From Candidatus Altiarchaeota archaeon (GTDB lineage: Archaea > Altiarchaeota > Altiarchaeia > IMC4 > QMZM01), in assembly GCA_016931955.1 (NCBI GenBank), contig JAFGDV010000044.1:1-26459 (forward strand): a stretch of 26,459 nt of DNA, in the 5' to 3' direction. Below are positions 1 to 26,459 of this stretch, piece by piece. The notes under the pieces were generated by a model. That model was not told the origin of the DNA, did no database searches, and worked only from the letters and a program-made list of their open reading frames with translations. Both the position numbers and the translations under genes were made by a program. Positions within the stretch are counted from its first letter, which is position 1, and each line of letters starts with the position of its first letter.

Positions 1-133
1 AACAACCACACCCTAAAGGGTGTGGTATGTACTTACAAACACACTAAAATGTCAAAAACAAAGGAGGTGCAAGCGCAAGGTAACGGGGTATACGCAATTC
101 CTCCGTGGACTAAAGTCCACGGTATCCTTGCGT
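1..133. mobile_element. Non-autonomous IS200/IS605-family palindromic mini-element (PATE/MITE-like); left edge probably clipped by the window
   Basis: Hairpin ACCACACCC-TAAA-GGGTGTGGT (5-26) preceded by AACAACC. Second hairpin CCGTGGAC-TAAA-GTCCACGG (103-122) sits in CAATTCCTC...TATCCTTG with outer ACGCAA/TTGCGT pairing. Both resemble the ends of IscB/TnpB-carrying IS200/IS605 elements; no transposase between them. Confidence 0.7.
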
Positions 134-157
134 GTTTGTAATGATAGGGGAATATAT

Positions 158-358
158 GTGGCAAGATGGATGGGGATTGGCTTCTTTTTCATTGGAGCGT
201 ATTCTTTCCTCGTTGCAGGGTTAATCTACCTCAGAGGAATATCTGTTGAATGGTATATGAATCCCGGGATATTAATCTTTATCCTACTTCCAATACCAAG
301 GATGGCTCTTCGAAGATTTGAGAGAACGCAGCAGAGTAGTATGGACATAATCCATTGA
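158..358 (+). CDS. Small two-TM membrane protein, or 3' remnant of a gene interrupted by the mini-element
   Basis: Two hydrophobic stretches (MGIGFFFIGAYSFLVAGLIYL; PGILIFILLPIP) and a T-tract after the stop. Start uncertain (GTG 158 or ATG 170); the 20-157 part of the listed ORF is mostly element sequence. Confidence 0.4.
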   Translation: MARWMGIGFFFIGAYSFLVAGLIYLRGISVEWYMNPGILIFILLPIPRMALRRFERTQQSSMDIIH

Positions 359-428
359 AGGTTTTTTTAGCTCTTAAGGATTGGGGACAATATGTTATTA
401 GTGTCTTAGTTCTGATCTGAGGTATTCT

Positions 429-698
429 TTGAAAAAAACGTGCTGTAAGCCGAAAAAATGCGGCAACATGGATGGGTTTATAAGCAAGTGGGTGACAAAC
501 GCGGACAATACAACCTACCACATGGGCCCCGTTATCATCGGTCTATGGCAGAAATGCGACGGCAACAGAACCCTGGATGATTTAACGAAGCTGATGTCCG
601 AAGAAAACACAGAAAACGAGTACACTCCAACAATAATCAAAGGAATGCTCGACCTACTTGAAGCGAGGAAATTAATAACGTACACAAATCCTATATAA
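429..698 (+). CDS. PqqD-family / RiPP recognition element (RRE)-like protein
   Basis: 89 aa; IGLWQKCDGNRTLDDLTKLMSEE...IIKGMLDLLEARKLI matches the PqqD winged-helix pattern (W..CDG.RT...I...L....LI). TTG start preceded by GAGGT. Confidence 0.7.
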   Translation: MKKTCCKPKKCGNMDGFISKWVTNADNTTYHMGPVIIGLWQKCDGNRTLDDLTKLMSEENTENEYTPTIIKGMLDLLEARKLITYTNPI

Positions 699-705
699 GT
701 ATAGA

Positions 706-963
706 ATGACCGAACTGCTGACCTCAGACAAGGACATAAGCTGGTATCTAGAGGAGATCATATCCCATGCGGAAGAGATCCGAGAACTCTATGATCAAGG
801 AGATAAGATCTATCGGGGAAAGGAAACCTGCCGAGCACATGCTAGGGTGGAAGCATACGATCTGATAGTGCTTACAGCTGAGGCATTCCAGCTTCCAGGG
901 ATAATAGAGCAAGTACCTGGAGAAATACTAGAGAGATTCAACCAGAAGAGGCTAAAACAGTAG
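706..963 (+). CDS. Hypothetical helical protein
   Basis: 85-aa ORF 7 nt after the PqqD-like gene; no recognisable motif. Confidence 0.55.
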   Translation: MTELLTSDKDISWYLEEIISHAEEIRELYDQGDKIYRGKETCRAHARVEAYDLIVLTAEAFQLPGIIEQVPGEILERFNQKRLKQ

Positions 964-1446
964 CTCTTTGATGGGTTTCCTGTCGGAGGATCTCTTCTTC
1001 TCTACTGGATGGCCTAAGGCCACCACAGCCATGAGTTCGCAGGATTCTGGGGCATTCAGGATTCTTTTCACCGCATCTTTGTTCTTCAGGATTTCGCCAA
1101 GCCAGACCGCTCCCAGTTGACGGGAGTGAGCAGCTAAGAGCATGTTCTGTATGCATGCGCCTACAGCCAGCACATCCTTGGTTCGATCATAGCTTGCTGC
1201 TTTATCCAAGAAGACCGCAATACAAACAGGCGCACACTGGATGACTTCACCGTAGTGGGTCAGCTTGGATAGGCCCCCCTTCACCTTAGGATTCCTCACA
1301 ATAGAAAACCTCCAAGGCTGATTGTTTAATCCGGACGGAGCCCACCTACCAGCCTCCAGTATTTCCCTGACAGCTTCTTCAGCCACGTCCTCTGAGGTGA
1401 ACTCGCGAACGCTCCTCCTGCTCTTTATTAGGTCCAGCACGTCCAT
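952..1446 (-). CDS. Nitroreductase family flavoprotein
   Basis: IKSRRSVREF, WAPSGLNNQPWRF, QNMLLAAHSRQLGAVWLG, ALGHP and RKP motifs. Confidence 0.93.
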   Translation of the reverse strand: MDVLDLIKSRRSVREFTSEDVAEEAVREILEAGRWAPSGLNNQPWRFSIVRNPKVKGGLSKLTHYGEVIQCAPVCIAVFLDKAASYDRTKDVLAVGACIQNMLLAAHSRQLGAVWLGEILKNKDAVKRILNAPESCELMAVVALGHPVEKKRSSDRKPIKELLF

Positions 1447-1484
1447 CCCAGATAAGATTTAGACAGAACCACATAAATATTTCT

Positions 1485-3641
1485 ATGAGGAAAAACCCGA
1501 CGATACCGCTGCTGCTGATAGGCTTCGTCTCAGTCATAGGGCAGACCCTCCTCATGAGGGAGTTCATAGTAGTCTTCCAAGGAAATGAACTAACCCTCGG
1601 CTTAATACTTGGAAACTGGCTTCTACTGACGGCCATCGGAAGCTACATGGGGGGTATTTTGTCGGAGAAATACGATTTAAAAGAGAGGGACTTCGCAGTT
1701 TTGCAAGTAATCGCCGCCATCATCCTACCGGCTCAGATATTCCTCACCAGGGTCACAAGAAACCTCTTAGGCGTAGGCCAGGGCGAACTCCTCGGATTAG
1801 GGCAGATCCTCGGCTCAACATTCCTGATACTGGCACCCATTTGCATAATACTCGGCTTCCAGTTCTCCCTCGGCTGCAGGATCTACTCCAGAGAAAAAAA
1901 TGTGGAGAACATAGGCAAAGTCTACGTCCTAGAGTCAGCAGGTTCCTTGATCGGGGGGGTATTGTTCAGCTACCTGCTAGTAGGATACTTGAGCGCATTC
2001 CAGACCGCTTTCCTGGTGGCGATTCTGGCTTTGACTGCAGCTCACCAATTGCTCGAGAAAACAGAGAGATGGAGGCTGGGAGTCTACCTTTTCCTAGTCA
2101 CCTTGCTGCTTTGCTTCATGAACGCCTCCAGCCTGGAAAAACTATCCCACAACCTGCAATGGGGCGCCGACTTCATAAGCTCGGAAGACTCAATCTACGG
2201 CAACATAGCAGTACTGGAACGAAGTGGACAATACTCTGTCTACGAAAACGGTCTACTGCTTTACTCTACCGGAGACATAGAAAAAAATGAAGAAATCCAT
2301 TTCACGATGCTCGAGCATCCGAGCCCAGAGAAGGTCCTGTTGGTGGGTGGAGGCGCCGGGGGCGCATTAAAGGAGATACTAAAGCATCCCATAGAAGAGG
2401 TAGTTTACGTTGAACTGGATTCAATGATCCTTGAGGTTTCGAGGAAGTATATACCAGAGAAAGATCTCACTGCCTTGGATGATCCTCGAGTTATGGAGGT
2501 CATGGGTGATGGCAGGTTGCTCATCAAAGAAAGCAAAAACGTTTATGACGTGGTCATAGTGAGCCTCCCAGAGCCAAGCACCGCCCAGTTGAACAGGTTC
2601 TATACCCAAGAATTCTTCCAGGAGGTGGAGAGCATATTGAGCGATGATGGGATAGTGTCCATAACAATCCCCTCATCTGAAAGCTATGTTGGGAGGGAGG
2701 AGGGGATCCTTGGTGGAAGCATATACAAGACAATAAATACTGTTTTCCCGGAGGTGATCATTATCCCCGGGGAGAGAAGCATCATCCTCGCCTCAAAGGA
2801 TATTGGGGTGCTGACCTATGATCCAAGGACATTAAACAATAGAATGGAAGATAGGGGTGTTAAGACTGTCTTCCTCCATGAGCCCTACATAGGATACACG
2901 CTTTCAAGCGACCGGATAAACCACACCCTAAGTTCAATTAGTGATGATTCAAACAACGTAAACACGGACCTCAGACCAGTAGGCTACTACTATTACATGC
3001 TCCTCTGGAGTTCATTAACCGATGAAACGCCCATAACCTATGGGTGGGCTCTGATTACTGCATCCGCCATTATTCTTCTGATCCTTCTAAGGCACTCAAG
3101 GAGTCCAGTTATTCCACTAGCAACCCTCGTCGTAGGGCTTATAGGGATGACCCATGAAGTAATAATGCTCTTAGCATATCAGGCGTTGTACGGTTACGTC
3201 TATCATAAGATAGCCCTCATAATAGCTGCTTTTATGGGCGGCTTAGCCGTCGGGGCATTCTCCATGAACCAGATGACAGACAGGGTAAACAAAAGACTGT
3301 TTGCTGGGATACTGTTTTCAATGACCGCATACACGCTGCTACTGCCCACGATTCTGAAAGCGGCTGCTGTGTTTCCATCCGATTTTCTGTTCTCCCTGCT
3401 CGCAGCCGCCTCAGGTTTCCTTGTCGGCTTAGGATTCCCGTTAGCGAGTAAACTCTACCACCTAGAGGATAAAGGGATAACGGAGACTGCTGGAACAATC
3501 TATGCTTCAGACCTCTTTGGAGCATTCATGGGCACGATTCTCTCAAGCGCAATCCTGATACCGCTGATGGGGATAACGAACGTATGCATCTTATTGGCTG
3601 CTCTTAGTTTCATAGCTCTTACGATGGTCCTTATCGGGTGA
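1485..3641 (+). CDS. Fused MFS-like membrane protein / spermidine-synthase-like SAM-binding domain
   Basis: About 7 N-terminal and 7 C-terminal TM segments flank a class I SAM-binding fold (VLLVGGGAGG, VYVELD, GDGR, YDVVIV, NRFYTQEFF, NTDLRP). Confidence 0.85.
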   Translation: MRKNPTIPLLLIGFVSVIGQTLLMREFIVVFQGNELTLGLILGNWLLLTAIGSYMGGILSEKYDLKERDFAVLQVIAAIILPAQIFLTRVTRNLLGVGQGELLGLGQILGSTFLILAPICIILGFQFSLGCRIYSREKNVENIGKVYVLESAGSLIGGVLFSYLLVGYLSAFQTAFLVAILALTAAHQLLEKTERWRLGVYLFLVTLLLCFMNASSLEKLSHNLQWGADFISSEDSIYGNIAVLERSGQYSVYENGLLLYSTGDIEKNEEIHFTMLEHPSPEKVLLVGGGAGGALKEILKHPIEEVVYVELDSMILEVSRKYIPEKDLTALDDPRVMEVMGDGRLLIKESKNVYDVVIVSLPEPSTAQLNRFYTQEFFQEVESILSDDGIVSITIPSSESYVGREEGILGGSIYKTINTVFPEVIIIPGERSIILASKDIGVLTYDPRTLNNRMEDRGVKTVFLHEPYIGYTLSSDRINHTLSSISDDSNNVNTDLRPVGYYYYMLLWSSLTDETPITYGWALITASAIILLILLRHSRSPVIPLATLVVGLIGMTHEVIMLLAYQALYGYVYHKIALIIAAFMGGLAVGAFSMNQMTDRVNKRLFAGILFSMTAYTLLLPTILKAAAVFPSDFLFSLLAAASGFLVGLGFPLASKLYHLEDKGITETAGTIYASDLFGAFMGTILSSAILIPLMGITNVCILLAALSFIALTMVLIG

Positions 3642-4965
3642 ACTTTATAGGCTTCGTTCCAATCTTCCGGATCAATCCATCATCGACCATCCTACCCAAC
3701 GTGTTCCTCAGATGGTACTCTGAGATGCTGAACTCATTTTTCAGCTGGGACACTGTCTTCGGTTCTCTCATCTCCTTCAACAATGCGTTTTCTATATAGG
3801 CCTTAGACAGCTTCTTCAGGATTGGTATCCTAATTCCAGACCTCTTCTCCAGTATCCGAAGGCGGCCTATGAGGGCCTGCCAACGGAAATTCGGATCCCT
3901 CTGCTGTTTCACGTATTCCAAAAAAAGCATGTCCCAGCAAAGCTTCTCTTCCTTGAGTATCTTCTCACAATCCACGATAACGCAGGGCTCACTTGAAAGA
4001 GACTTGGACAGAAAGGTATTCTCAGGCGAATAATAGTAGGTCGTCTTTTCTTCTCTTGATTTGGATTCACCCACGGATTCCATGATCTGTGACTGAATGT
4101 TCAGCCAGGGATCAACGACGTCAAAGTGCAGAGCCAGCTCGTCTACGCTAAACAGATCCATCCTGTGATCGTTTTTTACATAAAACTCACAGACCTTAGA
4201 TAGCATCTCTTCACCTTCAGCGCACTTTAGAGAATGGATGAATATCTCCTCAATCATCAGTTCCTTTGGGGGTACATAGTAGTAGGAGAACTCCGATGAA
4301 TAATCCACATCAAACTCATTAAACCTTGAAAATGCAGTCAATGAACCATTAACTGAATTCTTCGTCTTCAGCAGCTTTCCCTCAGGCGAAGACCATACCT
4401 GAAAAGTCTTGGACATACTCTCAGACAAGTCTTTAATAGTCTTTAAAAATCCTATGAGGCTCCATCTGCCCTCTTTTAACCTGAAAAGCCCATGTTTCTG
4501 GTCCACTAAAGGCCTCAGCTCTTTGAGGTACTTGTAGACGGATGGGGGGGATATATGGCATTCCACGGCAATCTGGTCTATGCTCCGCCAGTCAAGAAGG
4601 GACTGCAATACCAACAACCGTTCTCCGACAATTGACTCAAGACTAAAATCCTCATGAAGCAAGTGGTGAAGATAATCAGCAATGTCGTTCTCCTTCAATT
4701 TAACAGTATTATTCTCCCCCCCTACAAGGGAAAACTCCTTCAGCTTTCTTATCGATAGGTATATTGAAACCCTTGAACGCTGTGTTTCCTCCCTCAACTC
4801 CTTCAGGCTTTTTCCTCCTTTCACCAAAAGCCTCTGGAGGATAAGGACATCAGTATTATTAAGGATCAGACTCTTAGGCTTCTCGTATTCTTTCGGCTTC
4901 TCATCCCTTTCCCTCCTCTTCTCGACAGCTTCCTTAAGTATGCTCCAGTCACTCAAAGATTCCAT
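3631..4965 (-). CDS. Multi winged-HTH protein resembling archaeal HTH / DUF6036 nucleotidyltransferase-associated regulators, with the NTase core apparently absent
   Basis: Three wHTH-like segments (SLKELREETQRSRVSIYLSIRKL; SIDQIAVECHISPPSVYKYLKEL; TVSQLKNEFSISEYHLRNTLGRMVDDGLI) and a central LTAFSRF...YYYVPPKELMIEEIFIHSL segment. Start ATG 4965 or GTG 4980. Confidence 0.6.
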   Translation of the reverse strand: MESLSDWSILKEAVEKRRERDEKPKEYEKPKSLILNNTDVLILQRLLVKGGKSLKELREETQRSRVSIYLSIRKLKEFSLVGGENNTVKLKENDIADYLHHLLHEDFSLESIVGERLLVLQSLLDWRSIDQIAVECHISPPSVYKYLKELRPLVDQKHGLFRLKEGRWSLIGFLKTIKDLSESMSKTFQVWSSPEGKLLKTKNSVNGSLTAFSRFNEFDVDYSSEFSYYYVPPKELMIEEIFIHSLKCAEGEEMLSKVCEFYVKNDHRMDLFSVDELALHFDVVDPWLNIQSQIMESVGESKSREEKTTYYYSPENTFLSKSLSSEPCVIVDCEKILKEEKLCWDMLFLEYVKQQRDPNFRWQALIGRLRILEKRSGIRIPILKKLSKAYIENALLKEMREPKTVSQLKNEFSISEYHLRNTLGRMVDDGLIRKIGTKPIKFTR

Positions 4966-4987
4966 CTTACTCAAGCTCACAAAGCCA

Positions 4988-6481
4988 TTATCTGAAATCG
5001 CTCTCTTTAAATGCGATAACCTTGTATCTGTAGATCTTCACATCAGGCTTCCTCCAGCAGTCGCTTGGAAGAAAGGCCTTATTACAGAGGCTGGACAGAA
5101 AATCCTCCTTTTCAGGAATCTGCTCCCAGACCTGTGGGAGATAGGTTGCACCCCTGCCTTTGTAGTCCAAGATTATACCGTCAACACCTGGTTGAATCCT
5201 CTCAAGATATTCCTCAGGTGAATCGGCGGTTATCAATTCAGGTAACGTGAGAACTGAGACCTCTATTTCTATATCGTCGAGTTCATTAGCAGTCACCGGC
5301 GAGAACCGAGGATCATTGAATGCCGCGTTTATGGCGTTATCCCTCACGTCCAAGTACAGCGGCTGGATGGGCTCAAGGTGACCGATGCAACCCCTAAGCT
5401 GGCCGTTCTTCTCCAGGGTTACGAAGACGCCCTTTTTTTCCCTCAACTTGGGGTCGTCTGTCTTCGGCTCAAATTTCTTCCCCTCCCCAACATAGAGCTC
5501 TACTGTATCCCTAGCCACCTCTAATAGATACTTTTTTTGTTTTTCACTCAATTCTTCTCCAGGTTTTTCTTCGCCTGAGTAGAAGGCTATTGAAGCATAT
5601 CCTACAACGCCGGATCTGTCACCTGTCACATCACCGGAGTTCATATACTTCAGCAACTTAGTAGACCAGTTAAGCTTCTCCGCGATCTCCATCGTCACGA
5701 GAACGGGAAAGTAACCACACATCTCACACCCCTCAGCCTTAGCATCATCTAAGGCCACGATGGATTCAACGCAGTAATTATCCAACGTTAAGGCTTCGTT
5801 GTAGGGGTGATAATGTGATAAGTCCGTGCTTGCAACGATAAGAGTTCTCTCATCCAAGTGTTTTATGATCAGATCAGAGAATTCATCGATTTCATCCCGA
5901 GACATTCTACCCACTATTACTGGAACAATCTCAAATTCCTTCAGGGAATACTGCAGAAAAGGTATCTCTATCTCGGCAGAATGCTCTTTAGAGTGTGCAT
6001 CCGGTATCGTCGAAATCAGCTTGGATTCCTCCCTGAGTTTCTTCGCCAAGGAGGATATCTTGACCTCCCCAAGGGGGGTCTTATAGTGGGTGTAATTGGA
6101 TATAGACACACCATCCAACGGATAATGATGTGACGGCGCAAGTATGATGACTGTGTCATAATCCCCGCCTTCGATCTGTTTGAAGGCGTGGGCTGCTACC
6201 TGGCCAGAATATGCGTAGCCCGCATGGGGGACAACAAGCGCCTTTATCCTCCCAAGCTCCTGCTTCTCGGCCTTAGAGAAGAAGCCCTCTAACTGCCTTG
6301 AAAGCGCATCCTTTGATTCGGGATACCAGCTGCCAGCTATCACAGACTCGCGAACGTATTTTTTTTCAGAGGTCATGTTGCCACCCCCCTCCTCTGGCAG
6401 AGTAGTGCACCCAACCAGGAATATTAAAGATATGGCATAGAACAATAAAATACAATCCCTTATTCTAACCCCAGAATCCAT
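4988..6481 (-). CDS. amrB/amrA: AmmeMemoRadiSam protein B (MEMO1) - protein A (AMMECR1) fusion with putative lipoprotein signal
   Basis: MEMO1 motifs AGSWYP, PHAGY, EHSAE, STDLSHY, MCG, NSGD, VVGY; AMMECR1 motifs GVFVT, LRGCIG, DPRF, ATYLPQV. N-terminal RIR + hydrophobic stretch + LVG-C. Start 6481 overlaps the amrS end; alternative start at 6376. Confidence 0.92.
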   Translation of the reverse strand: MDSGVRIRDCILLFYAISLIFLVGCTTLPEEGGGNMTSEKKYVRESVIAGSWYPESKDALSRQLEGFFSKAEKQELGRIKALVVPHAGYAYSGQVAAHAFKQIEGGDYDTVIILAPSHHYPLDGVSISNYTHYKTPLGEVKISSLAKKLREESKLISTIPDAHSKEHSAEIEIPFLQYSLKEFEIVPVIVGRMSRDEIDEFSDLIIKHLDERTLIVASTDLSHYHPYNEALTLDNYCVESIVALDDAKAEGCEMCGYFPVLVTMEIAEKLNWSTKLLKYMNSGDVTGDRSGVVGYASIAFYSGEEKPGEELSEKQKKYLLEVARDTVELYVGEGKKFEPKTDDPKLREKKGVFVTLEKNGQLRGCIGHLEPIQPLYLDVRDNAINAAFNDPRFSPVTANELDDIEIEVSVLTLPELITADSPEEYLERIQPGVDGIILDYKGRGATYLPQVWEQIPEKEDFLSSLCNKAFLPSDCWRKPDVKIYRYKVIAFKESDFR

Positions 6482-7598
6482 GAATACCTTCCCCGCAATT
6501 TTTACATCTTCCATCTTCTATCCTGTTTTCTACTACATAGAAGCCCTGCCTCTCAATCAATAAGTTCTTACACGAAGGACAATAGGTGCTCTCAAAGCCC
6601 AATCCAGGGAGGTTGCCGACATAGACGTATCTTAAGCCCGAATCTAAAGCCATATTCCTCGCGGTCTTGAGGGTCTCTGCGGGGGTGGGAGCTAGATTGC
6701 TGAGCTTGTAGGCAGGCCTGAACCTCAGGAAATGCACTGGGTGATTAACTCCGATGTTGTCTACGACCCAGTCCACGAAGGCCTTTATCTGCTCGTAATC
6801 GTCGCTCCACCCCGGTATCACCAGGTATGTGAGCTCGAACCACTTATTTTCCTCCTTCAGGACAATGATCGAGTCAAGGATAGGCTGCAGACTCCCCTCA
6901 GTGAGGCTCCTGTAGACCCTATTAGAGAAACCCTTCAGGTTCACATTACCTGCGTCAAGAAACCTGCAGAGCCCCTTCAGGGGTTCTGGATTAATATACC
7001 CGCAGCTGACTATCACGTTCTTTATGCCTTCCTCCTTGGCGAGCTTCGCCGTATCGAGCATGTATTCATAGAATACTGTCGGCTCAGTATAGGTATAAGC
7101 TATTGACCTGGCATTGTATCTCTTCGCGTAAGCAACCACATCCTCCGGCGACAGGTCAAGGTTCTGGGTTTCATCAGGCTTCGCCTGGGATATCTGCCAG
7201 TTCTGACAGTACTTGCACCGCAGACAGCAGCCTGCCGTCGCGATTGAAAAAGCATTTGTTGAAGGCAAGAAATGAAATAACGGTTTTTTCTCTATTGGGT
7301 CCAGATGAGCAGCACAAGGGTTCCCGTAGCCGAGAGTATATAGTTTTCCACCCTTGTTCATCCTTACGCCGCATAAACCCCTCCCGTTATCAGCTATAAC
7401 GCATCTATTAGGGCATAAAGCACATCTCACAATGTTATCGCCCAAGCCTTCATAGAAAAGAGCCTCCCTGAGGGAAACCTCGGGCAGTGCAGTACTCGCC
7501 TGCTTCAATAGATAGTCTGCGGCAATAACCGACACACCTAATCCAGCCCCCACTACGGCAGCCTTCTTGATGAATTCTCTTCGGGTTATACCCTCCAT
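6465..7598 (-). CDS. amrS: AmmeMemoRadiSam radical SAM enzyme with twin-arginine signal
   Basis: CALCPNRC, GLCGVR, DPIEKKPLFHF, CxxxCxxC (CCLRCKYCQNWQISQ), AYTYTEP, C-terminal CPSC...CKNC. N-terminus ITRREFIKK followed by a hydrophobic region. Confidence 0.95.
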   Translation of the reverse strand: MEGITRREFIKKAAVVGAGLGVSVIAADYLLKQASTALPEVSLREALFYEGLGDNIVRCALCPNRCVIADNGRGLCGVRMNKGGKLYTLGYGNPCAAHLDPIEKKPLFHFLPSTNAFSIATAGCCLRCKYCQNWQISQAKPDETQNLDLSPEDVVAYAKRYNARSIAYTYTEPTVFYEYMLDTAKLAKEEGIKNVIVSCGYINPEPLKGLCRFLDAGNVNLKGFSNRVYRSLTEGSLQPILDSIIVLKEENKWFELTYLVIPGWSDDYEQIKAFVDWVVDNIGVNHPVHFLRFRPAYKLSNLAPTPAETLKTARNMALDSGLRYVYVGNLPGLGFESTYCPSCKNLLIERQGFYVVENRIEDGRCKNCGEGIHGFWG

Positions 7599-7601
7599 TC
7601 T

Positions 7602-7760
7602 CTAACCTGCCAGATCATCATCCTCTAAAAGGTCGTCTACTGCTTTCTTGAATTCATTGACGGCTTCCGCAAGAGACCTCGCCAATTCCGGCAATTTCTC
7701 CGGACCGAATAGGATTACGGCCATGATAAATATCAAAAGCAGCTCTAGTGTTCCTATCAT
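7602..7760 (-). CDS. tatA: TatA/TatB-family translocase subunit (not in ORF track)
   Basis: Hand translation: MIGTLELLLIFIMAVILFGPEKLPELARSLAEAVNEFKKAVDDLLEDDDLAG (52 aa), with the FGPEKLP signature; ATGA overlap with the tatC stop. Confidence 0.92.
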   Translation of the reverse strand: MIGTLELLLIFIMAVILFGPEKLPELARSLAEAVNEFKKAVDDLLEDDDLAG

Positions 7761-8464
7761 CTACGCCCACCCATAATCCAAGATATGAGGATGCTTACCT
7801 CGTACAATAATATTATGGGAACAGCCACTAATATCTGGGTGAACACCGAAGGATCAGTTATCACAGCAGCCACTATGAAGGCCCCAAGGACCACATACCT
7901 CCTCCTAGAACTCAAGACCATATGATCCACCAACCCCAGCCTTGATAGTACAGCAACGATCAGAGGCAGCTGAAAGATTAAGCCGAATAAAACAACCAAG
8001 GTGATGGCAAAACTGAAGGCTTGGTTGAGGCTGAACATGGGAAGCGCTACAGGATATGAAACATTTATGAGAAAGTTCATTGTCACGGGCAGAAGGAGCC
8101 AGTAAGCGAAGACATTGCCTGCTAGAAACAACAGAGTGGATGAGATCAACAACGTCAATGTGAGGGTTTTTTCCCTCCCCAAGAATGCTGGCGCCACAAA
8201 AGACCAGAACTGATAGACCAAAACAGGAAAACTGAAGACTAAACCCAATAGCAGTGAAACCTTCAACTCAACCATCAACGCTTCTTGGGGAGAAATCACT
8301 ATCAAGAACACATTTCCCATCAGATCCGCTCTAACCCTCTCCAATAGAAAAGGGACCACCGGAAAGGAGACAATGGATGCAAAAACGAATGCAAAAAATG
8401 ACACCAGAAACCTCTTCCGCAGTTCTCGCAGATGCCCGAAGACTGGCATTTTCTCCTGCTTCAC
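7757..8464 (-). CDS. tatC: Twin-arginine translocase subunit TatC
   Basis: HLRELRKR, YQFWSFVAPA, FGLIFQLP, RRY, AAVIT-DP and LLYE motifs; 6 TM. Confidence 0.96.
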   Translation of the reverse strand: MKQEKMPVFGHLRELRKRFLVSFFAFVFASIVSFPVVPFLLERVRADLMGNVFLIVISPQEALMVELKVSLLLGLVFSFPVLVYQFWSFVAPAFLGREKTLTLTLLISSTLLFLAGNVFAYWLLLPVTMNFLINVSYPVALPMFSLNQAFSFAITLVVLFGLIFQLPLIVAVLSRLGLVDHMVLSSRRRYVVLGAFIVAAVITDPSVFTQILVAVPIILLYEVSILISWIMGGRR

Positions 8465-8613
8465 TTTCCAGCTTCCTTCTCAGCCTTCTTTAAACCCTTC
8501 CTAAACTCTGCGACGGCTTCTCCGAGAGAGCGGGCAAGCTCGGGAAGACGCTTGCTCCCGAACAATAACAACAATATTAACAGTATTACGAGAATCTCAG
8601 TCCAACCAATCAT
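8461..8613 (-). CDS. tatA: Twin-arginine translocase subunit TatA
   Basis: MIGWTEILVILLILLLLFGSKRLPELARSLGEAVAEFRKG; GTGA overlap with the tatC start. Confidence 0.95.
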   Translation of the reverse strand: MIGWTEILVILLILLLLFGSKRLPELARSLGEAVAEFRKGLKKAEKEAGK

Positions 8614-8655
8614 TTTCCCATTATAACTTTCATTTCCTATTATAAATAACAAACA
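8614..8655. promoter_or_regulatory. Back-to-back TATA-box promoters, probably giving leaderless transcripts
   Basis: 42-nt AT-rich gap with TTATAA near 8621 (about 30 nt before ATG 8656) and TTTATAAT on the minus strand near 8639-8646 (about 30 nt before ATG 8613). Confidence 0.55.
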
Positions 8656-8871
8656 ATGGATATAGACGACGTGGTGGATAGAAGAGACGATGAAGCCCTG
8701 GTGAAGGCCCTAATCGACCCAGGAGAAGGCATAGTATACAAGAAAACAAAAGCCAAACCCCTCATACAGATACTGAGGGACGGATGCTGGTTCATCCAGA
8801 AAGGCACAAAAAGCCAAGGCCTAGGCAAAAGCAGACTGGAATCCCTGATACACGCTCTAAAGAAAAAATGA
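8656..8871 (+). CDS. Hypothetical protein
   Basis: 71-aa ORF with host-like codon usage; its stop overlaps (ATGA) the first copy of the tyrA start. Confidence 0.6.
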   Translation: MDIDDVVDRRDDEALVKALIDPGEGIVYKKTKAKPLIQILRDGCWFIQKGTKSQGLGKSRLESLIHALKKK

Positions 8872-8997
8872 CGGAAAAGATAACGATAATCGGTGGGCAC
8901 CTTTTTCTTAGAAAGAAAAACGTGCACGAAAAAGAAGGGAATTGCTTCGCAATTCAACAACAACTAAAATGACGGAAAAAATAACAATAGTAGGAGG
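8865..8997 (+). repeat. Diverged direct repeat of the tyrA 5' end flanking a two-hairpin insert
   Basis: 8865-8896 AAAATGACGGAAAAGATAACGATAATCGGTGG vs 8966-8997 AAAATGACGGAAAAAATAACAATAGTAGGAGG (27/32 identical); hairpins at 8897-8925 and 8939-8955. Confidence 0.8.
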
Positions 8998-10291
8998 ATA
9001 CGGCGGAATGGGCAAGTTCTTCGCAGGCATCTTCGCAGAAGAAGGCTTCGATGTTACAATAACAGGCCCCAATGAAGCGAAAGGCAAGGCTGCGGCAGAA
9101 GAACTAGGAGTCTCATACGAGAGAGACAACAAAAAAGCTACGAGGAACGCTGAAATCGTCATCATATCAGTCCCAGTTAACTCCACGCTAGAAGTCATCC
9201 GCGAAGTCGCCCCAGAGGTCAAGGAAGGATCGCTGCTGATGGATGTCACCTCCATCAAAGAAGAACCATGCAAAACCATGGAGGAGCACTCAAAGAAAGG
9301 CGTTGAGATCATCGGAACCCATCCAATGTTCAGCCACCGCGTAGCAGGCATGGAGGGACAGGTCTTCATCATAACACCCATCAGAGGGGGGAGATGGCTC
9401 ACCTGGCTGAAGAAGTTCCTGAAAAAACACAAATCAAAGGTGTACGAATCAACTCCGGAAGAACACGACGAGACGATGGCCGTCGTTCAGGGACTGACCC
9501 ACTTCACCTACATCTCCATAGGAAAAACCCTGCAAGAGATCGACTTCGACCTGAAAAAGTCCCGTAATTTTTCATCCCCAATATACGAGCTCATGCTGGA
9601 CATGGTAGGGAGGATAATCGGACAAAACCCTGAACTCTACGCCGCAATCCAGATGCAGAATCCGAGAACGACCAAGGTGCATGAAAGATTCCTCGAGGTT
9701 GCAGAGAGGCTCAGCAAAGCAGTAAAGGACAAAGACGAAAAAAATTTTCAAGAGATGATGTTGACCGCAGCCAGACACTTCGACGACGTCGACCAAGCGA
9801 TGGGCAGATCAGATAAGGCAATATCCTCCCTAGTCTCAGAGCTATCCCATCTGGAGGAGTCAATAGGCAAGGAACTCTGCCTAAGACACATCTACTCAGG
9901 TCAGACTCACCTGGGCATCGTTAAATCCGTGACCCCAGAGAAGGTCGTGCTAGAAGACTCTGGAAAAGAATTCAACCTAAAAATCTCAAACATCCAGATC
10001 CTAGGAGAAGAGGAGCGCATAGGCTACAAGAAAAACAGATACGGTACCATTGAGAGGGACTTCTCTGTGATACTAGACAAAGGGGTTAACGAAGAAACAG
10101 TCTCCACGTTGCTTGGAAACTTCGACGAAAACATTCTCCTAGTGAAGATCAAGGATGTTTACACTGGACCACAGATAGAGGAGAACAAGAAGAGCGTCTG
10201 CTTCGGTGTTGAGATGATGAACTACGACGTCAAGGAAATGGAAGAAAGGATTAATAGATTCCTCACAGACCTCGGGGGAAAACCAAGATAA
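8969..10291 (+). CDS. tyrA: Prephenate dehydrogenase with C-terminal extension (small beta-barrel-like + FDX-ACB-like domain)
   Basis: IVGGYGGMG, DVTSIK, GTHPMF, EEHDETMAVVQGLTHF; C-terminus RDFSVILD...KDVYTGPQIEENKKSV resembles the PheT anticodon-binding domain. Confidence 0.93.
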   Translation: MTEKITIVGGYGGMGKFFAGIFAEEGFDVTITGPNEAKGKAAAEELGVSYERDNKKATRNAEIVIISVPVNSTLEVIREVAPEVKEGSLLMDVTSIKEEPCKTMEEHSKKGVEIIGTHPMFSHRVAGMEGQVFIITPIRGGRWLTWLKKFLKKHKSKVYESTPEEHDETMAVVQGLTHFTYISIGKTLQEIDFDLKKSRNFSSPIYELMLDMVGRIIGQNPELYAAIQMQNPRTTKVHERFLEVAERLSKAVKDKDEKNFQEMMLTAARHFDDVDQAMGRSDKAISSLVSELSHLEESIGKELCLRHIYSGQTHLGIVKSVTPEKVVLEDSGKEFNLKISNIQILGEEERIGYKKNRYGTIERDFSVILDKGVNEETVSTLLGNFDENILLVKIKDVYTGPQIEENKKSVCFGVEMMNYDVKEMEERINRFLTDLGGKPR

Positions 10292-10338
10292 GAATGATTT
10301 ATTTTAAATTTATCGCAATATTATTCTAGGTGATTTTG

Positions 10339-11322
10339 ATGGCAAAGGTTTACTATGATGATGACGCGGATCTAAGCATCTTAACGGATAAGACGATAGC
10401 AGTCATAGGTTTCGGGAACCAGGGGGCTGCTCAGGCAGAGAACATGAGAGACTCCGGCCTGAACGTGATAATCGGCTCAATAAAAGACGCCAGCTGGGAT
10501 AATGCAAAGGCGAAGGGCTTTGACGTGATGCCCATAGAAGAAGCCGCTAAGAAAGCACACATAGTGCATATATTGATTCCAGATGAGATCCAGGCAGACG
10601 TCTACAAGGAAAAAATAGAGAAAAACCTTAAGGAAGGCGACGCATTGATGTTCTCCCATGGATTCAACATACGTTTTAAGGCAATTAAGCCCCCAAGTTT
10701 CATTGACGTCATAATGGTCGCCCCAAAGGGGCCTGGAGTCTTAGTACGAAAGACCTTCCAGGAAGGCTTCGGAACACCCGCCCTGATAGCGGTCGAACAA
10801 GACCACAGCGGGAAGGCGAAGAAGACAGTGCTGGCGTTGGCGAAGGCACTTGGGGCTACGCGTGCAGGGGTTCTGGAAACAACCTTCACAGAAGAAACCG
10901 AAACCGACCTATTCGGCGAACAAGTCGATTTATGCGGCGGAGTCACTGAGTTGATTAAGGCGTCCTTCGAAACCTTAGTCGAGAACGGCTATCAACCGGA
11001 GCTGGCCTACTTTGAGACCCTGCATGAGCTAAAGCTCATAACAGACCTCATCCAAGCAGGCGGCCTCGAATACATGTGGAAGTGCGTCTCCAACACGGCA
11101 GAATACGGAGGACGAACCCGCGGAAAAAAGATAATAACCTCAGACGTAAGGGAGAACATGAAGAAGATCCTCAAGGACATCCAGACAGACAAGTTCGCTA
11201 AGGAGTGGATCAACGAATACAAAGCAGGCTTACCCAACCTCAAAAAGATGAGGGAGGAAGACGCAAAACACCGGATAGAGGTGGTGGGCAAAAAGCTGAG
11301 GGAGATGTTTATAAAGAAATAA
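10339..11322 (+). CDS. ilvC: Ketol-acid reductoisomerase
   Basis: [58 protein letters not shown]. Confidence 0.98.
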
Positions 11323-11337
11323 GATTGGATGAGGTTC

Positions 11338-12120
11338 CTAAGCAACAGGAACCATCATCGACTCCATATCCACGGCGTTTTCTGCCTCGCTTGGGAGAAC
11401 AATATCCACTGGCTTATTGTAGTCGCTGAATGTCATGGTCATATTCATATCCAACGTGGAGCCTTCCTCTTCCATATTCATGTACATGAACAACTTCTTA
11501 ACAAGAAAAGTGTCCTTCGACACCCACTCCCTTATCTCCGCTTCCTTGATGCTACCCAAGTCCTCCGCACTCACCATTGACGTGGAACCCATCTGTTTAC
11601 CTAAAACATCCATCATCTTCTCCAAGTCAACGTCAACCTTCAATACATAGCAGTTCTCTCCGTCCAGTTTCTCATCGCTGAGAAGTTCAACCTGAGTGTA
11701 CATCAGTTCCCCAGACAGTCCAGCATAGTCCTGCTGCTCCCAAGTATCAGCCGATGTCTTGTTCTTAACCCAGCCAAAAAAGGGCATTTTCATGTATTGG
11801 ATGTCATCTATTATATACTGCTCCATGTCCATGCTCATACCCATCATAGACATCGACATATCCATGAACATCTTCTTGTTTTTCATATCCACCTTACCAT
11901 TTCCATCCATGCTTATCTCCGCCTCGCTTACTCCCATATCCATCTCCCCACCTACCATGAGCATGCTGATATCCGTGCTGAAAGAGTATGTTTCAACATT
12001 CTCCATAGCTTCAACAGCTCTGTCTCTGACCTGCTCCGCTGTAAGCTTTTCCTCTGTAGTGCACCCCAGAGAAAGCAGGAGAAAACCTATGGCAACAGCC
12101 GCCAGTAATCTTTTGTCCAT
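11338..12120 (-). CDS. Met-rich lipoprotein, LolA/LppX-like (DUF6612-like)
   Basis: MDKR + hydrophobic stretch + SLG-C lipobox; alternating beta-strand pattern; DGENCYVL, WVSKDTFLV, FSDYNKPVDIVLPSEA. GAGGGG lies upstream of ATG 12120. Confidence 0.72.
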   Translation of the reverse strand: MDKRLLAAVAIGFLLLSLGCTTEEKLTAEQVRDRAVEAMENVETYSFSTDISMLMVGGEMDMGVSEAEISMDGNGKVDMKNKKMFMDMSMSMMGMSMDMEQYIIDDIQYMKMPFFGWVKNKTSADTWEQQDYAGLSGELMYTQVELLSDEKLDGENCYVLKVDVDLEKMMDVLGKQMGSTSMVSAEDLGSIKEAEIREWVSKDTFLVKKLFMYMNMEEEGSTLDMNMTMTFSDYNKPVDIVLPSEAENAVDMESMMVPVA

Positions 12121-12142
12121 GTAAAACATTACCCCTCTATGA

Positions 12143-13015
12143 TTAAAAAACCATCTCACCCCTGAATACCTCCTCAACCGGCCCAGTCAGGAAAACCTTG
12201 GAAATACCTTCACCATCTAATTCTAACCCTACCTGTAAGTCCCCCCCACGAGCGTGAAAGATGATCGGCTTCCCCTTATCCGCAAGTTTGTTCAAGACTG
12301 CTGCGACTGCCGAAGCACATATTCCCGTACCGCAGGCGAGGGTTTCGTCTTCAACACCCCTCTCATAGGACCTAATCCTGAACTCGTTTTCCTTTATCTC
12401 CTGAACAAAATGCACGTTCACGCCATTTGGAAAAAGCTCCCTGTGCTCTCTTATCCCCCTACCGATTTTTTTAACCTTTAGGTTCCTCAGATCATCCAAG
12501 AACAAGACCACATGGGGGTTGCCCATGCCGACTGCTGTGAGCCTGTAGAGCCGTCCTTTAACCTCCACCGCCTGGTCTATGAAGGTGTCTCCGGGTCTGC
12601 CAGCCACTGGAATCTCCTTTCTCTTTAGAAGGGGTGCCCCCATATCCACCCTGACCTCCCCAACGACGCCGTCTTTAGCTATTGGATAGGAGGTGATGAC
12701 GCCCTTAAGTGTCTCCATCCTGATCTTCTGCTTCCTGGAAATCCCCCCTTCATACAAGTACTTCGTAAAGCAACGTATGCCGTTGCCGCACATCTCCGCC
12801 TTCGATCCATCCGGATTATAGAAGACAAATCGAGCATCAGAATCCTCCGACGGTTGAACGAATATAACGCCATCCGATCCAATACCGAAGTGCCTGTCAG
12901 ATGCCTTGACAACGAATTCCGGCTTTTTTTCTCCGGGGATAACAATGCTATTAAACTCGTCAATCAATATGAAGTCATTACCTGAAGCCTGCATCTTAAC
13001 GAAATGGATCTTCAT
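12143..13015 (-). CDS. dapF: Diaminopimelate epimerase
   Basis: KMQASGNDF, RHFGIGSDG, NPDGSKAEMCGNG, MGNPH, YERGVEDETLACGTG. Confidence 0.97.
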   Translation of the reverse strand: MKIHFVKMQASGNDFILIDEFNSIVIPGEKKPEFVVKASDRHFGIGSDGVIFVQPSEDSDARFVFYNPDGSKAEMCGNGIRCFTKYLYEGGISRKQKIRMETLKGVITSYPIAKDGVVGEVRVDMGAPLLKRKEIPVAGRPGDTFIDQAVEVKGRLYRLTAVGMGNPHVVLFLDDLRNLKVKKIGRGIREHRELFPNGVNVHFVQEIKENEFRIRSYERGVEDETLACGTGICASAVAAVLNKLADKGKPIIFHARGGDLQVGLELDGEGISKVFLTGPVEEVFRGEMVF

Positions 13016-13062
13016 CTTCTGATTCAAGCAATATTTAGATTCTGCGACTTATAAGATAATGG

Positions 13063-14730
13063 ATGGACTTTTCAACCCTGACCGATATCTATCAGGAACT
13101 TGAGAAAACACGCAGCAGGCTGGAGATGACCTCCATTGTCGCAGATTTCTTGAGGGATGTTCCAGGGGATGAACTGCAACAGACACTGCTGTTCCTTATG
13201 GGAAAGATCTTCCCGGCTTGGAGCGAGAGAGAACTGGGAATAGGCGGTAAGTTAGTCATACGAGCGATCTCGAAGGTTTCCGGCGCCAAAGAAGGTGACG
13301 TTGAAGACAGGATAAGGGAGACAGGCGACATCGGCCTTGCAGCAGAATCCCTTCTAGTCAGGAAGGCTCAGACAACCCTCTTCTCGGAAAAGCTGACCAC
13401 CAGGAGGGTATACAACAACATGGAAAGGCTTGCTGATCTGACAGGAAAAGGCTCACAAGAGAAGAAGATCTCATACATAGAGGAACTGCTTTCTTTCGCG
13501 GAACCTGTAGAAGCCAGATACGTCGTAAGGCTCATCCTCGAGGAGTTGAGGCTGGGTGTCGGGGAAGGCATCGTAGGGGATGCGATTGCACAGGCATTCA
13601 ACGTTGACTCCAAGCTTGTGGAGCACTCCTATTCCCTTTGCTCCGACCTAGGAGAGGTCGCCCAGATCGCTAAACAGGAGGGCAATACTGGACTTGAGAA
13701 GGTGACCATAAAGACGGGTCGGCCAGTAGAAGTGATGCTCGCCCAGAAAATAGGGGGTATCAAAGAGGTACTGGAGAAATTCGGCAAGGCAGCGTTTGAG
13801 ATAAAGTATGACGGGGCAAGGATACAGATACACAAGGACTACAATCGAATGGAACTCTACACTCGCAGGCTGGAGAACGTGACCAAACAGTTCCCTGAGA
13901 TAGTCAGAGAAGCAAGAGAAAACATAAAAGCGAAATCCGCCATCATAGAAGGTGAGCTGGTGGCCATAAAATCAGTTGAAGACCGACATCCCAGACCCTT
14001 CCAGGATCTCTCAAGGAGGATAAAAAGGAGATACAACATCCCAGAGATGGTGAAAAACATTCCTGTGGAGATAAACCTCTTCGACATACTCTACTACGAG
14101 GGAGAGAGCAGAATCGGTTACGGATTCATGGATAGACGAGGACTATTAGAGAGAATCGTAGACCAGACAGACTCTTTCAGGCTTGCAGATCAGCTGATAA
14201 CCGACGACATAAAAAAAGCTGAGGTATTCTATAAAAAAGCCCTCAGCCTCGGACACGAAGGGGTGATGGCTAAAAACCCTGACGCACCCTATCAGCCTGG
14301 GAGCAGGGTCGGCTACATGTACAAGATCAAGCCCATCATGGAAACCTTAGACCTTGTCATCGTCGGCGCCACCTGGGGCGAAGGCAGACGAGCACACTGG
14401 CTGGGCTCTTACCTGCTCGCAGTCTACGACCCCGACACTGGAGAGTTCTTGGACATCGGCAGAATGGCCACAGGTTTCACGGATGAGCAGCTTAGGGAGA
14501 TGACAGAACTCCTGAGGGACGACATAACAGAGGAGGTCGGAACGGGGGTAAAACTCAAACCCAAAGTCGTTGTAGAAGCGGCCTTCGAGGAAATCCAGAA
14601 GTCTCCCACCTACAGCTCAGGCTACGCTCTCCGCTTTCCCCGCCTTGTGAGAGTACGCCACGACAAAGGCCCGGAAGACGCCGACACCCCACATAGGGTC
14701 GAAGAACTCCGTAAAGGGGCTGCTGCCTGA
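13063..14730 (+). CDS. lig: ATP-dependent DNA ligase (archaeal type)
   Basis: EIKYDGAR adenylation motif, IIEGE, FDILY, EGVMAK, DLVIVGA, LRFPR. Confidence 0.98.
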   Translation: MDFSTLTDIYQELEKTRSRLEMTSIVADFLRDVPGDELQQTLLFLMGKIFPAWSERELGIGGKLVIRAISKVSGAKEGDVEDRIRETGDIGLAAESLLVRKAQTTLFSEKLTTRRVYNNMERLADLTGKGSQEKKISYIEELLSFAEPVEARYVVRLILEELRLGVGEGIVGDAIAQAFNVDSKLVEHSYSLCSDLGEVAQIAKQEGNTGLEKVTIKTGRPVEVMLAQKIGGIKEVLEKFGKAAFEIKYDGARIQIHKDYNRMELYTRRLENVTKQFPEIVREARENIKAKSAIIEGELVAIKSVEDRHPRPFQDLSRRIKRRYNIPEMVKNIPVEINLFDILYYEGESRIGYGFMDRRGLLERIVDQTDSFRLADQLITDDIKKAEVFYKKALSLGHEGVMAKNPDAPYQPGSRVGYMYKIKPIMETLDLVIVGATWGEGRRAHWLGSYLLAVYDPDTGEFLDIGRMATGFTDEQLREMTELLRDDITEEVGTGVKLKPKVVVEAAFEEIQKSPTYSSGYALRFPRLVRVRHDKGPEDADTPHRVEELRKGAAA

Positions 14731-14892
14731 ACTCTTTTTAGTATATATCAACACATCAAGATATCTACATGTTAAGATATCACAATCCCAACATAGCGAG
14801 ATATAGGTATATAACCATCACAACATAAGGGCAGGAACATCCGTTCCCTCCCTTATCAACCCAACCCTCCTGTTGCGTTTTCTTTTGGGATG

Positions 14893-14927
14893 ATAGCACT
14901 TTTCTTTTTCCAAAAGAAAAGGGCTAT
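14893..14927. terminator. Hairpin downstream of tRNA-Val (terminator or REP-like palindrome)
   Basis: ATAGC-A-CTTTTCTTTT-TCC-AAAAGAAAAG-G-GCTAT: 10-bp plus 5-bp stem with T-tracts on both strands. Confidence 0.5.
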
Positions 14928-14934
14928 AGGGTGA

Positions 14935-15008
14935 TGGGCCCGCCCGGATTTGAACCGGGGATCTTCGCCACGTCAAGGCGACGTCATAACCAACTAGACT
15001 ACGGGCCC
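14935..15008 (-). tRNA. tRNA-Val(GAC), no intron, CCA not encoded
   Basis: Minus strand GGGCCCGTAGTCTAGTTGGTTATGACGTCGCC-TTGACGT-GGCGAAGATCCCCGGTTCAAATCCGGGCGGGCCCA; complete cloverleaf, followed by TCA. Confidence 0.97.
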
Positions 15009-15025
15009 AAGAAGCTCTTAAAGGA

Positions 15026-15499
15026 TTATTCTTGTTTAAGGTTTAGGTTGATCTTCGACAAGTCGACGAAGCCCAGCACCAGATCTATTATGCTCAATAT
15101 GCCGACCAATTTCTCGTCTTCGACCACGGCAAGCCTTCTTATGTTGTATTCTATCATCTTTTCGAGGGCTGTTGTTGGGGAGTCTTCTGGTTTAACTGTG
15201 AGAAGATCCTTCACCATAACATCCTTCACCTTCGTTGATCTGTCAAAGTAGTCGCTGATTGACATCACAAGAAGAAGATCATATGCGCCTACGATCCCCA
15301 CCGGTTTCTTTCTGTCAGTGACTATGAGTGAGTGAATCCTGTGCTCGAGCATTTTTTCGGCTGCTGAGACCACAGTATCCTCTGAACCGATTGTTAAAAC
15401 GTCGGACGACATAAGGTCTTTGACTAAGGGCTCGTGTTCCCGCCTTTTCTTTTCTATCTGCTTCAGTTTTTTTATCAAAAAATCGGTCTTGATTTTCAT
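15026..15499 (-). CDS. Tandem CBS-domain protein
   Basis: VKDLMSSDV...IHSLIVTD..KPVGIV and VKDVMVKDL...IRRLAVVEDEKLVGILS. Confidence 0.92.
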   Translation of the reverse strand: MKIKTDFLIKKLKQIEKKRREHEPLVKDLMSSDVLTIGSEDTVVSAAEKMLEHRIHSLIVTDRKKPVGIVGAYDLLLVMSISDYFDRSTKVKDVMVKDLLTVKPEDSPTTALEKMIEYNIRRLAVVEDEKLVGILSIIDLVLGFVDLSKINLNLKQE

Positions 15500-15505
15500 C
15501 CTACG

Positions 15506-15652
15506 TCAGGTGTTGAATCTCTTCGTTCTACCGTATCCACAGGATGCGCACACTCCTTTTCTCTCGTGGAAGGAGTTTTTACCGCAGCGTCTGCATCTGA
15601 CGTGAGTGTGTTTTTTGTTTCTTTTACCGAGGCTGGGTGTTCCTTTTGTCAT
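15506..15652 (-). CDS. rpl37e: 50S ribosomal protein L37e (not in ORF track)
   Basis: Hand translation: [48 protein letters not shown]; C2-C2 zinc finger; conserved position after lsm. Confidence 0.96.
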
Positions 15653-15656
15653 CTTA

Positions 15657-15863
15657 TCAGCATACGAAGAGTATCATGTCTCCGCGCAGGAATATCTTCT
15701 TAAGTTTTTTCTCGACTTCGTTGTCCTTGAATTCAGCGTTATCCAGTACAAGGTTGATGTGTATGTCAAAAGCTTTCAGCGTCCCCCTGATCTCCATGCC
15801 ATTTTTAAGCCTCACCAGTACTTGCTGGTCCATTAGTTCCCCTAAAGCGTCCAGTGGTTTCAT
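15657..15863 (-). CDS. lsm: Sm-like archaeal protein (SmAP1/Lsm)
   Basis: [37 protein letters not shown]; adjacent to rpl37e. Confidence 0.95.
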
Positions 15864-15921
15864 ATATATCACCTAAGGATATTAATACTATGTAGAGATT
15901 ATATAAAAATAGGCAGGTAGG

Positions 15922-16968
15922 ATGGACATCATAGCTGAAATAGGGAGAAGGCTTTTAAGAACTAGAACCGGGCTCGAAGAAAACAACCTTGATGCTCTCC
16001 TCTTAGGTAATCCGAAGAACGTGCTCTATCTTACTGGAAGGGATGCTGGCAGGGTATTGGTAACTAGAGACCATGCAGTGTTGTGGGTGAAGGAGTTATA
16101 CCAGGAACTCTATTCAAGGCTTTACTCCCACAGAGACTACGGCTTTGAGGTTCGAGTATATGAGAAAGATGCTGTAAAGGACTTCATCAATAGATCAATG
16201 GTAGAGAGGCTTGGAGTTGAAAACATTAGAGTAATGGATTACCGTAAGCTGTCAAGGGAAGTCAACGCCGAGTTGCTTCCATGCGATATCGTTGAAAGAC
16301 TGCGTTCTGTTAAATCGGACTACGAGATCACCCAGTTGAAGAAGGCTGCGAAGATAGCGAAGAAGGGTATGGAGAAAGCCTATGACATAGTAGACGAAGG
16401 CATTAGCGAGGTTGATGCCGTCGCCGCAATAGAGTCAGAAATCAGGGAACTAGGATCTGAGACGCCGCCCTTCGAATCGGGGATGCTTCTCGCATCATCA
16501 GGGTCTGGGGCAGACGTACACGCCCTCGCGCAGATGAAAAAAATCCGCTCAGGTTCTCTTGTGGTCGTAGATCTCGGCGGACGGTGGAAAGGCTATCACT
16601 CCGATATGACTAGGACTCTTACAGTAGGCAGATTAGGTGGAGAGGGGAAAAAATTGCTTGAGTTCGTGGAAAACCTTGAACTTGAAACGATAGAGAAACT
16701 GGAAGTTGGGGTGAAAGCCTCAGAAATCCATGAACTGGTCGAAAAAAAGATCAACGGTGGTGGATACCGGTTCTATCACTCCACAGGACACGGCGTAGGC
16801 TTAGAAGTGCATGAGAGACCAAACATCGGATCTGAGTCAGATGATATTTTAGGGGATAACATGGTGTTCACGATAGAGCCTGGAATCTATATCCCCAAAA
16901 GATTCGGCATACGGTTTGAGGATACCGTCCTCTTGCGTAAGAAAAAGAAAGAGATACTGACACGGTAA
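15922..16968 (+). CDS. Xaa-Pro peptidase (M24 family)
   Basis: NVLYLTG, LRSVKSDYEI, VDLGG..GYHSDMTRT, HSTGHGVGLEVHERP, TIEPGIY, GIRFED. Confidence 0.95.
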   Translation: MDIIAEIGRRLLRTRTGLEENNLDALLLGNPKNVLYLTGRDAGRVLVTRDHAVLWVKELYQELYSRLYSHRDYGFEVRVYEKDAVKDFINRSMVERLGVENIRVMDYRKLSREVNAELLPCDIVERLRSVKSDYEITQLKKAAKIAKKGMEKAYDIVDEGISEVDAVAAIESEIRELGSETPPFESGMLLASSGSGADVHALAQMKKIRSGSLVVVDLGGRWKGYHSDMTRTLTVGRLGGEGKKLLEFVENLELETIEKLEVGVKASEIHELVEKKINGGGYRFYHSTGHGVGLEVHERPNIGSESDDILGDNMVFTIEPGIYIPKRFGIRFEDTVLLRKKKKEILTR

Positions 16969-16969
16969 G

Positions 16970-17323
16970 GTGGCACAGAAGAAAACGAAGAAGAAACAAG
17001 CAAAAGAAAAAAGTGATATAGCTTCAGAGCGAGTTGACATCCTCTTCAGGCTGGCTGACGAAGCTGCCTTATCAGGCGACCTTGACGGCGCTGATGAATA
17101 CATTCAACAGGCTAGGAGGATAGCTATGAAGTCTAACCTGAGGATACTAAAAGAGTGCAAGAGACGATTCTGTAAGTATTGCTACTGCTATCTACTGCCC
17201 TCAGTGACATCTCAAGTGAGGTTAAACCCAAGAGAGCACAGGGTGGAAGTGAAATGCCTCAAATGTATGAGGGTGAGCTTTTATCCCTTCGTGCGTGAGG
17301 TAAAGGAGAGAAGGAAAAAATGA
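16970..17323 (+). CDS. rnp4: RNase P protein component 4 (Rpp21)
   Basis: IASERVDILF, ARRIAMK, KRRFCKYC, CLKC zinc ribbon. Confidence 0.93.
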   Translation: MAQKKTKKKQAKEKSDIASERVDILFRLADEAALSGDLDGADEYIQQARRIAMKSNLRILKECKRRFCKYCYCYLLPSVTSQVRLNPREHRVEVKCLKCMRVSFYPFVREVKERRKK

Positions 17324-17556
17324 GGGAAAAAACAAAGACGTTGCAGATAGGGAAAAACGGTGTGACAGAAAGCATGCTGGAGGAGATTAAAACCCAGTTG
17401 AAGAAAAACAAAACCATTAAGGTGAGGATTTTAAGGTCGGCGAAGGCAGGAAAAAGCAGCAGGGAAATTGCTGGAGAGGTCGCTGCACATGTTGACGCCT
17501 TGTTAGTGGATGTGAGGGGTAATACGTTCATCCTCAAAAAAGGGCAGATATTTTAA
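17320..17556 (+). CDS. YhbY/CRM-family RNA-binding protein
   Basis: LQIGKNGVTE, IKVRILRS, VRGNTFIL; conserved neighbour of rnp4. Confidence 0.9.
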   Translation: MREKTKTLQIGKNGVTESMLEEIKTQLKKNKTIKVRILRSAKAGKSSREIAGEVAAHVDALLVDVRGNTFILKKGQIF

Positions 17557-17595
17557 GGTAGAGTCCAATAATCATATAGGTGTTGTTCTCTGAAA

Positions 17596-17892
17596 ATGGC
17601 TGAACTGCGTAAGTTGGTTCTGGATGTGTTGAAGCCTCACACACCAGATATCGTCACATTCGCGAAGGAGCTGGCTTCTCTGCAAGGAATCGACGGCGTT
17701 AACATAAGCGTTTATGAGATAGATAAAGAGGTGGAGAACGTAAAGATAACGATAGTTGGTAAATTCGCTGAAGTGAACCCTATCAGGAACATAATAACGG
17801 ATGCTGGTGGAACCATACACTCCATAGACGAAGTCGCTGCAGGCAGAGAAGTCGTTGAAGAGGATGTCACACTACATGACAGACGACATTAA
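17596..17892 (+). CDS. DUF211-family protein
   Basis: RKLVLDVLKPH.P, GVNI, GGTIHSIDEVAAG. Confidence 0.88.
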   Translation: MAELRKLVLDVLKPHTPDIVTFAKELASLQGIDGVNISVYEIDKEVENVKITIVGKFAEVNPIRNIITDAGGTIHSIDEVAAGREVVEEDVTLHDRRH

Positions 17893-18130
17893 GCTGAGGG
17901 TTGAAAGATATCTTGAGAAAGCGAAACCATTATTCGAGGATTTAAGTGTCGGATTGCCTGAAAAAATAGATCTCGACAAGGTCTCCTCTGAGTTCTATTC
18001 GATGGCTGTCTCCTATTACAAGGATGCAGTGCATTTCTATGAAACAGGTAATTATGTGAATGCCTTAGCCGCCCTCGAGTACGCGGAGGGTTGGATGGAT
18101 GCGGGTAAGAGGCTTGGGGTCTTCAAGTAG
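17876..18130 (+). CDS. DUF357-family protein
   Basis: SYYKDAVHFYETGNYVNALAALEYAEGWMDAGKRLG; start position uncertain. Confidence 0.85.
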   Translation: MTDDIKLRVERYLEKAKPLFEDLSVGLPEKIDLDKVSSEFYSMAVSYYKDAVHFYETGNYVNALAALEYAEGWMDAGKRLGVFK

Positions 18131-19090
18131 CTACTCCATCGGAGACTCTATACTATCCAATATCTTCGTTATTATGTCGTCGGGTGTTACCCTCATTGAG
18201 GAATACTCAGAGTACAGCAAAATCCTGTGTCTGAGGATCGGGTGCGCAAGCCTTCTGACATCGTTGGCTGTGACGTAATCCCTGCCCTCAAGAAAAGCCA
18301 GCGTCTTCGCCGCCAACATGAACGCGATGGATGCCCTCGGCCCCGCCCCAGAATGTATCTCCCTGCGGTTCCTCGTCGCCTGAACTATTTTCACAGAGTA
18401 CTCGAGAACCGAATCCGAGACCTCCACAGTCTCCTCTATCTCCCTCTGGATGATAAGGATCTCTGGCGGATTGAATATCACGGCAGGTTCTTCATAGGAT
18501 AGCTTGGACTTTGTGATCATTATCTCCTCCTCTTGGGAGGGGTATTCTATAACTGATTTAAATAGGAACCTATCCAGCTGAGCCTCAGGTAATGAAAAGA
18601 CCCCCTCCTGCTCTATTGGGTTCTGCGTTGCTAAAACGATGAAGGGCTTAGGTAATTTATGGGTTATGCCCCCAAGGGATACTACCTTCTCCTCCATCGC
18701 CTCAAGGAGGGCTGCCTGTGTCTTAGGTGGTGACCTGTTTATCTCGTCCATCAAGAGGATGTTTGTGAATATCGGCCCCTTCTGCAAGGTCTGATTGCCG
18801 GTCTGCTCGTCTAGGTATATCCCCCCCAGGATGTCCTTGGCTTGGAGATCAGGTGTCCCCTGAACCCTCTTGAATTCACAATCCAATGTCCGGGATATCG
18901 TCCGAGATATTAGTGTCTTCCCTGTGCCTGGAACGCTTTCAAGAAGGATGTGGCCCCCACAGAATAAGGCAATTAGCATCTCTTCGATGACCTTGTCGTT
19001 GCCGACAACTACCTTATGGACTTCATGGTTTAGTTGAGCGAACAGCTGCTTTATATCCCTGTCCCGCTCCAAGCCCTTGATTTCTACCAT
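18131..19090 (-). CDS. MoxR-family AAA+ ATPase
   Basis: GHILLESVPGTGKT, LLMDEINR, ATQNPIEQEG, LPEAQLDRF, GPRA, LRHR. Confidence 0.95.
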   Translation of the reverse strand: MVEIKGLERDRDIKQLFAQLNHEVHKVVVGNDKVIEEMLIALFCGGHILLESVPGTGKTLISRTISRTLDCEFKRVQGTPDLQAKDILGGIYLDEQTGNQTLQKGPIFTNILLMDEINRSPPKTQAALLEAMEEKVVSLGGITHKLPKPFIVLATQNPIEQEGVFSLPEAQLDRFLFKSVIEYPSQEEEIMITKSKLSYEEPAVIFNPPEILIIQREIEETVEVSDSVLEYSVKIVQATRNRREIHSGAGPRASIAFMLAAKTLAFLEGRDYVTANDVRRLAHPILRHRILLYSEYSSMRVTPDDIITKILDSIESPME

Positions 19091-19135
19091 ATGATATATT
19101 TTTCCTGTCTGTTTAAATACTTACAGGGATTAACA

Positions 19136-22045
19136 TCAACCCTGCTTGTTTTTTTTGTCTTTGATGCTGTTCAGTATTTCCCCACTCTCCCCTTGGCTCT
19201 TCCTCAGGAAATCCTCATATTCCTTAGTCCATCCCCCCCCAAGAGAGTCTTCTAATATGTTTATTGACTTATCAAGTAGTTCTTTAGCGCTATCATAGTC
19301 TTTATCCCCCATTGCCTTCTTCGCCTTAACCCTGAGAGAGAAGGCATTGACGACATTAATCTGGGACCTTATCAGCGACTTGTCTCTTTCACTGGTTGTC
19401 TTCCCTACAACCTTATCGTAGTGATCAACTGATTCATCCAGATACTTCTCGGCATTCAGCAGATCGTTAAGGTTCTCATAGCAGTCCGCCACATTAAACT
19501 CGGTGTCTGCTATCTGCTTAAGCTGCTCCATGGATAGTTCCCCAACCTTCTTTAATTCATCTACGTATTGTGTGTAGGCTTTTATTGCTTTTTTATAGCA
19601 TTCTTCCATCTTTGTGGAGTCTACAGACTTCTTTAGCGCGAATTCCTTCAAGCAATTTGCAGCGTTCTTGTAGCCCTCCGCGGCATGGAAGAGGTTATTG
19701 TTTTTCAATTGAGTATCAGCGTACTTTTGGTAGGCATTAACGGCATCCTTGTAATTCCTGTAGTCCGCCGTCGGCTTTTCAACGATCTCTATTGATATGT
19801 TAGTAGAGGATTTCACGTATTTGTTTCCTCTCGTATCCTGGTACAACACCTCCAGTGGCTTTATCCGGTACTTCTCTTTTTTCTTAGGTGATAACTCAAT
19901 GAAGCTCTGGACTGACTTCTTCGCAGCAAGCTCCTCTATCATCGGCGGAGATCTTATCACCTTAATCTCCTCCGGAAGGTGAGGTAAGAAGGATATCTTC
20001 TTTATAGATTGATTCCCGTGGTTTGTTACGGTCATATTCAATAGGAGTGAGGTGTCAACAAAGGAATACGATGAATGGTCTATGACGAGGCTTATCTCCG
20101 GTTTTTCGCCGACTTCCGTAAGCAGTTTCCTTGCCTCCCCAACGTTGTTCTCCAGAAAACGCAGGTATCTCTCATCCCACTCACCTTGAGAAATAGACTC
20201 CTCAAATCTCTCTATTGCAGTAGATAAGAGACTGCTCGCAAGGGGGTAATCCCCCCGCTGTATTGCAAGCTTTGCACTAACCATGGACAGAAAAGCCTCG
20301 GATAAGATCACCCTCCCTGTGTTGTTCTCGGTCTTGAAGTAACTCAAAGCATCCTCAAAGAATTTTTTGGTGTTAAGCAGATTACCAAGCACTCTGTTAG
20401 ATTCCGCAATCCCCAGATATGCTTCACCTATGTTGGATACGTCGTCTGCTGTTATCCCCAGTTTCCTTAGTTTCTCCACGTATTTTAGGTATGTCTGATT
20501 CGCCTTATTGTATCTGTCCACCATAGGATCCTTCTGCCCCAGTTCAGAATAACTATCTCCAGCCTTCCTGAAGCCTTCTGCGGCATGGAAGAGGTTTCCT
20601 CTTTCAAGCTGCTCTTCAGCATAATCCGTAAATTCCCGACCAGCCTGCAGATACTCGTTGATCTCGAAGAAACATTGAGCGCTTTTATTTGGTTTTCCAG
20701 CGGTCTTGTATCTCTCAGCTGCTTTTGTGAATGTGTTGAAGAAATCACCTAAGTCTTCCCTTTTTTCGAGGAGCCCCATCTTGAGGTATAGATCAGCTTC
20801 TAGGTCGTGCTTCTGCACGCTCTCATATGCTTTTGCGGCTTTTGCATAGAACTCTATGGCTTCGGCGAATTTTCCATCAACCGCATATGAATCCCCGAGT
20901 TTAGTATATAGCTCAGCCGCCTTTACATATCCCTTAGAGTAGTCCCTGTTCTTCGGGTCGGCGGAAGCGTATCTGGCATAACTAACGTATGAGTCGGCGG
21001 CTTGCTCATAATCACCAAGCATTACATAACACGAGCTGATATTCACATAATTCTCGGCTGCATCTGCAAGATTGCCCAATCTTGAGCTTATGGTGCTGGA
21101 CTTCTTGTAGTAGTTTATCGCATCCACATATTTTTTCATCTTCTGGTAGCATCTTCCAACATTTTTGAAGGCTTCGGCCGCCAAAGCATCATCGTTGTCC
21201 AGACTCGTCTCCCCCGCCTTTATGTAGTATTGAACTGCGTTATCGAGATTACCAGCTTCCTCGTAGTTCTGGGCTACGCCGATATATGTCTTAGCCACGT
21301 CCGCATAGCGTTCGATCTCCGTTCCCAGCTCCGCGGCGCTTATATAGTCTTTGACTGCGTCTTCGTGCTTGCCCTGTTTTCTAAGGATGTCTGCTGCGAG
21401 GCGATAGTTTCTGCTTGCTGAATTGATATCGCCGATGGTGGAGCTAAGCTGGGCAGCACGAGTATAGGACTCATACGCCGGATCATAGGCGTTAGCCTTC
21501 TCATAGAGCTCACCCACCTTGGAGTAAGACGAACTGGCAATGAGGTGGTTTTCCAGTTTGAGGTACATGTCAGCAATCTCTCTGAACACGTCCGCTGATT
21601 CCTTGTATAGACCAACTTCCTCGTAGGTCTTGGATGCGAACTCAAAGTATACGTTCGCGCTCGGATACTCTTTCAGCTCCAGATACATCGCTGCCGCCTT
21701 TTTATAGTAGCCAGCAGCCTTCGAGAAATCCCTCATCCGCTCCTCCTTCCTGTAATGGCTTACGTTCTTGTGGCAGTCGCCGATCTTTATATAGTATGGA
21801 ACAAGTTTGAAGTAGTCCTTTACAGTGTACTCTGGTCTCGACTTCATGATCTTAAGCTTGAGTTCCAGGAAGGTTAGATACGCATCCAGGGCATGACCAT
21901 AGTCATTGATTTTTTCAAAATGCTGGGCCCTCTTAAGCCAGGTCTTCAATTCCATATCATCCTTGGTTTTTTTCATCCAATCAGAAGCCGATCTTTGCTC
22001 TGATTTCAGGAGGGATGTGATGGATTTTTTTATAACCTTCTTCAT
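19136..22045 (-). CDS. Large alpha-SNAP/TPR-like repeat protein with inserted Ig-like (BatD/CARDB-like) domain
   Basis: About 20-aa helical repeats A..Y.KAA..Y across most of 969 aa; beta-rich segment LNMTVTNHG...YRIKPLEVLYQD..G at about aa 650-757; no signal peptide or TM. Confidence 0.75.
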   Translation of the reverse strand: MKKVIKKSITSLLKSEQRSASDWMKKTKDDMELKTWLKRAQHFEKINDYGHALDAYLTFLELKLKIMKSRPEYTVKDYFKLVPYYIKIGDCHKNVSHYRKEERMRDFSKAAGYYKKAAAMYLELKEYPSANVYFEFASKTYEEVGLYKESADVFREIADMYLKLENHLIASSSYSKVGELYEKANAYDPAYESYTRAAQLSSTIGDINSASRNYRLAADILRKQGKHEDAVKDYISAAELGTEIERYADVAKTYIGVAQNYEEAGNLDNAVQYYIKAGETSLDNDDALAAEAFKNVGRCYQKMKKYVDAINYYKKSSTISSRLGNLADAAENYVNISSCYVMLGDYEQAADSYVSYARYASADPKNRDYSKGYVKAAELYTKLGDSYAVDGKFAEAIEFYAKAAKAYESVQKHDLEADLYLKMGLLEKREDLGDFFNTFTKAAERYKTAGKPNKSAQCFFEINEYLQAGREFTDYAEEQLERGNLFHAAEGFRKAGDSYSELGQKDPMVDRYNKANQTYLKYVEKLRKLGITADDVSNIGEAYLGIAESNRVLGNLLNTKKFFEDALSYFKTENNTGRVILSEAFLSMVSAKLAIQRGDYPLASSLLSTAIERFEESISQGEWDERYLRFLENNVGEARKLLTEVGEKPEISLVIDHSSYSFVDTSLLLNMTVTNHGNQSIKKISFLPHLPEEIKVIRSPPMIEELAAKKSVQSFIELSPKKKEKYRIKPLEVLYQDTRGNKYVKSSTNISIEIVEKPTADYRNYKDAVNAYQKYADTQLKNNNLFHAAEGYKNAANCLKEFALKKSVDSTKMEECYKKAIKAYTQYVDELKKVGELSMEQLKQIADTEFNVADCYENLNDLLNAEKYLDESVDHYDKVVGKTTSERDKSLIRSQINVVNAFSLRVKAKKAMGDKDYDSAKELLDKSINILEDSLGGGWTKEYEDFLRKSQGESGEILNSIKDKKNKQG

Positions 22046-22097
22046 TTTAGTTGCCGTTACCTATTTGAAATTTAAGAAATAAAACCGTTTATCTTAT

Positions 22098-23804
22098 ATG
22101 TTTCCATCAATCAAGGAGGAAGTAAGGAACTTGCTTGAGAAGGCTGCTAAGGAGCCCGTTTCCATCGACGATGTTGCAGGTTCCCCGGTAGCTGACATCT
22201 GCTCACCCATATCATTCCGAATCGCGAAAAAGAAGGGAAAGGATCCAGTACTAATAGCTGAGGAAATAGCTAAGAGGATAAAGCCCACAGGCATAATCAA
22301 GGAAGTTAAGGCTGAAAAAGGTTACATCAACTTCTTTCTTGACTACGGGAAGCTGCTCACCCCCTTAACGGAAGTAGTGTCCAGGGGAGCTGACTACGGC
22401 AGATTGAAGAGAAGAGATGAAAAAATCGTTTTAGAGCACACATCCATAAACCCCTCCGGCCCAGTCCACATAGGCAGGCTCAGGAACTCGCTCATCGGGG
22501 ATTCGCTTGCAAGGATTCTGCGGTTTAACGGCTACGAAGTGGAAACCCACTACTACGTGAACGACGTCGGAAAACAGATCGCTATAATCGCTCAAGGCTT
22601 CAAAGAAGGCATCAAACCAGATGAGTCAGTGGTAAAGGAATACAAAGAGTACAAAGACAAACCAGACTTTCAGGTGTTCTTCGAATACGTTGCCTCAAAC
22701 AAACTCTTTGAATCTGATCCAGGATTCGCTGAACGGGTTCAGAAGAACATATGGCTTGCGGAAAACGGAGACCGCGAAGCGCTTAAAGAAATAACCGACG
22801 TAGCCAAGAAATGCCTTAAAGGCCAGAAAGAGATCTTCGACAAACTAGACATAGGGTTTGATTTCTTCGACTTCGAGAGCGAATACATAAGAAACAATGA
22901 GGTTAAATCCGTCCTTGATTTTCTGAAAAAAAGCGAGTATGTGAGGAAGACGGAAAACGGCCTCGGTCTGGATCTTAGCTGCTTCGGACTGGAAAGGAGG
23001 GGGGGTCTTTCTATGCTTGCCAGAAGCGACGGCACATCAGTCTATCTCACAAGGGACATAGCCTACCACCTCAGAAAGATCGAACTAGGGGATAGGCTCA
23101 TAAACGTGCTCGGAGAAGACCATAAATTCGAGTTCCGGGAACTGAAGACTATTCTGGCAGAGGTCTATGGAATAAAAAAGCCTCTAGGAGTAGTCCACTA
23201 TTCCTTTGTCAGCTTTGAGGGTCTGGAATTATCCACCAGGAAGGGGCAGACTGCACCCATCGATAAACTCATTGATGAGGCGGTGGAGAAGGCAGAGAAT
23301 GAGATAACAAAGAGGGATATTGCGAGCAAAAATGTCGCCCCAGTAATCGGCATCGGCGCGATAAAGTATCACATACTCAAGACTTCTCCGCTTAAGCAGA
23401 TACTCTTTGATTGGGATGAAGCCCTCAGCTTTGAAGGAGAAGCATCTCCATATGTACAATATGCTCACGCCCGCTGTTGCAGCATCTTAAGGAAGTCAAA
23501 AACCGCCCCAGACCAGATCAATTTAAGTGACGACAGCCTCACAAAGGATGAAGAACAGCTGATCCTGAAGATAGCGAAATTCCCTGAAATTGTTGAATCC
23601 GCTGGAAGAGAGCTGAAGCCCAACATAATCGCAACCTATCTCTTTGAATTAGCCTCCTTGTTCAGCAGATTCTATAAGGAATGCCCTGTATTATCTGAGA
23701 TGGAAAAGATCAGGGATAGGCGTCTTCTCTTGGTGGATTCAACAAGACAGACTTTGAAGAATGGTCTGTATCTTCTTGGGATAGACGCCCCCGACAGGAT
23801 GTAG
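22098..23804 (+). CDS. argS: Arginine--tRNA ligase
   Basis: EHTSINPSGPVHIGRLRN, YYVNDVGKQ, RSDGTSVYLTRDIAYH, LSTRKG, PYVQYAHAR. Confidence 0.97.
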   Translation: MFPSIKEEVRNLLEKAAKEPVSIDDVAGSPVADICSPISFRIAKKKGKDPVLIAEEIAKRIKPTGIIKEVKAEKGYINFFLDYGKLLTPLTEVVSRGADYGRLKRRDEKIVLEHTSINPSGPVHIGRLRNSLIGDSLARILRFNGYEVETHYYVNDVGKQIAIIAQGFKEGIKPDESVVKEYKEYKDKPDFQVFFEYVASNKLFESDPGFAERVQKNIWLAENGDREALKEITDVAKKCLKGQKEIFDKLDIGFDFFDFESEYIRNNEVKSVLDFLKKSEYVRKTENGLGLDLSCFGLERRGGLSMLARSDGTSVYLTRDIAYHLRKIELGDRLINVLGEDHKFEFRELKTILAEVYGIKKPLGVVHYSFVSFEGLELSTRKGQTAPIDKLIDEAVEKAENEITKRDIASKNVAPVIGIGAIKYHILKTSPLKQILFDWDEALSFEGEASPYVQYAHARCCSILRKSKTAPDQINLSDDSLTKDEEQLILKIAKFPEIVESAGRELKPNIIATYLFELASLFSRFYKECPVLSEMEKIRDRRLLLVDSTRQTLKNGLYLLGIDAPDRM

Positions 23805-24191
23805 TCACAGCGTTCTCTGTTCCCCCAGAATAGATTCTAGGCTCAGATGTTTGTCGTTCGCCGTGACATTGTATTTTTTCTCCCTTAGGAGTTTTTTTAT
23901 GTTGAAGAACATGGGCTTCTTTTTGGGGAACTTAACTGCAAGATACGCCTCTGCATTGGATATTTCCATAAACCTCTTCAATTTAAGAACTGCCTCCTCC
24001 AGGTACGCTTTTTCCCTCCTCGTCGTCTTACACTCTACTGCAATGATCTTCCCTTCTCTGACACCGATGACGTCAGGCACCGGCTGACCTACTGAGCCGC
24101 TGCCTGCCGCCCTCAACGCCGCCCAACCATGACTCCAGAACTCATTCACAACATCCCTCTCAAACCGAGCACCCTTCTGGTAATTCGTCAT
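23805..24191 (-). CDS. hjc: Holliday junction resolvase Hjc
   Basis: YQKGARFER, RAAGSG, PDVIG, IAVECK, LAVKF. Confidence 0.93.
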   Translation of the reverse strand: MTNYQKGARFERDVVNEFWSHGWAALRAAGSGSVGQPVPDVIGVREGKIIAVECKTTRREKAYLEEAVLKLKRFMEISNAEAYLAVKFPKKKPMFFNIKKLLREKKYNVTANDKHLSLESILGEQRTL

Positions 24192-24265
24192 CCTGGTTTT
24201 TCTCCTCTTTAGAAAGATACTAAATAGATTTATAAATATCTTAACTAAAATATTATTGTCGTATA

Positions 24266-24874
24266 ATGAACCCGAAGACAACAACATTGTTGGCTTTATT
24301 CTTATTATTGGCTGTATCATTCGCAGCCTACATCCTAGTGAAGCCCGGAGAGACCTCGACCACTACTACATCTACAACTTCCTCTACCTCGACCACCACC
24401 ACTACTCAGCCCTTTGCCGGAGCAGGTTGCCAGCTCATCGCCAGAGACTGCGTAGATGAAGCCTGCCCCTACTTTGACCTATGCGATGAGGGAGACTTCA
24501 CTGAATGCTGGGTCTACGACTGCCAGATAGAATACATGGTGAACATCACCAGAGCAGACGGCAGAAAAATAATCAAGACCTCACCCAAAAGCAAGACAAC
24601 CTACTCCAACACGCAACTGGAGGAGATCAAGAAGAGATGCTCAGGCAAGGTGGAGATCATAGAACAAGAATGCGTGAACAACAAACTACAACTGCAGGTA
24701 AGAGTCGAAACCGACGGAGTGTGTGGAATACAAGCCTTCATAGCAGATGCAGGAGGAGGATACCAGACACTCAACTTCAAGAAAACAAACAACACATACA
24801 ACCTAACCCTAAACCACTGCCCACAAGAATACAAAATAACCGCCATAACAGAAGGAGGAATAACAATAAAATGA
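24266..24874 (+). CDS. Membrane-anchored Cys-rich surface protein with Ser/Thr linker
   Basis: N-terminal hydrophobic helix, TSTTTTSTTSSTSTTTTT linker and ten Cys; translationally coupled to the next gene. Confidence 0.75.
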   Translation: MNPKTTTLLALFLLLAVSFAAYILVKPGETSTTTTSTTSSTSTTTTTQPFAGAGCQLIARDCVDEACPYFDLCDEGDFTECWVYDCQIEYMVNITRADGRKIIKTSPKSKTTYSNTQLEEIKKRCSGKVEIIEQECVNNKLQLQVRVETDGVCGIQAFIADAGGGYQTLNFKKTNNTYNLTLNHCPQEYKITAITEGGITIK

Positions 24875-26459
24875 CGACAAAGACCTCACTAATGATGTTA
24901 ATTTTCATTCTAACACTATCCATTGGGGTTGTGAACGCCCAATGCATAGTCGGAAGCGTCGACACCCCCGGATTTGCTCATGATGTCTTCGTGGTGGGAG
25001 ACATCGCATACGTAGCAGACTATTCTAACGGATTGCAGATAATAAACGTATCCGACCCAACAGACCCACAGATCATCTCCGAATTTAGTGGACCGACTTC
25101 AGCTCTCGGTGTTTTCGTCAAAGACGACATCGCATACGTAGCAGACGATTGGCAGCAAACAGTATATATAATAAACGTAGCCAACCCAGGAAGCCCAGGC
25201 CTCTACAACGCCTATTATACAGGAGGTTATCCCCTAGATGTTTTCGTCAAAGACAACATCGCTTACATAGCAGACGGTCCTGGCGGCTTAAAGATAATAG
25301 GTGTATCCAACCCATGGAGCCCAAACCCCCTTGCAACATATACGCCAAGTGGTACCTTTAATAGTGCTTCTGGTGTTTTCGTCAAAGACAACACCGCCTA
25401 CCTAGCATACCACTATCTCTCCATTGCAGGTTACCCCTCAGGTGGATTAGATTTGGTAAACGTAGCCAACCCAGGAGCCCCAGGCTTTATGGGAGCCTAT
25501 ACAAGCATAGGTCATAATCTTATTACACCCATGAGGGTTTTTGTCAAAGATAATGTCGCCTATTTAACAGATTCTGCACAGGACTTAGCGATAATAGAAA
25601 ATCCAGGACCAGGCGGCGTTCTACACTCTGGCTTATACACCAACTGGCAACTTTTCGTCTCAGGAGACTACCTATTCTTACCACAAACTTCAGAATCAAA
25701 CTTAAAGATAGTAGACGTATCCACTCCAACAAGCCCAACAACCATTGTGGATTTTCCCATAAATAGCCCAATAGATGTTTTCGTTCAAGGAGACTACGCC
25801 TACGTAGCAGCCCTGGGTGACGGTTTAAAGATAATAAACCTAAAGTGTGCAATCCCCATAACGGATCCATGCTATGCCTTCATCATTCCAATGCAAGGTG
25901 GTGTATTTGGGGGTTTGTCGGGGGCGGATGATATTTGCAAAAACGCTGCTGAAGATGCTGACTGGCCTTCTTCTGCGACATGGCATGCCTGGCTGAGCAA
26001 CTCGATTACGGATGCGGCAGACCGGATACCGCACAGCACAGGAGGATATTATCTGCCGGATGGGACAACGATAGCAGATAACTGGAACGACCTCACAGAC
26101 GGAGACATAGACCACGAAATAGACCAGAACATGGAGGGTAATCTCGTGGATACTAGCGAATATGGGTGGCTTGCTGGCGTTTATACTGGAACAAAATCGG
26201 ATGGCACATATTATGGATACGACTGTGATGACTGGACCAATCCTTGGGGTGTGACAATTATGGGGTATATTACCTACACAGATCAAAGATGGACAGACAT
26301 TTCTTCTTTTATTCCTCTTGTTACATGTGAATTTGAGTATGGCATCTACTGCTTCAGCTGTAATGCGAACCCTCCGCCTCACGTCGAAGTCGAAGTCGAA
26401 GCAGACGGCGAAACCTACACCGGAGGAATAACAATCCCAGAAACCATCGGACCAGTAAC
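24871..26459 (+). CDS. Secreted LVIVD-repeat beta-propeller + DUF1554/endostatin-like domain protein, 3' truncated by the window (not in ORF track)
   Basis: Frame open from ATG 24871 to the edge. Signal peptide ending VNA|QC, seven VFV.[DG]..AY.AD-type repeats, then GGLSGADDICKNAA...WHAWLS...YLPDGTTIADNWNDL...VYTGTKSDGT...CDDWT...YCF. Confidence 0.88.
   Translation, partial: MTTKTSLMMLIFILTLSIGVVNAQCIVGSVDTPGFAHDVFVVGDIAYVADYSNGLQIINVSDPTDPQIISEFSGPTSALGVFVKDDIAYVADDWQQTVYIINVANPGSPGLYNAYYTGGYPLDVFVKDNIAYIADGPGGLKIIGVSNPWSPNPLATYTPSGTFNSASGVFVKDNTAYLAYHYLSIAGYPSGGLDLVNVANPGAPGFMGAYTSIGHNLITPMRVFVKDNVAYLTDSAQDLAIIENPGPGGVLHSGLYTNWQLFVSGDYLFLPQTSESNLKIVDVSTPTSPTTIVDFPINSPIDVFVQGDYAYVAALGDGLKIINLKCAIPITDPCYAFIIPMQGGVFGGLSGADDICKNAAEDADWPSSATWHAWLSNSITDAADRIPHSTGGYYLPDGTTIADNWNDLTDGDIDHEIDQNMEGNLVDTSEYGWLAGVYTGTKSDGTYYGYDCDDWTNPWGVTIMGYITYTDQRWTDISSFIPLVTCEFEYGIYCFSCNANPPPHVEVEVEADGETYTGGITIPETIGPV

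Follow-up and report, generated by a model that had tools for sequence, protein, structure and literature searches.

The window analysed here is a 26,459 nt stretch of Candidatus Altiarchaeota archaeon (contig JAFGDV010000044.1). It carries a minus-strand run of tatA, tatC, tatA, amrS, a fusion of amrB and amrA (amrBA) and an HTH gene, to which the gene for a membrane protein is convergent (Table 1). The genes of the run are closely packed, with GTGA at the tatA/tatC junction, ATGA at tatC/tatA, and a 3 nt spacer between tatA and amrS. The amrS/amrBA overlap is 17 nt if counted from the second methionine of AmrBA and 50 nt from the first, and a 7 nt gap separates amrBA from the HTH gene. All seven positions and the junction letters agree with the gene order, strand and short or overlapping junctions described in an earlier note on this DNA. 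The HTH protein, encoded last in the run, is likely to be a local regulator, and the placing of its gene after amrBA is shared by the two closest relatives alone (loci L042 and L046). The evidence is computational throughout, and export signals were called by our own rules together with reading by eye.

Table 1. Genes of the amrS locus and their profile matches (positions in the window).
Product	Position	Strand	Matches
Membrane protein, 718 aa, polytopic, with inserted SpeE-like domain	1485..3641	+	PF01564 106.3 bits; NF037959 59 bits (cut-off 40)
HTH protein, 449 aa, several winged-helix HTH modules (TrmB/Lrs14-like)	3631..4980	-	weak Pfam and NCBIfam HTH matches
AmrB (Memo) and AmrA (AMMECR1) fusion, N-terminal signal ending in lipobox LVGC	4988..6514	-	TIGR04336 273.5 bits; TIGR04335 210.1 bits
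AmrS radical SAM enzyme, twin-arginine signal	6465..7598	-	TIGR04337 357.8 bits (cut-off 220); TIGR01409 22.4 bits (cut-off 16.7)
TatA-type subunit, 52 aa	7602..7760	-	PF02416 58.2 bits
TatC	7757..8464	-	PF00902 190.6 bits
TatA-type subunit; start TTG at 8652 or, more likely, ATG at 8613	8461..8652	-	PF02416 63.5 bits; TIGR01411 69.1 bits

The locus passes the cut-offs for all three members of the canonical AmmeMemoRadiSam trio well (TIGR04335, AmrA; TIGR04336, AmrB; TIGR04337, AmrS), and the genes are adjacent. The CX3CX2C motif of AmrS (C124/C128/C131) does not vary among 25 aligned homologues, and AmrS shares with its canonical counterpart both this radical SAM motif and the two flanking four-cysteine groups. 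Unlike the canonical trio, the locus specifies export signals, a single AmrB-AmrA fusion, linked Tat proteins and a fourth, membrane component. By profile, the nearest characterised radical SAM relatives of AmrS are the glycyl-radical activating enzymes (PFL-AE, TIGR02493), but the score, 69.8 bits, falls far short of the cut-off (231.75). AmrS also bears an export signal and additional groups of cysteines, and no gene for a glycyl-radical enzyme is nearby.

AmrS begins with MEGITRREFIKK, followed by a hydrophobic region. The motif TRREFIK at residues 5-11 (TRREFIKK in full) and the hydrophobic segment at 9-31 fit the pattern of Tat substrates, S/T-R-R-x-F-L-K with a moderately hydrophobic stretch, and the TIGR01409 match confirms the previous reading of this N-terminus as TRREFIK plus h-region. 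The TatA and TatC that a Tat substrate requires are encoded immediately upstream of amrS, and these are the only copies found in the genome (G000): one tatC (tblastn and HMM searches gave no second match) and two tatA. When other possible Tat substrates were counted, as the note had proposed, AmrS alone had the full consensus [ST]RRxF[LI]K among 37 loose RR candidates (about 1585 crude ORFs, genome 92% complete), and no cofactor domain was present in eight other RR candidates that were scanned. These features suggest that AmrS is carried out of the cytoplasm by Tat, and the sole tatC and the sole full consensus support the proposal that the locus encodes an export route for an Fe-S protein.

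The long form of AmrBA has one hydrophobic segment (residues 15-41), and within it LVGC at residues 33-36 (LIGC in the relative L042) matches the lipobox motif [LVI][ASTVI][GAS]C found at signal ends. By this motif AmrBA is a putative lipoprotein. A signal-less form could conceivably start at an internal methionine (Met47), which is preceded by a strong GGAGG-like stretch, but the signal is judged to be real because a K/R-rich, hydrophobic N-terminus is kept before the Memo domain in all seven AmrBA homologues found beside Tat-AmrS in related genomes, and the earlier assignment of a lipobox is upheld. More widely, 30 of 33 AmrBA proteins encoded beside signal-bearing AmrS have a signal by the automatic rule, one is cut by a contig end, and the other three have a hydrophobic signal when read by eye.

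An AlphaFold2 model of the membrane protein (pLDDT 90.4, pTM 0.90) consists of an MFS-like bundle (TM1-6), TM7, a SpeE-like domain (approximately residues 229-511), TM8 and a second bundle. The inserted domain has the complete fold of spermidine synthase, N-terminal beta domain included (Foldseek TMt 0.74-0.79 to SpeE structures 1uir, 1inl, 3o4f and 6bq6). Unlike SpeE, it forms an insertion in an MFS-like protein, between helices 7 and 8, and is predicted to face outward, given the seven helices that precede it in the model and a per-loop K+R count summing to about 17 on the N-terminal side and about 3 on the domain side. Among the membrane-fused spermidine synthase families (NF037959, 'fused MFS/spermidine synthase', and PRK03612), the cut-off of NF037959 is passed. 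Of the earlier picture of two MFS-like halves around a SAM-binding fold, the model shows the inserted SpeE-like fold and a probable MFS fold in the N-terminal half. By sequence the MFS likeness is weak (Pfam MFS_1 matches one of 36 family members). In structure comparison of the N-terminal 226 residues, MFS transporters make up 48 of the best 50 Foldseek matches listed, at weak E-values (0.016-0.14) and TMq of at most 0.57.

The domain differs from spermidine synthases in that every aminopropyltransferase equivalog cut-off is missed (NF002956, 193.5 vs 472; NF002010, 117.2 vs 260; TIGR00417, 110.1 vs 249.55) and acidic residues of the aminopropyl-transfer motifs GGGDGG and DSTDP are replaced. 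Aligned to the T. maritima enzyme (1inl), these read GGGAGG and SLPEP, with a family consensus of NLPxP for the latter. E310 and D342 stay conserved in the family, and together with the changed acidic residues this points to a role in binding or in an altered transfer.

Modelling of AmrS (residues 45-377) with the membrane-protein domain (residues 225-515), which covers part of another proposed check, gave a complex score of 0.63, and the best control scored 0.00. Of 80 solved complexes, 58 attained this score, as did 2 of 110 mismatched pairs; these counts are valid only roughly, since our own alignments were used. Runs shared at least 84% of contacts, with partner pLDDT of at least 83, and the modelled interface on AmrS includes residues 132-136, beside the cluster motif. 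AmrS is therefore predicted by the model to dock on the outward SpeE-like domain.

The wider distribution was surveyed in 80 loci from three archaeal lineages and a broad range of bacterial phyla. These loci are the top matches to a signal-bearing AmrS alignment and so a biased sample of the AmrS family. The AmrS N-termini of 74 bear a signal (55 Tat-like and 19 hydrophobic) and six are without one. Of the neighbours encoded within 7 kb of signal-bearing AmrS in 89 loci, the membrane protein is the commonest (51), followed by signal-bearing AmrB-AmrA (44), DsbD_2 (12), a Tat-signal DUF362 protein (8), tatC (8) and a NapH-like protein (Fer4_5 with or without FMN_bind; 7). The membrane protein is absent from this range in 38 of the 89, many of them on short contigs. 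These adjacencies recur in more than 10 phyla with changing gene orders, and the cluster is widespread and not peculiar to this window. One carrier of the variant, Mangrovibacterium marinum DSM 28823 (locus L079), is in culture.

Among 41 related genomes of this archaeal order, tatC is present in all 14 with Tat-AmrS and in 3 of the 27 without, and the full-length membrane protein in 12 of 14 versus 1 of 27. A NapH-like gene is more loosely linked (10 of 14 versus 7 of 27). The co-occurrence of signal-bearing amrS with signal-bearing amrBA, the membrane fusion and tat, which had been put forward as a check, was found, the link with tat being seen in small archaeal genomes, and is absent from the signal-less paralogues. 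In all 26 loci of those paralogues the cluster neighbours are missing, and 21 adjoin the gene for the CCA-adding enzyme, as does the canonical signal-less paralogue in the genome studied here (archaeal CCA-adding enzyme). In a phylogenetic tree, a branch with 100% SH-aLRT splits the 26 signal-less AmrS of the order from the other 93 rows, and the six signal-less AmrS of the 80-locus sample are nested within signal-bearing rows. The earlier argument against a nucleic-acid role for these families fits the exported variant but does not extend to the canonical cytoplasmic paralogue, for which the idea stays unrefuted because of its RNA-type gene context.

Some loci fit less easily. The 19 Sec-like AmrS N-termini are not easily reconciled with a folded Fe-S enzyme being exported. 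At three Nitrospirota loci (L072, L096 and L122) the neighbours of a signal-less AmrS are the membrane protein and an AmrBA of lipoprotein type, an arrangement that a simple export model fails to explain. In a branch of Paludibacteraceae and related Bacteroidales, the AmrS signal has been lost at three loci, AmrBA is also signal-less (two by rule, the third by eye), and no membrane protein was seen within the flanks.

Fe-S enzymes that are exported by Tat and fed by membrane conduits include NapG with NapH, NosZ with NosR, and the reductive dehalogenase RdhA with RdhC. Like AmrS, they are folded Fe-S proteins with a twin-arginine signal, and in other lineages AmrS likewise adjoins Fer4_5, FMN_bind and DsbD-type domains, which are outward electron carriers, encoded as DsbD_2 or NapH-like conduits. 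AmrS differs in being a radical SAM enzyme, which also requires SAM. In the present genome (92% complete) there is no Fer4_5 gene, and the sole DsbD_2 match, a weakly scoring ArsG-like permease, is encoded on a different contig, so that neither conduit accounts for the electron supply in this organism. PMC8238504 treats NapH-like and DsbD systems, and its searched text passages do not mention radical SAM, Memo or AMMECR1.

The locus is probably an AmmeMemoRadiSam variant with a fourth component, active at the outer side of the cytoplasmic membrane. The earlier note had placed the catalytic parts there, and the signals, the co-occurrence, the negative paralogue controls and the complex model argue for this, as did all the tests it proposed so far as they were run. 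AmrS would fold and gain its Fe-S cluster in the cytoplasm and be exported by the adjacent TatA/TatC, a translocase that in this organism seemingly serves mainly AmrS, while the AmrB-AmrA fusion would be exported separately and held by a lipid or membrane anchor. The MFS-fold protein would present an adenosyl-binding, catalytically altered SpeE-like domain outside, on which AmrS may dock. Neither SAM nor a low-potential reductant is known to be available outside a cell. The fourth component would most likely hand SAM (or substrate) across the membrane to the exported AmrS, SAM supply by this protein being our guess, and in other lineages the co-encoded DsbD_2 or NapH-like proteins would bring electrons. 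A molecule of the membrane or envelope is the probable substrate. The full scheme, in which a first SAM exporter (MFS-type, acting via its SpeE-like domain) feeds the exported AmrS, conduits re-reduce AmrS in many lineages and Memo-AMMECR1 completes a lipid or envelope modification, is tentative.

It is conceivable, if somewhat doubtful, that the system lies outside and the membrane protein supplies no SAM. AmrS would then be exported already loaded, with SAM regenerated (lysine 2,3-aminomutase uses it as a regenerated cofactor) or used for a single turnover, and the membrane protein would act on the substrate, by transport or modification, or serve in the uptake of adenosyl by-products. The altered motif with E310 and D342 conserved suits this reading, as do the 38 loci without a nearby membrane protein (many on short contigs), and we know of no SAM exporter. 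It sits less well with the frequency of the membrane protein as a neighbour (51 of 89), with the predicted docking of its outer domain on the AmrS face beside the cluster motif, and with the electron conduits found elsewhere, which suggest repeated reduction and many turnovers.

Location on the outer face could itself be questioned. If the N-terminal segments were mere anchors, the catalytic domains would face the cytoplasm, with the inner leaflet or a cytoplasmic substrate near the membrane as their target, and the 19 Sec-like or anchor-like N-termini (passage of an Fe-S enzyme through Sec is not expected) and the three Nitrospirota AmrS without any signal would be in keeping with this. We consider it very improbable in view of the consensus twin-arginine motif in 55 of 80 loci, the tight linkage of tatC by adjacency and phyletic pattern (14/14 versus 3/27), the K/R-rich stretch before the AmrBA anchor and the lipoboxes, the MFS fold, seven helices and positive-inside count that put the SpeE-like domain outside, and neighbouring conduits whose FMN_bind domains deliver electrons outward. 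Very improbable is a merely incidental adjacency, with tat genes serving the cell generally and the membrane protein an unrelated polyamine or lipid enzyme: the two closest relatives with the membrane protein gene and amrS on different contigs (G003 and G006), the three genomes with tatC and no detected Tat-AmrS, and other RR-bearing surface proteins of this genome that could be Tat substrates are outweighed by adjacency in more than 10 phyla with varied gene orders, the strong genome-level co-occurrence, the 26 negative paralogue loci, the joint losses in the Paludibacteraceae/Bacteroidales branch, and a docking model that passes its controls.

Their need for SAM, a strong reductant and an oxygen-sensitive cluster is the reason why radical SAM enzymes have been regarded as confined to the cytoplasm. 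That assumption is challenged by an exported AmrS that is conserved and widespread, with its own membrane partner, its own electron conduits in some lineages and linked Tat machinery in small archaeal genomes. If the proposal is correct, these would be the first extracytoplasmic radical SAM enzyme and the first SAM exporter, placing this chemistry where it was previously unshown. Conservation of Memo and AMMECR1 extends from archaea to humans, and to our knowledge no biochemical function has been assigned to either. For at least one branch of the Memo/AMMECR1 family, the exported variant suggests a substrate in the membrane or envelope, and, if borne out, it would give a handle on the function of both proteins.

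The genes between 1485 and 8652 were found, with an ORF list and two profile libraries, in exact agreement with the set named in the earlier note. The junctions along the minus-strand run are very tight (GTGA, ATGA, a 3-nt spacer, an overlap of 17 or 50 nt, and a 7-nt gap). The membrane-protein and HTH genes overlap at their 3' ends by 11 nt (window 3631-3641), and a nitroreductase-family gene without a signal (952-1446, minus strand) starts 38 nt from the membrane-protein gene and is read in the opposite direction, away from it. The contig (C18) belongs to assembly G000, which is 1.55 Mb in 46 contigs and 92% complete, and the organism is recognizable as an archaeon by its topoisomerase VI and by a CCA-adding enzyme of the archaeal type (TIGR03671, 414.5 bits).

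Genes of the locus, with their positions in the window
Gene	Position	Strand	Evidence or remark
tatA	8461-8613/8652	-	profile libraries
tatC	7757-8464	-	profile libraries
tatA	7602-7760	-	profile libraries
amrS	6465-7598	-	TIGR04337, 357.8 bits
amrB-amrA fusion	4988-6514	-	TIGR04336, 273.5 bits; TIGR04335, 210.1 bits
multi-HTH protein	3631-4980	-	ORF list and profiles
membrane protein, 718 aa, spermidine-synthase-type domain	1485-3641	+	convergent to the minus-strand run

The radical SAM enzyme AmrS begins with MEGITRREFIKK and continues into a hydrophobic stretch. It scores 22.4 bits with the Tat-signal model, above the cut-off of 16.7, in line with the Tat signal claimed from the sequence. 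The lipobox proposed for the start of the fusion protein, AmrBA, is also present, its single N-terminal hydrophobic segment ending in LVGC. An internal methionine of AmrBA, Met47, has a good ribosome-binding-like stretch, and a start there would give a signal-less protein. This start was rejected, and the signal taken as real, because the N-terminal anchor is kept in 7/7 relatives: in each of these genomes, the AmrBA beside a Tat-type amrS has a K/R-rich stretch and then a hydrophobic anchor or lipobox before the Memo domain, in sequences that vary.

By tblastn and a TatC profile, the Tat genes of the 92%-complete genome are one tatC and two tatA, all within the locus. A count of other Tat substrates, as suggested earlier, was made by scanning about 1585 crude ORFs with loose criteria; it returned 37 N-termini with RR and an uncharged stretch, and AmrS alone among these has the full [ST]RRxF[LI]K motif. 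Eight of the remaining 36, picked by eye as the most signal-like, were scanned with Pfam and represent a solute-binding lipoprotein, a NosD-like beta-helix protein, a subtilase, an FG-GAP protein, a trypsin-like protease and three proteins without a match; no cofactor domain was detected in these eight. Elsewhere, the genome encodes a second AmrS (contig C26, 50% identical, without the N-terminal extension) and a lone AMMECR1 (contig C41), and a second Memo gene was not found at 92% completeness. With the exported fusion as the sole Memo found, the cytoplasmic AmrS has the lone AMMECR1 and no Memo partner.

Within the archaeal order, 41 genomes (including G000) were compared. A signal-less AmrS occurs in nearly all, and a Tat-type AmrS in 14. 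The earlier proposal tied signal-bearing amrS, and not the signal-less form, to tat genes and the membrane protein, and this is the pattern seen: tatC is present in 14/14 genomes with Tat-AmrS vs 3/27 others, and the full-length membrane protein in 12/14 vs 1/27, in a sample where kin are not independent. The pattern is nevertheless patchy over 23 genera. Besides the window there are 13 Tat-AmrS loci, two of them contigs of about 3 kb; amrS directly neighbors the membrane-protein gene at 9 of the 13, amrBA at 7 and tatC at 6. As a control, the flanks of 26 signal-less paralogue loci from the same genomes contained no membrane protein, AmrBA or tat gene. A CCA-adding enzyme gene adjoins the signal-less AmrS in 21/26 of these, a conserved RNA-type context of the canonical enzyme; on contig C26 of G000 (L138:10780-13125) the two genes abut at 11787/11788.

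The best 120 database relatives of AmrS all have an N-terminal extension. Under a strict rule, blind to motifs starting beyond residue 40 and to K-R/R-K variants, 45 are Tat-type, and nearly all others are hydrophobic. To look beyond the order, one genome per species was scanned with an alignment of 25 signal-bearing AmrS, and the best 80 loci, biased to relatives of the query, were kept. Their sources are bacterial (Bacteroidota, Thermodesulfobacteriota, Omnitrophota, Ignavibacteriota, Planctomycetota, Calditrichota, Zixibacteria, Nitrospirota, Elusimicrobiota, Chlamydiota and others) and archaeal (Aenigmatarchaeota and Woesearchaeota). Classed by revised rules and corrected by eye, 55 are Tat-like, 19 strongly hydrophobic and Sec-like, and 6 without a signal. 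The Sec-like N-termini are a poor fit to export of a folded Fe-S enzyme and hard to reconcile with it. In about 23 of the 55 Tat-like proteins, mostly from Bacteroidota, the motif is perfect except that K-R replaces R-R (SKREFIK, NKREFLK; L064, L068, L071, L073, L079, L081, L082, L085, L087, L091, L093, L095, L105, L106, L113, L116, L126-L128 and others), a lineage-wide natural twin-arginine variant on one substrate family. L079 belongs to a cultured bacterium, Mangrovibacterium marinum DSM 28823.

For the gene neighborhoods, 77 of the 80 loci (three of Paludibacter type were excluded) were combined with 11 from relatives and the window, and ORFs within 7 kb were clustered. Across these 89 loci the commonest neighbors are the membrane protein (51) and AmrBA (44), every other family occurring at 13 or fewer; one or both partners are found at 23 of the 29 Tat-like loci whose flanks extend 5 kb or more in each direction. 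Signal-bearing AmrS had been expected to pair with signal-bearing AmrBA, and each AmrBA adjoining such an AmrS does carry a signal, often of lipoprotein type (three were seen by eye and missed by the rule).

A quick maximum-likelihood tree was built from 119 AmrS cores, trimmed of their signals and with canonical bacterial AmrS left out. In this tree the 26 signal-less paralogues of the order are split from the other 93 rows by a branch with 100% SH-aLRT, and the archaeal Tat-type rows are scattered at several positions between bacterial rows. Because the six signal-less rows of the best-80 sample form two nested groups, the tree points to secondary loss of the signal in these. In Paludibacteraceae and related Bacteroidales, AmrS lacks a signal in 3/3 loci, the flanks of all three are without the membrane protein, and their AmrBA is signal-less by rule in two; the hydrophobic stretch of the third was read as upstream of the real start.

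The membrane protein was modeled at full length with AlphaFold2 (36 homologues; pLDDT 90.4, pTM 0.90) as seven helices, a domain at 229-511, and six or seven further helices. The domain resembles spermidine synthases (Foldseek TMt 0.74-0.79), the full-length model matched SpeE only, and in a profile search the protein missed all aminopropyltransferase cut-offs. Aligned to the T. maritima enzyme, GGGDGG has become GGGAGG and DSTDP has become SLPEP, changes that we take, following the SpeE literature, to mean loss of the catalytic acid and of the residue favouring decarboxylated SAM. In the family alignment D342 is invariant and E310 is present in at least 90%; these are presumably the ribose and adenine contacts. 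Residues 1-226 alone gave a pLDDT of 95.0, and 48 of the 50 listed matches were MFS transporters, at weak scores (E 0.016-0.14); Pfam MFS models gave one weak match across 36 family members. Of the earlier picture, two MFS-like halves around a SAM-binding fold, the SpeE fold stands and the N-terminal half is MFS-like, but weakly so. MFS proteins have a cytoplasmic N-terminus and seven helices precede the domain in the model, so that the SpeE-like domain should lie on the outside. K+R counts averaged over the family, about 17 for the N-terminal side vs about 3 for the domain side, agree with this orientation.

A complex of AmrS with this protein, also suggested earlier, was modeled by co-folding AmrS 45-377 with domain residues 225-515, each with its own alignment. 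This gave a score of 0.63 (0.63, 0.61 and 0.64 in the single runs), and the best control gave 0.00. Such a score is attained by 58/80 solved complexes and 2/110 mismatched pairs, counts that apply only approximately here given the use of own alignments. The runs share at least 84% of contacts, partner pLDDT is at least 83, and on the AmrS side the interface takes in residues 95-101, residue 170 and, next to C124/C128/C131, residues 132-136. The co-fold supports a predicted binding of AmrS to the SpeE-like domain.

Domains of the DsbD_2, FMN_bind and Fer4_5 types pass electrons outward in known systems. Among the 89 loci, a DsbD_2 membrane protein with a GPCxxxC motif occurs at 12 (L049, L051, L052, L054, L058, L063, L067, L069, L070, L089, L107, L115), all with hydrophobic-type AmrS. 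DsbD_2, FMN_bind and Fer4_5 are fused at three (L056, L059, L112), and FMN_bind plus Fer4_5 is found at two. Each Sec-like AmrS with readable flanks adjoins a GPCxxxC DsbD_2 protein, three of which are fused to FMN_bind/Fer4_5. A NapH-like Fer4_5 protein directly adjoins amrS in two relatives of the order (G009 and G038), and the link is loose at the genome level (10/14 with Tat-AmrS vs 7/27 others). NapH-like and DsbD systems are discussed in PMC8238504. At eight loci (L055, L065, L104, L114, L117, L119, L123, L125) a DUF362 protein of about 330 aa, with its own Tat signal in 6/8, lies 9-170 nt upstream of amrS and may be an alternative partner of AmrS. These loci are mostly without a visible AmrBA; L055 has both.

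Besides the Sec-like N-termini, two further observations do not fit an outward-facing model. G000 is without an obvious electron conduit: no Fer4_5 match was found in the 92%-complete genome, and its single DsbD_2 match lies outside the locus and is, at a weak score, an ArsG-like permease. At three Nitrospirota loci (L072, L096, L122) a signal-less AmrS, beginning at the first cysteine motif, accompanies an AmrBA with a lipobox. L072 and L122 encode the membrane protein next to these genes, whereas L096 is a contig of 4.3 kb; an FMN_bind/Fer4_5 protein is also present in L096 and L122.

In the limited library searched, the AmmeMemoRadiSam system receives passing mentions only, and neither this cluster nor any exported radical SAM enzyme was found described in the main texts; supplementary file 1 of PMC8238504 could list such clusters. 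The abstract of Burroughs et al. 2019 (J Biol Chem) reportedly links Memo systems to modification of nucleotide bases and aliphatic isoprenoids, so that some of the membrane context may have been published before. PMC7159879 cites 'Memo-Ammecr1 systems' from that work, and the 2007 RAGNYA paper (PMC2034487) predicts RNA base modification for the system.

Most simply, the locus would encode a form of the AmmeMemoRadiSam system that faces outward and includes a membrane protein as its fourth component, and the outer location is likely. For this component the most attractive role, though rated less likely than not, is SAM supply through its MFS part; alternatives are that it delivers the substrate or takes up by-products, or that AmrS regenerates SAM. 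In such small archaeal genomes, the Tat machinery would be kept largely for the exported AmrS system.
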